A stretch of 64,000 nucleotides of DNA from Alphaproteobacteria bacterium (GTDB lineage: Bacteria > Pseudomonadota > Alphaproteobacteria > Bin95). The stretch lies in contig CAXXWS020000003.1 in assembly GCA_963665325.3 (NCBI GenBank), positions 672,001 to 736,000 on the forward strand, in the 5' to 3' direction. The notes beneath the pieces are model-generated. The model was not told the DNA's origin. It did no database searches and was given only the letters and a program-made list of their open reading frames with translations. Position numbers and translations under genes: made by a program. Positions 1 to 64,000 of this stretch are shown here, piece after piece (the first letter of the stretch is position 1; each line of letters starts with the position of its first letter).

Positions 1-678
1 CGCGACGCCGTCGCCGCGCCGGCCAGGCCTCGCCGCATTGCGTTCAGCCCCGATCTCGGCTTCATGCCGGTCGATCCGGAAGTGCGGGACATCTGCGCCC
101 GCGCCATGGCCCAATTCGAGACGATGGGCGTGGCCGTGGAGGAACGCACACCCGACTTCTCCGGAGCGATGGATGCGTTCCACACCTTCCGCGCCGTCCT
201 GTTCGTCACCGACCATGCGGAGCGGATGAGGGCGCATCGCGACAAGTTCAAACCGGAGATCCTCTGGAATTACGACAAGGGGCAGGCCCTCACGGCCGGG
301 GACATCGCCCGCGCCGAGTCCACTCGTGTTGCGCTCTTCGAGCGAATGGCGGATTTCTTCGGGGAGTTCGACCTGCTCGCCTGCCCGACGGCGGCGGTGC
401 CGCCCTATTCGGTGGACCAGCGCTATGTGGACCGGATCGGCGACACAGTGTTCGACAACTATGTGGACTGGATGGGCCTGCAATGCGCGGTCACGGTCAC
501 ATCTTCGCCCGCGATCAGCATTCCCTGCGGTTTCACCGCGGACGGACGCCCTGTCGGCCTGCAACTGGTCGCCCGGCCGCGCGGCGAGGCGGAGCTGCTC
601 CAGGCGGCGGCGCTGTTCGAGCAGGCGGCCGGCCTCGACCGCCTGCTACCCATCGACCCGAGGGACCCTGCTTCCTGA
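1..678 (+). CDS. Amidase (amidase-signature family), C-terminal part; 5' end lies outside the window
   Basis: Frame is open from base 1. Typical amidase C-terminus: DLLACPT...PAISIPCGF..DGRPVGLQLV...EAELL.AA. Confidence 0.85.
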   Translation, partial: RDAVAAPARPRRIAFSPDLGFMPVDPEVRDICARAMAQFETMGVAVEERTPDFSGAMDAFHTFRAVLFVTDHAERMRAHRDKFKPEILWNYDKGQALTAGDIARAESTRVALFERMADFFGEFDLLACPTAAVPPYSVDQRYVDRIGDTVFDNYVDWMGLQCAVTVTSSPAISIPCGFTADGRPVGLQLVARPRGEAELLQAAALFEQAAGLDRLLPIDPRDPAS

Positions 679-690
679 GGCGCTGTCCCG

Positions 691-1071
691 TCAGGGAAGG
701 ACTTCGATGGAATCGACTTTCCCGACATAGAAGGCGGCATGGCCGGCGATGGCCGCGCATTCGTCGTACGGTTCGGGATAGCTCCAGACCGCATCCTCGG
801 CGATCCGATCGTCCACCGCGAGCGTGCGATAGCGGGCGTCGCCCTTGAATGGGCAGTGGCTCGTCCGCTCGCTGGGCCGCATCAGGTCGAGGTTCAGGTC
901 GGCCTCGGGGATGTAGTGGACCGGCGGATAGCCGCTCTCGCGCATGAGCAGCGCCCGGCGGCTCTCGGCCACGGTCTGGCCGGCGAAGGTCACCACGACC
1001 CGGCCTTCGGCGGGCCCGATGTCTACGCGGTGGTCGGGACGCTTGCGGAAACCTGGGGCGGGGTTGGGCAT
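691..1071 (-). CDS. DUF427 (NTP_transf_9) family protein
   Basis: 3' part of ORF 691..2205, starting from ATG 1071. Motifs ESGYPPVHYIP, TSHCPFKGDA, AVWSYPEP, IAGHAAFY. Confidence 0.85.
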   Translation of the reverse strand: MPNPAPGFRKRPDHRVDIGPAEGRVVVTFAGQTVAESRRALLMRESGYPPVHYIPEADLNLDLMRPSERTSHCPFKGDARYRTLAVDDRIAEDAVWSYPEPYDECAAIAGHAAFYVGKVDSIEVLP

Positions 1072-1079
1072 GGCGTTGT

Positions 1080-1721
1080 TCACCTTTCTCCCCTGAGGGC
1101 GTTTACGAAGTCGGTCAGGCCCGTCTGCCGTGTGCGCCGTCGCCTCTCGGCGTGGAGAATGCTGCGCACCTCGGCAATACTGGCCTCCAGGTCGCTGTTG
1201 ATGACGACATAGTCGTATTCCGCGTAGTGGCTCACCTCGTCGAGCGCCTTCGCCATACGCGCGCGGACGACCTCTGCGCTGTCCTGGGCGCGGGTGTGCA
1301 GGCGTCGTTCCAGTTCCTCTATGGAAGGTGGCAGCACGAAAACGCCGACCAGGTCCGTCCGGGCCTTCTCGGCAATCTGCTGCGCGCCCTGCCAGTCGAT
1401 GTCGAACAGCATGTCGCGCCCTTCCTCCAGCGCCGCTTCGACAGGCGCGCGCGGCGTGCCGTAGCGGTGCCCGAAGACATCCGCATGTTCGAGGAACGCG
1501 CCCGCCTCGACCATTGCCCGGAACCTGACGTCGTCCACAAAAAAGTAGTCGCGGCCGTCCACCTCGCCCCTGCGGGGCCGCCGGGTCGTGGCGCTTACCG
1601 AGAGCGTGATGTTCTGCTCCCTTTCCAGCACAGCGCGGCTGATCGTGCTCTTGCCGGCCCCGGAGGGCGAGGACAGCACCAGCATCAGGCCGCGCGTTGC
1701 AACGGGTCGGAGCGGCTTCAT
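1080..1721 (-). CDS. gmk: Guanylate kinase
   Basis: SSPSGAGKST P-loop, SATTRRPRRGEVDGRDY, YGTP, DIDWQG; sits downstream of yicC. Confidence 0.97.
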   Translation of the reverse strand: MKPLRPVATRGLMLVLSSPSGAGKSTISRAVLEREQNITLSVSATTRRPRRGEVDGRDYFFVDDVRFRAMVEAGAFLEHADVFGHRYGTPRAPVEAALEEGRDMLFDIDWQGAQQIAEKARTDLVGVFVLPPSIEELERRLHTRAQDSAEVVRARMAKALDEVSHYAEYDYVVINSDLEASIAEVRSILHAERRRRTRQTGLTDFVNALRGER

Positions 1722-2557
1722 TCGATGTTCCGCGCCTGCTCGCGGAAGGCTTCCAGAACGGACTTGAGGTCCAGCACCGTGCGCGTGAGATCCAGGTCTG
1801 CCGACTTGGAACCGAGCGTATTCGCCTCGCGGTGAATTTCCTGGCAGAGGAAGTCGAGCTTGCGTCCGACCGCCTCCCCGGACGCGAGCAGGGCCGCGGC
1901 CGCCTCCAGATGCGCGTCGAGCCGGTCGAGTTCCTCGCGGACATCCGCCTTCCCGGCAAGCAGCGCCACTTCCTGGGCAAGTCGTTCCTCAGGAAGGTCG
2001 GCGTCCAGCGCAGCGACGGCCGCGGCAAACCTGTCCCGCAGAGCCGCCGGTTGGGTCGCCGCCGTGTCCCGCGCCGTCCGGGCCTGCTCCCGCATGGAGA
2101 GGAGATGCGCGTCGAGCGCCGCGCCGAGCGCCCGGCCCTCCGCGCGCCGCGCCTCCAGAAGCCCGTCCAGCGCCTCCTCCAGGGTCGCAAGCAGCGCCGC
2201 TTCATCCCGCTCCTCGGCCCCCGGATCGGCCGCTTCGATGACGCCGCGCAGCGCCATCAGCCCTGCGATGTTCCCGCCTCCCCGCCGGCCCGCGACATCT
2301 GCCAATTCGTCGAGCCACTCTTCGTCCACCCGGTAGCGCTGCCGGCCCGACGCCTGTTCGAAGCGCAGTTCCAGCGTGATGCTGCCGCGCGCGAACCGGG
2401 CCTGCACCGCCTGGCGGACTTGCGGCTCCAGCCCGTCCCAACCGGAAGGCAGGCGCAGGCGCAGGTCGAGGCCGCGATGGTTGACCGAACGGGCCTCCCA
2501 GCTCCAGTCGGGCCCGGCCGCCGAGGCGAAACCGGTCATGGATGAGAGCGGCGTCAC
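1718..2557 (-). CDS. yicC: YicC/YloC family endoribonuclease
   Basis: SMTGF, RSVNHRGLD, EELDRL, GRKLDFLCQE..REANTLGSK. GTG at 2557 overlaps the mltG stop. Confidence 0.93.
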   Translation of the reverse strand: MTPLSSMTGFASAAGPDWSWEARSVNHRGLDLRLRLPSGWDGLEPQVRQAVQARFARGSITLELRFEQASGRQRYRVDEEWLDELADVAGRRGGGNIAGLMALRGVIEAADPGAEERDEAALLATLEEALDGLLEARRAEGRALGAALDAHLLSMREQARTARDTAATQPAALRDRFAAAVAALDADLPEERLAQEVALLAGKADVREELDRLDAHLEAAAALLASGEAVGRKLDFLCQEIHREANTLGSKSADLDLTRTVLDLKSVLEAFREQARNIE

Positions 2558-3528
2558 TGCAAGGGCCTCGACAGCCTGCGGTAGCGGGCCACGTTCCGGT
2601 TGTGCTCGCGAAGAGTGCGCGCGAACCGGTGGCCTCCGGCGCCGTCGGCGACGAAATAGAGCGCATCCGTCCCGGCCGGCCGGGCCGCAGCCTTCAGGGC
2701 CGCACGGCCGGGGTTGGCGATCGGCCCGGGGGGCAGTCCGCGGATGCGGTAGGTGTTGTAAGGGTGGTCCACACGCAGGTCGGCGCGGGTGAGCGGGCGG
2801 CCCAACTCCCGCCTGCCGCCTGTCAGAGCATAGATGACGGTCGGGTCGGTCTGGAGGCGCATGCCGCGTTTCAGGCGGTTGACGAACACGCCTGCGATCT
2901 CGGCGCGCTCTCCCGAAACGCCGGTTTCCTTCTCGACGATCGAGGCGAGCGTGAGCAGTTCGGCCTCGCTCTTCAGCGGCGAACCCGCCGGCCGTTCGCG
3001 GAACAGTCCCGCAAGCGCCTTGTCCATGGCGCGCTGCATGCGGGCGACCAGGTCCGCGCGGCTGTCTCCATGGCTGTAGTGGTAGGTCTCCGGCAGCAGC
3101 CGCCCCTCGCCGGGATCGGGTGGCTCGCCGACCAGCGCCTCGGCGCCCCGCACCAGATCGAGCACCGCCGAGGTCGTGAGCCCTTCGGGCACCGTCAGCC
3201 GGCGCACGACCGTCCGGCCCGCCACCAGCAAATCGCGAACCGACGCGGCGCTGACCGCAGCGGGGAAGGCGTATTCGCCGGCCTTCAGGCGGTGCTGCGC
3301 GCCGTCCACGATCACGAAGAACCGAAACGCCAGCGGACTGCGCAGCACCCCCCGTTCGGTGAGCAACTCCGCCAGCGGTGCGAGGCCAGCGCCTTTCGGC
3401 ACGACGATCCGGCGCTCCTCGTCGAGCGGGCCGGGCGCATGGAAATCCTCCCACGCACGCAACGCGAACCCGGCGGCTGCCGCCGACAACAGTGCCAGAA
3501 AGACGCCGACAAGCCGACGGCGGCGCAT
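2554..3528 (-). CDS. mltG: Endolytic transglycosylase MltG
   Basis: N-terminal TM anchor, LKAGEY, EGRLLPETY, LASIVEKET, LQTDPTVIY, YNTY..GLPPGPIANPG. Confidence 0.95.
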   Translation of the reverse strand: MRRRRLVGVFLALLSAAAAGFALRAWEDFHAPGPLDEERRIVVPKGAGLAPLAELLTERGVLRSPLAFRFFVIVDGAQHRLKAGEYAFPAAVSAASVRDLLVAGRTVVRRLTVPEGLTTSAVLDLVRGAEALVGEPPDPGEGRLLPETYHYSHGDSRADLVARMQRAMDKALAGLFRERPAGSPLKSEAELLTLASIVEKETGVSGERAEIAGVFVNRLKRGMRLQTDPTVIYALTGGRRELGRPLTRADLRVDHPYNTYRIRGLPPGPIANPGRAALKAAARPAGTDALYFVADGAGGHRFARTLREHNRNVARYRRLSRPLQ

Positions 3529-3534
3529 GCAGGC

Positions 3535-4797
3535 TCAGGGCGCGCCGGAGAAGACCAGCGACGTGTTGGTGCCGCCGAACCCGAAGGAGTTCGAAACCGC
3601 ATGGTCGATCCTGCGTTCCTTCGCCGCACCGGGCACGAGGTCGAGGTCGCAGCCTTCCGACGGGTCTTCGAGATTGAGCGTCGGCGGCGCGATACCGCAC
3701 TGCACGGCCTTGATGGTGAAGATTGCCTCGATGGCCCCGGCCGCGCCGAGCAGATGGCCGTGCGCCGACTTGGTGGACGACATCGACAGCCGGTAGGCGT
3801 GGTCGCCGAACAGCCGCTTCACGGCCCCGAGCTCGATCTCGTCGCCGAGCGGCGTCGAGGTCCCGTGGGCGTTGATGTAGTCGATGCTGTCAGGATCGAG
3901 CCGGGCCCGCTTGAGCGCCGCCTCCATGGCGCGGTAGCCGCCGTCGCCGTCGGCCGCCGGGGCGGTAATGTGGTGGGCGTCGCCGGAGAGGCCGTAGCCG
4001 ACGACCTCGGCATAGATCCGGGCCCCGCGCGCCTTGGCGTGCTCATACTCCTCCAGCACGACGCAGCCCGCGCCCTCGCCCATGACGAAACCGTCGCGCT
4101 CCTTGTCCCACGGCCGGGACGCGCGCTGCGGCTCGTCGTTGAAATTGGTCGAAAGCGCCCGCGAGGCGGCGAAACCGGCGATGCCGAGACGGCAGATCGC
4201 GGCTTCCGCCCCGCCGGCTACCATGACATCGGCATCGTCCAGGGCGATCAGGCGTGCCGCGTCGCCGATGGCATGGGCGGCCGTGGCGCAAGCCGTGACG
4301 ACCGAATGGTTCGGGCCCTTGAAGCCGTATTTGATCGAAACCTGGCCGGAAACGAGATTGATGAGCGCGGAGGGGATGAAGAAGGGGCTGATTCGCCGGG
4401 GGCCGCGTTCCTGGAGCAGGATCGAGGCGTCGTGGATGGTCTGCAACCCGCCGATGCCGGAGCCGATCATGACGCCGCTGCGGTTGCGGTCCTCGTCGTC
4501 CTCCGGCTCCCAGCCCGAATCCTCGACCGCCTGGTCCGCCGCGACCATGCCGTAGACGATGAACGGGTCCAGCTTGCGGCGGTCCCTGGCGGGCAGCCAC
4601 TCATCGGGATCCCAGTAGCCGTCCTCGCGGCTTCCCGCCGGCAAATTCGCGGCGATCCGGCAGGGCAGGTCGGATACGTCGAAGGACTCGATGGGACCGA
4701 TGCCGGACTCGCCTGCGACCAGTCTTTTCCAGGAAGGCTCGACGCCGACTCCCATCGGCGAAACCAGCCCCATCCCGGTGACCACGACACGGCGCAT
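3535..4797 (-). CDS. fabF: 3-oxoacyl-ACP synthase II
   Basis: RRVVVTGMG, TACAT catalytic Cys, NAHGTST, GHLLGAAG, SNSFGFGGTN. Confidence 0.97.
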   Translation of the reverse strand: MRRVVVTGMGLVSPMGVGVEPSWKRLVAGESGIGPIESFDVSDLPCRIAANLPAGSREDGYWDPDEWLPARDRRKLDPFIVYGMVAADQAVEDSGWEPEDDEDRNRSGVMIGSGIGGLQTIHDASILLQERGPRRISPFFIPSALINLVSGQVSIKYGFKGPNHSVVTACATAAHAIGDAARLIALDDADVMVAGGAEAAICRLGIAGFAASRALSTNFNDEPQRASRPWDKERDGFVMGEGAGCVVLEEYEHAKARGARIYAEVVGYGLSGDAHHITAPAADGDGGYRAMEAALKRARLDPDSIDYINAHGTSTPLGDEIELGAVKRLFGDHAYRLSMSSTKSAHGHLLGAAGAIEAIFTIKAVQCGIAPPTLNLEDPSEGCDLDLVPGAAKERRIDHAVSNSFGFGGTNTSLVFSGAP

Positions 4798-4817
4798 GCC
4801 GTTTCTCCCCGGCAGCG

Positions 4818-5051
4818 TCAGGCGTTTTCGTTGATGTAGTCGATCGCGTTCTTGACCGTCACGATCTTCTCGGCGGCATCGTCGGGAATCTCGACGCCGA
4901 ACTCCTCCTCGAACGCCATGACCAGTTCCACCGTATCGAGGCTGTCCGCGCCCAGGTCATCGATAAAGCTCGCCCCTTCCACGACCTTGCCCTCGTCGAC
5001 GCCGAGATGTTCCACGACGATTTTCTTCACGCGATCGGCGATATCGCTCAT
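4818..5051 (-). CDS. acpP: Acyl carrier protein
   Basis: 77-aa acidic protein with the DLGADSLD phosphopantetheine site. Confidence 0.98.
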
Positions 5052-5159
5052 CTAATCTTTACCCTTCGGATTGTTTGCAGGCTTGCCGCACCGGCGTTGA
5101 GGCCCCCAATATGCGGACACGGCTCTTAGCACAGCCCGCACGGGCGGGCCAGAGCCGCG

Positions 5160-5894
5160 TCATATCATCGCCATGCCGCCATTTACGTGCAAGGTATGAC
5201 CGGTGACATAGGCCGCTTCGTCGCTGGCGAGGAAGACCGCGGCGGCGGCAACGTCTTCGGGAAGGCCGAAACGCCCGGCCGGCACCCGGTCGAGCGCCGC
5301 ATCCCGCTGTTTCTCGTTCAGGTCCTGCGTCATGGCGGTGTCGATGAAGCCGGGCGCAATGCAGTTGACCGTCACGCCGCGCCCCGCGACCTCGGCGGCA
5401 ACGGCCTTGGTCATGCCGATCATGCCGGCCTTCGATGCCGCGTAGTTCGCCTGCCCCGGATTGCCGGTGACGCCGACCACGGAGGACACCGCGATAATGC
5501 GTCCGTTCCGCCGGCGCATCATGCCGCGCAGCGCCGCGCGGGCGAGGCGAAAGCCGGCGGTCAGGTTGATGTCCAGAACCGTCTGCCAGTCCTCGTCGCG
5601 CATGCGCAGGAAGAGGCCGTCGCGCGTGACGCCGGCATTGCTGACCAGGATGTCGAGCGGCCCCAGCGCCTCTTCGGCCCGGGCGACCAGGCCGTTCACA
5701 GCCTCCGGGTCGGCGAGGTTGCAAGGCAGGACGGCAGCGCCCTCGATTTCGCCGGCGAGCGCCTCCAGCGCGGCTTCGCGGGTGCCGGAAAGGCCGACCC
5801 GGGCGCCCTGCTCGGCGAGCGCCCGCGCGATGGCGGCGCCGATGCCGCCCGAGGCGCCGGTGACCAGCGCCGTTCTGTCCCGGAGATCGAACAT
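5160..5894 (-). CDS. fabG: 3-oxoacyl-ACP reductase
   Basis: Start MFDL at 5894. TGASGGIG, NAGVTRD, GNPGQANYAASK, TLHVNGGM; upstream of acpP. Confidence 0.95.
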   Translation of the reverse strand: MFDLRDRTALVTGASGGIGAAIARALAEQGARVGLSGTREAALEALAGEIEGAAVLPCNLADPEAVNGLVARAEEALGPLDILVSNAGVTRDGLFLRMRDEDWQTVLDINLTAGFRLARAALRGMMRRRNGRIIAVSSVVGVTGNPGQANYAASKAGMIGMTKAVAAEVAGRGVTVNCIAPGFIDTAMTQDLNEKQRDAALDRVPAGRFGLPEDVAAAAVFLASDEAAYVTGHTLHVNGGMAMI

Positions 5895-5914
5895 GGGTTG
5901 CGCGGCCGCCTTTC

Positions 5915-6691
5915 CTAACGGTCGAGAGCGAGTTCTGACATCGGGTAGCCGGCGCTGCGGGGAATGCGCAAGACCCGCCCGGCGGGCGTGGCCGCGATGC
6001 GCGTCATCACCGTCTCCACCGGCTCCGCCGCCGCGCGGCGCAGCGCGTCCTGCACATTGCGCGAACGCGCCAGCCTGGAAAGAATGGCGCGGGTCGGGAA
6101 CATGATCGGCCGGCTCCCTTCGGCGGCGTCGCGAAGCGCGGCCTCCGGGCGGATCCATAGCGAGTCCACAGACTCGGAGCCGTCATGGCTGCCATCCTGG
6201 CTCGGCGGCAGGGCGGCCAGATAGAAATGCACATCGAAGCGTCGCGCCGAGTTTTCGGGCGTGATCCAGTGTGCGCAATGGCAGAGTGCGGCCGTGTCGG
6301 CGACAAGGTCCTCGGCTTCGAGGAAGCTGGCGAACGACACACGGCCCGAATGCACCGCAACTCGCCAGCGCGCCTCGATCCGCGCCCCGTCCTCCGGTGC
6401 CAGCATGTTATCGGCTCGCAGTGCCAGCAGGACCCCGGTCTCCTCGAACGCCTCGCGCACGCCGGCAATACGGTGCGCTCTCGCCGCCTCGCCGAAGCGG
6501 CCTGTCGTCCGGACGGCTAGCGCAGGATCGGCATCTTCCGGATCGACCTTGCCGCCGGGAAAGACGAGCGCGCCGGAGGAAAAGTTGAGCTCCGGGCTGC
6601 GCAGCACCATGAAGACTTCGAGGCCGGCCGGGCCGTCGCGCAGGATCAGCACGCTGGCGGCGGGTTTCGGGATGGCCGGAGGACGCTCCAT
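5915..6691 (-). CDS. NUDIX hydrolase (NUDT19-like)
   Basis: PKPAASVLILRD, VFPGGKVDPED, REAFEETG, HWITPE...RRFD. ATG 6691 chosen over the TTG at 6733. Confidence 0.85.
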   Translation of the reverse strand: MERPPAIPKPAASVLILRDGPAGLEVFMVLRSPELNFSSGALVFPGGKVDPEDADPALAVRTTGRFGEAARAHRIAGVREAFEETGVLLALRADNMLAPEDGARIEARWRVAVHSGRVSFASFLEAEDLVADTAALCHCAHWITPENSARRFDVHFYLAALPPSQDGSHDGSESVDSLWIRPEAALRDAAEGSRPIMFPTRAILSRLARSRNVQDALRRAAAEPVETVMTRIAATPAGRVLRIPRSAGYPMSELALDR

Positions 6692-6758
6692 ATGCGCCCT
6701 TATAGCGGCGGCGGACCGGAAGGGCACGGGCAATCCGTCACGCCGGACCCTTCGGGAC

Positions 6759-6788
6759 TTGAAATCCGTACAGTTCCGGTACAGTTTC
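6759..6788 (+). promoter_or_regulatory. Putative suf promoter with an Rrf2 operator
   Basis: TTGAAA (-35-like) at 6759, then GTACAGTT repeated at 6768 and 6779 (GTAC-N7-GTAC dyad), directly upstream of the Rrf2 gene. Confidence 0.45.
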
Positions 6789-6820
6789 CAATCCGGAGCG
6801 AATGACTACGGATTGGGGCG

Positions 6821-7257
6821 ATGCTGAGACTGAGCCGGATGAACGACTACGCCGTCGTCGTGCTGGGGCAGCTTGCGTCCCGGCCCGAACGGCCGCGTTC
6901 GGCGAGCGAAGTGGCGGAGGCGACCGGCCTCGCCGCCTCGACCGTGTCCCAGGTGCTGAAGGCGCTGGCCCATGCCGGGCTGGTCGCGTCGGTCCGGGGG
7001 GCGCATGGCGGCTATACGGCCGACCGGCCGGCGGAAGAGATTTCGGTCGCCGAGATCGTGCTGGCCGTGGACGGGCCGGTGGCGCTGACCGCCTGCGTGG
7101 ACGGCGGCGACTGCGCCATCGAGGCGACCTGCCTGCTGCGAGGCTCCTGGGACCGGATCAACAGCGCCGTCCGGGACGCGCTGGAAGCGGTGACCCTCGC
7201 CGACATGCTGGCGCCCATGCGCGACTTCTCGCGGTTCGAGCCCAGGGAGATGCGGCC

Positions 7258-7261
<4 letters not shown>
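6821..7261 (+). CDS. Rrf2-family SUF system Fe-S cluster assembly regulator
   Basis: [11 protein letters not shown], w[12 protein letters not shown], three Cys (TAC..DC..TC); leads the suf operon. Confidence 0.92.
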
Positions 7262-8711
<1,450 letters not shown>

Positions 8712-8712
<1 letters not shown>

Positions 8713-9461
8713 TGCTTGAAATCCGCGATCTCCACGCCTCGGTCGAAGGCCAGGCGATCCTGAACGGGGTCGATCTTTCGGTCGGCGCCGGCGAGGTGCA
8801 TGCCGTCATGGGGCCGAACGGCTCCGGCAAGAGCACGCTCTCCTATGTGCTGTCCGGCCGCGAGGGCTATGCGGTGGACCGGGGCGAGGTGCTTTACGAC
8901 GGCCGCGACCTGCTGGAACTGGAGCCGGAGGAGCGCGCGGTGGCGGGGCTGTTCCTCGCCTTCCAGTATCCAGTCGAGATTCCCGGCGTCGGCACGATGA
9001 CCTTCCTGCGCACGGCGCTGAATGCGGTGCGCCGCAGCCAGGGCGGGGACGAGCTCGACGCCATGCAGTTCCTGCGCGTCGTGCGCCAGAAGGCGCGGGC
9101 GCTCGGCATCGGCGACGACATGCTGAAACGCGCGCTGAATGTCGGCTTCTCCGGCGGCGAGAAGAAGCGCAACGAAATGCTGCAGCTTGCGGTGCTGGAG
9201 CCGCGCCTTGCGATCCTCGACGAGACCGACAGCGGCCTCGACATCGACGCGCTCAAGATCGTCGCGGAAGGCGTGAACGCGCTGCGCTCGCCGGACCGGG
9301 CGATGCTCATCATCACCCACTATCAGCGCCTGCTGGACCATATCGTGCCGGACCGGGTGCATGTGCTGGCGAAGGGCAGGATCCTCCGTTCGGGCGGCAG
9401 CGAACTCGCGCACGAACTGGAGGCGAAGGGCTACGCGGAAATCCTGAGCGAGGCGGCATGA
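8712..9461 (+). CDS. sufC: Fe-S cluster assembly ATPase SufC
   Basis: GPNGSGKST, FQYPVEIPGV, GFSGGEKKRNE, LDETDSGLDID. Confidence 0.98.
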
Positions 9462-10663
9462 CGCTCGGCGTCGATACCTACCGGGAAGCGTTCGAGAGCA
9501 TTCGCGGCTCGCTCCCGGGCGAGCGCGAAACCGCCTTCGAGGCCTTCGCCGCGAAAGGCTTCCCGACCAACCGGGTAGAGGCGTGGAAATATACGAGCCT
9601 GCGCCCGCTCGCGCGCCAGCGCTTCGCGCCGGCCACGCCCGATAAGGAAGCTGAGGTTCCGCTGCTGGGCGAAGGGCCCCGTATCGTGCTGGTCAACGGT
9701 TTCCTCCGCGAAGACCTTTCGACCGTGCCCGTCGAACGCTGGGCCGGGCCCAACGGAGCGGCGGATGCGGAAGGCGAGCCGCTGGTCGCGCTCAACGCCG
9801 CCATGGCGGGCGACGGCTATGCGCTGACCGTCGGGGACGTCCGGGAAGAGCCCATCGAGATCGTCCACGCCACGGTCCCGGGCCCGACCGGCCCGGTGGC
9901 GCAGTCCCGCAACCGCATCGTTATCGCGTCCGGCGGTGCAGCGCATGTCATCGAGCGGCATATCGGGCTCGGCGCGGGCGCCTATTTCGTCAACGGCGTC
10001 ACCGAGGTCGAGGTGGCGGCCGGCGGGCGGCTCCGCCACACAAAGCTGCAGGACGAAGGGGCGGACGCCCATCATCTCTGGTTCATGCCCGCGCGGCTCG
10101 GCAGCGACGCGGTGCTGGAGAGCACGGTCTTCACCTTCGGCGCGCGGCTCTCGCGCAACCAGATCGAGGCGGACATCCTGGGTGAAGGCGCAGAACTCTC
10201 GCTCAAGGGCGCCTACGCCGTCTCCGGGCGGCAGCTTGCCGACCACACGAGCCGCATCGAGCACCGCGCGCCGGGCGCGACCAGCCGGCAGGTCTACAAG
10301 GGCGCCATCGGCGGGCAGGCCCGTGGCGTCTTCCAGGGCCATATCGTCGTCGCCGAGGGTGCGCAGAAGACGGACGGCCACCAACTCAACCGCGCTCTGC
10401 TGCTCTCCGGCCGGGCCGAGATCGACGCCAAGCCGGTACTCGAAATCTATGCCGACGACGTCCAGTGCAGCCATGGCGCTACGGCCGGCGACATCGACGG
10501 CGACGCCCTGTTCTACCTGCGCTCGCGCGGCATTCCCGCCGACGCCGCCCGCGGACTGCTGGTGCGCGCCTTCCTCGCGGAAATACTGGATGGGGTGCCG
10601 GAAGGCGCGCTGCGGTCTGCGGTCGAAGAACGAATAGACGGATTTCTGGAGGCCGGCGCATGA
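9458..10663 (+). CDS. sufD: Fe-S cluster assembly protein SufD
   Basis: EAWKYT, AQKTDG.Q, KPVLEIYADDVQCSHGAT, FYLRSRGI. Confidence 0.95.
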   Translation: MTLGVDTYREAFESIRGSLPGERETAFEAFAAKGFPTNRVEAWKYTSLRPLARQRFAPATPDKEAEVPLLGEGPRIVLVNGFLREDLSTVPVERWAGPNGAADAEGEPLVALNAAMAGDGYALTVGDVREEPIEIVHATVPGPTGPVAQSRNRIVIASGGAAHVIERHIGLGAGAYFVNGVTEVEVAAGGRLRHTKLQDEGADAHHLWFMPARLGSDAVLESTVFTFGARLSRNQIEADILGEGAELSLKGAYAVSGRQLADHTSRIEHRAPGATSRQVYKGAIGGQARGVFQGHIVVAEGAQKTDGHQLNRALLLSGRAEIDAKPVLEIYADDVQCSHGATAGDIDGDALFYLRSRGIPADAARGLLVRAFLAEILDGVPEGALRSAVEERIDGFLEAGA

Positions 10664-11913
10664 GCCCGGACAGCACCCCTGCCTTGAGGCCGAACTACGA
10701 TGTGCTGGCGATCCGCCGGGACTTCCAGATCCTCGCGCGCGAGGTGTTCGGCAAGCCGCTGGTCTATCTGGACACGGGCGCGAGCGCCCAGAAGCCGCGC
10801 CAGGTCATCCGCGCCATGACGCAGGTGATGGAAGAGACCTATTCCAACGTCCATCGTGGCGTGCATTTTCTCTCCCAGGCCTGCACGGACCAATTCGAGG
10901 CGGCGCGGGAGACGGTGGCGCGGTTCATCAACGCGCCGGAAGCCGACGAGATCGTCTGGACGCGCGGCGCCACGGAAGCCCTCAACCTTGTCGCGGCCAC
11001 CTGGGGCCGGGCGAATATCGGGCCGGGCGACCGCATCGTCATCTCGACCCTTGAGCACCACTCCAACATCGTGCCCTGGCAATTGCTGCGCGACGAGACG
11101 GGCGCGGAACTCGCGGTCATCCCCGTGGACGATGCGGGCGAGATCGATCTCGACGCCTATGCCGGCCTGCTGGACGGCCGGACGAAGCTCGTATCGGTCA
11201 CCCATGTCTCCAACTCCATCGGCACGGTGCTGCCGATCAAGCAGATGGCGCAGATGGCGCACGACAAGGGTGCGCTGTTCATGGTGGACGGCTGCCAGGC
11301 GGCGCCGCACATGCCCGTCGATGTGCAGGACCTCGACGTCGATTTCTACTGCTTCTCCGGACACAAGACCTACGGGCCGACCGGCATCGGCGCGCTCTGG
11401 GGCCGCAAGACGCTGCTCGACGCCATGCCCCCCTATCAGGGCGGCGGCGAGATGATCGCGCATGTCACTTTCGAGAAAAGCACCTTCAAGGATGCCCCGC
11501 ACAAATTCGAGGCCGGCACGCCCGCCATCGTCGAGGCGGTGGGGCTGGGCGCGGCGCTCGATTATATCGAGGCCATCGGGCGCGACGCGATCCTGGCGCA
11601 CGAAACGGACGTCGCCGAATATGCCCGCGAGCGGCTGGCCGCGGCGCCGGGCGTGCGAATCGTCGGCGATGCGCGGGAGCGGGGCGCCATCGTCTCCTTC
11701 ACCATGGAGCAGGCGCATCCACACGACATCGGCACGATCATCGACCGGGCGGGCGTTGCGGTGCGCGCGGGCCATCATTGCGCCTTCCCCGTCATGGAGC
11801 GCTTCGATGTCGGGGCGACGGCGCGGGCGTCCTTCGGCCTTTACAACATGAAGAGCGAGGTGGACCGGCTGATCGAGGCGCTGGACGAGGTCGCGGAGAT
11901 CTTCGGGCGATGA
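10660..11913 (+). CDS. sufS: Cysteine desulfurase SufS
   Basis: LVYLDTGASAQKP, EHHSNIVPWQ, SGHK (PLP lysine), RAGHHCA. Confidence 0.96.
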   Translation: MSPDSTPALRPNYDVLAIRRDFQILAREVFGKPLVYLDTGASAQKPRQVIRAMTQVMEETYSNVHRGVHFLSQACTDQFEAARETVARFINAPEADEIVWTRGATEALNLVAATWGRANIGPGDRIVISTLEHHSNIVPWQLLRDETGAELAVIPVDDAGEIDLDAYAGLLDGRTKLVSVTHVSNSIGTVLPIKQMAQMAHDKGALFMVDGCQAAPHMPVDVQDLDVDFYCFSGHKTYGPTGIGALWGRKTLLDAMPPYQGGGEMIAHVTFEKSTFKDAPHKFEAGTPAIVEAVGLGAALDYIEAIGRDAILAHETDVAEYARERLAAAPGVRIVGDARERGAIVSFTMEQAHPHDIGTIIDRAGVAVRAGHHCAFPVMERFDVGATARASFGLYNMKSEVDRLIEALDEVAEIFGR

Positions 11914-12377
11914 ACGAACTGCGCGAGCTTTACCAGGAGGTCATCCTCGACCACGGCCGCAATCCTCGCAATTTCCGCCGCATCGAGGACGCCGACGGCG
12001 AGGCCAGGGGCGACAACCCGCTCTGCGGCGACCGGGTGCATGTCTTCGTCAAGCTGGACGGAACGGGCGGGCTCGGCGACGTGGCCTTCCAGGGCCGCGG
12101 CTGCGCGATCTCGACGGCGTCGGCCTCGATGATGACCGAACTGCTGAAGGGGCGGAGCGAGGCGGAGGCCCGCCGGCTGTTCGAAGTGTTCCACGCCGTC
12201 TGCACGGACGAGGCGTTCGACCCGCTGGACGTGCCGGCGGAGTTCGAGGACGAGGCGGACCGGCTTCAGGTCATGGCGGGTGTGCGCCAGTTCCCGATGC
12301 GGGTAAAATGCGCGACGCTGCCGTGGCATACTTTCACGGCTGCGCTCGACGGCAAGCAGTCGGCGACAACGGAGTAG
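11910..12377 (+). CDS. sufU: SufU (NifU-like) sulfur-transfer protein
   Basis: LYQEVILDH, NPLCGD, GCAISTASAS, FPMRVKCATL.WH. Confidence 0.93.
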   Translation: MNELRELYQEVILDHGRNPRNFRRIEDADGEARGDNPLCGDRVHVFVKLDGTGGLGDVAFQGRGCAISTASASMMTELLKGRSEAEARRLFEVFHAVCTDEAFDPLDVPAEFEDEADRLQVMAGVRQFPMRVKCATLPWHTFTAALDGKQSATTE

Positions 12378-12394
12378 GCGGGGACAGGGCGACA

Positions 12395-12793
12395 ATGCAA
12401 GGGACCATGCCCTTCGAACAGTGGATGGGCGGCGAGCCGCTGCAGGAGTTCCGCGCCGAGGCGGGAGCGCCGCTGGAGCCTGGCTCGTCCATTGCGCCGC
12501 GCGAGAACCTCGTCGCAGCGCTCAAGACCGTGTACGATCCCGAGATTCCGGTGGACATTTACGAACTCGGCCTCATTTACGACCTTGAGCAGTCCGAGGA
12601 CGGGTCGGTGCGGGTCGAGATGAGCCTGACCGCGCCCGGCTGCCCGGTCGCCGGCGAGATGCCCGGTATGGTGGCGGACGCCGTGGCGGGCGTGCAGGGC
12701 GTCGGCGAAGTAGAGGTGCGGTTGGTGTGGGAGCCGGCATGGACCATGGAGCGCATGAGCGAAGAAGCCCGCCTCGCGCTCGACATGTGGTGA
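12395..12793 (+). CDS. sufT: SufT/DUF59 Fe-S assembly protein
   Basis: VYDPEIPVDIYELGLIY, SLTAPGCPVA, WEPAW...MSEEARLAL. Confidence 0.9.
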   Translation: MQGTMPFEQWMGGEPLQEFRAEAGAPLEPGSSIAPRENLVAALKTVYDPEIPVDIYELGLIYDLEQSEDGSVRVEMSLTAPGCPVAGEMPGMVADAVAGVQGVGEVEVRLVWEPAWTMERMSEEARLALDMW

Positions 12794-12809
12794 GGACAGG
12801 GAGGCCGAT

Positions 12810-13145
12810 ATGCCCGAGCCGATGATCCGGATGACGGACGCCGCCGCCGAGCGGGTGCGCCATCTCATGTCGCTTTCCGAAGAGCCCGCCGTCGGCCTGC
12901 GCGTCGGCGTGCGCACGCGCGGCTGCTCCGGCCTGTCCTACTCCGTCGAATATGCGCAAGAGCGCAAGCCCTACGAGGAGGCCATCGAGACGGGCGGCGT
13001 GACCGTCCTGATCGACCCGACCGCAGTCATGTTCCTGATCGGCTCGGTGATGGACTACAAGGAAGGCATGTTCGAATCCGGTTTCACCTTCGAGAACCCC
13101 AACGCCAAGGGCACCTGCGGCTGCGGCGAAAGCTTTCACGTCTGA
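12810..13145 (+). CDS. sufA: HesB/IscA/SufA A-type Fe-S carrier
   Basis: GCSGLSY, NPNAKGTCGCGESF. Confidence 0.92.
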   Translation: MPEPMIRMTDAAAERVRHLMSLSEEPAVGLRVGVRTRGCSGLSYSVEYAQERKPYEEAIETGGVTVLIDPTAVMFLIGSVMDYKEGMFESGFTFENPNAKGTCGCGESFHV

Positions 13146-13259
13146 CAGAACGCGAACAAGCGGGAGCCCTCTGCCGACGGCTTGCCGCCGGGACTTGAAC
13201 CGAACGGTCGCCGGAACGATATTGGCGGCTGGTACCGACAACGCTAACGGGGACCGCAA

Positions 13260-14021
13260 ATGGCCTTCGACAATCTGAGGACGACGGCGCGCGCCGGCGC
13301 CCGCACGACCGCCCGCACGACGGAACTCGATGCCGGTCTGCGCAAGCATATGCTCGGCATCTACAACTACATGGCTTCGGGCGTGCTGCTCACGGGCATC
13401 GTCGCCTATCTGGTGTTCACCATGGCCGTGGTGCAGGGGCCGGGCGGCCAGATGGCGCTGACCCAGTTCGGGCAGGCGATCTACCTCTCGCCGCTCAAAT
13501 GGGTGCTGATGCTCTCGCCGCTGGCCTTCATCCTGGTGTTGAGCTTTGGCCTCCAGCGTTTGAGCGCGACCGCGACCCAGGGCCTTTTCTGGGCGTTCTG
13601 CGCGCTCATGGGTGCGAGCATCAGCTCGATCTTCCTGGCCTATACGGGCGTCAGCATCGCGCGGGTGTTCTTCATCACCGCGGCCGCCTTCGCGGGCCTC
13701 AGCCTCTACGGCTACACGACGAAGCGCGACCTGTCGGGGATGCGCTCCTTCCTGGTGATGGGGCTGATCGGCATCATCATCGCGTCGCTCGTCAACATCT
13801 TCCTCGCCTCGAGCGCGCTCCAGTTCGCCGTGTCGGTGATCGGCGTGTTGGTCTTCGCAGGCTTCACCGCCTACGACACGCAGCGCATCAAGAGCGAGTA
13901 CTATCACGGCTACGACGCCGCCACGATGGCCAAGAAGTCGGTGATGGACGCGCTGTCGCTCTATCTGAGCTTCATCAACATGTTCCTGCTGCTGCTGCAC
14001 CTGTTCGGCAGCAGGGAGTAG
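13260..14021 (+). CDS. Bax inhibitor-1/YccA family membrane protein
   Basis: DAGLRKHMLGIYNYM, about 7 TM helices, YGYTTKRDLS, TAYDTQRIK, ALSLY..FINMF. Confidence 0.93.
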   Translation: MAFDNLRTTARAGARTTARTTELDAGLRKHMLGIYNYMASGVLLTGIVAYLVFTMAVVQGPGGQMALTQFGQAIYLSPLKWVLMLSPLAFILVLSFGLQRLSATATQGLFWAFCALMGASISSIFLAYTGVSIARVFFITAAAFAGLSLYGYTTKRDLSGMRSFLVMGLIGIIIASLVNIFLASSALQFAVSVIGVLVFAGFTAYDTQRIKSEYYHGYDAATMAKKSVMDALSLYLSFINMFLLLLHLFGSRE

Positions 14022-14022
14022 A

Positions 14023-14331
14023 TCAGAGGCCGACTCTCACCGTTCCCGCGTCGTCGATCACCGGGCGCTTCACCAGGGCCGGATGCGCCAGCATCAGGCC
14101 CTGCGCCCGGCCGGCGTCGAGCCCCGCCTTCTCGGCGTCGTCGAGTGCCCGCCAGGTCGTGCTGCGCCGGTTGAGCAGCGCCTCCCAGCCGAGCGCGCCG
14201 ATCCAGCGGTCCAGCATGGCGGCGTCCAGCCCGTCCTCGCGCAGGTCGTGGAACCGGTGCTCGCGGTCCGCCAGCGCCTTCCGCGCCTTGCGGCAGGCAT
14301 CGCAGTTCTTCAGGCCATAGACGGTCAGCAT
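14023..14331 (-). CDS. ArsC/Spx/YffB family protein
   Basis: YGLKNCDACRKA, LLNRRSTTWR, HPALVKRPV; GGAG SD before ATG 14331. Confidence 0.9.
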   Translation of the reverse strand: MLTVYGLKNCDACRKARKALADREHRFHDLREDGLDAAMLDRWIGALGWEALLNRRSTTWRALDDAEKAGLDAGRAQGLMLAHPALVKRPVIDDAGTVRVGL

Positions 14332-14440
14332 GAGGCGCCTCTCCTGTACGGACGGATTTGCGATAGTCGCACGGGCTTTCCCGGATCGGAAGCGGCGGAA
14401 GGGCCCCTGAATATGCCCATCAGCGCCGAGGAGACCGCCC

Positions 14441-15322
14441 ATGCAGGGTCCTGAAAGCCACTCCTATTTCTCCCAGCGCCTGCGCTTGCACTATGTCGAT
14501 TGGGGCAATCCGGACGCGCCGCCGCTGTTGCTGATCCACGGCGGACGGGACCATTGCCGCAATTGGGACTGGGTGGCCGAGGCGCTCCGGAACGACTACC
14601 GCATCGTCGCCCCGGACCTGCGCGGCCACGGCGACAGTTCCTGGTTCGTCGGCGGCGCCTACGCGATGGCGGATTATGTCTATGACATCGCGCAGCTCGT
14701 CCATCAGAAACAGCTCGCCCCGGTCACCGTCATCGGCCACTCGCTCGGCGGCTCCGTCGCGCTCCACTATGCCGGCGTCTATCCGGAGACGGTGAAGGCG
14801 CTGGTCGCCATAGAAGGGCTCGGGGCCTCGCCCGCGCAGATCGAGGCCCGCAACGCCCGTCCCATCGACGACCGGCTGCGGGAGTGGATCGACACGCAGC
14901 GCGGCCTCTCCGGCCGGCTGCCGCGCCGCTACGACTCGCTGGAAGACGCCTACAGGCGGATGCAGGAGGCCAATCCCCACCTGACCGAGGCCCAGGCGCG
15001 GCACCTCACCGTCCACGGGGCGAACCAGAACGAGGACGGCACCTATAGCTGGAAGTTCGACAATTACAGCCGCGCCGACCGCCCCGTCGGCATCTATCCG
15101 GAGGAGAGCTTCCGACTCTGGTCGCGGATAAGCTGCCCGACGCTTCTTGTGCGCGGCCTCGAAAGTTGGGTCGGCAACCCGGAGGAGGACGGGCGCGCCG
15201 CCCATTTCCGCGATGCCCGCTTCGTCGATGTCGCCGGCGCCGGCCACTGGGTGCATCACGACCGGCTGGAGCATTTCCTTGGCCTTGTGCGCGGCTTCCT
15301 TGCGGAGGCGGAGGCGGCCTGA
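14441..15322 (+). CDS. Alpha/beta hydrolase
   Basis: HGGRDH, DLRGHGDS, GHSLGG nucleophile elbow, GAGHWVHHD. Confidence 0.9.
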   Translation: MQGPESHSYFSQRLRLHYVDWGNPDAPPLLLIHGGRDHCRNWDWVAEALRNDYRIVAPDLRGHGDSSWFVGGAYAMADYVYDIAQLVHQKQLAPVTVIGHSLGGSVALHYAGVYPETVKALVAIEGLGASPAQIEARNARPIDDRLREWIDTQRGLSGRLPRRYDSLEDAYRRMQEANPHLTEAQARHLTVHGANQNEDGTYSWKFDNYSRADRPVGIYPEESFRLWSRISCPTLLVRGLESWVGNPEEDGRAAHFRDARFVDVAGAGHWVHHDRLEHFLGLVRGFLAEAEAA

Positions 15323-15344
15323 CGAATCGTGATAGCCTGACCCC

Positions 15345-17531
15345 ATGGACGACGCCCTGCCTGCTGTTTCTGCCGTCGAGCCGGCCTGGCTCGCCGGTCT
15401 GAATCCGCCGCAGCGCGAGGCGGTCGAGACGCTGGAGGGGCCGCTGCTGGTGCTCTCCGGCGCGGGCACCGGCAAGACGCGGGTGCTGACCGCGAGGCTG
15501 GCCCAGCTGCTGTCCGAGCGTCGGGCATGGCCCAGCCAGATTCTCGCCGTCACCTTCACCAACCGGGCGGCGCGGGAAATGCGCGAGCGGGTGGACGCGC
15601 TGATCGGCGGGATGAGCGAGGGTCTTTGGCTCGGCACCTTCCACGCGCTCGGCCTGCGTATATTGCGCCGCCATCCTGAGCTGGTGGGCCTCAGGCCGTC
15701 CTTCTCGATCCTTGACCCGGACGACCAGGAACGGCTCCTCAAGCAGGTGCTGGCGGACGCGAATGTGGATGCGAAGCACTGGCCGGCGCGCCAGCTTTCA
15801 ACCATCGTCCAGCGCTGGAAGGACAAGGGGTGGCGCCCGGACCAGGTGCCGGCCCACGAGGCGGGCAGCTTCGCCAACGGCCGCGCGCCGGCGCTCTACG
15901 AGGCCTACCAGGAGCGGCTCGAACAGCTCAACGCCGTCGATTTCGGCGACCTTCTGCTCCACAACCTGACGATCTTCCAGCGCGACGCGGAGGTGCTGGC
16001 GCAATATCAGGAACGGTTCCGCTACATCCTTGTGGACGAATACCAGGACACCAATGTCGCCCAGTATCTCTGGCTCCGCCTGCTCGCCCAGCGCCGCCGC
16101 AATATCTGCTGCGTCGGCGACGACGACCAGTCGATCTATGGCTGGCGCGGGGCGGAGGTCGGCAACATCCTGCGCTTCGAGAACGACTTCGAGGGCGCCA
16201 GGATCGTCCGGCTGGAACAGAATTACCGCTCGACCGGCGACATTCTGGGCGCCGCCTCCGGGCTGATCGCCAATAATCGCGGCCGGCTCGGCAAGACGCT
16301 CTGGACGACCCGCGAGGACACCCGCCCGATCACCGTCCACACCGTTCCCGACGGGGAAGCGGAGGCGCGGCTTGTCGGCGGGGAAATCGAGGCGCTGCAA
16401 CGCGCCGGGACCGGCCTCGGACAGATGGCGGTGCTGGTGCGCGCGTCCTTCCAGATGCGCGCCTTCGAGGAGCGCTTCGTCGCGCTCGGGCTGAATTACC
16501 GGGTCATCGGCGGCCCGCGCTTCTACGAGCGCCGCGAGGTGAGGGACGCCGTCGCCTATCTGCGCGCCGTCCTGTTCCCCGAGGACGACCTTGCCTTCGA
16601 GCGGATCGTCAACCTGCCGAAACGCGGCATCGGCGACGCCACCCTGCAGCCGGTGCATCGGCTCGCCCGCGCCGAGCGGATTCCGCTTTCCGAAGCCGCC
16701 CGCCGGGTGGTCGAGACGGAAGAGTTGAAGGTCCGCGCGCGTAATATGCTGGCAGGCTTCTGCCGCGCCATCGACGGCTGGCGCGCCCGGCTCGGCAGCG
16801 AGCCCCATGCAGACCTTGCGGACGCGATTCTCGAAGAGAGCGGCTACCGCGAGATGTGGCGGAAGGACAAGGGGCTCGACGCGCCCGGCCGGCTGGAGAA
16901 TCTGGGCGAGCTCGTGCAGCAGATTGCCCGGTTCGACGCCCTCGAGGAGTTTCTGGACCATGTCTCCCTGGTGATGGAGGCCGAGGGCGGCAGCGAGGCC
17001 GAAAGCGTCTCGCTGATGACGCTGCACGGCGCCAAGGGGCTCGAATTCGACATCGTGTTCCTGCCCGGATGGGAGGAAGGCCTGTTCCCGCACCAGCGCG
17101 CCATGGACGAGAACGGTCTTGCCGGGCTGGAGGAGGAGCGCCGCCTCGCCTATGTCGGCATCACCCGCGCCCGCCGGCATGTCACCATCACCTCCGCCAT
17201 GAGCCGCATGGTCATGGGGCGGTGGCTCAGCCCCCTGCCGTCCCGCTTCATCGACGAGTTGCCGGACGAGCATGTGGAGCGGCAAACGGATACCGGTTTC
17301 GGCGAGGCCCCCGCCTGGCGCTACGGCGCGGGCACCGGGCGCGTGATCGATGCGCCTGCCTGGGAAGTCGCCCCCCGCCCGGATCGCACCGGCCAATTCG
17401 AGGTCGGCCAGCGTGTATTCCATAACAAATTCGGCTACGGGGCCGTGCGCGCCATCGACCGCGAAAAGCTGACCGTCGCCTTCGAGACCGGCGACAAGAA
17501 AGTGGTTGGCAGCTTCGTAGAGCCCGCCTGA
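15345..17531 (+). CDS. uvrD: UvrD/PcrA ATP-dependent DNA helicase
   Basis: GAGTGKT, TFTNRAA, VDEYQD, VGDDDQSIY, LEQNYRS, EEERRLAYV, C-terminal Tudor-like RVFHNKFG. Confidence 0.96.
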   Translation: MDDALPAVSAVEPAWLAGLNPPQREAVETLEGPLLVLSGAGTGKTRVLTARLAQLLSERRAWPSQILAVTFTNRAAREMRERVDALIGGMSEGLWLGTFHALGLRILRRHPELVGLRPSFSILDPDDQERLLKQVLADANVDAKHWPARQLSTIVQRWKDKGWRPDQVPAHEAGSFANGRAPALYEAYQERLEQLNAVDFGDLLLHNLTIFQRDAEVLAQYQERFRYILVDEYQDTNVAQYLWLRLLAQRRRNICCVGDDDQSIYGWRGAEVGNILRFENDFEGARIVRLEQNYRSTGDILGAASGLIANNRGRLGKTLWTTREDTRPITVHTVPDGEAEARLVGGEIEALQRAGTGLGQMAVLVRASFQMRAFEERFVALGLNYRVIGGPRFYERREVRDAVAYLRAVLFPEDDLAFERIVNLPKRGIGDATLQPVHRLARAERIPLSEAARRVVETEELKVRARNMLAGFCRAIDGWRARLGSEPHADLADAILEESGYREMWRKDKGLDAPGRLENLGELVQQIARFDALEEFLDHVSLVMEAEGGSEAESVSLMTLHGAKGLEFDIVFLPGWEEGLFPHQRAMDENGLAGLEEERRLAYVGITRARRHVTITSAMSRMVMGRWLSPLPSRFIDELPDEHVERQTDTGFGEAPAWRYGAGTGRVIDAPAWEVAPRPDRTGQFEVGQRVFHNKFGYGAVRAIDREKLTVAFETGDKKVVGSFVEPA

Positions 17532-17549
17532 GCGAGGACAACAACGCCG

Positions 17550-18335
17550 ATGACCGGACCTGCCGTTCTGGAGCGCCGCGAAGGCGCCATTGCCGTCGTG
17601 ACGCTGAACCGCCCGCAGGCGTTGAATGCGCTCGACCTGGAGATGCGGGACCTGCTGCCGCGTGTGCTGAACGCGCTGAACGACGACGATTCGGTGCGGG
17701 CGGCAGTGTTGACCGGCGCCGGCGAGCGCGCCTTTTCCGCCGGGCAGGACCTGAACGACTCCGCCGGCTTCGACGAGAAGACCGTGCAGGAACATTTCCT
17801 GCATCTGGGCGCGCTCTACCAGTCCGTGCGGGCGCTGGAAAAGCCCATCGTCGTGGCGCTCAACGGGCTCGCTGCCGGGTTCGGCCTCCAGACCGCGCTT
17901 CATGCCGATATCCGCATCGCCCATCCCGGGGTGCGCATGGGCCAGCCGGAGGTGCGCGCAGGCATTCCGAGCGTCGTCGGCCCCTTCATCATCGAGCGCG
18001 TTGTCGGCCATGCCCGCGCGGTCGAGCTTTCGCTCACCGGGCGGCTGCTGGACGCCGAGACCTGCCTCGCCTGGGGCCTGGTCAATGAGATCGTCCCGCC
18101 GGAGCGCGTAATGCCGCGGGCGATGGAACTTGCCGGGGAACTGGCGACCCTGCCGCCGCTCGCCGTCCGGCTGACCAAGCGCCGCCTGCTGGAACGCACG
18201 CAGTCCGGATACGACGAGACCGTGCAGGCCGCGATGCGCTTCCAGGAAGCCGCCTATCTCGACGGCGAGCCGCAGCGCGTCGCAGCCGCCTTTTTCGAGG
18301 AGCGGGCGCGAAGACGCAACAGGGGGAATGCGTGA
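17550..18335 (+). CDS. Enoyl-CoA hydratase/isomerase family protein
   Basis: TLNRPQALNAL, AFSAGQDL, KPIVVALNG.A.G.G, QPEVRAG. Confidence 0.9.
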   Translation: MTGPAVLERREGAIAVVTLNRPQALNALDLEMRDLLPRVLNALNDDDSVRAAVLTGAGERAFSAGQDLNDSAGFDEKTVQEHFLHLGALYQSVRALEKPIVVALNGLAAGFGLQTALHADIRIAHPGVRMGQPEVRAGIPSVVGPFIIERVVGHARAVELSLTGRLLDAETCLAWGLVNEIVPPERVMPRAMELAGELATLPPLAVRLTKRRLLERTQSGYDETVQAAMRFQEAAYLDGEPQRVAAAFFEERARRRNRGNA

Positions 18336-19150
18336 TGGGGAAGGGCCGGATCGGGACAGTCGAGCGGGACGGGGCGCGGACCGTCTATGAGGTGCATGGC
18401 GATGCGGATGGAGCCGCGCTGCTCTTCGGCCATGCGCAGATCCTCTCGCGCGCCCAGTACGCGCCGCAGATCGAAGCCTTCGCGGGCCGCTACCGGGTAA
18501 TCGCGCTGGACTTTCGCGGTCACGGCGCGAGCCCGGTCGGTCCTGCGTCCTACAGGATGGAAGACCTGGCGCTCGACGCGGTTGCGGTTTTGGACGCGGA
18601 GGGTATCGACCGGGCCCATTATCTGGGTTCCTCGCTGGGCGGCATGGTCGGTTTTGCGCTTGCCGTGGAACACGCGTCGCGCCTGGCGAGCGTGACCTTC
18701 CTCGCAACCCAGGGCGTGCTGCCGGCCGCCAATGGCGAGCGGATTCGAAGGACCGCCGCCCGCATCGCCGCAGAGGGCGACAGCATGGCGCCGGCCGCCG
18801 AGGAAATCATGGCCCGCTACACGACCGAAGCCTGGCGCACCGACAACCCGGCCAGCCATGCACGGCTGATCGAAATCGCTTCCGCCAACCCGCTCGCGGG
18901 TTATGTCCATTCGGGCGGCGCCATCATGGACATGGACTTTGACGGTCGGCTCGGCGAGATCGAGGTGCCCACGCTGGTCGTTGCGGGCGAGCACGACGTG
19001 CCGACCCCGCCAGAACGGATGGCGCTCTACCGCGACGAAATCCGGGGCGCGGAAATGGCGGTGATCGAGGGCGCGGGCCACTTCCCCAATTGGGACCGGG
19101 CCGAGGCGTTCAACCGCGTCTATGCGGAGTTCCTGAACCGGGCCGGTTGA
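18332..19150 (+). CDS. Alpha/beta hydrolase (PcaD-like enol-lactonase fold)
   Basis: DFRGHGAS, GSSLGG, GEHD..TP, GAGHFPN. Confidence 0.8.
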   Translation: MMGKGRIGTVERDGARTVYEVHGDADGAALLFGHAQILSRAQYAPQIEAFAGRYRVIALDFRGHGASPVGPASYRMEDLALDAVAVLDAEGIDRAHYLGSSLGGMVGFALAVEHASRLASVTFLATQGVLPAANGERIRRTAARIAAEGDSMAPAAEEIMARYTTEAWRTDNPASHARLIEIASANPLAGYVHSGGAIMDMDFDGRLGEIEVPTLVVAGEHDVPTPPERMALYRDEIRGAEMAVIEGAGHFPNWDRAEAFNRVYAEFLNRAG

Positions 19151-19284
19151 CGGCCCCGGCGGTGGACTCCTTTCGCGCGGCTTGCTAGAGCGTTGCCGCT
19201 ATGGACGGAACCGTTCCTGTCTCATTCTTTGCCGGCTGCGGCGGCTCGCCGTCCCCCGCGAATACCCCATAGGCGCGGGCCCTC

Positions 19285-20274
19285 ATGCCGACTGCGCAGA
19301 AACCGCTCGTCATCGTCACGCGCAAGCTCCCCGACGCGGTGGAAACCCGCATGATGGAGCTGTTCCGCACCGAACTGAACGACAGCGACCGGCAGATGGA
19401 CCGGGAGGAGCTGTTCGAAGCCATGGGCCGGGCGGACGCGCTGGTGCCGACGGTGACCGACCGGATCGACGCAGAGTGCCTGGAGGCCGCCGGCCCGCAG
19501 CTCAAATTGCTCGCGAGCTTCGGCGCAGGCGTGGACCATATCGACCTGGCGGCCGCGCACGAACGGGGCATTGCGGTCACCAACACGCCCGGCGTGCTGA
19601 CCGGCGATACGGCCGACATGACGATGGCGCTGATCCTGTCGGTTTCGCGCCGGCTCGCGGAGGGGGAGCGCCTGGTGCGGACCGGCGGCTGGGTCGGCTG
19701 GGCGCCGACCGCGCTTCTCGGCCACCGGATTTACGGCAAGCGGCTCGGCATTGTCGGCATGGGCCGGATCGGGGCTGCGGTTGCGCGGCGCGCCCGCGGC
19801 TTCGGCATTTCGATCCACTACCATAACCGCCGTCGCACGGACCCGGATATCGAGGCCGAACTGGAGGCCACCTACTGGGAGAGCCTCGACCAGATGCTGG
19901 CGCGCATGGATATCGTGTCGATCAACTGCCCGCGCACGCCGGCGACCTACCACCTGCTGTCGCGCCGCCGCCTCGCGCTGATGAAGCCGCACGCCTATAT
20001 CGTCAACACTTCGCGCGGCGAGGTGATCGACGAACCGGCGCTGGTGGACGCCCTGCTTGCCGGCAAGCTCGCCGGCGCGGCCCTGGACGTGTTCGAGCGC
20101 GAGCCCGCCATCGACCCGAAGCTGCGCGACCTCGACAATGTGGTGCTGCTGCCGCACATGGGCTCGGCCACGCTGGAAGGCCGCCTGGAGATGGGCGAGC
20201 GGGTGATCGTCAACATCAAGGCCTTCGTGGACGGCCACCAGCCGCCGGACCGCGTGCTGGAACAGTTCTTCTGA
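19285..20274 (+). CDS. D-2-hydroxyacid dehydrogenase (glyoxylate/glycerate reductase)
   Basis: TNTPGVLT, GMGRIG, NTSRGEVID, LDVFEREP, PHMGSAT. Confidence 0.92.
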   Translation: MPTAQKPLVIVTRKLPDAVETRMMELFRTELNDSDRQMDREELFEAMGRADALVPTVTDRIDAECLEAAGPQLKLLASFGAGVDHIDLAAAHERGIAVTNTPGVLTGDTADMTMALILSVSRRLAEGERLVRTGGWVGWAPTALLGHRIYGKRLGIVGMGRIGAAVARRARGFGISIHYHNRRRTDPDIEAELEATYWESLDQMLARMDIVSINCPRTPATYHLLSRRRLALMKPHAYIVNTSRGEVIDEPALVDALLAGKLAGAALDVFEREPAIDPKLRDLDNVVLLPHMGSATLEGRLEMGERVIVNIKAFVDGHQPPDRVLEQFF

Positions 20275-20302
20275 GGCGGCGCGGCCGGGACGCCGCCAGG
20301 CG

Positions 20303-20623
20303 CTACTCCGCCATGACCTGCGCCTTGGCCTCCTGGAGCAGTTCGTCCATGCGGTTGCGCAGGCGCCGGGCGTCGGTCTCTATGCCCTGCGCCTCGAGAT
20401 CGGCCAGCACCTTCTCCAGCACATCCTCGTCGCCGGGACGCTCGAAATCGGACTCAACCACGGTGCGGCTGTATGCTTTCAGGTCCTCGCCTTCGAGCCC
20501 CCATTGGGCGCCCGCCCACTCGCCGAACAGCCGGTTGCGCCGGGCCTGCACCTTGAAGCGCAACTCCTCGTCGTGGCTGTATTTGGTCTCGAACTGCTTT
20601 TCGCGGTCTGCGAAGGTCGCCAT
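20303..20623 (-). CDS. DUF1476 / F1Fo-ATPase inhibitor zeta subunit
   Basis: MATFADREKQFETKYSHDEELRFK..ARRNRL.G.WA, matching the alphaproteobacterial zeta subunit N-terminus. Confidence 0.9.
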   Translation of the reverse strand: MATFADREKQFETKYSHDEELRFKVQARRNRLFGEWAGAQWGLEGEDLKAYSRTVVESDFERPGDEDVLEKVLADLEAQGIETDARRLRNRMDELLQEAKAQVMAE

Positions 20624-20703
20624 GCGGGTCGTCCCCCTGCTGCTTGGTCGGGCGGGTTGCGGGCGATATATAGCCAGTCTCGCCTCGGAATTGCATAGCC
20701 TCC

Positions 20704-21453
20704 ATGTGTACTGTCGTCCTGCTCCGCAGGCCCGGCCATGCCTGGCCCGCGATTATCGCCGCGAATCGCGACGAAGCGGTGAACCGCCCCTGGCGGCCGC
20801 CGGCCCGCCACTGGCCTGACCGGCCGGGCGTGCTCGCCGGCCTCGACGAGGAGGCAGGCGGCAGCTGGATGGGGCTGAACGAGGCGGGCGTCATGGCGGC
20901 CATCCTCAACCGGCGCGGTTCGCTCGGCCCCGCCACCGGCAAGCGCACGCGCGGCGCGCTGGTGCTGGAGGCGCTCGACCACGACACTGCCGGCGCGGCG
21001 GCAGCGGCCATGGCGCAGGTGGACGGAAGCGCCTATCGCAGCTTCAACATGCTCATCGCCGACCGGGAAGACGCCTTTTGGATCCGGCATGCGGGCGGGC
21101 GCGGCGTATCGGCGCAGCCTGTCGGCGCCGGCCTGTCCATGCTGACCGCATGGGACCTCAACGACCGCATAAACTCCGACCGCACCGATTGTTACCTGCC
21201 CCGCTTCGAGGCCGCTCGTCCCCCGGACCCGCATGCCCCGGACGGCTGGACGGATTGGGAGACACTGCTCGCTTCTGAGGAAACCGCGCCCGGCGTTTTC
21301 GATCCCAACGGCGCCATGCATGTGCGCACCGACTGGGGCTTCGGCACGGTCTCGCGCGCCCTGCTCGCCCTCCCGGCGGACGGAAATACCGCGCCGGTCT
21401 GGCGTTTCGCCAGCACCTGGCCTGAAACCGGCGGTTACGTGGAGCTTCATTGA
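20704..21453 (+). CDS. NRDE/TANGO2 family protein
   Basis: N-terminal MC, AANRDE, D..AGGSWMG.N, RG.LV, FN, FGTVS. Confidence 0.9.
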   Translation: MCTVVLLRRPGHAWPAIIAANRDEAVNRPWRPPARHWPDRPGVLAGLDEEAGGSWMGLNEAGVMAAILNRRGSLGPATGKRTRGALVLEALDHDTAGAAAAAMAQVDGSAYRSFNMLIADREDAFWIRHAGGRGVSAQPVGAGLSMLTAWDLNDRINSDRTDCYLPRFEAARPPDPHAPDGWTDWETLLASEETAPGVFDPNGAMHVRTDWGFGTVSRALLALPADGNTAPVWRFASTWPETGGYVELH

Positions 21454-21545
21454 GAATAGGCGCCGGGCTTGCTATATCGGATTCGGCGACCCGCAGGCCC
21501 GGCGCTTTGCCGGTCTTCCGTCGGGGCGGCACTCGGTGAACATCC

Positions 21546-22304
21546 ATGGCAAGACGTAAACGCATCTACGAAGGCAAGGCCAAAGTTCTTTACGAAGGCC
21601 CCGAGCCCGGAACGCTCGTCCAGTATTTCAAGGACGATGCGACTGCCTTCAACAACCGCAAGAAAGCCACGATCTCCGGCAAGGGGGTACTCAACAACCG
21701 CATTTCCGAATATCTGATGGTCCGGCTCCAGGAGATGGGCATCCCGACCCATTTCGTGCGCCGGCTGAACATGCGCGAGCAGCTGATCCGCGAGGTCGAG
21801 ATCATCCCGGTCGAGGTGGTTGTGCGGAACATCGCCGCCGGATCGCTGGCCAAGCGCTTCAAGATCGACGAGGGCACGCCGCTGCCGAGGTCCATCGTCG
21901 AGTATTATTTCAAGAACGACGAGCTCGACGACCCGATGGTCACGGAGGAGCACATCACCGCCTTCGGCTGGGCCTCGCCGCAGGACCTCGACGACATTTT
22001 CAACCTGGCGCTCAGGGTCAACGACTATCTGAGCGGGCTGTTCCTGGGCGCGGGCCTCCGTCTGGTCGATTTCAAGGTGGAGTTCGGGCGCCTCTACACC
22101 CAGGAGGATGTGCGGATCGTCCTGGCCGACGAGATCAGCCCGGACAGTTGCCGGCTCTGGGACCTGCAGACGAACGAGGTGCTCGACAAGGACCGGTTCC
22201 GCCGCGATATGGGCGATGTCGCGGAGGCTTATCGCGAGGTAGCCCGGCGCCTCGGCATCCTGCAGGAAAACAACGTCGAACCCTTGCCGAAGGCGAGCGC
22301 GTGA
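21546..22304 (+). CDS. purC: SAICAR synthetase
   Basis: [45 protein letters not shown]. Confidence 0.98.
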
Positions 22305-22540
22305 AGGCTCGGGTGCTGGTCATGCCCCGCGCCGGCGTGCTGGACCCGCAGGGCAAGGCGGTTGCGCAGGCGCTGGCGGGGCTGGGCTTCGCGGGTGTGG
22401 AGGCGGCGCGGCAGGGCAAGGTGCTCGAGCTGGAGCTTGCGGAAACCGATCCGGCCGCGGCCGAGGCTGCGCTTGCGTCCATGTGCGAACGCCTGCTCGC
22501 CAACCCGGTTATCGAGGATTACACGATCGAGATCGCATGA
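22301..22540 (+). CDS. purS: FGAM synthase subunit PurS
   Basis: GTG start; [27 protein letters not shown]. Confidence 0.95.
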
Positions 22541-23186
22541 AGGCGGTCGTCATCGTCTTTCCTGGGTCGAATTGCGATCGTGACGCCCGGGTCGCGCTCG
22601 AAGCGGCGGCGGGCCGCCCTCCGGCGATGGTGTGGCACGGCGACCCGGAACTGCCGCCGGCCGACCTGGTGGTGCTGCCGGGCGGCTTTTCCTATGGCGA
22701 CTATCTGCGCCCCGGCGCCATGGCCGCGCGTTCGCCGGTGATGCAGGCTGTCATCCGGGCCGCGAAGCGCGGCGTGCGGGTGCTCGGCATCTGCAACGGC
22801 TTCCAGGTTCTGACCGAATGCGGCCTCCTGCCGGGGGCGCTGTTGCGCAATGCCGGGCTCCGCTTCGTCTGCCGGCCGGCGCGCCTCCGCGTCGAGACCT
22901 CCGACAGCCCGTTCACCGGCGGCTACAGACCGGGCGACGCGCTGCAAATGCCGGTCGCGCACCATGACGGCAATTATTTCGCCGACGCGGCTGCGCTCGA
23001 CCGGCTGGCCGGCGAGGATCGCATCGCGTTCCGCTATCTCGACAACCCGAACGGCTCGGCCGGAGACATTGCCGGCATCCTGAACGAAGGCCGCAACGTG
23101 CTCGGCATGATGCCGCACCCGGAACGCGCCGCAGATGCGCTCCTCGGCGGCACGGACGGCCGGGCGATGTTCGACGCACTCGCCGC

Positions 23187-23190
<4 letters not shown>
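22537..23190 (+). CDS. purQ: FGAM synthase glutaminase subunit PurQ
   Basis: [32 protein letters not shown]. Confidence 0.97.
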
Positions 23191-25355
<2,165 letters not shown>

Positions 25356-25367
25356 GGGACGCAGCGC

Positions 25368-25607
25368 ATGCCTATGCAGGCGGAAGAAATCGAGCGCCTG
25401 ATTCGCGAGGCACTGCCCGATGCCGAGGTCACGATCGAGGATCTCGCGGGCGACGGCGACCATTACGCCGCCCGCGTCGTGTCGGAAGCGTTCCGGGGCA
25501 AGCCCCGCGTGCAGCAGCACCAGATCGTTTACAGGGCCTTGCAGGGCCGGATGGGGGGCGAGTTGCACGCGCTTGCGCTGCGCACCGCCGCTCCGGAAAC
25601 TTCTTGA
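25368..25607 (+). CDS. BolA family protein
   Basis: [27 protein letters not shown]; paired with grxD. Confidence 0.93.
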
Positions 25608-25624
25608 AAACCGGGAGAACACCG

Positions 25625-25963
25625 ATGAGCGACGCAATCGCAAGCATCCAGGAAACCGTCAACGGCAACGATGTCGTGCTGTTCATGAAGGGCACGCCCG
25701 TCTTTCCGCAATGCGGCTTCTCCTCGGTGGTCGCCGGCGTGCTGAACCATATGGGCGTCAAATACCATTCGGTGAACGTGCTGGAGGACATGGGCGTCCG
25801 CCAGGGCATCAAGGAGTTCGCTGGCTGGCCGACCATCCCGCAGCTCTATGTGAAGGGCGAGTTCGTCGGCGGCTGCGACATCATCCGCGAAATGTGGGAT
25901 GCCGGCGAGTTGCAGGGCTATCTGAACGAGCAGGGCGTCGAAACGCCCGGCATGGCGGCCTGA
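25625..25963 (+). CDS. grxD: Monothiol glutaredoxin Grx4
   Basis: [30 protein letters not shown]; GGAG SD. Confidence 0.96.
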
Positions 25964-25991
25964 CAACTGCGTTTCCCGGCCCCCGCCGGGT

Positions 25992-26933
25992 TCACGCCTC
26001 GCCGCGAAGCGCCGCAGAGACCACGGCTTTCGCTGCGGCCGGATAGCCATTTGCCGTGACGGTCAGGTCGTCGCGCAGGATCTTGTGGAACGCCGGCAGC
26101 TTGTGGAACGGCACCGTGGGATGGACATGGTGCTCGACATGGTAGGGCATGTTCCACGCAACGAAGCGCACCAGCGCATTGGTGAAGGTCGTGCGGGTGT
26201 TCCGGAGCATTTCGGGCACATGCGGGCAGCCCGTGTGCTCGGCGAGCAGGTAGAGGCGCAGGAAGGGTTGTCCCAGCATGAGCGGCAGCAGCCATAGCCA
26301 CAGCAGGGCGGTCGTATCGAAATGGACCGAGAGCGCCGCCGCTGCCGCGTAGAAGACCAGCAACCACCGGGCTTCGCGCACCACCGCGCGCCGCCCCGAC
26401 GGCGGAACGAAAGCGTCGCGGTTCCGGCCTGCCGCATTGACGAACAGCATCCGCCCCTCCCGGGCCCAGTAGGATCCGCCCGCTATATGCCAGGCGAGGC
26501 CAGGCTTCGACCGGGGCACCGGCCGCGCCAGCTCCGGGTCGTGCGCCGGGTCGTGGGTATGGCGGTGATGCGCCAGATGGAAATGGCGGAACCAGACCGA
26601 CGGCAGGAAAACGAGGAACCCGATTATCCGTGCCGCCGCGCCGTTCAGCCAGGTGCTGCGGAACGGCGTCCCGTGCACGGCCTCGTGGAGCAGGCAGAAC
26701 AGGAAGGCCAGCAGGATGCCGTGGGGCAGCAGCAGGAGCGGCCAGCCGGGCACTTCCAGCGCAATAAGCGATCCCGTGGCGCCGAGCGCCGTCAGATGGC
26801 CTGCAAGATGGACGAGGCCCTTGCGGTCGGAGCGTTGCAGGAGCCTCTGCCGCTCGTCGCCGCTCATGCGGGCCAGAATCGTACGGCGATCCGGAACCTG
26901 GCCCGACGGCCGCGAAGGATCCAGCGCCTGCAT
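25992..26933 (-). CDS. Membrane fatty-acid desaturase family / MocD-like di-iron oxygenase
   Basis: Three His boxes (HEAVH, HLAHH, HVEHH) plus AEH and TM segments. Confidence 0.88.
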   Translation of the reverse strand: MQALDPSRPSGQVPDRRTILARMSGDERQRLLQRSDRKGLVHLAGHLTALGATGSLIALEVPGWPLLLLPHGILLAFLFCLLHEAVHGTPFRSTWLNGAAARIIGFLVFLPSVWFRHFHLAHHRHTHDPAHDPELARPVPRSKPGLAWHIAGGSYWAREGRMLFVNAAGRNRDAFVPPSGRRAVVREARWLLVFYAAAAALSVHFDTTALLWLWLLPLMLGQPFLRLYLLAEHTGCPHVPEMLRNTRTTFTNALVRFVAWNMPYHVEHHVHPTVPFHKLPAFHKILRDDLTVTANGYPAAAKAVVSAALRGEA

Positions 26934-26935
26934 CG

Positions 26936-27550
26936 CTACCGGGAGTAGAACTCCACCACCAGATGCGGCTCCATGCTCACGGCGAAGGGCACGTCGGCAA
27001 GACCGGGACCGCGCTGGAAGGTGCCTTTCAACTCGTTGAAATCCACCGCGAGATAGTCCGGCACGTCGCGCTCGGCCGATTCGATGGCCTCCAGCACCAG
27101 CGCCATGTTGCGCGATTTCTGCTTCACCTCGATCGTGTCGCCGTCGCGCACCCTGTAGGAGGGGATGTTGAGCCGCCGCCCGTTCACCCGGACATGGCCG
27201 TGGTTCACGAACTGGCGCGCGGCGAAGATCGTCGGCACGAATTTCATCCGGTAAACGACGGCGTCGAGGCGGCGCTCCAGCAGCTCGATCAGGTTCTCGC
27301 CCGTGTCGCCGCGCCGGCGCACCGCCTCGTGGTAGAGGCGGCGGAACTGCTTTTCGGAAATGTCGCCGTAATGGCCTTTGAGCCGCTGCTTGGCGCGCAG
27401 CTGGAGGCCGAAATCGGTGGGCTTGCGCCGCCGCTGCCCGTGCTGGCCGGGCCCGTATTCCCGGCGGTTGTAGGGGCTTTTGGGCCGCCCCCAGAGATTG
27501 ACGCCGAGGCGCCGGTCGATCTTGTGTTTAGCGCTTTCGCGTTTTGCCAT
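26936..27550 (-). CDS. rpsD: 30S ribosomal protein S4
   Basis: [34 protein letters not shown]. Confidence 0.98.
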
Positions 27551-27694
27551 GGCTTTTTGCCGCTCGCTTTCGCGTTTCTTTTTGTCCCGATAGGTCCAGA
27601 CACGAATGCAAGGACGGGGCGCAGCGCCCGCGTTCTCGGGAATGGCGCGGGTTATAGCGCCGCCGGGGCCATTGTCAAACCGGGGCGGGCCTAC

Positions 27695-28549
27695 TTATTC
27701 GGGCGGCTTGCCTCCCGGCCATACCGGGCTCCCGGCGAGGTCCGGCCATCCGATAGGCGCGCGGCAGCCTTCCGCCGCTGCGGCGGGGTCGAGCGCCGCA
27801 TCCCAGTTTCCCGCGACATAACGGTGCCCGTTCCAGGCGCCTCCCTCATCGGAGCACAGCCACAGCACCGGCGGCACCATCGCCGAGGGCCGGACCATCG
27901 CCGCGCGGTCGATGCCGGACTCTTCGGGCACCATCGGGGTATCCGTCGGGCCGCCGGGGACAACGACATTCACGGTCACCCCACTGTCGCCGAATTCCGT
28001 GGCATGGCCGGCGGACATCGCCTCGAAGCCGGCTTTCACGGGTCCGTAGGGATGGAACTTCCCGCGCAGCATGGTGAAGAAGCTGGTGGTGACATTGACG
28101 ATGCGCCCCCATCTCCGGTCGAGCATCCCCCCGACCGAGGCGCGGGTCATGTACCACGCCCCGGACAGGTTCACCGCGACGAACCGGTCCCAGACCTCGG
28201 GGTCTATCTCGTGGATTTCGACCAGGTTCGTCATGTGGTCTGCCCGGATGACGCCCATACCCAGCGCACCGTTATTGACGAGGATATCCGGCCCGCCCAG
28301 GCGTTCCCGCACCCGCCCGACCGCCGCCTCGCACTCGGCGCAGCTCGAAATGTCCACCCGCGCCGTAATCAGCCGGCCGGCGGAGGCGTCCGCCTCGTGC
28401 CCCGCCGCAAGCCCGGCGAGCCGCTCCTCGTCGATGTCGAGCGCCGCCACCTTCGCACCCGCGCCCAGCAGTCCGGACACGAATTCCTGCCCGATCCCCC
28501 CGGCCGCCCCGGTCACGATGGCGACCCTGCCTTCGAGTTCCCCGGTCAT
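27695..28549 (-). CDS. Short-chain dehydrogenase/reductase
   Basis: TGAAGGIG, LVNNG, YGPVK (YxxxK); start at ATG 28549 after GGAG. Confidence 0.88.
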   Translation of the reverse strand: MTGELEGRVAIVTGAAGGIGQEFVSGLLGAGAKVAALDIDEERLAGLAAGHEADASAGRLITARVDISSCAECEAAVGRVRERLGGPDILVNNGALGMGVIRADHMTNLVEIHEIDPEVWDRFVAVNLSGAWYMTRASVGGMLDRRWGRIVNVTTSFFTMLRGKFHPYGPVKAGFEAMSAGHATEFGDSGVTVNVVVPGGPTDTPMVPEESGIDRAAMVRPSAMVPPVLWLCSDEGGAWNGHRYVAGNWDAALDPAAAAEGCRAPIGWPDLAGSPVWPGGKPPE

Positions 28550-28719
28550 CTGCATTCTCCCGTCTCGAAATCGTCGCGGCACTGTATTCCCCATCGTCCC
28601 GGAGTGCAGCCGGGAAAGCGCTCCGGACCCGATACCTTCGCCGATCATTGTCTGGGTTTCCGGCAGCGTCCACACTCGCCGCAGAGCGAGGACGGCCGGG
28701 CAGTATCGGGAAGAGTCGA

Positions 28720-29373
28720 ATGACGGAAGAAAGCAGTCCTGCGCCCCCGTCCCGGGCCGGCGCGGTTCAGCGGTGGCGGGAAGGGCTGGCCGCGCTTGCG
28801 GAGCGGGACGGGCGCATCCGGGCGGCGCTGGCCGAGGTCGGGACGCCGCCGATGGCGCTCCGGGGTGCCGGCTTTGCGGCGCTGCTCAGGGCGATTGCGG
28901 CGCAGCAGGTCTCGGCCGCCTCGGCGCGGGCGATCTGGGGGCGGCTGGAGGCAGCGGCCGGCGGCAGGGTTACGCCCGGGACGGTGCTGGCGCTCGGGCC
29001 GGAGGGGCTTCGCGCCGCCGGGCTCTCGTGGCCCAAGGCGGGTTATGCGCTCGCCATCGCCGGTGAGCTTGCGTCCCGGCGCGTCTCGCTCCGGCGCATC
29101 GCGCGGATGCCGGACGAAGAGGCCATCGCCGCACTTTCGGCGCTCAAGGGCATCGGGCGCTGGACGGCGGAAGTCTGGCTGCTGTTCGCGGCAGGCCGCC
29201 CCGACATCTGGCCGGCTGGCGACCTCGCGCTATGCGCCGCCCTGCAAAGGACTCTCGGCCTCGATGCCCGCCCCACGCCGCAGCAGGCCGCGCGGCTCAC
29301 GGAAATCTGGTCGCCCCACCGCAGCGCCGCCGCCATCCTGCACTGGCACATCTACCGCACCTCACCCTCCTGA
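28720..29373 (+). CDS. DNA-3-methyladenine glycosylase II (AlkA-like HhH-GPD)
   Basis: I.AQQVS..SA, GLS..K, LKGIGRWTA, PAGDL, W.PHRS.A. Confidence 0.92.
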   Translation: MTEESSPAPPSRAGAVQRWREGLAALAERDGRIRAALAEVGTPPMALRGAGFAALLRAIAAQQVSAASARAIWGRLEAAAGGRVTPGTVLALGPEGLRAAGLSWPKAGYALAIAGELASRRVSLRRIARMPDEEAIAALSALKGIGRWTAEVWLLFAAGRPDIWPAGDLALCAALQRTLGLDARPTPQQAARLTEIWSPHRSAAAILHWHIYRTSPS

Positions 29374-29608
29374 GCGCGCTTGCGGGACGCCCGGATCGTC
29401 ATTCCGATACCGCGCCATCCAGGGCTGCAAGGCCTGGCGGCGCTGTCCCGGAACGGTCATTGCTATGTGAAATAGTTATGGTTGATAGAGGTAATCGGTA
29501 TTGGTTCTTATAGGAAGCCTTCGCCAATCTGTAGATGTCCGGTTCGGAGTTCACCGGTGCCGGGCAAACGGTTCGAAGGTGACGGCGGAACGCCGCAGAG
29601 AGGCAAAA

Positions 29609-29785
29609 ATGGAAGTTCGACAAGAAGCAGCGAGCCTCGACAGGAATGCCGAAGAGCGCAAGCGGCGGCGCCGGGCCCTGGCGGTCTTGGGGATGGCGCT
29701 GGCCGTGCTGGTCGTGGCGGTCTTCGCGACCTCGGTCGACCCGGCCCCGGCCCAGGCCTGCTTCCTTGGCATCCCCTGCTGGTAA
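29609..29785 (+). CDS. Small protein (58 aa): signal-peptide-like leader plus C-terminal CFLGIPCW
   Basis: GAGAGG SD before the ATG; basic RKRRRR, about 18 hydrophobic residues, then PAPAQA; AT-rich upstream region and its own terminator. Confidence 0.7.
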   Translation: MEVRQEAASLDRNAEERKRRRRALAVLGMALAVLVVAVFATSVDPAPAQACFLGIPCW

Positions 29786-29809
29786 CAGTTTCCTCCCCTG
29801 CTACCGGCA
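29777..29809 (+). ncRNA. Candidate 3'-UTR hairpin with an anti-SD loop (UUUCCUCCC), cuckoo-like
   Basis: TGCTGGTAACAG pairs with CTGCTACCGGCA (11 of 12 pairs including one G-U); loop TTTCCTCCC at 29789-29797. Confidence 0.4.
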
Positions 29810-29811
29810 AC

Positions 29812-29849
29812 GCAGCCGGCGGGCCCCCACCCGCCGGCTGCTCTCTTTT
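29812..29849 (+). terminator. Rho-independent terminator
   Basis: Perfect 12-bp stem GCAGCCGGCGGG/CCCGCCGGCTGC, loop CCCCCA, tail TCTCTTTT. Confidence 0.8.
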
Positions 29850-29993
29850 GCGCAGGGACCTCCCGCAGACGGGAAGCGAGACAGAACGACGGAACATGAC
29901 ATCCGGAGGACAAGACACGACACATCCAAGGCGGTTCCGCGCCCCGTTTCGCCAGTGTGACGCGAAGGTGGGAGGCGGCGGTGGGCGTGCGTC

Positions 29994-30590
29994 TTACGCG
30001 CGCGTGACCACCAGCCACTCCTTCACCCGCGCTTCCGGGTCCGGGTTCAGCGTGATGTCGGTGACGGCGGAGAGAATGTCGGCGCCGGCCTCCAGCACGC
30101 CGGGCGCGCGCTCGACGGTCAGGCCGCCGATGGCGACCAGCGGCATCGCGCCGACGCGCCGCTTCCACTCGCCGACCCGCTCCAGCCCCTGCGGGCCGAA
30201 GCGCATCTGCTTCAGGATCGTCGGATAGACCGGCCCGAGCGCCACATAGTCGGGCTCCATCGCCAGCGCCCGCTCGAGTTCCGCATCGTCATGCGTGCTG
30301 ACGCCAAGTTGCAACCCCGCCGTGCGGACCGCATCCAGGTCGGCCCCGTCCAGATCCTCCTGGCCGAGATGGACGAAATCGCAGCCTTCCTCGATGGCGA
30401 GCCGCCAGTAGTCGTTCACGATCAGCTGGCAGCCATGCGCCTCGCAAACCGCCTTCGCGGCGCGGACCTCGGCGCGCACTTCGGCCTCGGGACGGTCCTT
30501 GACGCGCAATTGCACCAGCCGGATGCCGTGCGGCACCAGCCGTTCGCACCATTCCGCGCTGTCGAAGATCGGGTAGAACGGGTCAAGCAT
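29994..30590 (-). CDS. thiE: Thiamine-phosphate synthase
   Basis: [40 protein letters not shown]. Confidence 0.95.
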
Positions 30591-31359
30591 CGCCGAGCAC
30601 GGCGCGGCCGATGACGGGCGTGGAAGGCCGGGCCATGTCGCGCGGCTCCATCGGGTCCGCCTCCCAGGCCGTGCGGCCGGCGGCCACCGCCTGCGCGAAG
30701 GCGCCCGCCATCATGGCCGGGTCGCCCGCCTTCGCGACGGCCGTGTTCAGCAGCACGGCATCGTAGCCGAGCTCCATCGCGGCGGCCGCATGGCTCGGCA
30801 GGCCGATGCCGGCATCCACCACCAGCGGCACATCGGGGAAATGCGCCCGCATGGCGCGGAGCGCGAAGACATTGTTGAGTCCGCGCCCGCTGCCGATGGG
30901 CGCGCCCCAGGGCATCAGCACCTCGCAACCGGCCTGGAGCAGCCGCTCCGCCACCACCAGGTCCTCCGTGGTGTAGGGGAAGACCTTGAAGCCGGAATCG
31001 GTGAGGATGCGCGCCGCTTCCACCAGGCCGAAGACATCCGGCTGGAGTGTGTCGTCCTCGCCGATCACCTCCAGCTTGATCCAGTCGGTCTCGAACACCT
31101 CGCGGGCCATCTCCGCCGTCGTCACCGCCTCGCGGACGCTGTGGCAGCCGGCGGTATTAGGCAGCACGCGCACGCCGAGCGAGCGGATCAGCTCCCAGAA
31201 ACCCTGGCCCGCCCGCGCCGCGCCCGACTCGCGCCGGAGCGACACGGTGACGACCTCGACGCCGGACGCGCGGATCGCCTCGCCCAGGACCGCCGGAGAG
31301 GGATATTGCGCCGTGCCGAGGAACAGGCGCGACGAGGGCTCGAAGCCGTAAAAGTCCAA
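30583..31359 (-). CDS. thiG: Thiazole synthase
   Basis: [44 protein letters not shown]; TTG start is uncertain. Confidence 0.96.
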
Positions 31360-31365
31360 AGCCGT

Positions 31366-31569
31366 TCAGCCTCCCTGCATTGGCGCCACGATTTCGACCG
31401 CGTCGCCGTCGGAAAGCGGCGCGGACGCCCTCAGCCCCTTCGGCAGGAAGGTGCCGTTGAGCGCCGTCGCCACCACGGCCCCGTTATAGCCCTTTTCATC
31501 CAGAAGGTCGGCAAGCGTCGCGGCCTCCGTGCGGAGCGTCTCGCCATTCAGTTCGATGCTGACCGTCAT
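31366..31569 (-). CDS. thiS: Sulfur carrier protein ThiS
   Basis: 67 aa; IELNGE, VATALNG, GDAVEIVAPMQGG with the C-terminal GG. Confidence 0.95.
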   Translation of the reverse strand: MTVSIELNGETLRTEAATLADLLDEKGYNGAVVATALNGTFLPKGLRASAPLSDGDAVEIVAPMQGG

Positions 31570-32531
31570 GTCCGCACCCCTTCGCCGAGCACCATGTCCG
31601 CGGCCCTGGCCGCCATCGCCGGGGCGAGCAGGAAACCGTGGCGGTAGAGGCCGTTTACATGGAGCCGCCTGCCGTCGCGGACAACCCGGGGTAGGTTGTC
31701 GGGGAAGGCAGGGCGCGCATCGGTGCCGATCTCGACGACTTCCGCCTCGCCGAAGGCCGGATGGAGGGCATAGACGGCGCTCAACAGCTCGACCATGGAC
31801 CGCGCCGTGATGCGCTTGCGTTCGTCGTTCTCGATGGTGGTCGCGCCCAGCATGTAAACGCCGTCGCCGCGCGGCACGAGATAGATCGGAATACGCGGAT
31901 GGATGAGGCGCACCGTGCGGGTCAGCGCCACCTCGGGGCTGCGGATATAAAGCATCTCGCCCTTCACGCCGCGCAATTCCGGCAGGCGGTCCGCCGCCGC
32001 GAGCCCCCGGCAATCGACGCTCCACTCGGCGTCCGGAACGGCCTCGGTGCCGTAGCGGACCTCGACGCCCCTTGCCTCCAGCTTTCCGACCAGCGCCTCC
32101 AGCGCCCGGCGGGGATCGAGATGGGCCTCGTCGCGGAAGAGCAGCGCCCGCTGAAAGCGCCCTTCCAGGGCGGGCTCCAGCTCGTCGATGCCGGCCTCGT
32201 CGAGCCAGTCGTAGTTTTCCGTGCGGCGAGCGAAGCGCCGGAGCTCGCCGGTGTCCCGGGCCGGTGCGATCACCAGGCTGCCGTGCCGGACCACGCCCGG
32301 CACCCGGGCGGCCCAGAAGTCCGCCGCCCCCTGGCCCAGCGCCACCACCTCCGCCTCGGCATTCTCCCGCTCGCACCAGGGCGCCAGCATGCCGCCGGCA
32401 TACCAGGAGCACTGGTCCGGCCCGAGGCCGGGGCTGCGGTCCACGACCGAGACCTGTGCACCGCGCTCGGCCAGCACGGTGGCGACCGTCAGGCCCGCAA
32501 CGCCTGCGCCGATGACGGCAACGCTCGTCAT
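31566..32531 (-). CDS. thiO: Glycine oxidase ThiO
   Basis: GAGVAG, AGGMLAP, RGVKGE, RPAFPDNLP, NGLYRHGFL; adjacent to thiS. Confidence 0.93.
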   Translation of the reverse strand: MTSVAVIGAGVAGLTVATVLAERGAQVSVVDRSPGLGPDQCSWYAGGMLAPWCERENAEAEVVALGQGAADFWAARVPGVVRHGSLVIAPARDTGELRRFARRTENYDWLDEAGIDELEPALEGRFQRALLFRDEAHLDPRRALEALVGKLEARGVEVRYGTEAVPDAEWSVDCRGLAAADRLPELRGVKGEMLYIRSPEVALTRTVRLIHPRIPIYLVPRGDGVYMLGATTIENDERKRITARSMVELLSAVYALHPAFGEAEVVEIGTDARPAFPDNLPRVVRDGRRLHVNGLYRHGFLLAPAMAARAADMVLGEGVRT

Positions 32532-33694
32532 TCCGCCCGGTATCTCGCCGCGAAGGCCTCGTCGATGGTGACGCCGAGGCCCGGCCGGTCCGGAATCTCC
32601 AGCATCCCGTCCACGACGGTGAAATCCTCCTCCGCGAGTTCGTGCAGCATCGGATTGGCGCCGACGGAATATTCGACGATGAAGCCGCTCGTGGCTGCGG
32701 CCAGCACATGCAGGCCGGCGGCGAAGGTGCAGGCGCCGCCCCAGAGATGCGGGGCGAAGCGGATCTGGTGGGCCGCGGCCAGCGCCTCAATGCGGATGGC
32801 CTCGGTGATGCCGCCCGCGATGGACAGGTCCGGCTGGAAGATGTCCGCGGCGCGCAGCAATGCGAGGTCGCGGAAGGCGAAGCGCGTGAACTCGCTCTCG
32901 CCGCTCGCGATGGGAATGTCGGTCGAGGCCCGGATTTCGGCCTGGCCCGCCTTGTCGTCGGCGGTCACCGGCTCCTCCAGCCAGCCGATGTGGCAGTCAG
33001 CGACGGCACGGCAGAAGCGCTTGGCCTCCGAGACGGCGAAGGTGCCGTGCGCGTCGCAGAAGATGTCGATGTCGGGCCCGAGCCCTTCGCGGGCCGCATG
33101 CACCCGCTCGATGGAGTGGCCCAGCGTCCCGTCGCCGGAGCCGACGCGCATCTTCACCGCCTTGAAACCGCCCCGGTCGAGGAAACTCTGCAGCTCGGCC
33201 ACGATGCCCGCAGTCGGTGCCCAGCCGCCGGAGGCATAGGCCGGCATGGCGGCATGGCGGCGCCCGCCGATCAGCTGCCAGACGGGCCGGTCCAGTTCCT
33301 TGCCGAGAATGTCCCAAAGCGCCATGTCGATGCCGGAAATCGCCGAGACCGTGAGCCCGCGCCGGCCCAGCACCGGGAAGACATGGCCGCGGGCGATCGC
33401 GTAATGCGCCCGGCTGCCGTTGTACATGACGTCCCAGAGGCGGGAGATGTCGCGCGGGTCCTCGCCGACCAGCAGCGGCCCGAGTTCCCGCTCGACGCAG
33501 GCCGCAAGCGCCAGATTGTTGCCGGCCGAACCGACCGCCGCCTTCGCCTCGCCGAAGCCGGTAATGCCGGCGTCGGTCTCGACGCGCACCAGGGTCGAGT
33601 CGAAGGCGCGCGTGACACCGAAATCGCTTCGATGCTGGCGTTCCTCCGGGATCGGCACATGCAGCCAGTCCGCACTGACCCTCGTGATTTTCAT
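32528..33694 (-). CDS. Mandelate racemase/muconate lactonizing enzyme family (probable acid dehydratase)
   Basis: SGIDMALWDI.GK, KMR, metal ligands in DAH, EEP and GES, QPD, PH, PGLG. Confidence 0.9.
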   Translation of the reverse strand: MKITRVSADWLHVPIPEERQHRSDFGVTRAFDSTLVRVETDAGITGFGEAKAAVGSAGNNLALAACVERELGPLLVGEDPRDISRLWDVMYNGSRAHYAIARGHVFPVLGRRGLTVSAISGIDMALWDILGKELDRPVWQLIGGRRHAAMPAYASGGWAPTAGIVAELQSFLDRGGFKAVKMRVGSGDGTLGHSIERVHAAREGLGPDIDIFCDAHGTFAVSEAKRFCRAVADCHIGWLEEPVTADDKAGQAEIRASTDIPIASGESEFTRFAFRDLALLRAADIFQPDLSIAGGITEAIRIEALAAAHQIRFAPHLWGGACTFAAGLHVLAAATSGFIVEYSVGANPMLHELAEEDFTVVDGMLEIPDRPGLGVTIDEAFAARYRAE

Positions 33695-35076
33695 CGGCCC
33701 GCCCCTCCGGTCTCCGCAGCATAGGTTTCGCAGAGCAACGCGGCTTCGTCGAGTGTCTCCGCCACGCCGAAGACATAGCGGTCGGGCCTGAGCAATGCCG
33801 CCGCAAGCCCGTGTCCGGCAAGCCAGTCGTTTCCCGCCGCGACCGCCGGCACGCCATGGCTGTCCATGGCCGCATGCTCGCGCAGCAGCAATGCAGGGCC
33901 GAGGCCCACCGCATCGTCGAGGCGCCGCCCGTCACCGAGGCGCGGCTGCGGCCCCGGACGGCCGGTCAGCGGGCTCCCGCCCCGGTGCAGCCCCGGTCCG
34001 AGGCGCGGACGGATCGATTCCATCCGGTCGGTACTCTCCCCCCGTGCGGCGGCAGCGCTCACCATGTCCTCCGTACCGGTCGCATTCAGCAGCCGGCCCA
34101 TGCGCACGGCAAGCTTCACATAGTCGCGCACATGGGGGATGCGCTCGCTCGCATAGCTGTCCAGCAGGGCCTCGGGCGCGCCGCCCTGAACGACGGCCGC
34201 CAGTTTCCAGGAGAGGTTGGCCGCGTCGCGGATGCCGGCGCACATGCCTTGCCCCATGAAGGGCGGTGTCTGGTGGGCGGCGTCGCCGGCGATCAGCAGC
34301 CGGCCCCGCCGCCAGCGCCGCGCGACCACGGCGTGGAAGGTGTAGACGACGGCGCGCTCGATCTCCGCGTCTTCCGGTCCGATCCACGGCGCGAGCAGCC
34401 GCCAGACCGTTTCGGGATCGTCGCCCTCGCCGTCCTCCACCCGGATTTCCCAGCGCCGCCGGCGGCCGGTGGTGCGCACATAGGTCGCGGGCCTCGCCGG
34501 ATCGCAGAATTGCCGGGTGTAGTCGCCGAGGTCGGGGCGCGGGCGCTTCAGAGCCAGGTCGATCACCAGCCAGCGTTCGTGGAAGCCAAGGTCCTCGCTG
34601 CCGCCGCCGATTGCCGCGCGCACGTCCGAGCGCGCGCCGTCGCAGCCGACGACATAGCGCGCATTCAACGCCTCGGGATCGCCGACCTCGTGTCCGAGCC
34701 GCACCCGGACATGGCCGAACCGCCGCAGCCCGGCGCGCAGCACGCCTTCCAGCGTCGGCTGGTGGAAGCGGTAGCTCTCGTGCCAGCCCTGCGGGCCTTC
34801 TTCCATCCGCCGCGACCAGTCGAGCATCACCCGCCCGTCGCCGTCCACGAACAGCGTGCCGGGCGAGACATGCGTGCCCGCCGCGATCTCCCCGGCGAGA
34901 CCGATGGACTGGAAGACGCGCATGACCTCGTCGTCGAAATGCACCGCGCGCGGCAGCGCATAGGCCGTCCGGTCGCGCTCGAAGACATCGACCCGGAGGC
35001 CCAGGCGCCCCAGCAGATTGGCGAGGGTCGCCCCCACGGGCCCCAGTCCGACGATGGCGATGTCTGCGCTGGTCAT
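33691..35076 (-). CDS. FAD-dependent aromatic hydroxylase (MhpA-like)
   Basis: GLGPVG, PRAVHFDDE, GCDGARS, AGDAAHQTPPFMGQGMCAGIRDA.NL.WK, LRPDRYV. Confidence 0.9.
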   Translation of the reverse strand: MTSADIAIVGLGPVGATLANLLGRLGLRVDVFERDRTAYALPRAVHFDDEVMRVFQSIGLAGEIAAGTHVSPGTLFVDGDGRVMLDWSRRMEEGPQGWHESYRFHQPTLEGVLRAGLRRFGHVRVRLGHEVGDPEALNARYVVGCDGARSDVRAAIGGGSEDLGFHERWLVIDLALKRPRPDLGDYTRQFCDPARPATYVRTTGRRRRWEIRVEDGEGDDPETVWRLLAPWIGPEDAEIERAVVYTFHAVVARRWRRGRLLIAGDAAHQTPPFMGQGMCAGIRDAANLSWKLAAVVQGGAPEALLDSYASERIPHVRDYVKLAVRMGRLLNATGTEDMVSAAAARGESTDRMESIRPRLGPGLHRGGSPLTGRPGPQPRLGDGRRLDDAVGLGPALLLREHAAMDSHGVPAVAAGNDWLAGHGLAAALLRPDRYVFGVAETLDEAALLCETYAAETGGAGR

Positions 35077-35140
35077 GCTTGTCCGGCAGCGGCGGGAGCG
35101 GCAGACTCGCACGAGTCCCCCTCGAAGGAGAAGCTGAGGA

Positions 35141-36004
35141 ATGGCGAAGCTGCGCGAAATGATTGCGGGGCCGGAGCCGGTGCTGGCGCCGCTCGTGCTC
35201 AACCCGCTGATGGCGAAGCTGGCGGAGAATGCGGGCTTTCGCGCGCTCTATCTCGGCGGCGGCGCTACCGGCTACATGAAGGTGTGTCTGGAAGCCAATC
35301 TCACGCTGACCGAAATGTGCCAGACGGCCATCGAGGTCGGCGCGGTGACGCCGCTGCCGCTCATCTTCGACGCCGCCGCCGGCTTCGGCGACCCGATGCA
35401 CATGCGCCGCACCATCGCCATGAGCGAGGCCGCCGGCTTCCAGGCCATCGAGATCGAGGACCAGTGGCTGCCGAAGCGCGCCCACCACCATATCGGCCTG
35501 GAGCATATGGTGGAGAAGGAAATCATGGCGGCGAAGGTCGCCGAAGCTGTTCGGGCCAGGCGCGGCGACGACCTGCTCATCGTCGCGCGCACCAATGCCG
35601 TCAGGGCCTCGAACATGGACGATGCCCTCGCCCGGGCCGAAGCCTACCGGGCCGCCGGCGCGGACCTGCTGCTGCTGTCGCCGCGCAATGCGGAGGAGGC
35701 GCGCTTCGTCGCCGAGCGGCTCGGCGGGCCGCTCATGTATCTCGCGAGCCCCGGCGGCATGGCCGATATCGGCATCGGCACGCAGGAGATGGCGGATATG
35801 GGCTGGAAGATCATCGCCGACCCGCAGACGCAGTTCCTCGCCTTCTACGAGAGGTCGAAGGCACTCTACCGGGAAATGACGGCCTCCTTCGCCTCGGCCG
35901 CCCACTCGCCGGAAGGCTGGCACAAGCTGCAGGACGAACTGCACGACGACATCGACCTGGAGGTACTGCTGGAAATCGAGCGGCGCACGGTGGAGAAGGG
36001 GTAG
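35141..36004 (+). CDS. Isocitrate lyase/PEP mutase superfamily enzyme
   Basis: AGF.ALYLGG, D..AGFG, IEDQ..PKR, IVARTNA, AY..AGAD. Confidence 0.88.
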   Translation: MAKLREMIAGPEPVLAPLVLNPLMAKLAENAGFRALYLGGGATGYMKVCLEANLTLTEMCQTAIEVGAVTPLPLIFDAAAGFGDPMHMRRTIAMSEAAGFQAIEIEDQWLPKRAHHHIGLEHMVEKEIMAAKVAEAVRARRGDDLLIVARTNAVRASNMDDALARAEAYRAAGADLLLLSPRNAEEARFVAERLGGPLMYLASPGGMADIGIGTQEMADMGWKIIADPQTQFLAFYERSKALYREMTASFASAAHSPEGWHKLQDELHDDIDLEVLLEIERRTVEKG

Positions 36005-36022
36005 GGGGACTGCCGGGTGTCT

Positions 36023-36073
36023 GCGGATTTCAGGCTAATTAAAAATCTGACTTTGAATTAGCCTGAAATCCGC
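36023..36073. repeat. 18-bp perfect inverted repeat overlapping the promoter of the AAA gene
   Basis: GCGGATTTCAGGCTAATT (36023-36040) and AATTAGCCTGAAATCCGC (36056-36073), with a 15-nt AT-rich spacer. Confidence 0.9.
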
Positions 36074-36085
36074 TAAACTCCCGCC

Positions 36086-37609
36086 ATGATCGAGCGTGAC
36101 CTCGCCCCCAGGCTGACGCGAGCGGCCCGGCAATGGCCGTCCGTCACGCTTACCGGCCCCCGGCAGAGCGGCAAGACGACGCTCTGCCGCTCCCTGTTCC
36201 CGCAGCATCCCTACGAGACGCTCGAAGCGCCGGACACGCGGGCCTTCGCCATCGAGGATCCGCGCGCCTTCCTGGCCCGTTTCCCGCATGGCGCCGTCCT
36301 CGACGAAATCCAGAGGGTGCCGGACCTGCTTTCTTACCTGCAGGGCATCATCGACGCCGACCCGGCGCCAGGGCGCTGGATACTCACGGGCTCCCAGAAC
36401 CTCGCCCTGCTCGAAACGGTCGGCCAGTCGCTGGCCGGAAGAACGGCGATCTACAATCTGCTCCCGCTGACCAGGGGCGAGACGGTCCGGTTCCCCCGGC
36501 ATCCCCGGACCCTCGACGAGGTCCTCTTCACCGGATCGTACCCGCGCATCTTCGACGAAGGGATAGACCCCGACGAATGGTTCCGTTCCTATGTCGCCGC
36601 CTATATCGAACGCGATGTGCGGACGATCGCCAATGTGGGCAATCTCGCGGCGTTCCAGCGGTTCGTCGCCCTTTGCGCCGGCCGGACGGCGCAACTGCTC
36701 AACTATTCGGCGCTGGCGGGCGATTGCGGCGTTTCGCAGCCCACCGCGAAAGCCTGGCTCAGCATCCTCGAAACGAGTTTCCTCATCTTTCGCCTGCCGG
36801 CGTTCCACGCGAATATCCGCAAACGCCTCGTGAGGATGCCGAAGCTGCACTTCTACGACACCGGGCTTGTCTGCTGGCTGCTCGGCATCCGCTCGCCCGA
36901 ACAGCTGCGCTCGCATCCGCTGCGCGGCCCGATCTTCGAGACCTGGGTCGTCTCGGAGGTCGCCAAACAGCGCGTCCACCGCGGCGAACCGGGCGGGCTC
37001 TTCTTTTACCGCGACAGGAACGGGGCGGAGGCCGATCTCATCCTCCAGGGCCCCGAGGGACCGGCAATTGTCGAAGCCAAATCCGCCGAAACCGCATCCT
37101 CCGGCCTGTTCGCCGGCAACGAGCGGGTGCGGCGGAGCCTCGCCGGGGATGACGGTTCGCTCCCCGCCGCCGTCATCTACGGTGGCGACCGGCCGCAGCG
37201 CCGGGGAGCGGACCGCCTGGTCCCCTGGCGGAAATTGCGCGAGTTCGAAATGACGACGCTCACCGATGCGGACATCAAGAGACTCGCCACAAGATCCGGA
37301 CCCGAACAGTCCCTCGCCTTCTACGACATGGCGCGGCGCGTCCGTGAAAACCCTTCGAACTGGGCCGAAGAGGGGACGATGCGCTGGAGTCCTCTGGACC
37401 TCACCCGCGCGCCAAACGCCGCCGAAATCGAGTGGGCGTTCCTGGAATGCTCCCGCCAACTAAGCGGCGAGGAACATGACGAAGTCCGGCAGGACCGGGC
37501 TACGAGAATGGATGAACTCGACCGCCTCCCGACGAAGGACTCGGATTCGCTCAAGACCCGCTACCATGCAGCGCTGGTTGAGGAAATGCGCCGGCAGGAG
37601 GACGCATAG
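36086..37609 (+). CDS. AAA_14 ATPase + DUF4143 (PD-(D/E)xK-type) protein with a ~119-aa C-terminal extension
   Basis: GPRQSGKTT, LDEIQ, LTGSQ, SLAGR, YIERD, PKLHFYDTG, FETWV, YRD..G.EADL...VEAK. Confidence 0.9.
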   Translation: MIERDLAPRLTRAARQWPSVTLTGPRQSGKTTLCRSLFPQHPYETLEAPDTRAFAIEDPRAFLARFPHGAVLDEIQRVPDLLSYLQGIIDADPAPGRWILTGSQNLALLETVGQSLAGRTAIYNLLPLTRGETVRFPRHPRTLDEVLFTGSYPRIFDEGIDPDEWFRSYVAAYIERDVRTIANVGNLAAFQRFVALCAGRTAQLLNYSALAGDCGVSQPTAKAWLSILETSFLIFRLPAFHANIRKRLVRMPKLHFYDTGLVCWLLGIRSPEQLRSHPLRGPIFETWVVSEVAKQRVHRGEPGGLFFYRDRNGAEADLILQGPEGPAIVEAKSAETASSGLFAGNERVRRSLAGDDGSLPAAVIYGGDRPQRRGADRLVPWRKLREFEMTTLTDADIKRLATRSGPEQSLAFYDMARRVRENPSNWAEEGTMRWSPLDLTRAPNAAEIEWAFLECSRQLSGEEHDEVRQDRATRMDELDRLPTKDSDSLKTRYHAALVEEMRRQEDA

Positions 37610-37791
37610 CCGGGCCTCGGGGCCCATCGACAGCCGGCCTCTGCATTCCTTCATACACCGACCGGGAGCTTCGCCCCAACATCCCAATGCCGTCCTCGAC
37701 CGCCCGGAGAAAATCTCCTCGCGTGTCGAACGTTCAGCGCTGGACCATTTCAGCCTGAAGGGGCTCCGCACCGAACCGCGCCCGCCCGCCG

Positions 37792-38214
37792 TCAACCGGG
37801 GGCGGCGGCCTTGGGGGCCGGCTTGCGGCGGCGCCATGCGAGGCGGCGTCCGCGCCCGAGGCCGTGGCGTTTCAGGAAGCGCTGCAGCGAGGCCGCGCCG
37901 AAGGCCAGGCCCCCGGCGGCGAGCGCCCGCTGCAGCGCGCGGACGGAGAGGCCCGGCCGTTCCTCCAGAAGGTGGAAAATCCGCTCCCGCTCCGGCTCGG
38001 TCCGCGACGGGCGGCCGCTCCTCGGGTCGGCAAGCAGGTGGCCGCGCTCCCGGTAGCGCCTTACCCAGAGCGAGACGCTCGATGCGGCCACGTCGAAGCG
38101 CCGGGCCGCGGCCCGCCCGCTCATCCCCTCCTCCAGCACCGCCGCAACCGCCCGCCGGCGCAAGTCCTCGCCCACGGGCCTGCCCCGCTTCCGCTCCGTG
38201 AATATCTCCGTCAT
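37792..38214 (-). CDS. IS630-transposase-type HTH protein without a DDE domain
   Basis: DLRRRAVAAV.EGMS.RAAARRF.VA.SSV..WVRRYRERG...GRP...L..F..RHG; GGAGG SD; no catalytic ORF follows. Confidence 0.75.
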   Translation of the reverse strand: MTEIFTERKRGRPVGEDLRRRAVAAVLEEGMSGRAAARRFDVAASSVSLWVRRYRERGHLLADPRSGRPSRTEPERERIFHLLEERPGLSVRALQRALAAGGLAFGAASLQRFLKRHGLGRGRRLAWRRRKPAPKAAAPG

Positions 38215-38232
38215 CCGCCCTCCCCGGCCGCC

Positions 38233-38306
38233 CCCGGCGCTGCATGTTCTCTAACGGAACATCACGCCGCCCGCGGCCCGGCGCTGTATTTTCTCCAACG
38301 GAACAT
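38233..38306. repeat. Two 30-bp direct repeats (44-bp period) with a palindromic core
   Basis: CCCGGCGCTGCATGTTCTCTAACGGAACAT (38233-38262) vs CCCGGCGCTGTATTTTCTCCAACGGAACAT (38277-38306), 27/30 identical; core ATGTTC-N7-GAACAT. Confidence 0.85.
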
Positions 38307-38583
38307 TGCGCGCCCGCGCCCGGCAGGCGCGCGCAGCTTCCCCGTTTGCCGCCCCCGGCGCTTTCAGCTGCCCGAATCCCGCGCCATGGCCGCAATGCGG
38401 CTCGTTTCGTCAGGTCATCGTTCCCGCTTCATACAGTTGAAAGCAGGAAAATAGAGTATATATTCCCATATTACAACCCCGGGAAGAAAGATATCCACAG
38501 GGCGCACGGCGTCGCCCGTCCCCGCCCTTATCCTGGGCAGCGACCGCGTCGGCAGCCTGCCCCGAGCCTGCCGAAGGGAGCGC

Positions 38584-38715
38584 CCCTCGATACGCGGCTG
38601 GCGCCGCTACTCGGGATGAGGGTCGAACGGGACTGGCGCCGCTACTCGCGATGAGGGGCTTGTGGTCCCGCCCCCGACCCTCATCCTGAGTAGCCGCAAA
38701 GCGGCGTATCGAAGG
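38584..38715. repeat. REP/RIME-like alphaproteobacterial palindromic element
   Basis: CCCTCGATACGC...CTACTCGGGATGAGGGTCG (38584-38625) is inverted relative to CGACCCTCATCCTGAGTAG...GCGTATCGAAGG (38675-38715); internal partial duplicate at 38633-38657. Confidence 0.8.
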
Positions 38716-38752
38716 ACCGCCTGCGCGCCGTTTCCGGCCCGCCTCTCCGGCG

Positions 38753-40474
38753 TCAGGCGCCGGCGGTGCCGCCCCGGATCAGCGTTCCCGAGCGCGCGCC
38801 GGTGGGCTCGCCGTCGCGGAGCGTGACCGCGCCGCCCACCACCGTCGCCGCGAAGCCCTCGGCCTTCTGCACCAGGCGGCGCGCGCCGCCGGGCAGGTCG
38901 GTCTCCACCGTGGGCAGGCAGGGGCTTACGCCCTCCTCGTCGAAGACGACGATGTCGGCGGCCATTCCCGCGCGCAGCAGGCCCCGGTCGCGCATGTCCC
39001 AGGCCGCGGCGTTCTCGAAGGTCAGCATCCGCACCGCCTCCTCCAGGCTGAACGCCTGCTTGTCGCGCACCCAGTAGCTCAGCAGGTGTGTCTGCAGCGA
39101 CGAGCCCATCTCCTGGCAGACATGTGCGCCCGGGTCCGAGAAGGTCGCGAGCGTGCGCGGGTTCTTCAGCATCTCGCGCACTTCCAGCGGTTTCTCGTTG
39201 ACCAGCGGCTGGACGAACATGAGGTCCTCGTTCTCCGCCATCAGGTCGAGCATCACCTCGACCGGGTTGCGGCCCGAGGACTGCGCCAGGTCCTCGACGC
39301 TGGGATCGTCCCATTTCACGTCGAACATCGGGAACAGGTTGGCGTAGTCCGGCTTGCGCGGGTCGGTGGTGGCCGCACCGCCGCCCTGGAACTCGGTGCC
39401 CTTGGGCTTCATCCCGGCTTCGGCGGCGACCAGCCCGGCGCGAACCTCCGGGTCCTGGAAGCGGGCCTTCTGCTCCTCGACCGGCAGATTGCGGATCTCG
39501 TTCCAGACCGGCAGCGCGTCGAAGGGCAGGTAGGACTTCATCGAGAAGAGCGCGTTGATCGACCGCGTGGTGGCCTGCCCGAAGACCCGGCCGCCCTCGG
39601 CCGCAACGCGGTCCATCCACTCGAACTGGTATGTGAACGGGTTGGGGTTGTCGCCCTGGCTCGACGAGAGCGCGCCCAGCATGAGCGGGCGGCGGCTCGA
39701 TACGGCGATCCTGCCGAGCTCCGCGTAGCATGCCTTCTGCGCCTCGCCGCCGGAGACATCCGGCCCGACCTGGAAGATGCCGGCGTTCAGCTCGCCCATC
39801 GCGCCCACCAGATGCGCGATCTCCGACCAGGCCGCGATACGGCTCGCGACCGGCTCGCCGTCCGGACGGATATGGGTGTTGGCCCGGGACGAGGAGAAGC
39901 CCATGGCGCCGACCCCGAGCGCCTCCTGCACCAGGTGGGCCATCAGCTTCAGGTCGTCGTCATCGGCCTCGCGGTCGAGCGCGCGGTCCCCCATCGCATA
40001 CATGCGCAGCGCCGAGTGGCCGATATAGGCGGCGTAGTTGATGGCCTTGGGGAACGAGTCGACGGCGGCCATATATTCCGGGAAGGTCTCCCAGCGCCAG
40101 TCGATGCCGGCGACCATGGCGTCCTTGGGGATGTCCTCCACCGCTTCAAGGCACTCGGCATACCACTCCCGCGCCTCGGGCTTGCAGGGCGCCAGCGCGA
40201 AACCGCAATTGCCCATCACCACCGTGGTCACGCCGTGCCAGCAGGAACAGCTTCCGAGCGGGTCCCAGGCCACCTGGGCGTCCATATGCGTGTGCCCGTC
40301 TATGAAACCCGGCGCGACGATCATGCCCTCGGCGTCGATTACTTCGTCGGCGGGGCTGCGTATCCGCCCGATCTCGGCAATGCGGCCCTGCCTGACGCCG
40401 ATATCCGCCCGGTAGCGGGGCATTCCGGAGCCGTCCACCACCGTGCCGTTCCGGATGAGAAGATCGAAAGACAT
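38753..40474 (-). CDS. N-acyl-D-amino-acid deacylase family amidohydrolase
   Basis: PGFIDGHTHMD, GVTTVVMGNCG, SDPGAH, DRGLL..G.AADIVVFD. Confidence 0.9.
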   Translation of the reverse strand: MSFDLLIRNGTVVDGSGMPRYRADIGVRQGRIAEIGRIRSPADEVIDAEGMIVAPGFIDGHTHMDAQVAWDPLGSCSCWHGVTTVVMGNCGFALAPCKPEAREWYAECLEAVEDIPKDAMVAGIDWRWETFPEYMAAVDSFPKAINYAAYIGHSALRMYAMGDRALDREADDDDLKLMAHLVQEALGVGAMGFSSSRANTHIRPDGEPVASRIAAWSEIAHLVGAMGELNAGIFQVGPDVSGGEAQKACYAELGRIAVSSRRPLMLGALSSSQGDNPNPFTYQFEWMDRVAAEGGRVFGQATTRSINALFSMKSYLPFDALPVWNEIRNLPVEEQKARFQDPEVRAGLVAAEAGMKPKGTEFQGGGAATTDPRKPDYANLFPMFDVKWDDPSVEDLAQSSGRNPVEVMLDLMAENEDLMFVQPLVNEKPLEVREMLKNPRTLATFSDPGAHVCQEMGSSLQTHLLSYWVRDKQAFSLEEAVRMLTFENAAAWDMRDRGLLRAGMAADIVVFDEEGVSPCLPTVETDLPGGARRLVQKAEGFAATVVGGAVTLRDGEPTGARSGTLIRGGTAGA

Positions 40475-40562
40475 CGCGCGCTACCCCGAAGGCTGTTTCA
40501 TTCGGGCGGAACCGTAACAGCCCCGGAATGGTGCGACAATGCGCCCACGGTGACCCGCGGAG

Positions 40563-41759
40563 TCAGCGCGTGTCCACCTTCAGCACGATGGCCGCTGCGC
40601 TGTCGCCCGCCGCGCAGCCGGTGAAGAGCCCGTATCCGCCGCCCCTGAGCGCCAGTTCCTCGATCAGCTCCACCACCAGGCGCATGCCCGTCGGACCCTG
40701 TGGATGGCCGAAAATGAGCGATGAGCCGTAATTGTTCATCCGTTCGGCCTCGAACCCCGTCGCCTCGGCGAAATAGAGATCGTTCACGGCGAAGGGGTTA
40801 TGCGTCTTGACGACGGCGATCTCGTCCATCCCGAGCTCCGCATCGGCCAGCGCTGCCTCGGCCGCCGCGACCGGTGCCATGCCCATATAGGCTTTCTCCG
40901 CTCGCCCCTCGCCGAAAGCGAGGAGTTGCACGGAGATGGTCTCGTCCCGGCCGAGTTCCCCGGCCTGCTCCGCGGTGCCCAGCAGCATGCCGGCATTTCC
41001 GTCCGCCGGATGGGTCTGCGCCGCGGCGGTGACGGTCCCGTTCCCGATAACGGGCGCGAGTGCCGCCACGCGCTCTTCGGTACGCTCGCGGATGCCCTCG
41101 TCGCCGGAGACGGTCGTCGCCTGACGCTTCCCGCCAACCGGGACATCCACCATGTAGCGGCGCTGAAACGCGCAGTCGTCGGCGAGTGCCATGCCGTATT
41201 GCTCTTGCCGGAGGAGCGCCAGGTCGTCCTGCGCCCGTCGCGAATATCCGAACCGCGCGGCGATGTTCTCGGCGGTCTGGATCATGGCCACATCGGCATA
41301 GGGGTCTTCGTTGAAATTGTCCCACACCCAATGTTCGGTGACGCCCCGGCCTCCGGGCCCGCCGGGATCGGGATAGTAGAGCGTGGGTCCGTTGCTGATC
41401 CGGTCCGCCGCAAGCGCCAGGGTCCGGGCGCTGCCGCCGAGCTCCACGGCGCCGGCGGCCGAGGCGATGACCCGTGCCGAGGTGGCGCAGGCCTGAGACA
41501 GCGTCGGCCCTGTGACCCGGTCCGCGCCGATCAGCGCGCCGATCCAGGGCGCGCCCCAGAAGCTCTTGTGCTGTGGAACCGTCATGCCGAAATGGATGCC
41601 GTCCAGGCTCTCCGGCTCGCACCCCGCCGCATCGAGGAATGCAGAGGCGCAGGAGGCGGCAAGCCGTATCGGGTGTTCGCCGCTCAGGCGGCCCTGCCAG
41701 CGGCAGAAGGGCGTGCTCCAGTAGCCGCCGTAAGGGATATGGACCTTCTCGAATCGCAT
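40563..41759 (-). CDS. Thiolase family protein
   Basis: QACATS (Cys nucleophile), HPADG, HNPF in place of NEAF, GHPQGPTG, GCAAG. Confidence 0.88.
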   Translation of the reverse strand: MRFEKVHIPYGGYWSTPFCRWQGRLSGEHPIRLAASCASAFLDAAGCEPESLDGIHFGMTVPQHKSFWGAPWIGALIGADRVTGPTLSQACATSARVIASAAGAVELGGSARTLALAADRISNGPTLYYPDPGGPGGRGVTEHWVWDNFNEDPYADVAMIQTAENIAARFGYSRRAQDDLALLRQEQYGMALADDCAFQRRYMVDVPVGGKRQATTVSGDEGIRERTEERVAALAPVIGNGTVTAAAQTHPADGNAGMLLGTAEQAGELGRDETISVQLLAFGEGRAEKAYMGMAPVAAAEAALADAELGMDEIAVVKTHNPFAVNDLYFAEATGFEAERMNNYGSSLIFGHPQGPTGMRLVVELIEELALRGGGYGLFTGCAAGDSAAAIVLKVDTR

Positions 41760-41768
41760 CGCTGCACC

Positions 41769-43100
41769 TCAGCTAATGTTGCGCTCCACGAGCCTCGCCT
41801 TCATCTCGGTGCGCGGCAGCACGCCGCGCGGAACGAGTTCGACCCTGGCCTGCACGATCAGCTTCGCCCGCAGGGCCTGCTCGATACGCGCCGCAAGACC
41901 GTCGCTGTCGGCGGCACCCGCCTCCACCCTGACCCGAAGCGGTGGATCGACCTTCGGACCCGCGCCGTCCACCTGAATCAGCATCTCGCCGGTGACCTGC
42001 GGCCGGAAGCCCGCGACCACGTCCTTGACCGCCGACGGCCAGACATTGACGCCGCGCACGATCAGCATGTCGTCCGTCCGCCCGACGCATCGGAGCCGCG
42101 GCCCGGTGCGTCCGCACGGGCAGGGCCCGGTCTTCACGGTGACGCGGTCGCGTGTGCGGAAGCGCAGCATCGGATTGCACTCGCGGTCGATATGCGTGAA
42201 GACCAGCTCGCCCTCGATCTCGGGCCTGTCCGGCGGAATGACCGCGCCCGTGTCCGGATCGACGATCTCCATGATGAGGTAGTCGGGCACCAGGAAATGG
42301 CATCCGTCCCGCGCGTCGCACTCGGCGCTGTGGATGGTGATGAGGTCGGCAATGCCGACCGCCTCCGTGCACCTCGCGTTCCAGCTTTCCTCAATCTGCG
42401 CCCGTATCCCGGGCACGCCGCCGCCGGGTTCGGCCCCGACCATGACTCGCCTTATGCCGAGCTCTGCCGGATTGACCCCCATTTCCTCCCGCGCAAGCTC
42501 CGCGAGGTAGATGGCGTAGGACGGCGTCGTCGCGAGCACGTCGGCCTTCATGGCCCGAATAGATGCGATGAGGCGGTCGGATGCGCCGGTGCCGATGGGA
42601 AGCAGCGTGGCGCCGACGGCCTCGACGGCGGCGGCGACCGGCAGGCCGCCGACGAAGAACCCGATGCCGAGCCCCATCGCGAAGACGCTCTGCGGACGAA
42701 GCCCCTGCGCCCAGTAGCTGCGCGCGATGCACTCGACCCAGCGTCTTGCGTCATGGGCAGTCAGGCCGATGAAGGAGGGAGTCCCGGTCGTGCCCGAGGA
42801 AGCATGCACGCGCACGACATCCTCCATCGAGGCGGCCGCGTGGCTGCCGAGCGGCGGGTCGCGCCTCTGGCTCTCCCTGAGCTCGGTCTTTTCGGTGAAG
42901 GGCAGCCGGGCGAGGTCCGCAAGCGAGCGGATATCGCCGGGTTCCGCGCCCGCGTCGGCGAGCTTCGCGGCATGAAACGGCGAGTTCGCCTTCAGATAGT
43001 CGAGTTGCGCGCGAAGCTTCCGGTGCTGCATCGCGGCGGTCTCATCAGCCGACATTGTCTCGACCGCGGCGTTGAAATAGGCGCTCCCGGCCTGCCGCAT
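41769..43100 (-). CDS. Phenylacetate-CoA ligase-like acyl-CoA ligase (PaaK family)
   Basis: LPFTEK, HASSGTTG.P, GAEPG, GELVFT, RFRTRD, CPCGRT, GRTDDMLIVRGVNV. Confidence 0.9.
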   Translation of the reverse strand: MRQAGSAYFNAAVETMSADETAAMQHRKLRAQLDYLKANSPFHAAKLADAGAEPGDIRSLADLARLPFTEKTELRESQRRDPPLGSHAAASMEDVVRVHASSGTTGTPSFIGLTAHDARRWVECIARSYWAQGLRPQSVFAMGLGIGFFVGGLPVAAAVEAVGATLLPIGTGASDRLIASIRAMKADVLATTPSYAIYLAELAREEMGVNPAELGIRRVMVGAEPGGGVPGIRAQIEESWNARCTEAVGIADLITIHSAECDARDGCHFLVPDYLIMEIVDPDTGAVIPPDRPEIEGELVFTHIDRECNPMLRFRTRDRVTVKTGPCPCGRTGPRLRCVGRTDDMLIVRGVNVWPSAVKDVVAGFRPQVTGEMLIQVDGAGPKVDPPLRVRVEAGAADSDGLAARIEQALRAKLIVQARVELVPRGVLPRTEMKARLVERNIS

Positions 43101-43231
43101 CGCCCTGCTCCTGCCGAATAAGCCCCCTGGAGGATAGTCAACTCTTCCCGCGCCGGAAACGGCGCCCGCCCGGGCGTAGCGACCGGGCGGGCACGGCGAT
43201 ACAAATACCGGCGCGAGAAAGGGTCTGTTCC

Positions 43232-43699
43232 ATGTGGCAACGATATGGGTTCGGCATGCTCGGTGTGCTTGCGGCGTTGCTGATGGCGGTGCCGGCGGCT
43301 GTCGCGGGAGACATCGCGTTCGGGCGCGGGCAGGTGCGGATCGAGACGGCGGGGGGCGTGCGGCTCTTCCATGTAGAGTTTGCTGAGACGTCGGAGCAGC
43401 GCTCGCGCGGCCTCATGTACCGCCGGACACTGGCGCCGGACGCGGGCATGCTGTTCCTCTTCCCCGAGCGCGAGCGGCCGACCATGTGGATGGCCAATAC
43501 CTGGCTGCCGCTGGACATGCTGTTCCTGGCGACCGACGGGCGCATCGTGGACATCTTCCCCAACACCGTGCCGCGCTCGCGGCTCGTCATCTCTTCGCCC
43601 CATCCGGCGCGCATGGTGCTCGAACTCCGTGGCGGGACGGCGCGCCGCCTCGGGATCGCGCCCGGTGACCGGATCTCCTGGCGCCGGCTAGGCCGTTAG
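43232..43699 (+). CDS. DUF192 family exported protein
   Basis: Signal peptide; VE.AET..QR.RGLMYR, GMLF, MWMANT.LPLDMLF, VLELRGG. Confidence 0.92.
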   Translation: MWQRYGFGMLGVLAALLMAVPAAVAGDIAFGRGQVRIETAGGVRLFHVEFAETSEQRSRGLMYRRTLAPDAGMLFLFPERERPTMWMANTWLPLDMLFLATDGRIVDIFPNTVPRSRLVISSPHPARMVLELRGGTARRLGIAPGDRISWRRLGR

Positions 43700-43718
43700 C
43701 GCCGGTGGGGCGCCCCGG

Positions 43719-45140
43719 TCACGGGAAGAAGATCAGCGTCACCAGCAGGAAGATCGGCATCAGTATGCCGACCGACCATGCCATGTATCCGAAGAAGCTC
43801 GGCATGGCGATGCCGCGCTCCTCGCAGATCGCCCGCACCATGAAGTTCGGCGCATTGCCGATATAGGTGTTGGCGCCCATGAACACCGCGCCGGCCGAGA
43901 TCGCGAGCAGGGTGCCGTAGAGCGGCCCCATCAACTCCTGGGCGTCGCCGCCGGCGGTGTTGAAGAACACGAGGTAGGTCGGCGCATTGTCGAGGAAGCT
44001 CGACAGGATGCCGGTCAACCAGAAATACATCGCCTCGACCGGTTGGCCGTCCGCGCCCGTGACCAGCGAGACCACCGGCTCCAGCGCGCCCGAAGTGCCG
44101 GCCCTCAGGATGGCGATGGCCGGCACGATGGTGAGGAAGATGCCGGCGAAGAGCTTGCCGACCTCCAGGATCGGGAACCAGGAGAAGCCGTTGGCGTCGC
44201 GGTTGGCCCGGTCGGTGACGATCCAGGAAACCCAGGCGATGGCGAGCAGGGCCAGGTCGCGGAAGAGGTTCTGGAGCTCCACGGTTACATGGAAGACATC
44301 AAAAGAGACGCCCGGCCTCCACACTCCTGACATTAGCACCGCTGCGACGACGCCGGCGAGCAGCAGGAAGTTAACCGTGCCGGTCACGCCTAGCGCCTCG
44401 CCGTCGCCCTCGTCCTCCTCCGCCGGCCGGCCGGTCTCGCGCCGGTAGAGGAAGCTGTCTACGGCGTAATACAGCACCAGCAGGATGACGGAGACGATCA
44501 GCATCGGCACCAGCATGGCCCCGGTCGGCCAGAAGAAATCGACGCCTTTCAGGAACCCCAGGAACAGCGGCGGGTCGCCGAGCGGCGTCAGGGAGCCGCC
44601 GATATTCGCGACCAGGAAGATGAAGAACACCATGGTGTGGACTTTGTACCGCCGCCACTCATTGGCCCGGATGATCGGGCGGATGAGCAGCATCGCCGCG
44701 CCCGTGGTGCCCATCCAGCTCGCGAGCACCGTGCCCAGCAGCAGGATGCCGGTATTGACGACAGGCGTGCCGACCAGTCGGCCGGTGAGGCGGATGCCGC
44801 CGGCAACGGTGAAGAGCGACAAGAGCAGGATGATGAAAGGGATGTATTCGAGCAGCCCGACATGCAGCACCTCGAACAGCGCGAGCTCCCAGCCGAAGAC
44901 GGCGAGAAAGGGCAGCAGGAAGGCGAACGCCCAGAAGGCCGAGACCTTGCCGAAATGGTGGTGCCAGAAGGTGGGCGCGAGCAGCGGGAAGAGCGCGATC
45001 GACAAGAGGATGCCGACGAACGGCACGCACCATATGAGCCCGAGCTCGGCGCCGTCCAGATGCGGTGCGCCGGCGCCGGCCGCCAGAGCTGGCCCGGTGC
45101 CGAGCAGCAAGGCCGAAATGGATGCGGCGAGCACGCGCAT
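43719..45140 (-). CDS. Putative Na+/H+ antiporter (ion-transporter superfamily)
   Basis: Many TM helices; ANIGGSLTPLGDPPLFLG, SSFLDNAPTY, GANTYIGNAPNFM; GGAGG SD before ATG 45140. Confidence 0.88.
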   Translation of the reverse strand: MRVLAASISALLLGTGPALAAGAGAPHLDGAELGLIWCVPFVGILLSIALFPLLAPTFWHHHFGKVSAFWAFAFLLPFLAVFGWELALFEVLHVGLLEYIPFIILLLSLFTVAGGIRLTGRLVGTPVVNTGILLLGTVLASWMGTTGAAMLLIRPIIRANEWRRYKVHTMVFFIFLVANIGGSLTPLGDPPLFLGFLKGVDFFWPTGAMLVPMLIVSVILLVLYYAVDSFLYRRETGRPAEEDEGDGEALGVTGTVNFLLLAGVVAAVLMSGVWRPGVSFDVFHVTVELQNLFRDLALLAIAWVSWIVTDRANRDANGFSWFPILEVGKLFAGIFLTIVPAIAILRAGTSGALEPVVSLVTGADGQPVEAMYFWLTGILSSFLDNAPTYLVFFNTAGGDAQELMGPLYGTLLAISAGAVFMGANTYIGNAPNFMVRAICEERGIAMPSFFGYMAWSVGILMPIFLLVTLIFFP

Positions 45141-45307
45141 GGATCCCTCCCCGATAACCCCCCGAAGCAGCCGGGCCCGCCGGCGCGCAGGACGGGCCAA
45201 TATGCCCCAGCACCGCCGCGCGGCCAAGACGGCGGCATTTGCCGGGGACGGCGGGCGCGGTAGAGTGCGCCGGTTCCCATTCCGGCAAGCGGGGAGGCCG
45301 CCTTTTT

Positions 45308-45784
45308 ATGGAACTTACCGGCGAACGGCGCATCGAGGCCCCGCGCGAGACGGTCTGGCAGGCGCTCAATGACCCCGAAGTGCTGAAGGCCGCGATTCCC
45401 GGCTGCCAGGAGCTGGAAAAAACCGCCGACAACGCCTTCGCCGCAACGGTGCAGGCGAAAGTGGGTCCGGTGAAGGCGACTTTCGCGGGCGCGGTCGAGC
45501 TGACTGACATAGAGGCCCCGGAGAGCTATCGCATCTCCGGCGAGGGCACTGGCGGCGCGGCCGGCTTCGCGCGCGGCGGGGCATGGGTGCGGCTTGCCGA
45601 GGACGGCGATGCGACAGTGCTTACCTACGAGGCGGATGCGCAGGTCGGCGGCAAGCTCGCCCAGATCGGCTCGCGCCTCATCCAGGGCACGGCGCGCAAG
45701 CTGGCCGGCCAGTTCTTCGACCGCTTCGCCGAAGCCGTACAGCAGGACGGCGGTGAGGGCGATCGTTCCGCGAATGACGAATAA
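45308..45784 (+). CDS. coxG: CoxG / SRPBCC family protein
   Basis: [36 protein letters not shown]. Confidence 0.9.
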
Positions 45785-45798
45785 GGGAGGCAGGAACG

Positions 45799-46104
45799 GT
45801 GAATCCGCAGCTGGCGTTGCCGAAACGGAGACTGGCTGCCTTCTGTCGGGCGAACGGCATAAAGCGGCTTTCTGTTTTCGGGTCCGCGCTCCGCGACGAT
45901 TTCGGGTCGGACAGCGACATAGATCTGCTGGTCGAATTCGATCCCGAATATGTCCCGGGCCTGCTTCGACTCGCGGGAATGGAATTGGAGCTGTCGGAGT
46001 TGTTCGACGGTCGCAAAATCGATCTGAGGACACCGAAAGACTTAAGCCGCTACTTTCGCCGGCAGGTGATGGACGAAGCCGAACTCCAATATGCACAAGA
46101 GTGA
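45799..46104 (+). CDS. Minimal nucleotidyltransferase (MNT/MntA) antitoxin
   Basis: [21 protein letters not shown] (GSx10DxD); GGAGG SD and GTG start. Confidence 0.9.
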
Positions 46105-46339
46105 TGAGGTTCGGCTGCGGCACATGCTGGATGCAGCTAGTGAAGCCGCCGCGCGAATAAGCGAAACCGGGCGAACGCAACTACCGGATATCCCCTGGGC
46201 TGAAATAGTAGGAATGCGGAATCGCCTCATTCACGCCTATTGGGAGATAGACCTCGATATCGTCTGGAAGACGGCTGCCGATGAGATGCCCGTCCTCGTG
46301 GCAATGCTCGAACCATTGGTCCCGCCGGCAAGCGAATAA
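46091..46339 (+). CDS. HEPN/DUF86 (HepT) toxin, internally shortened; possible pseudogene
   Basis: [14 protein letters not shown] (Rx4HxY) is present, but the protein is only 82 aa and lacks the segment usually found between LDAAxEA and GEAA. Confidence 0.75.
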
Positions 46340-46348
46340 CGCAACAGC

Positions 46349-47104
46349 GTGACAGCAACCATGTTTGACCCCGCCTCCGCCGTGCTGATCGCTGCTGTCT
46401 TTCTGCTTGCGGGCGCGGTGAAGGGCGTGGTCGGGCTGGGGCTGCCGACCGTGAGTCTCGGGCTCCTGACCGCCGCCTTCGACCTGACGACGGCCATGGC
46501 GCTGATGGTCGCGCCGTCCTTCGCCACGAATCTCCTGCAGGCGGTCGTGGGCGGCAACGGCCGGGCGCTCGTTCGCCGGCTCTGGCCGTTTCTCGCGGCC
46601 GCCGGCCTGACCGTCTGGATCGGCGTGGCCGCACTCGTCAGCGTCGATCTGGCGCTCCTCTCCGGCCTGCTCGGCCTGCTGCTCATAGCCTATGCGGCGC
46701 AGGGGCTTGCGGGGCTGGGCATCTCGATTCCAGCGCGTTGGCAGGCTTGGGCGGGGCCCGCCTTCGGCACCGTGAACGGCGTGCTTACCGGCATGACCGG
46801 CTCCTTCGTCGTGCCGGGCGTGCTCTACCTCCAGGCCATCGGCCTCGGGCGCGACGCGCTCGTGCAGGCCATGGGCATGCTGTTCACCGTCTCGACCCTG
46901 GCGCTCGCCGTCTCGCTTCAGCGACACGGCCTGCTCGACGGGCCGCTCGGCCTGGCGTCGGCCGCGGCGCTCGCGCCGGCCTTCCTCGGCATGTGGGCGG
47001 GCCTGCTGCTCAGACGGCGGCTCTCCGAGGCGCGCTTCCGGCGCGTCTTCTTCCTCGCCGTTCTGGCGCTCGGCCTCTACATCGTCGCGACAGCCGCCCT
47101 CTGA
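46349..47104 (+). CDS. TauE/SafE family sulfite exporter-like membrane protein
   Basis: AG.VKG.VG.G, about 8 TM helices, G..NG.L.GMTG....P. Confidence 0.88.
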   Translation: MTATMFDPASAVLIAAVFLLAGAVKGVVGLGLPTVSLGLLTAAFDLTTAMALMVAPSFATNLLQAVVGGNGRALVRRLWPFLAAAGLTVWIGVAALVSVDLALLSGLLGLLLIAYAAQGLAGLGISIPARWQAWAGPAFGTVNGVLTGMTGSFVVPGVLYLQAIGLGRDALVQAMGMLFTVSTLALAVSLQRHGLLDGPLGLASAAALAPAFLGMWAGLLLRRRLSEARFRRVFFLAVLALGLYIVATAAL

Positions 47105-47210
47105 CGGCCGTGCGGGGCGACGCGGGCCGTGACCGTGGGGAGAAAACCGCGCTAGACTGGCGCCATCGGGAACAAGACGGCGACCGGGACACCCCCGGCG
47201 AGGAGCAGCC

Positions 47211-48047
47211 ATGAACGCATTCGCAACCGCTCTGGCCGAAGCCCCCCACGGCCTCGACCTCGCATGGGACACAACCGACCCCCGGGAAGTCCGCCGCCAG
47301 ATCCGCACCGGCCAGTATCGCGGTCACACGGGCGCGCTCGCAAAGGGCTTTGTACAGGCTAATCTCGCGATCATGTCCTTGGATTACGCGGAAGATTTCC
47401 TGCGCTTCTGCCAGCGCAACCCCAAGCCCTGCCCACTGCTGGCCATGTCCGAGCCCGGCGACCCGCGCCTGCCGGAGCTGGCGGAGGACCTCGACATCCG
47501 GACCGACCTGCCGAGCTACCGGGTGTTCCGGGACGGCGAGTTCGACGGCGATGTCGTGAGCATCGAGGACCTCTGGCGGGACGATTTCGTGGTGTTTGCG
47601 CTCGGCTGTTCCTTCTCCTTTGAGGAACCGTTGGTGGACGCGGGCCTCAGGGTGCGCCACTGGGAGGACGGCAGCGTGTGCCCGATGTTTCTGACCGACA
47701 TCGACTGCGCGCCTGCCGGCCGCTTCCACAGCAAGCTGGTCGTGTCGATGCGCCCCTTCACTCCGGCCGGTGCGATCAAGGCCGTCCAGATCACCAGCCG
47801 CTATCCGCGCGTCCACGGCGCGCCGGTGCATCTCGGCATGCCGGAGCTTATCGGCATTGAGGATATCGGGCGCGCCTGGCAAGGAGACGACCCCGTTCTC
47901 GCCCCGGACGAGATGCCGGTCTTCTGGGCTTGCGGGGTGACACCGCAGGTCGCCGTGCGCTCGGCGCGCCCGCCGCTGGCGATTACCCACACGCCCGCCC
48001 ACATGCTGGTTACGGACGTGCGCAACGCCTCGCTTGCGGTGGGCTGA
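47211..48047 (+). CDS. DUF1445 putative hydro-lyase (D-glutamate cyclase-like)
   Basis: [48 protein letters not shown]. Confidence 0.9.
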
Positions 48048-48064
48048 ACGCTTCGGAGGGCCGC

Positions 48065-49237
48065 ATGCGCCCCAACGCCCTGCCGCCTTTCGACTTCGGC
48101 CTCGGCGAAGCCGTCGACCTGCTGCGCGCTTCGGTGGAAACCTTTGCGGCGGACGAGATTGCGCCCCGCGCCGACGCCATGGACCGGTCTAACGAGTTCC
48201 CGCGCGAGCTCTGGCCGGAAATGGGCGCGCTCGGCCTGCATGGCATCACCGTAGAGGAGGACTATGGCGGCGCGGAGATGGGCTATACAGCCCATGTGGT
48301 TGCGATGGAGGAGATCAGCCGCGCCTCCGGGGCGGTCGGCCTCTCCTACGGGGCGCATTCCAATCTCTGCGTCAACCAGATCCGCCGCAACGGCAGCGAG
48401 GCGCAGAAGCGCCGCTACCTGCCGAGACTGATCTCCGGCGAGCATGTGGGCGCGCTCTCGATGAGCGAGCCGGGCGCGGGCTCCGACGTGGTCGCCATGT
48501 CCTGCCGGGCCGAGAAGCGCGGCTCGCGCTATGTGCTGAACGGCACCAAGATGTGGTGCACCAACGGCCCGGATGCCGATGTGCTGGTCGTCTATGCCAA
48601 GACCGCGCCGGAGGCGGGCCCGCACGGCATCTCCGCCTTCCTGGTCGAGAGCGGCTTCCGGGGCTTCCGGCCGGGGCAGAAGCTCGACAAGCTCGGCATG
48701 CGCGGCTCCGGCACCAGCGAGCTCATCTTCGAGGACTGCGAGGTGCCGGAGGAAAACCTGCTCGGCCGCGAGAACGGGGGCGTGCGGGTGCTGATGAGCG
48801 GGCTGGACTACGAACGCCTGGTGCTCGCCGGCGGGCCGCTCGGCCTCATGCAGGCGGCGATGGACGAGGCGCTGCCCTATCTGCACGACCGCCGGCAGTT
48901 CGGCCAGCCGATCGGCTCCTTCCAGCTCATGCAGGGCAAGCTCGCCGACATGTATGTGACGATGAACGCCTGCCGCGCCTATGTGTACACGGTCGCCCAG
49001 GCTTGCGACCGGGGCGACACGACGCGCAAGGACGCGGCCGGCGCCATCCTCTACGCCGGGGAAAAGGCAACCTGGCTGGCGCTGGAGGCGATCCAGTGCC
49101 TCGGTGGCATGGGTTATGTCAATGAGAGCCCCGTCGGGCGGGTGCTCCGCGACGCCAAGCTCTACGAGATCGGCGCGGGCACCAGCGAAATCCGCCGCTG
49201 GCTCATCGGCCGCGAGCTCATGGAGGAGACGGGGTAA
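48065..49237 (+). CDS. ivd: Isovaleryl-CoA dehydrogenase
   Basis: [59 protein letters not shown]. Confidence 0.93.
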
Positions 49238-49277
49238 CCCGGAACGCCGCGCCGCTTGCGGGAAGGAGCCGCTGTCC

Positions 49278-50465
49278 ATGCCCTCGATCCCCTCCGCGCT
49301 CGACATCGCCAGGGACCTCGTGCGCATGGACACGCGCAACCCGCCCGGACGCGAGGTGGAATGCGCACACTATCTCGGCGACCTGCTCTCCGGCGCTGGT
49401 CTGGAGGTTTCCTACTACGAGTTTGCGTCCGAGCGGACGAGCCTCGTCGCGCGGCTGCGGGGAGAGGGTGGCGAGACGGACAGGGAAAAGCCGCTCTGCT
49501 TCGGTGGGCATATCGACGTGGTGCCCCTCGGCGCGAAGGAGTGGTCGGTCGATCCCTTCGGCGCTGAGATCGCGGACGGCAGGCTCTACGGCCGCGGCAC
49601 GACGGACATGAAGGCGGGCGTTGCCGCATTCGTTCATGTCGCGATGAAGCTCGCGGGCGAAGGGAGGCGCGGGACGGCGGACATCGTGCTGGCGATCTGC
49701 GCCGGCGAGGAGACCGGCTGCGAGGGCTCGTCCCATCTGGGCAGGACCGGCGCGCTCGGCGAGGCCGGGGCCATCGTCATCGCCGAGCCTACCGCGAACT
49801 ATCCGGTCCTCGGCCACAAGGGCGCGCTCTGGCTCGATGTGGAGGCGCAAGGCGTTACCGCCCACGGCTCGATGCCGGAGCGGGGGGTGAACGCCATCTA
49901 CAAGGCGGCGCGCGCGGTGACAAAGCTCGAAGACTTCGATTTCAACGTGAAGCCGCACGAGCTGCTCGGGTGCTCGACCCTCAATGTCGGCACCATGCAG
50001 GGTGGCCTCAACCTCAACTCGGTGCCCGACCGCGCCGGGTTCACCGTCGATATCAGGACTCTGCCGGAGCAGGACCATGCGGAGATCGTCTCCGGCCTGC
50101 AGGGCTATCTCGGCGAGGAGAGCCGGATCGCCCGCATCGTGGACGTGGGCGGCGTGCACACTCCGCACACTCATCCCTGGATGCGGGAGGTGTATGCGGC
50201 GATGCAATCGATCCTGGACGAGGAGATCGAGCCGCGCGGCGCGCCCTATTTCACCGATGCGTCGGCGCTGACGCCGGCCTGCGGGCATCCGCCGACCGTG
50301 ATCCTGGGGCCGGGCGAGATGCACATGGCCCACCAGACCGACGAATACTGCCCCGTAGCCCACATCCCGCAGGCCGTCGAAGCATATGAGGTCCTGGCGC
50401 GCCGATGGTGCGGGTATTCGGGCGAAGGCGTCTCGGGAGCCGGAAGGCCGGGCGGCAGACCATGA
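49278..50465 (+). CDS. M20 family metallopeptidase/deacylase (ArgE/DapE-like)
   Basis: GHIDVVP, GRGTTDMK, GEETG, AEPT, AHGS.P, FTDA, GPG...AHQTDE. Confidence 0.92.
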   Translation: MPSIPSALDIARDLVRMDTRNPPGREVECAHYLGDLLSGAGLEVSYYEFASERTSLVARLRGEGGETDREKPLCFGGHIDVVPLGAKEWSVDPFGAEIADGRLYGRGTTDMKAGVAAFVHVAMKLAGEGRRGTADIVLAICAGEETGCEGSSHLGRTGALGEAGAIVIAEPTANYPVLGHKGALWLDVEAQGVTAHGSMPERGVNAIYKAARAVTKLEDFDFNVKPHELLGCSTLNVGTMQGGLNLNSVPDRAGFTVDIRTLPEQDHAEIVSGLQGYLGEESRIARIVDVGGVHTPHTHPWMREVYAAMQSILDEEIEPRGAPYFTDASALTPACGHPPTVILGPGEMHMAHQTDEYCPVAHIPQAVEAYEVLARRWCGYSGEGVSGAGRPGGRP

Positions 50466-51166
50466 CCGCAGCGGAAGGCGAGGAGGACAGGTTCGCGATC
50501 CTGCGCCGCAGGATGCTTGAGGAGATTGCGCTCCATGCCCGCCATGTTAGCGGCAAGACCGGCCGCGCCGCGATCTCCGGCCCCGTCATGGAGGCGATCG
50601 GCCAGGTGCCCCGCCACACCTTCGTGCCGGTCGAGATGGCGCTCTACGCCTATCTCGATGCGCCGCTTCCCATCGGCTGTGGCAAGACCATCTCGCAGCC
50701 CTTCATCGTCGCCCTGATGACCGACCTGCTCGAAATCGGTCCCGACCACAGGGTGCTCGAAATCGGCACGGGGCTCGGCTACCAGGCGGCCGTGCTGGCA
50801 GAGCTTGCAGCAGAGGTGTTCACCGTAGAGGTGCTCGAGGACCTGGCGCAGAGCGCCCGCCGCCGGCTTGCCGACCGGGGCTATGCCAATGTGCGCTCCC
50901 GCATCGGCGACGGCAGCATGGGCTGGCCCGAGCATGCGCCCTTCGACCGCATTATTGCCACGGCGGCGCCCGACCTCATCCCGCCGGCTCTCCTTCAGCA
51001 GCTCAAGCCGGGAGGGCGGATGATGATCCCTGCGGGGCTGGAGGACGACCAGCGCCTGCTCCTGGTCACCAGGGACGCAGGCGGACGCATTGGAACCGAG
51101 GAGGTCCTGCCGGTGCGCTTCTCCCAAATGACGAGCGGCGGGGAGGCGGCGGACGCGCGAGGCTGA
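50462..51166 (+). CDS. pcm: Protein-L-isoaspartate O-methyltransferase
   Basis: VPRH.FV, TISQP, VLEIGTG.GYQAAVL, GDGS.GW...APFDRI, QLKPGG, PVRF. Confidence 0.93.
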   Translation: MTAAEGEEDRFAILRRRMLEEIALHARHVSGKTGRAAISGPVMEAIGQVPRHTFVPVEMALYAYLDAPLPIGCGKTISQPFIVALMTDLLEIGPDHRVLEIGTGLGYQAAVLAELAAEVFTVEVLEDLAQSARRRLADRGYANVRSRIGDGSMGWPEHAPFDRIIATAAPDLIPPALLQQLKPGGRMMIPAGLEDDQRLLLVTRDAGGRIGTEEVLPVRFSQMTSGGEAADARG

Positions 51167-51200
51167 ACCGCCGCGCCGGGCGGCGGACTGTCCGCGAGGG

Positions 51201-53471
51201 TCACGGTCTGCGCGGCATGGCTCGCAGCGCCCGCCAGACCTTCTCCGGGGTGATCGGCATGTCGATATGGTCCGGGCCGCCGGCGCCGAGCGCGTCGATC
51301 ACGGCATTGGCAACGGCCGCCGGCGCGGGCGTGGTGCCGCCCTCGCCGCCTCCCTTGGCGCCCAGCAGGTTGGTCCCGGTGGCAATCGCGTTGTGCGCGA
51401 CCTCGAAGAGGGGCAGGTCGTCCGCGCGCGGCACGGCGTAGTCCATGAAGGAGCCGGCAATCCTCTGCCCCTCGGCATTGTAGGCTGCGTTTTCCATCAG
51501 CGCCTGTCCGACGCCCTGTGCGACGCCGCCATGGACCTGCCCGTCCACCAGCAGCGGGTTGACGATGAGTCCTGCATCGTCCACAGCCGTGTAGCGCATA
51601 AGGCGGACCGCGCCGGTCTCCGGGTCGATCTCGACCTCGGCGACATGGCAGCCGTTGGGATAGGCGGGCAGCGGCGTCTCGATCTCCGCGACGGCGCGCA
51701 GCGGGCCTAGTTCCAGCAGGCCCGCGCTTTCGTTTCGCCCCGGCGTGCCGAACCGCCCGTCCTCGAAGACCAGGTCCTCTACCGGTGCGCCCAGCCGCAC
51801 AGCCGCACGGCTCCGTGCCGCCGCGATAATGGTGTCCGCCGTCTGGCGCAGCAGGTGTCCGCCGACCCGCATGGTGCGCGTGGAGTGGCTGCCGGAGCCC
51901 TTCTCCACCCGGTCGGTATCGCCGGTGACGAGGCGGACCCGCTCGAAGGGGATATCGAGCAGATGCGCCACAATCTGCGGCAGGGCGGTCTCATGGCCCT
52001 GGCCGCTCGACTGCGTGCCGATGACGACCTCCACGACGCCGTCCTCCGCGACCGTCATCTCCGCCCGCTCGACCGGCCAGCCGGTGGAAGTCTCGACATA
52101 ATTGGCAAGCCCGATGCCCCGCAGCCGGCCCCGGCCGGCCGCCTCCTGCCGCCTTGCCTCGAAGCCTTCCCAGTCGGAGAGCCGGAGCGCCATTTCCTGG
52201 CCCCGGTGGAAGTTGCCGCTGTCATAGACGACGCCGAGCGCGTTGCGGTAAGGCAGTTCGCCGACGAGGTTGCGTTCGCGCAGCGCCACCCGGTCGATGC
52301 CGGTTTCGCGGGCGGCCTTGTCGATCAGGCGTTCCAGCACGAAGGTCGCTTCCGGCCGCCCCGCGCCGCGATATGCGGTGACCGGCACGCTGTTGGTGAG
52401 CACACCTTTCATCGCCGTCTCGGCGGCCGGGATGTCGTAGAGGCCGGTCATGACGGTCGGCCCGCGCGCGATGGGCACGAAGGTGACCGCGTGGCTGCCG
52501 AGATTGCCCGTGTTGAAGCTGCGCATGGCGAGGAAGCGCCCGTCCGCATCGAGCGCCAGCTCCGCCTCGGTCACGAGGTCGCGCCCATCGTAGTCGCCGA
52601 GAAAGGCCTCGGACCGCGTGGCCGTCCAGCGCACCGGGCGCCTCAGCCGCCAGGCCGCCCAGGCGACCAGGGTGAACTCGGGATAGAGGCTGTTGCGGGT
52701 GCCGTAGCCGCCACCGACATCCTCCGACACGACGCGGATGCGCTCTGCCGGCCAGCCGAAGACGTGGCAAAGCTCGCGGTGGAAGCGGTTGACGCCTTGC
52801 CCGCCCGCCCAGAGCGTCAGCTTCCCGGCAGCCGCGTCCCAGTCGGCGAGCGCGGCGCGCGGCTCCATCGGGATGCCGTTCACGCGGTTGTTCACGGTCT
52901 CGATGCGCACGACATGGGCAGCGGCGGCGAAGGCCGCGGCAACGGCTTCCGCATCGCCCTTGTAATCGTCCACCGAGAGATTGCCGGGAACTTCGTCCCA
53001 GAGCGCGATAGCGTCGGGCGCGAGCGCAGCATGCACATCCGGAGCGGCAGGCAGCGGCGCATAACGGGCCTCGACCGCCTCGGCCCCCGCCAACGCCTCG
53101 GCCGCGGTACCGGCGACGACCATCGCGACCGCCTCGCCGACCCGCCTGACCCGGTCGTCGGCAAGCGGCGCCAGCGCCGGATAGACGACCGGGCGGCCGT
53201 CGCGGTTCCTGAGCTCGACGTCCTTCGGGTTGCCCTGCGCCGGCATCGGGCGCATGCCGTCGCCCGCATAGTCCGCGGCGGTCAGCACGGCCGCCACGCC
53301 CGGCAAGCGCGCCGCTTTCTCCGTCTCCACCCCTTCCAGCCGGGCATGGGCGTGCGGGCTGCGGGCGAAGGCGGCGTGGAGCTGGCCGGGCAGCGCACGG
53401 TCGTCCGAAAACCGCCCGCGCCCCGTCAGCAACCGGAAATCCTCCACCCGGCGAATGGAACGGCCGATCAT
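51201..53471 (-). CDS. Xanthine dehydrogenase-family molybdopterin-binding subunit (CoxL form II-like)
   Basis: RVED.RLLTG.G, VGGGYG, AYRGAGRPE, GQGHET, GQVHGG.AQG.GQAL, KG.GE. Confidence 0.92.
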   Translation of the reverse strand: MIGRSIRRVEDFRLLTGRGRFSDDRALPGQLHAAFARSPHAHARLEGVETEKAARLPGVAAVLTAADYAGDGMRPMPAQGNPKDVELRNRDGRPVVYPALAPLADDRVRRVGEAVAMVVAGTAAEALAGAEAVEARYAPLPAAPDVHAALAPDAIALWDEVPGNLSVDDYKGDAEAVAAAFAAAAHVVRIETVNNRVNGIPMEPRAALADWDAAAGKLTLWAGGQGVNRFHRELCHVFGWPAERIRVVSEDVGGGYGTRNSLYPEFTLVAWAAWRLRRPVRWTATRSEAFLGDYDGRDLVTEAELALDADGRFLAMRSFNTGNLGSHAVTFVPIARGPTVMTGLYDIPAAETAMKGVLTNSVPVTAYRGAGRPEATFVLERLIDKAARETGIDRVALRERNLVGELPYRNALGVVYDSGNFHRGQEMALRLSDWEGFEARRQEAAGRGRLRGIGLANYVETSTGWPVERAEMTVAEDGVVEVVIGTQSSGQGHETALPQIVAHLLDIPFERVRLVTGDTDRVEKGSGSHSTRTMRVGGHLLRQTADTIIAAARSRAAVRLGAPVEDLVFEDGRFGTPGRNESAGLLELGPLRAVAEIETPLPAYPNGCHVAEVEIDPETGAVRLMRYTAVDDAGLIVNPLLVDGQVHGGVAQGVGQALMENAAYNAEGQRIAGSFMDYAVPRADDLPLFEVAHNAIATGTNLLGAKGGGEGGTTPAPAAVANAVIDALGAGGPDHIDMPITPEKVWRALRAMPRRP

Positions 53472-53610
53472 GTTTCGAACTCCGCGCCGATAGGCGCCGC
53501 CAGCTTATGCCCGGCCTTCTTGCGCCGCGAGGTCTTTCGACGCCGGCAGGCCTTCAACTTCGGTGCACGGAGGAGTATTTCCACGACCGGCTGGCGGAGG
53601 ATTGTCTGCG

Positions 53611-53979
53611 ATGACCGGCGTTCGTTGGGCCTGCTTCCTTCCGGCGGCGTTGCTATGGCTTCCCGCCGGCGTTGCGGCGGCGATGCTGGCGCGAATATTC
53701 CCGCTGCCGGTCGATGCCGGGCAATGGTGGGTGCCGGTCGCCGCAATGCCTTGCGGGCTGCCGCTGGCCGGGGCTTGGCTCGCGCTCCGCCGCGCCGGAC
53801 GGAAGGGGATGGCGTGGGCGGTCGCAGCGCCGCTCGGCGCGCTCACGGCGCCGGTTACGCTGGCCGGCAGCGTATCGGGGTCCTGGAGCATGGCCTGCTA
53901 CGCGATCCTCCTCAGCCTGCCGGCCTGGTCGGCATACGGAGCCCTGCGCCGCCTGGATGCGGCGATTGACCGCCCGTGA
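53611..53979 (+). CDS. Hypothetical small membrane protein
   Basis: GGAGG SD and about 4 hydrophobic segments; fills the gap before frmA. Confidence 0.55.
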   Translation: MTGVRWACFLPAALLWLPAGVAAAMLARIFPLPVDAGQWWVPVAAMPCGLPLAGAWLALRRAGRKGMAWAVAAPLGALTAPVTLAGSVSGSWSMACYAILLSLPAWSAYGALRRLDAAIDRP

Positions 53980-55143
<1,164 letters not shown>

Positions 55144-55168
55144 TCCGCCGGGCGGAGGGCAGAGGGCG

Positions 55169-55675
55169 ATGAAGACGCTGCTGCTGCTTCGCCACGCCAA
55201 GGCCGGCGTCGGCGCGCCCGACCGCGACCGGGGGTTGACGGGGCGCGGGCGCCGCCAGTCCGCCGCCGCCGGGCGCTACCTCGCCGCCGAGGATCTGCTG
55301 CCCGACCTTGTGATCTGCTCGGACGCCCGCCGCACGCGCGAGACGCTGGACGGCCTCGGGCTGGAGGACGGCACGGCAGCGATCTTCACCCCCGAGCTCT
55401 ATGACGGCCATGTGCCGGAACTGCTGGACCTCGTGCGCGGAATCGAGGCGGCGGACGTCTCGCGCGTGCTGGTGATCGGCCACAACCCGACGGTCTCGGA
55501 TGCCGGGCGCTTCCTCGCCCGCGAGGGCGACCGGGCGTCGCTCTCGCGCCTGGCGCTGGGCATGCCGACCTCCGGGCTCGCGGTGCTGAAATTCGAGGCC
55601 GCAAGCTGGAGCGCGGTCGGCGCGGGCACGCTCACCCGGCTGCTCCGCCCCGCCGACTATCCCGAGGCGGACTGA
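55169..55675 (+). CDS. SixA-type histidine phosphatase
   Basis: LLRHAKA, DR.LT.RG, S.A.RT.ET, IGHNP. Confidence 0.88.
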   Translation: MKTLLLLRHAKAGVGAPDRDRGLTGRGRRQSAAAGRYLAAEDLLPDLVICSDARRTRETLDGLGLEDGTAAIFTPELYDGHVPELLDLVRGIEAADVSRVLVIGHNPTVSDAGRFLAREGDRASLSRLALGMPTSGLAVLKFEAASWSAVGAGTLTRLLRPADYPEAD

Positions 55676-55774
55676 ACCCACCGCCCCGCCGGCCCTGCGC
55701 ATCGCGCGGGTACTTCCGCCTGAGCCTGAATGCCTCTAAGGTCGCCCCTGCTGTAAAACCCAGGGAGGCTCTAC

Positions 55775-56896
55775 ATGCTCATCCGCACCGCACTCACCGG
55801 CCTTGCCGCGGCGGCGCTTGCAACAGCCGGCGCTCTGTCGGCTACAGCGGCGCCGGAACCCGTCAAGATCCGCATCGCGTCCGACCACACGCCGCCGCCG
55901 CATCCGGCCGCGCTGGCCGAAATCCTGTTCCAGGAGCGCCTCGCAGAGGAAATCCCGGGCTCCGAGGTCCTGCTGTTCCCGTCCAAGGCGCTCTATTCGG
56001 TGCCGGAGGCGGTCGAAGCCATGACCGAGGGCAATCTGGAGATGACCTGGGGCCAGTTCGGCAAGACCGCCCAGGTCGATCCGTTCATGGCCGTGGTGGT
56101 GGGCCCGATGCTGCTGACCACGCCCGGCGCCATCGACGCGATCGACGGCTTCGAGACCTACGCCATGCTGGTGAAGCGCTTCGAAGAGCTGCATGACATC
56201 AAGATCTTCGGCTCCGCCCATCTCAGCTTCTACATGGGCGCGGGCTCCGGCTCCCGCTTGCTCGAGCCGGCCGATTTCGCCGGCCGCAAGATCCGCTCCA
56301 TGAGCCCGGTCGAGAACGCCGCGCTGTCGGCCTGGGGCGCGAACCCGACCACCATGGCCTTTGGCGATGTGCCGCCGGCGCTCGAGACCGGCGTCATCGA
56401 CGGCCTGCTGACCAGCCTCGGCGGCTTCAATGTCGTCAAGGACCAGGCGCCCTACTTCACCGTCGCCGGCATCAACGGCATCGTCGGCGACTATTACTGG
56501 ATCGGCGCCAGCATGAGCTGGTGGAACTCGCTCGACGGCGAGCAGCAGGCGATTATCGAAAGGCTGATCGTCGAGGAGATGCTGCCCTTCGGGAAGAAGG
56601 CGAACTGGTGCAACGACAAGCGCATGATCGACAAGTACGGCACCGAGGATCCCTCCAAGCCCGGCATCTACATCATGACGGCCGATGAGGCCGGCGTGTT
56701 GGCTGACGCGCTCGGCTCCGGCACGGCGGACCATATCAAGAAGAGCACCCCGGGCGAGGCCGACGAGTGGGTGGACAAGTTCGCCATGGAAGCGAAAGCG
56801 GCGGTCGCCGCCAACCCGATGGGCTCGCACTGGCTCGAGGACACCGACTGTTCCGAGATCGAGCCCTGGTTCGAGCGCTTCGCCAAGAAGAAGTAG
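55775..56896 (+). CDS. dctP: TRAP transporter substrate-binding protein
   Basis: Signal peptide; G.KIR, WGANPT.M.FGDV..ALETGVIDG. Confidence 0.9.
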   Translation: MLIRTALTGLAAAALATAGALSATAAPEPVKIRIASDHTPPPHPAALAEILFQERLAEEIPGSEVLLFPSKALYSVPEAVEAMTEGNLEMTWGQFGKTAQVDPFMAVVVGPMLLTTPGAIDAIDGFETYAMLVKRFEELHDIKIFGSAHLSFYMGAGSGSRLLEPADFAGRKIRSMSPVENAALSAWGANPTTMAFGDVPPALETGVIDGLLTSLGGFNVVKDQAPYFTVAGINGIVGDYYWIGASMSWWNSLDGEQQAIIERLIVEEMLPFGKKANWCNDKRMIDKYGTEDPSKPGIYIMTADEAGVLADALGSGTADHIKKSTPGEADEWVDKFAMEAKAAVAANPMGSHWLEDTDCSEIEPWFERFAKKK

Positions 56897-56907
56897 CCCT
56901 GCCGTCG

Positions 56908-56936
56908 CTGCGGGGGGCCGCGCGGCCCCCCCGCAG
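56908..56936 (+). other. Intercistronic GC hairpin after dctP (stabiliser or attenuator)
   Basis: CTGCGGGGGGCCG/CGGCCCCCCGCAG stem followed by TTCCTT. Confidence 0.6.
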
Positions 56937-56970
56937 TTCCTTCACTTCCACGAGAGTGCGAGACGGCGCC

Positions 56971-57567
56971 ATGACCGACAGTTCCGCCGAGATGCCCGAA
57001 CCCGTCGGCTTCGACCTGGCCATGGACCGTGCTTACCGCGGCCTGCATTTTCTGCTCGACGAGGTGGTGGCCCGCATCGCCGCCGTCATCCTGCTTAGCG
57101 GCACCTTGCTCGCCTGCATCGAAATCGTGCGCCGCTACATTCTGGGCGTCGTGTTCGACTGGGGGCAGGACGCCGTCACCTATGTCTCCATCGCGGCAGT
57201 CTTCATCTATTTCGCCGTCACCCAGGCCTCGCGCTCGCATCTGGCTGTGCTGGCCCTTCTGGACCTGCTGCGCAGCCGGGGCTATGTCCGCATCGTGCTG
57301 ACGATCCGGGTGTTCGTGTCCGGCATCTCGCTCACCCTGTTCACCGCCCTTGCATATTGGGGCCTGCCGGCGGTGGAACGCGCCGAGAAGCTCGGCCGCA
57401 CCACCCAGAGCATGGTGATCTATATCTGGCCGTTCCAGGCCTGCCTGGTCATCGCGTTTGCGCTGATGGCGATCGTCACCTTCTTCCACCTCTACCAGGA
57501 TGTGCAGGCGCTGCGCGGCAAGACCGTGTTCCCCTGGGCGCCGGTCGAGGAAGGGATCGAGATTTAG
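56971..57567 (+). CDS. dctQ: TRAP transporter small permease
   Basis: Four TM helices; EIVRRY, W..D, HL.V. Confidence 0.85.
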   Translation: MTDSSAEMPEPVGFDLAMDRAYRGLHFLLDEVVARIAAVILLSGTLLACIEIVRRYILGVVFDWGQDAVTYVSIAAVFIYFAVTQASRSHLAVLALLDLLRSRGYVRIVLTIRVFVSGISLTLFTALAYWGLPAVERAEKLGRTTQSMVIYIWPFQACLVIAFALMAIVTFFHLYQDVQALRGKTVFPWAPVEEGIEI

Positions 57568-57568
57568 C

Positions 57569-58852
57569 ATGGGCGCGCTCGGCACCGGCCTGATCGCGCT
57601 TCTGGCCATCGGCGCGCCCATCGGCGTTGCGCTCGGCGGGGCGGCGGTCGCCTTCATCCTCTACGACCCGGTGCTTTCGGCGAACACCGCCTTTCGCGCC
57701 TTCTTCAGCTTCGTCAACAAATACACGCTCATGGCGATCCCGTTCTTCATCTATGCGGGCTTCCTCATGGAGCGCACGGGGCTGATCTCCAAGCTGTTCA
57801 AGTTCGCGGACGCCATCATCGGCTGGCTGCCGGGCGGCTTCGCCTACGCCACCCTGATCGCGGCCGTGCTGTTCGGCGCCATCTCCGGCTCCAGCACCGC
57901 CATGGCGGCGGCGATGGGCGTCATCGCCTATCCGGAGATGATCCGGCGCGGCTACCCGGTGTGGATGGCGGCCGGGGTGATCGCCTGCGGCGGCGGCATC
58001 GCGATCCTGATTCCGCCTTCGATCACGCTCATCCTGTTCGGCATCATCACCGAGGAGTCCATCGTCAAGCTGTTCTTCGCCGGCTTCGTGCCCGGCGTCC
58101 TGCTGGCGGTCTCGGATGCGGTCATCATCGTCTTCATCGCCTGGAAGCTGAAACTGCCCGCCGGCACGTTCAGCATGAAGAACCTCGGGGAATCGACCGT
58201 CGAGGCGCTGCCGGCGATCTTGATGCCGGTCTTCGTGCTGGGCGGGCTCTATGGCGGCGTGTTCACGCCGACGGAGGCGGGCGCGGCGTCGTGCGCCTAT
58301 GCGCTGATCTACGGCCTGGCGGCCCGGCGTGGCGCGTTCCTGCGCGAGCTGCTGCCGACGACCATGCGCGCGGCCAACCTCACCGCCATCGTCTTCTTCC
58401 TGCTGGGCTGCGTCGGCGTCTTCCAGTTCCTGCTCGCCAACAAGGGCTGGCCGCAGGACGTCGCCAATTGGGTCGGCACGCTGGGCCTCTCGGCCATGGG
58501 CTTCCTCATCGTGCTGCTGATCGTGCTGCTGATCCTGTCCATGTTCCTGACGGGCGTGGCGATCCTGGCGCTGACCGTGCCGATCATCTACCCGGTCTCG
58601 CTGACGCTCGGCATCGACCCGATCCATCTCGGCATATTGTTCGCGCTGGCGGTGGAGATGGGCGGCGTGATCCCGCCGGTAGGCCTTAACCTGTTCGCTG
58701 TGAGCGGCACCACCGGGGTGCCGGTGACAAGGGTGATGAAGGGCGCGATCCCGTTCCTGTGTACGGACGGCATCGTGCTGGTCCTGGTGCTGCTCTTCCC
58801 CATCCTCGCCCTCTGGCTCCCCAACTCCATGGTCCAGTCGGTGTTCAACTAG
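57569..58852 (+). CDS. dctM: TRAP transporter large permease
   Basis: LMAIPFFI.AG, GAISGSS.A, LIPPS, GG.FTPTEA, GIDPIHLG, PPVGLNLF. Confidence 0.93.
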   Translation: MGALGTGLIALLAIGAPIGVALGGAAVAFILYDPVLSANTAFRAFFSFVNKYTLMAIPFFIYAGFLMERTGLISKLFKFADAIIGWLPGGFAYATLIAAVLFGAISGSSTAMAAAMGVIAYPEMIRRGYPVWMAAGVIACGGGIAILIPPSITLILFGIITEESIVKLFFAGFVPGVLLAVSDAVIIVFIAWKLKLPAGTFSMKNLGESTVEALPAILMPVFVLGGLYGGVFTPTEAGAASCAYALIYGLAARRGAFLRELLPTTMRAANLTAIVFFLLGCVGVFQFLLANKGWPQDVANWVGTLGLSAMGFLIVLLIVLLILSMFLTGVAILALTVPIIYPVSLTLGIDPIHLGILFALAVEMGGVIPPVGLNLFAVSGTTGVPVTRVMKGAIPFLCTDGIVLVLVLLFPILALWLPNSMVQSVFN

Positions 58853-58883
58853 CGCGCGTCGCCTGCACAGGGAGGACCGCCAT

Positions 58884-59336
58884 ATGTCCGAGACCGGAAG
58901 CCGGAGCGCAAGCGAACCCTCTGCAACCCACCACGCCCCCGTCGTCCGCCGCCCTTCGGACCATCCGGGCCATGCGGGCCGCTTCGCCAATGTCACGCGG
59001 ATGGTCTTCCACCCGACGCCGGAACGCCCGAACACGCCCAATGCCGGTCTCGTCACCTACGCGCCGGGCGCGGGATTTCCGTTGCACAGGCACGATTTCG
59101 CCCAGCTCTGGTATGTGGCCGAGGGCGAATGCCGCTTCGGCGACAGGACGCTGAAGGCCGGCGACATGGTCTATATGGAAGACCCGCATTTCGAACACGA
59201 GATGAGCACCGAGACCGGCTGTACCATCGTCTTCATGCAATATCCCGGCCCGACGACAGGCGCCCGCCCGATCTACGAAGGCCGCTTCGACGGCAGGGAG
59301 GCTGCGGAGGGCGTGAAGCCGGATCTGGAGCGGTAG
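58884..59336 (+). CDS. Cupin-domain protein
   Basis: PGAGFPLHRH...QLWYV.EG....G...L.AGD.VYM..PHFEH; GGAGG SD. Confidence 0.85.
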   Translation: MSETGSRSASEPSATHHAPVVRRPSDHPGHAGRFANVTRMVFHPTPERPNTPNAGLVTYAPGAGFPLHRHDFAQLWYVAEGECRFGDRTLKAGDMVYMEDPHFEHEMSTETGCTIVFMQYPGPTTGARPIYEGRFDGREAAEGVKPDLER

Positions 59337-60023
59337 GGACGGCGCTGGCCCGTCGTCAACACTCTAGATCGAAGCCCCGCCTATTCGACAAGAGTGGGGA
59401 ACTACTCCTTGCCGGGTCAGACCATTCTTTTCGGCGGGTGACCCGACAGAGCTGGCGCAAATCCTGTTGATGCCAGTATCATTCAAGGATTCTTGGACCA
59501 AGAACACCAAAAAACGGATTCTTGGTTGACTCTCAATCATCGGTATGCAATTTCAGCATAGGTATCAAAATTCAACGGCTGAACAACAACCTGTGTTGAG
59601 ACGATAATCACCTGACGGTTGGAATTGTTGGCCAAGTTGTCCGAATGGCAGCTCCAGCTTGCGAGGACTAAGGTGCCTGTCAGATTTTCTACGTTCCCTC
59701 GCACACAAATGCCCCCAATATTCACCTCAACTATTGTCGATGTATTCGACCATCACTTGACCACGATTGCTACGACTGAGCGCTCGAAGGGCTTGAACAG
59801 CGACGGCGTCCTGGCCATAATTCGCTCCGATCTTCTCAAGCTGGGCTTTAGTGTCGAGGCAAGCAAGAAAACAAGTGACAAAATCAGGCGCCCAGTTTTC
59901 TTCGGTGAGAATGCTCAGCCCGATCTTCAGTACGAGGTCGACGCATGGCATCCGCAGTGGCGAGCAGGGCTTGAAGTCGAAGCAGGGCGAGCGTGGATGG
60001 GCAATGCCATCTATCGTGATCTA

Positions 60024-60860
60024 GGTCGTGTACCCATAAGGTGTTTCGTGATTTTCGAAGATGTGATTCAAGCTCCCAACCTCAGGGAGCTTGGAGATGG
60101 GCCGCTACGATCTGACGGACTTCGAATGGCGTGTGATTGAGCCGCTGCTGCCGAACAAGCCCCGCGGCGTCCCTCGGGTGGACGATCGCCGAGTGTTGAA
60201 CGGCATTCTGTGGGTGCTTCGCACGGGGGCGCCGTGGCGTGACCTCCCGGAGCGCTACGGGCCTTATACGACCTGCTACAACCGGTTCAACCGTTGGCGC
60301 AAGAAGGGCGTCTGGGATCAGTTGATGGATGCGGTGGTGGAGGCTTACGACGGTAATGTGCAGATGATCGACAGTTCGAGCGTCCGGGTTCACCAGCACG
60401 CGGCGGGTGCAAAAAGGGGGGTCCGGATCGTTGCATGGGTCGTTCCCGCGGTGGACTGACCACGAAGATCCACGCCGTGGCGGACGTTACCGGTCTGCCG
60501 ATCCGCTACGACCTCAGCCCCGGCCAGGCACACGACAGTACGGCCGCCGGCGCTATGCTGACGCACCTGCCGCCCGACAGTTTCCTCATCGCCGACAAGG
60601 CCTATGACGCCAAATGGATCCGTGACCTGATCGAGCAACGCGATGCCGTCGCGATCATCCCCGACCGAGAAGGCGCGAAGACCAGGCACGCCTTCAGCAA
60701 ACCGTTGTATCGATTGCGAAATCGTATCGAACGCGCCTTCAACAAGCTCAAGCAGTTCCGCCGCATCGCCACCCGCTACGAAAAGCTCGCGGCCAACTTC
60801 CTGGCCATGATCAAGATCGCAACTATCAGACTCTGGCTACGTGCTTATGAGTCCACGACC
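60024..60860 (+). mobile_element. IS5-family element (IS427-like group), copy 1, 837 bp
   Basis: IRL GGTCGTGTACCCATAAG and IRR CTTATGAGTCCACGACC (15/17 match), flanked by TA. orfA is 60097-60459 and orfB ends at 60863; a -1 shift at A5G6 (60411-60421) would join them. Confidence 0.95.
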
Positions 60861-60863
60861 TAG
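60097..60863 (+). CDS. IS5-family transposase (frameshift fusion of orfA and orfB)
   Basis: LTDFEW..I.PLLP, RTGAPWRDLPERYG, IDSS, GRSRGGLTTKIH, ADKAYD, Y.LRNRIER.F.KLK.FRRIATRY.K. Confidence 0.93.
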
Positions 60864-61699
60864 GTCGTGTACCCATAAGGTGTTTCGTGATTTTCGAAGA
60901 TGTGATTCAAGCTCCCAACCTCAGGGAGCTTGGAGATGGGCCGCTACGATCTGACGGACTTCGAATGGCGTGTGATTGAGCCGCTGCTGCCGAACAAGCC
61001 CCGCGGCGTCCCTCGGGTGGACGATCGCCGAGTGTTGAACGGCATTCTGTGGGTGCTTCGCACGGGGGCGCCGTGGCGTGACCTCCCGGAGCGCTACGGG
61101 CCTTATACGACCTGCTACAACCGGTTCAACCGCTGGCGCAAGAAGGGCGTCTGGGATCAGTTGATGGATGCGGTGGTGGAGGCTTACGACAGCAACGTGC
61201 AGATGATCGACAGTTCGAGCGTCCGGGTTCACCAGCACGCGGCGGGTGCAAAAAGGGGGGTCCGGATCGTTGCATGGGTCGTTCCCGTGGTGGACTGACC
61301 ACGAAGATCCACGCCGTGGCGGACGTTACCGGTCTGCCGATCCGCTACGACCTCAGCCCCGGCCAGGCACACGACAGCACGACCGCCGGCGCCATGCTGG
61401 CGAACCTGCCGCCCGACAGTTTCCTGATCGCCGACAAGGCCTATGACGCCAAATGGATCCGTGAGCTGATCGAGCAACGCGATGCCGTCGCGATCATCCC
61501 CGACCGAGAAGGCGCGAAGACCAGGCACGCCTTCAGCAAACTGTTGTATCGATTGCGAAATCGTATCGAACGCGCCTTCAACAAGCTCAAGCAGTTCCGC
61601 CGCATCGCCACCCGCTACGAAAAGCTCGCGGCCAACTTCCTGGCCATGATCAAGATCGCAACTATCAGACTCTGGCTACGTGCTTATGAGTCCACGACC
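60863..61699 (+). mobile_element. IS5-family element, copy 2, 837 bp, in direct tandem with copy 1
   Basis: Same terminal IRs; separated from copy 1 by a single TA (60861-60862) and followed by TA (61700-61701). About 13 substitutions versus copy 1 by manual count. Confidence 0.95.
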
Positions 61700-61702
61700 T
61701 AA
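60936..61702 (+). CDS. IS5-family transposase (copy 2, frameshift fusion)
   Basis: Near-identical to copy 1; the stop codon is completed by the target TA. Confidence 0.93.
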
Positions 61703-62019
61703 TACAAGCACTGGTTATGGTAGAGATGGATCACTTGATTCTTGCTGTCCCACAGCTATATCGCTACCGGTCAGGTGGACGGGAAACCGCCAGCAGAGAC
61801 TACATAAATACTGTCTCTGTAGCGCAAGCTCTCTATGGTCACTCGCGCATCAATATGCCATTTTCCCTTTGTATAATTGGCTATTAACTCGCAATCCAAA
61901 GATCATATATCAAGCGTCATTAAACTAGAGCCAACATGTTGTTGTTGCGTCGTGTTGCTGGGAGTGATGAGCTAGATCAGGTCTTTTCGTTATCGTCCTA
62001 CGTAAGAAAATGGGTAATC

Positions 62020-62223
62020 TGCGTGCCGGTCAACCGCATCGAGATAATCCTGAACGGCCAGAGAAGAATAACCGCAGATACGGCGCTCCGGCTTGCGAGA
62101 TATTTCGGGACGATGCCGACTCTGTGGCTGAACCTGCAAAAGACCTGGGAGCTTCGTCGGGCGGAGATCGAGACGGGCTGCGAAATTGCCGAACGGGTTG
62201 CCCCCCGCCAGTCGGCGGCATAG
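62020..62223 (+). pseudogene. higA: HigA-family antitoxin remnant (N-terminus missing)
   Basis: VPVNRI..ILNG.R.ITADTALRLARYFGT.P.LWLNLQ..WEL; lacks the HPGE start and has no higB upstream. Confidence 0.8.
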
Positions 62224-62320
62224 CCGAGCGGCTGCGTCGCCCCCGGCCTCCCCACACCGTTTACTCCTCCCGGAGCGACGCAGAGCCGGGAGCCCGGCCA
62301 CCTTCTTTCCCCGCCGGCCT

Positions 62321-62992
62321 TCAGTCCGTCTCCACCGGATCGCCCGTGCCCGCGCCCCGCTCGCGCGACTCGGCGCTTTCCGGCACATGGGTCAGGGCGG
62401 CCCGCCGGGCGAGGCGGGCGTAAACGTCACTGTCCACCGGGATGCTGCCGTCGAGGCGGGGCAGGTCGCGTGGCATGGCGCTGTCGTCGCTCTTTTCGAT
62501 TCGGACGGTCTCCGCGAAGGCCAGTCCCGCAAGCGCAAGACAGGCTTCGCTGACGGATTGCGGGCCGATTGCGATTGCCGGCGTCCGGGTCCCGGGCGAA
62601 ACGGTGAGCCGCGCGCCCGAGACCTCGGCGACGCCGGCCAGGAACGGCGCCGCCAGCAGAGGCCAGCGGACCCCGGTGAGAACGAGCGCGCCGCCGCCGG
62701 AGAACGGCAGCGGCCCACCCGCCCGGTCGGCCAGGGTCATGCCGGCGAGCAGCCCTTCCATCTCCCCGGATTCCGCGTGCCACACCGCGCCTTCGGGGAC
62801 CGGGAAGTCGCGCCGCCAGTCGGGCGCGGACAGGCGTTCAAGCGCGCCGTCGAGGGCAGACAGGCCGGCGAGGCCCCGCGCCTCCAGCCAGCGCGCCGCC
62901 CGCCCGGCCTCCTCGGCCACGCCCCAGGGCAGGCCGGCGCCGCGCGCCGCCCCGGTCGCCAGCGCCCGGATTTCGTTCAGCGAGCAGAGCAT
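62321..62992 (-). CDS. DUF3726-like protein
   Basis: SLNEI.ALA..AARGAGLPWG.AEEAG.AARWL...G; C-terminal T.VPES.ESR..GAG...D. Confidence 0.8.
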   Translation of the reverse strand: MLCSLNEIRALATGAARGAGLPWGVAEEAGRAARWLEARGLAGLSALDGALERLSAPDWRRDFPVPEGAVWHAESGEMEGLLAGMTLADRAGGPLPFSGGGALVLTGVRWPLLAAPFLAGVAEVSGARLTVSPGTRTPAIAIGPQSVSEACLALAGLAFAETVRIEKSDDSAMPRDLPRLDGSIPVDSDVYARLARRAALTHVPESAESRERGAGTGDPVETD

Positions 62993-63097
62993 CGGCTCAT
63001 ACCAGCGGTCGTTGACGGGAACCGATACCGAAGTCCGGGTTCGGCGACGGCAAGGCGGAGCCGGGGCATTCGCTGCTGCCCGGACGGAGCAACCCCC

Positions 63098-63191
63098 TTG
63101 TCACCCCGGACTTGATCCGGGGTCCAGCCTGTCGAGGCCCCTGCGGGCTGCGCCGGCAGTTCTGGGTCCCGGATCAAGTCCGGGACGACGA
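63098..63191. repeat. GTC-type REP/RPE-like palindromic element
   Basis: TTGTCACCCCGGACTTGATCCGGGGTCCAG ... CTGGGTCCCGGATCAAGTCCGGGACGACGA: 30-bp inverted arms, 25/30 matching, each arm self-palindromic. Confidence 0.85.
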
Positions 63192-63259
63192 TTGGAGGGC
63201 CAGAACGACAATGCGGACCCTTGGTCGCGGCTATGAGTCTCAACTCAAAACCGCTGGTA

Positions 63260-64000
63260 TCAGCCATCGGGGCACGGGTAGATCCAGTCGTCGGGTGGCA
63301 TTGCATGCAGCTCGTCGGGATAGGGCGCGTGGCAGAACATGTTGATGCGCAGCCAGCGGTCCGACTTCGGATCGAAACGGGTCGCGCCGAAAAATGCCAG
63401 CTTGCAGCGCAGCAGGTCGAGCGGCAGCAGGTCGGCGCTGACCAGATTGTCGCGAATCTGGCCGTACGGTCCGAGTTCCGGGTCGCAGAGCCGGCGGACG
63501 GTGTGGCGGTGTTCCGGGTGGCGCAGCAGGAAATCGGCGAGGGTCTCGTCCTGCACGGCTCTTCTGAGGTCGGCGTGGCACGCGGCGATGTCCCGGCCGG
63601 TCGCCAGCGGCAGTTCCAGGTCTGCGCCCGGCTCCTCCCATCGTTCGCCCAGCCGCGGCTCCAGCTTGTTCGCCGAAACGTACCAGAAGCGCGCCTGGGC
63701 ATCCGGCCGGGCGTAGTCCGGCTTCAGCGCCCATCCGTGCCCCTCTTCGATGCAGCCGCGCAGGTCCCGGACGGTGCCGGAGATGCCGGCCGGCAGCATT
63801 TCCTTCTCTTCGATAGCCATGCGGTCGGCAAGGTCGTCGACAAGGTCGCCATGAGGTTCGATGAGCAGGGACACGGTGAGTTCCTGGCCCTCCAGTGACA
63901 GATGGTCTCCCGCCCAATCCCGGATTGCGGTCCAGGGCGAGGTAGTCTCCGGGCCGAGCCCGGCCGCAAAGGCGTTGAGCCGGTCGAGATCGCCCGCCAG
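63260..64000 (-). CDS. Hypothetical protein, C-terminal part (start lies beyond the window)
   Basis: Frame is open to the window edge. Protein-like motifs FWYVS..KLEPRLG.R, FLL.HP..R, DLLRCKL.FFGA..FDP.SD.W.RI..F. Confidence 0.8.
   Translation of the reverse strand: MAGDLDRLNAFAAGLGPETTSPWTAIRDWAGDHLSLEGQELTVSLLIEPHGDLVDDLADRMAIEEKEMLPAGISGTVRDLRGCIEEGHGWALKPDYARPDAQARFWYVSANKLEPRLGERWEEPGADLELPLATGRDIAACHADLRRAVQDETLADFLLRHPEHRHTVRRLCDPELGPYGQIRDNLVSADLLPLDLLRCKLAFFGATRFDPKSDRWLRINMFCHAPYPDELHAMPPDDWIYPCPDG

What the first reader, a model, noticed from the sequence alone, without database searches (positions are those of the whole stretch)
29455..29849. Stand-alone gene for a signal peptide carrying only an 8-residue two-cysteine cargo (CFLGIPCW): candidate secreted cyclic peptide signal
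Seen: between alkA and thiE there is an AT-rich promoter-like tract (~29460-29515), a GAGAGG SD and a 58-codon ORF, MEVRQEAASLDRNAEE-RKRRRR-ALAVLGMALAVLVVAVFA-TSVDPAPAQA-CFLGIPCW*. A perfect 12-bp terminator closes it 27 nt after the stop. Established: a basic n-region, hydrophobic h-region and Pro-containing c-region ending A-x-A is the signal peptidase I pattern, and AQA-C is not a canonical lipobox. Inference: cleavage would release an octapeptide with C-X5-C, which could form a disulfide ring in the periplasm; this is the ring size of calcitonin and contryphans, given as an analogy only. Precursors that are almost all signal peptide are known as Firmicute Phr/AimP signals, but I do not know a disulfide-cyclised version in Alphaproteobacteria. 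No receptor or modifying enzyme is adjacent. It could be a quorum or host-directed peptide. Alternatives are an uncleaved single-TM microprotein or a type I toxin.
Basis: partly seen in the sequence, partly recalled or inferred. Interest (0 to 1): 0.78.

Follow-up and report, generated by a model that had tools for sequence, protein, structure and literature searches.

The report
Small exported peptide on sRNA scaffold
The tiny gene looks real and encodes a membrane-targeted leader followed by a strongly conserved eight-residue two-cysteine tail, and its transcript belongs to a genus-wide family of small RNAs, most of which have lost the peptide but kept a ribosome-binding-site-like decoy hairpin.

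Summary
A 58-codon ORF (29609-29785) lies behind an AT-rich tract and an AGAGAGG ribosome-binding site. A 12-bp terminator follows it.

The peptide looks genuine. A profile of nine genus copies found 14 small unnamed proteins among 1.84 billion. Some have unrelated leaders but the same tail: P-A-x-A-C-[FL]-L-(P)-G-I-P-C-(W/R). In that tail, changes fall on third codon positions (15 of 21) and pN/pS is 0.31. In the leader pN/pS is about 1.1, yet it stays hydrophobic. RNA-library contigs from three studies lie inside the unit.

The transcript is one of 28 copies, in 14 of 17 genomes of one genus labelled Defluviicoccus or Alphaproteobacteria MAGs. The copies share an upstream box and a 5' hairpin. 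They also share a hairpin that shows UUUCCUCCC just after the stop, and an invariant terminator. Nineteen of the 28 have lost the peptide frame but keep these RNA parts.

My best reading is a dual-purpose RNA: an exported, probably cleaved, Cys-Cys peptide plus an anti-Shine-Dalgarno riboregulator resembling alpha-r14/cuckoo RNAs. Cleavage, ring closure, signalling and RNA targets are all untested.

The parts
29463..29504 (+). Family-wide upstream box inside the AT-rich tract: CTAT..GAAA..TTATGG, about 11 nt, then AATCGGTATTGG. Presumed promoter or regulator site; the transcription start is not known.
   Evidence: The same box in the same register lies upstream of 32 of 33 family copies examined; the 33rd (L086) gave no box match. 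G+C is 36%. No sigma-70 consensus was found.
29536..29566 (+). 5' hairpin (GUCCGG...CCGGGC) in the leader of the transcript.
   Evidence: Predicted in the fold of the window copy. The GTCCGGTTCGG arm is conserved in nearly all copies. Mean identity over the 20-column blocks holding this arm is 0.82 at locus B and 0.91 at locus C.
29597..29603 (+). Shine-Dalgarno sequence AGAGAGG, five bases before the start codon.
   Evidence: Purine-rich SD-like sites sit at the same place in the other peptide-bearing copies.
29609..29674 (+). ORF codons 1-22: variable, net positive N-terminal part ending in RKRRRR.
   Evidence: pN/pS is 1.14 and there is no codon-position bias.
29675..29737 (+). ORF codons 23-43: uncharged hydrophobic segment of 21 residues (signal-peptide h-region or transmembrane helix).
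   Evidence: Kyte-Doolittle 19-residue mean is 2.66. A run of 21-26 residues is present in 19 of 20 family peptides. pN/pS is 1.05, yet charged residues are avoided.
29738..29758 (+). ORF codons 44-50: D-P-A-P-A-Q-A, the c-region with the invariant A-x-A.
   Evidence: A(-3) and A(-1) are invariant and P(-4) nearly so in 15 of 15 sequences. A-x-A also holds in the five sequences left out of that alignment.
29759..29785 (+). ORF codons 51-58 (C-F-L-G-I-P-C-W) plus the TAA stop: the conserved tail, or cargo.
   Evidence: C, G, I, P and C are invariant in alignment A2. The identical tail follows unrelated leaders in P0012-P0014. Third-position changes dominate: 4/2/15 by codon position, p = 4e-4.
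29777..29809 (+). Hairpin that overlaps the last two codons and the stop and displays UUUCCUCCC (29789-29797, anti-Shine-Dalgarno-like) in its loop.
   Evidence: The CCUCC motif sits in the loop of the predicted hairpin in 28 of 28 copies, with differing stems. The outer helix has 84% of cells paired and 3 pairs with changes on both sides.
29812..29849 (+). Intrinsic terminator: 12-bp stem, 6-nt loop and a U-rich tail.
   Evidence: 10 of the 12 stem pairs never vary across the 28 aligned copies. RNA-library contigs stop at 29818-29828.

Best explanation
The ORF is a real gene for a small exported pre-peptide of an unnamed family.

Proposed mechanism for the peptide:
- A positively charged N-part keeps the N-terminus in the cytoplasm.
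- The roughly 21-residue hydrophobic segment inserts into the inner membrane, so the short C-terminal tail reaches the periplasm.
- Type I signal peptidase most likely cuts after the invariant A-x-A and frees C-F-L-G-I-P-C-W (C-L-L-P-G-I-P-C in the sister subtype).
- The two cysteines of the freed peptide can then be oxidised to a ring.
- The tail is the part that selection preserves; the leader only has to stay hydrophobic.

Proposed mechanism for the RNA:
- The same transcript is a member of a genus-wide RNA family. Its 3' end, directly after and partly overlapping the stop codon, folds into a hairpin that presents UUUCCUCCC ahead of a strong terminator.
- This hairpin probably acts as an anti-Shine-Dalgarno riboregulator that pairs with ribosome-binding sites of other mRNAs, as alpha-r14/cuckoo RNAs are thought to do.
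- Paralogs that lost the peptide frame keep this RNA part.
- A ribosome terminating at the stop would open the hairpin, so coding use and RNA use of one molecule would exclude each other.

Shown here: the ORF, its conservation pattern, the RNA family and its hairpin.
Inferred: export, cleavage, disulfide formation, any signalling role, and the trans-acting RNA function.
For: Evidence for the peptide:
- A profile of nine genus copies (A1) found 17 proteins at E<=1e-3 among 1.84e9 representatives, 14 of them 48-71 aa.
- P0010, P0012-P0015 and P0017 have leaders unlike the window's but the same tail.
- In A2 (15 sequences), M1, A(-3), A(-1), C, G, I, P and C are invariant.
- Five independent pairs give pN/pS of 0.31 in the c-region plus tail, against 1.14 and 1.05 in the N-part and h-region. 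Fewer non-synonymous changes occurred than expected at pN = pS (P = 1e-4).
- Extra states by codon position in the tail are 4/2/15 (p = 4e-4).
- Indels are in frame: a Pro codon in the CLLPGIPC subtype and a 6-nt deletion in an RNA contig.
- A metagenome variant changes CTC CTG to CTT TTG. This keeps Leu-Leu but removes CCUCC.
- GC3 is 0.84-0.93, like real genes at 0.89-0.91.
- 19 of 20 peptides have a 21-26-residue uncharged run after a net positive N-part. Random substitutions seldom keep it free of charge (product of five fractions 10^-3.1).

Evidence for expression:
- Contigs of 281, 245 and 211 nt from RNA libraries of three studies lie wholly within 29541-29828. This is a weak hint only.

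Evidence for the RNA family:
- blastn found the unit in 13 of 16 other genus genomes.
- Covariance model R1 found 28 full-length 3' modules in 14 of 37 family genomes, all in one genus.
- CCUCC lies in the hairpin loop in 28 of 28 copies.
- 19 of the 28 lack the peptide frame, yet at loci B and C the box, 5' hairpin and 3' module keep 0.8-0.97 identity where flanks and middle fall to 0.1-0.6.
- The paralog own2 aligns end to end with Rfam ar14 at 40.7 bits.
Against: - There is no direct evidence of translation, export or cleavage. SignalP could not be run.
- The uncharged run of 21-26 residues is transmembrane length, longer than the 7-15 I recall as typical for cleaved signal peptides. An uncleaved anchor is therefore a serious alternative.
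- pN/pS is about 1 over three quarters of the ORF.
- The Cys pair is not universal. P0005, P0006 and P0009 lack the first Cys, and G011:C3 has Ser for the second. Spacing is x5 in one subtype and x6 in the other.
- Part of the tail's conservation is confounded with RNA. The last Cys codon, the W/R codon and the stop lie in the hairpin stem.
- In the own2 type, the C-L-L-P codons spell CCUCCUGCC in the loop of an ar14-like hairpin.
- One genus copy has an in-frame TAG.
- The whole transcript folds no better than shuffles (z = -0.81).
- The window copy gets no ar14 hit even at E<=10.
- Logan contigs cannot show strand, ends or expression level, and one RNA-library contig (X20, 29432-29590) covers the presumed promoter.
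- The DNA of the distant homologs could not be fetched, so I could not test their codon pattern or whether they carry the hairpin.
Confidence: 0.5

Rival explanations
1. It is an uncleaved single-pass membrane microprotein. The hydrophobic segment is a signal anchor (N-in, C-out). The conserved roughly 14-residue tail, (D/E)-P-A-x-A-C-..-G-I-P-C, stays tethered at the periplasmic face and acts there, for example by binding or modulating a membrane or periplasmic protein. The RNA family context is as in the best explanation.
For: - The uncharged run is 21-26 residues with a Kyte-Doolittle mean of at least 2.17 in 19 of 20 peptides. That is transmembrane length.
- Conservation begins several residues before the A-x-A, at (D/E)-P-A. 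This is more than signal peptidase is known to need (that requirement is recalled).
- Variants lacking one Cys persist.
Against: - A at -3 and -1, with Pro at -4, is the classic type I cleavage pattern and is invariant in 20 of 20 peptides.
- The N-part and the helix evolve at pN/pS of about 1. That fits a disposable leader better than a working anchor.
Confidence: 0.25
2. It is a pure regulatory sRNA. The ORF is not translated, or is translated without function. The peptide-like conservation would be a by-product of RNA constraints (anti-SD motifs and hairpins) in a G+C-rich genome, where long open frames are common.
For: - 19 of 28 copies have no peptide frame but keep the RNA parts.
- Short ORF-less forms are syntenic with peptide-bearing forms at locus A.
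- pN/pS is about 1 over most of the ORF.
- The tail codons overlap hairpins and CCUCC-like motifs.
- One copy has an in-frame stop.
Against: - Database proteins with leaders below about 30% identity keep a positive N-part, a 21-26-residue hydrophobic run and the identical tail.
- Changes in the tail fall on third positions: 15 of 21.
- Synonymous changes destroy CCUCC but keep Leu-Leu.
- Indels are in frame.
- GC3 is gene-like only in the peptide-bearing copies.
Confidence: 0.12
3. It is a type I toxin: a small hydrophobic membrane peptide. Its structured mRNA would be kept silent by the anti-SD hairpin or by a sibling RNA acting as antitoxin.
For: - The peptide is small and hydrophobic with a basic N-part.
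- The unit is multi-copy, patchy and non-syntenic within a genus.
- A CCUCC hairpin in the same RNA could mask the SD.
- ORF-less sibling RNAs exist.
Against: - The conserved part is the periplasmic tail, not the helix (pN/pS 0.31 against 1.05).
- The sibling RNAs are homologous to the mRNA, not antisense to it. No antisense promoter or convergent RNA was seen, although strand-specific data are lacking.
- The window transcript shows no unusual folding.
Confidence: 0.05

Closest known systems
alpha-r14 / cuckoo and CcsR sRNAs of Alphaproteobacteria (Rfam RF02344, RF02791; PMC4615179, passages read)
   Same: Hairpins whose stems vary while the loop shows a CCUCC-type anti-Shine-Dalgarno motif, followed by a terminator. 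Several sibling copies occur per genome. The paralog own2 aligns over the full ar14 model at 40.7 bits.
   Different: - The loop is UUUCCUCCC(C), not CCUCCUCCC.
- There is one clear motif hairpin rather than 2-4.
- All hits are below Rfam's gathering score. The window copy has no ar14 or CcsR hit at all.
- These RNAs carry a conserved small ORF, or its remains, and a different upstream box.
Dual-function sRNAs such as RNAIII/Hld, Psm-mec, Pel/SagA and SgrS/SgrT (review PMC12310071, passages read)
   Same: One short transcript would both encode a small peptide and act as a regulatory RNA. In some of these examples the peptide leaves the cell.
   Different: - The passages I read mention no signal peptide on any such protein. 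Psm-mec is said to be secreted without one, and the review counts ten characterised cases.
- Here the peptide has a Sec-type leader.
- Here the family also contains many paralogs that became RNA-only.
- Neither function has been shown experimentally.
Phr / AimP-type pro-peptides of Firmicutes and their phages (recalled, not checked in a paper here)
   Same: The precursor is almost all export leader, and the short active part sits at the extreme C-terminus.
   Different: - No cognate receptor gene is adjacent. Flanks differ between copies, and the shared locus A has a GT4 glycosyltransferase, a TupA-like ATP-grasp enzyme and a FadD-like ligase.
- The host is a Gram-negative alphaproteobacterium.
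- A Cys pair suggests a disulfide ring.
Type I toxin peptides such as Hok, TisB and AapA1 (recalled)
   Same: A hydrophobic peptide under 60 aa, a structured mRNA with SD-masking potential, and multi-copy patchy distribution.
   Different: Selection acts on the extracytoplasmic tail rather than the helix. No antisense partner was found.

Membership tests
Sec-type signal peptide cleaved by type I signal peptidase | Positively charged n-region before the hydrophobic core | tested here: met
   The N-part is net positive in 20 of 20 peptides. The last 8 residues are net positive in 19 of 20.
Sec-type signal peptide cleaved by type I signal peptidase | Hydrophobic h-region of signal-peptide length (about 7-15 residues, recalled) | tested here: inconclusive
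   The uncharged run is 21-26 residues in 19 of 20 peptides. The core without the small polar end is about 17-18 residues in the window copy. That is longer than typical and compatible with an uncleaved anchor.
Sec-type signal peptide cleaved by type I signal peptidase | Small residues at -3 and -1 (A-x-A) with a helix breaker before them | tested here: met
   A(-3) and A(-1) are invariant and P(-4) nearly invariant in 15 of 15 sequences. A-x-A is also present in the five sequences left out of A2.
Sec-type signal peptide cleaved by type I signal peptidase | Cleavage predicted by a trained predictor, or shown experimentally | not testable with these tools
   No SignalP, TatP or DeepTMHMM was available.
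Bacterial lipoprotein signal peptide (type II) | Lipobox [LVI][ASTVI][GAS]C (recalled pattern) | tested here: not met
   0 of 20 peptides fit. The residues before the Cys are A-[QHY]-A.
Tat signal peptide | Twin arginine next to the h-region | tested here: inconclusive
   RR lies near the h-region in 14 of 20 peptides and is absent in 6, including four of the six distant relatives. The rest of the motif was not scored.
Phr/AimP-type (RRNPP) signalling pro-peptide | Cognate cytoplasmic receptor gene next to the peptide gene | tested here: not met
   Flanks of nine peptide-bearing copies share no such gene. The shared locus A has a GT4 glycosyltransferase, a TupA-like ATP-grasp enzyme and a FadD-like ligase.
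Type I toxin-antitoxin | Conserved membrane helix as the active part, and an antisense or overlapping antitoxin RNA | tested here: inconclusive
   The helix evolves at pN/pS 1.05 and the tail at 0.31, which argues against this family. Antisense RNA could not be tested, because contigs carry no strand.
alpha-r14 / cuckoo (RF02344) and CcsR (RF02791) | Score at or above Rfam's gathering threshold | tested here: not met
   The window copy has no ar14 or CcsR hit at E<=10. The paralog own2 scores 40.7 against 58.8 bits for ar14 and 20 against 65.3 for CcsR1.
alpha-r14 / cuckoo (RF02344) and CcsR (RF02791) | Two to four adjacent hairpins, each with CCUCCUCCC in the loop (PMC4615179) | tested here: not met
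   There is one conserved hairpin with UUUCCUCCC(C) in 28 of 28 copies. A second CCUCC-bearing hairpin occurs only in the CLLPGIPC subtype.
Dual-function sRNA | Translated small ORF and a separate base-pairing regulatory activity | not testable with these tools
   Only evolutionary evidence is available for the ORF and for the RNA part.
Intrinsic (Rho-independent) terminator | G+C-rich stem-loop followed by a U tract | tested here: met
   12 pairs, 11 of them G-C, a 6-nt loop, then TCTCTTTT.

The most novel reading that the evidence does not exclude
A new kind of dual-function RNA in a wastewater alphaproteobacterium. Its ORF would make a Sec-exported, disulfide-cyclised 7-8-residue peptide that acts as an extracellular or periplasmic signal. 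Its 3' end would be an anti-Shine-Dalgarno riboregulator. The family would then preserve the transition from peptide mRNA to pure sRNA: 9 peptide-bearing copies against 19 RNA-only copies at conserved loci.
Probability: 0.22. Interest if true: 0.85.

Novelty: new variant of a known kind. Interest (0 to 1): 0.66.

Why it matters
Three things would follow if this reading holds.

- It adds an unannotated family of exported micro-peptides in a Gram-negative lineage. Leader-plus-tiny-cargo signals are essentially undescribed there. No Pfam or NCBIfam model matches above cut-off, no source gives any name beyond 'hypothetical protein', and no searched paper contains the tail strings.
- It would be a dual-function RNA whose protein product carries an export leader. 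The review passages I read describe none.
- The 28 copies at several conserved loci give a natural series from coding to RNA-only genes. That makes the long-discussed origin of sRNAs from decayed protein genes directly testable.

The host genus is labelled Defluviicoccus in one record. As I recall, its members are glycogen-accumulating organisms of wastewater plants, so a secreted peptide or a family of RBS-targeting RNAs could bear on their physiology.

Tried and rejected
**My own error.** (protein 1; protein 1), 6, 7 and 20 used window:29610-29783, which is one base out of frame. Their protein-level results are void. They were redone in frame.

**Searches that found nothing.**
- Pfam and NCBIfam gave only sub-threshold basic-plus-helix matches.
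- The word-indexed search of 5.8e9 proteins gave 2 candidates, neither at E<=1.
- tblastn against plasmids found nothing for P0001 or P0015.
- The ESM Atlas gave a best score of 0.78, with unnamed clusters.
- The 400 other genomes sampled across the class (208 families) gave no hit with profile A2 (only 16 candidates were scored per genome).
- The same sample gave no hit with a degenerate DNA pattern for the tail. The taxa of the distant homologs therefore remain unknown.
- Sister genera gave 0 of 10 and 0 of 10 with the peptide profile and with the RNA model.

**Analyses that were uninformative.**
- The whole-transcript fold is no better than shuffles (z = -0.81).
- RNAalifold on A3 did not recover the anti-SD hairpin, because indels shift the 3' arm. 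I used per-sequence folds and a hand-given outer helix instead. The inner stem's covariation was not counted formally.
- No sigma-70 promoter was found. I could not assign the upstream box to a known sigma factor or regulator.

**RNA-run observations that carry no weight.**
- Parts of the window without RNA-contig cover.
- The X20 contig over 29432-29590, with six G>A differences.

- I did not open any paper supplements.

**Considered and rejected.**
- A truncated longer protein: every homolog except the miscalled read-through P0018 ends at the tail.
- A RiPP precursor with adjacent enzymes: flanks vary between copies.
- A transcription attenuator: no gene follows on the same strand, since thiE is convergent.
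Full report
**1. What is there**

- The 58-codon ORF occupies 29609-29785. AGAGAGG lies five bases before the ATG.
- The tract 29455-29515 has 36% G+C in a 68% window. Only 0.1% of 61-nt windows are as AT-rich.
- A 12-pair stem (29812-29841) with a U-rich tail starts 27 nt after the stop.
- The upstream gene is only weakly AlkA-like: 27.2 bits against a cut-off of 229. The convergent downstream gene is a clear thiE.
- No sigma-70 consensus lies in the AT-rich tract.

I made an error early on. (first protein), 6, 7 and 20 used coordinates one base out of frame. Their protein results are void and were repeated in frame.

**2. It is not a lone gene**

- blastn of 29455-29860 against the 37 genomes of the family matched 16 of them, including 13 of 16 other genomes of the same genus, with 1-4 places each.
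- A covariance model of the 3' 82 positions (R1) found 28 full-length matches in 14 of the 37 genomes. All are in that genus, and the two sister genera gave 0 of 10 each.
- Public records with the same module are labelled 'Alphaproteobacteria bacterium' MAGs, and one is labelled 'Defluviicoccus sp.'.
- The window's own genome has three copies, all on contig C4:
  - this one;
  - 'own2' at 243828-244007 on the minus strand;
  - a short copy near 651490-651572.

The copies share several parts:
- an upstream box (...TTATG.. about 11 nt ..AA[AT]CGGTATTGG) in the same register;
- a 5' hairpin built on GUCCGG;
- a hairpin that shows UUUCCUCCC(C) in its loop;
- an almost invariant terminator.

Folded one by one, 28 of 28 3' modules place CCUCC in the hairpin loop, although their inner stems differ. 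The outer helix has 84% of cells paired, and 3 of its 8 pairs changed on both sides. 10 of the 12 terminator pairs never vary, which says nothing about pairing either way.

**3. The peptide frame is kept in only some copies**

Nine of the 28 copies have the frame with a hydrophobic segment and the tail.
- Seven are intact with both cysteines.
- One has Ser for the second Cys (G011:C3).
- One has an in-frame TAG (G013).

The other 19 fall into four groups.
- Nine sit at a conserved 'locus B'. None has a hydrophobic segment, and some lack the first Cys or the stop.
- Five sit at 'locus C' and are frameshifted relics.
- Two are tandem first copies at 'locus A'.
- Three are short forms of about 150 nt at locus A, with no ORF at all.

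Locus A lies between a TupA-like ATP-grasp gene, with a GT4 glycosyltransferase further upstream, and a FadD-like acyl-CoA ligase.
- It holds a peptide-bearing copy in five species.
- It holds the short RNA-only copy in the window's genome. The two other short copies (G006, G002) share flanks with it fully or in part.

At loci B and C, the box, the 5' hairpin and the 3' module keep a mean identity of 0.8-0.97. The flanks and the middle fall to 0.1-0.6. Selection is therefore acting on RNA parts in copies that encode nothing.

**4. Is the ORF nevertheless a gene?**

The whole-ORF pN/pS is about 0.5-1.5, which alone would say no. The signal is regional.

Codon evidence, from five phylogenetically independent pairs:
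- pN/pS is 1.14 in the N-part, 1.05 in the hydrophobic segment and 0.31 in the last 14-15 codons.
- In those last codons, the extra states per codon position are 4/2/15 (binomial p = 4e-4).
- Seven non-synonymous changes occurred there where 22.8 would be expected at pN = pS (P = 1e-4).
- Leu, Gly, Ile, Pro and Ala codons vary synonymously.
- One metagenome variant turns CTC CTG into CTT TTG, keeping Leu-Leu while destroying a CCUCC.
- The two subtypes differ by one whole Pro codon. An RNA-library contig carries an in-frame 6-nt deletion.
- GC3 is 0.84-0.93 in the peptide-bearing copies, like thiE and its neighbour (0.89, 0.91), but 0.65-0.86 in the others.

Homolog evidence is the strongest.
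- A profile of nine genus peptides (A1), scored against 1.84e9 protein representatives, returned 17 hits at E<=1e-3.
- Fourteen of them are 48-71 aa. None carries a name beyond 'hypothetical protein' for one.
- Six (P0010, P0012-P0015, P0017) have leaders unlike the window's but the same tail.
- In the 15-sequence alignment A2, M1, A(-3), A(-1), C, G, I, P and C are invariant. I left P0002, P0003, P0005, P0006 and P0009 out of A2.
- Nineteen of 20 peptides have an uncharged run of 21-26 residues after a net positive N-part.
- Random substitutions at the observed density seldom keep that run free of charged residues (product of five fractions 10^-3.1). This is a rough control.

I conclude that the ORF is a real gene, and that its conserved, functional part is the tail.

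**5. Points against, or complicating**

- Three of the 14 small database proteins lack the first Cys (P0005, P0006, P0009). One genus copy lacks the second.
- Cys spacing is x5 in CFLGIPC and x6 in CLLPGIPC, so a fixed ring size is not conserved.
- The last Cys codon, the W/R codon and the stop form the 5' arm of the anti-SD hairpin.
- In own2, the codons for A-H-A and G-I-P pair with each other around a loop reading CCUCCUGCC. That 111-nt stretch aligns end to end with Rfam ar14 at 40.7 bits, below the 58.8 gathering score.
- Part of the tail's conservation is therefore shared with RNA constraints.
- The window copy itself gets no ar14 or CcsR hit even at E<=10.
- The hydrophobic run is of transmembrane length, so cleavage after A-x-A is plausible but not assured. 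No predictor was available.
- The lipobox is not met in any of the 20 peptides. A twin arginine is present in 14 of 20.

**6. Expression**

- Twenty of the 24 listed public runs hold part of the stretch, and six of those are RNA libraries.
- Laid on 29300-30000, RNA-library contigs from three studies are 281, 245 and 211 nt long. They lie entirely within 29541-29821, 29574-29818 and 29612-29828, ending in the 5' half of the terminator.
- A fourth contig (X20) covers 29432-29590, which includes the presumed promoter.
- Contigs cannot give strand, ends or expression level, and I laid no DNA run for comparison. This is a weak hint of a discrete transcript, nothing more.

**7. How it most likely works**

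For the peptide (inferred):
- The N-terminus stays inside and the tail goes out.
- Signal peptidase I cuts after A-x-A, releasing a 7-8-mer.
- The two cysteines are then oxidised in the periplasm.
- If the precursor is not cut, the same tail is displayed on a membrane anchor.

For the RNA (inferred from conservation in ORF-less copies and from likeness to cuckoo/alpha-r14 RNAs, PMC4615179, passages read):
- The loop pairs with ribosome-binding sites of target mRNAs.
- The stop codon lies in the hairpin stem, so a terminating ribosome should melt the hairpin. Translation and RNA action on one molecule would then be alternatives.

On origin:
- The peptide has relatives with very different leaders, and the profile found none in the two sister genera.
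- I therefore read the coding form as ancestral and the RNA-only copies as derived.
- I could not read the DNA of those relatives, so this ordering is provisional.

**8. Comparison with the literature**

- No searched paper contains the tail strings.
- No paper links Defluviicoccus with small RNAs in any relevant way; the four hits are all unrelated reviews.
- The review of dual-function sRNAs counts ten characterised small proteins. In the passages I read, it mentions a signal peptide only to say that Psm-mec lacks one.
- In Sinorhizobium, a third of 54 newly found translated small ORFs lie on annotated sRNAs (PMC10117765, passages). Coding sRNAs are therefore not exotic in this class.
- Phr/AimP and type I toxins are compared from recall only.

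**9. Verdict**

The peptide family is real and has the predicted architecture.
- Secretion, cyclisation and signalling remain open.

Noticed in passing
outside the window: G000:C4:243755-244007 (-), locus L045/L108: A second peptide-bearing paralog ('own2', tail C-L-L-P-G-I-P-C) is syntenic with a copy in G011:C2. Its last 111 nt align end to end with Rfam ar14 at 40.7 bits. The rare Ile codon ATA is kept in four near-identical variants. In the ar14 alignment it lies in the 3' arm of a hairpin opposite the His codon CAT. This may be a case of one codon serving both peptide and RNA.
   Followed up: partly
outside the window: G000:C4:about 651420-651572 (+), locus L107 about 8010-8160: A short ORF-less sibling RNA of about 150 nt lies between a TupA-like ATP-grasp gene and a FadD-like acyl-CoA ligase. 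The same locus holds a peptide-bearing copy in five other species.
   Followed up: partly
L047 (G010:C159) and L106 (G004:C279): At locus A there are two tandem copies about 700 nt apart. The first has no hydrophobic segment (tail A-Q-A-R-C-P-G-I-P-C-R) and the second is intact.
   Followed up: no
locus B copies (L032, L033, L035, L037, L038, L040, L041, L046, L049): A 40-nt middle block, reading M-R-N-A-N-G-M-S-K-T-G-G in the old frame, keeps 0.83-0.86 identity across eight aligned copies (L033, nearly identical to L032, was left out) while its surroundings fall to 0.14-0.24. It could be a second functional RNA region specific to this locus.
   Followed up: no
window 29432-29590: A 159-nt contig from a size-fractionated metatranscriptome (run X20) covers the presumed promoter and leader. 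It differs from the window at nine places, six of them listed as G>A. This could be read-through, DNA carry-over or a related strain; it remains unexplained.
   Followed up: no
It also has faint endonuclease III and Ogg matches. I have no basis for a more specific name.
   Followed up: no
window 28500-33500: No TPP riboswitch or other Rfam family was found at E<=1 around thiE. The only match was a chance snoRNA hit. I assume the leader of the thi genes lies further upstream on the minus strand.
   Followed up: no
L029/L102 (G016:C1 about 1558000-1559400): The G016 copy at locus A has a long transposase-like ORF directly downstream on the opposite strand (unnamed, identified by eye only). A DDE transposase also lies about 2.3 kb downstream of the short copy in the window's genome.
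   Followed up: no
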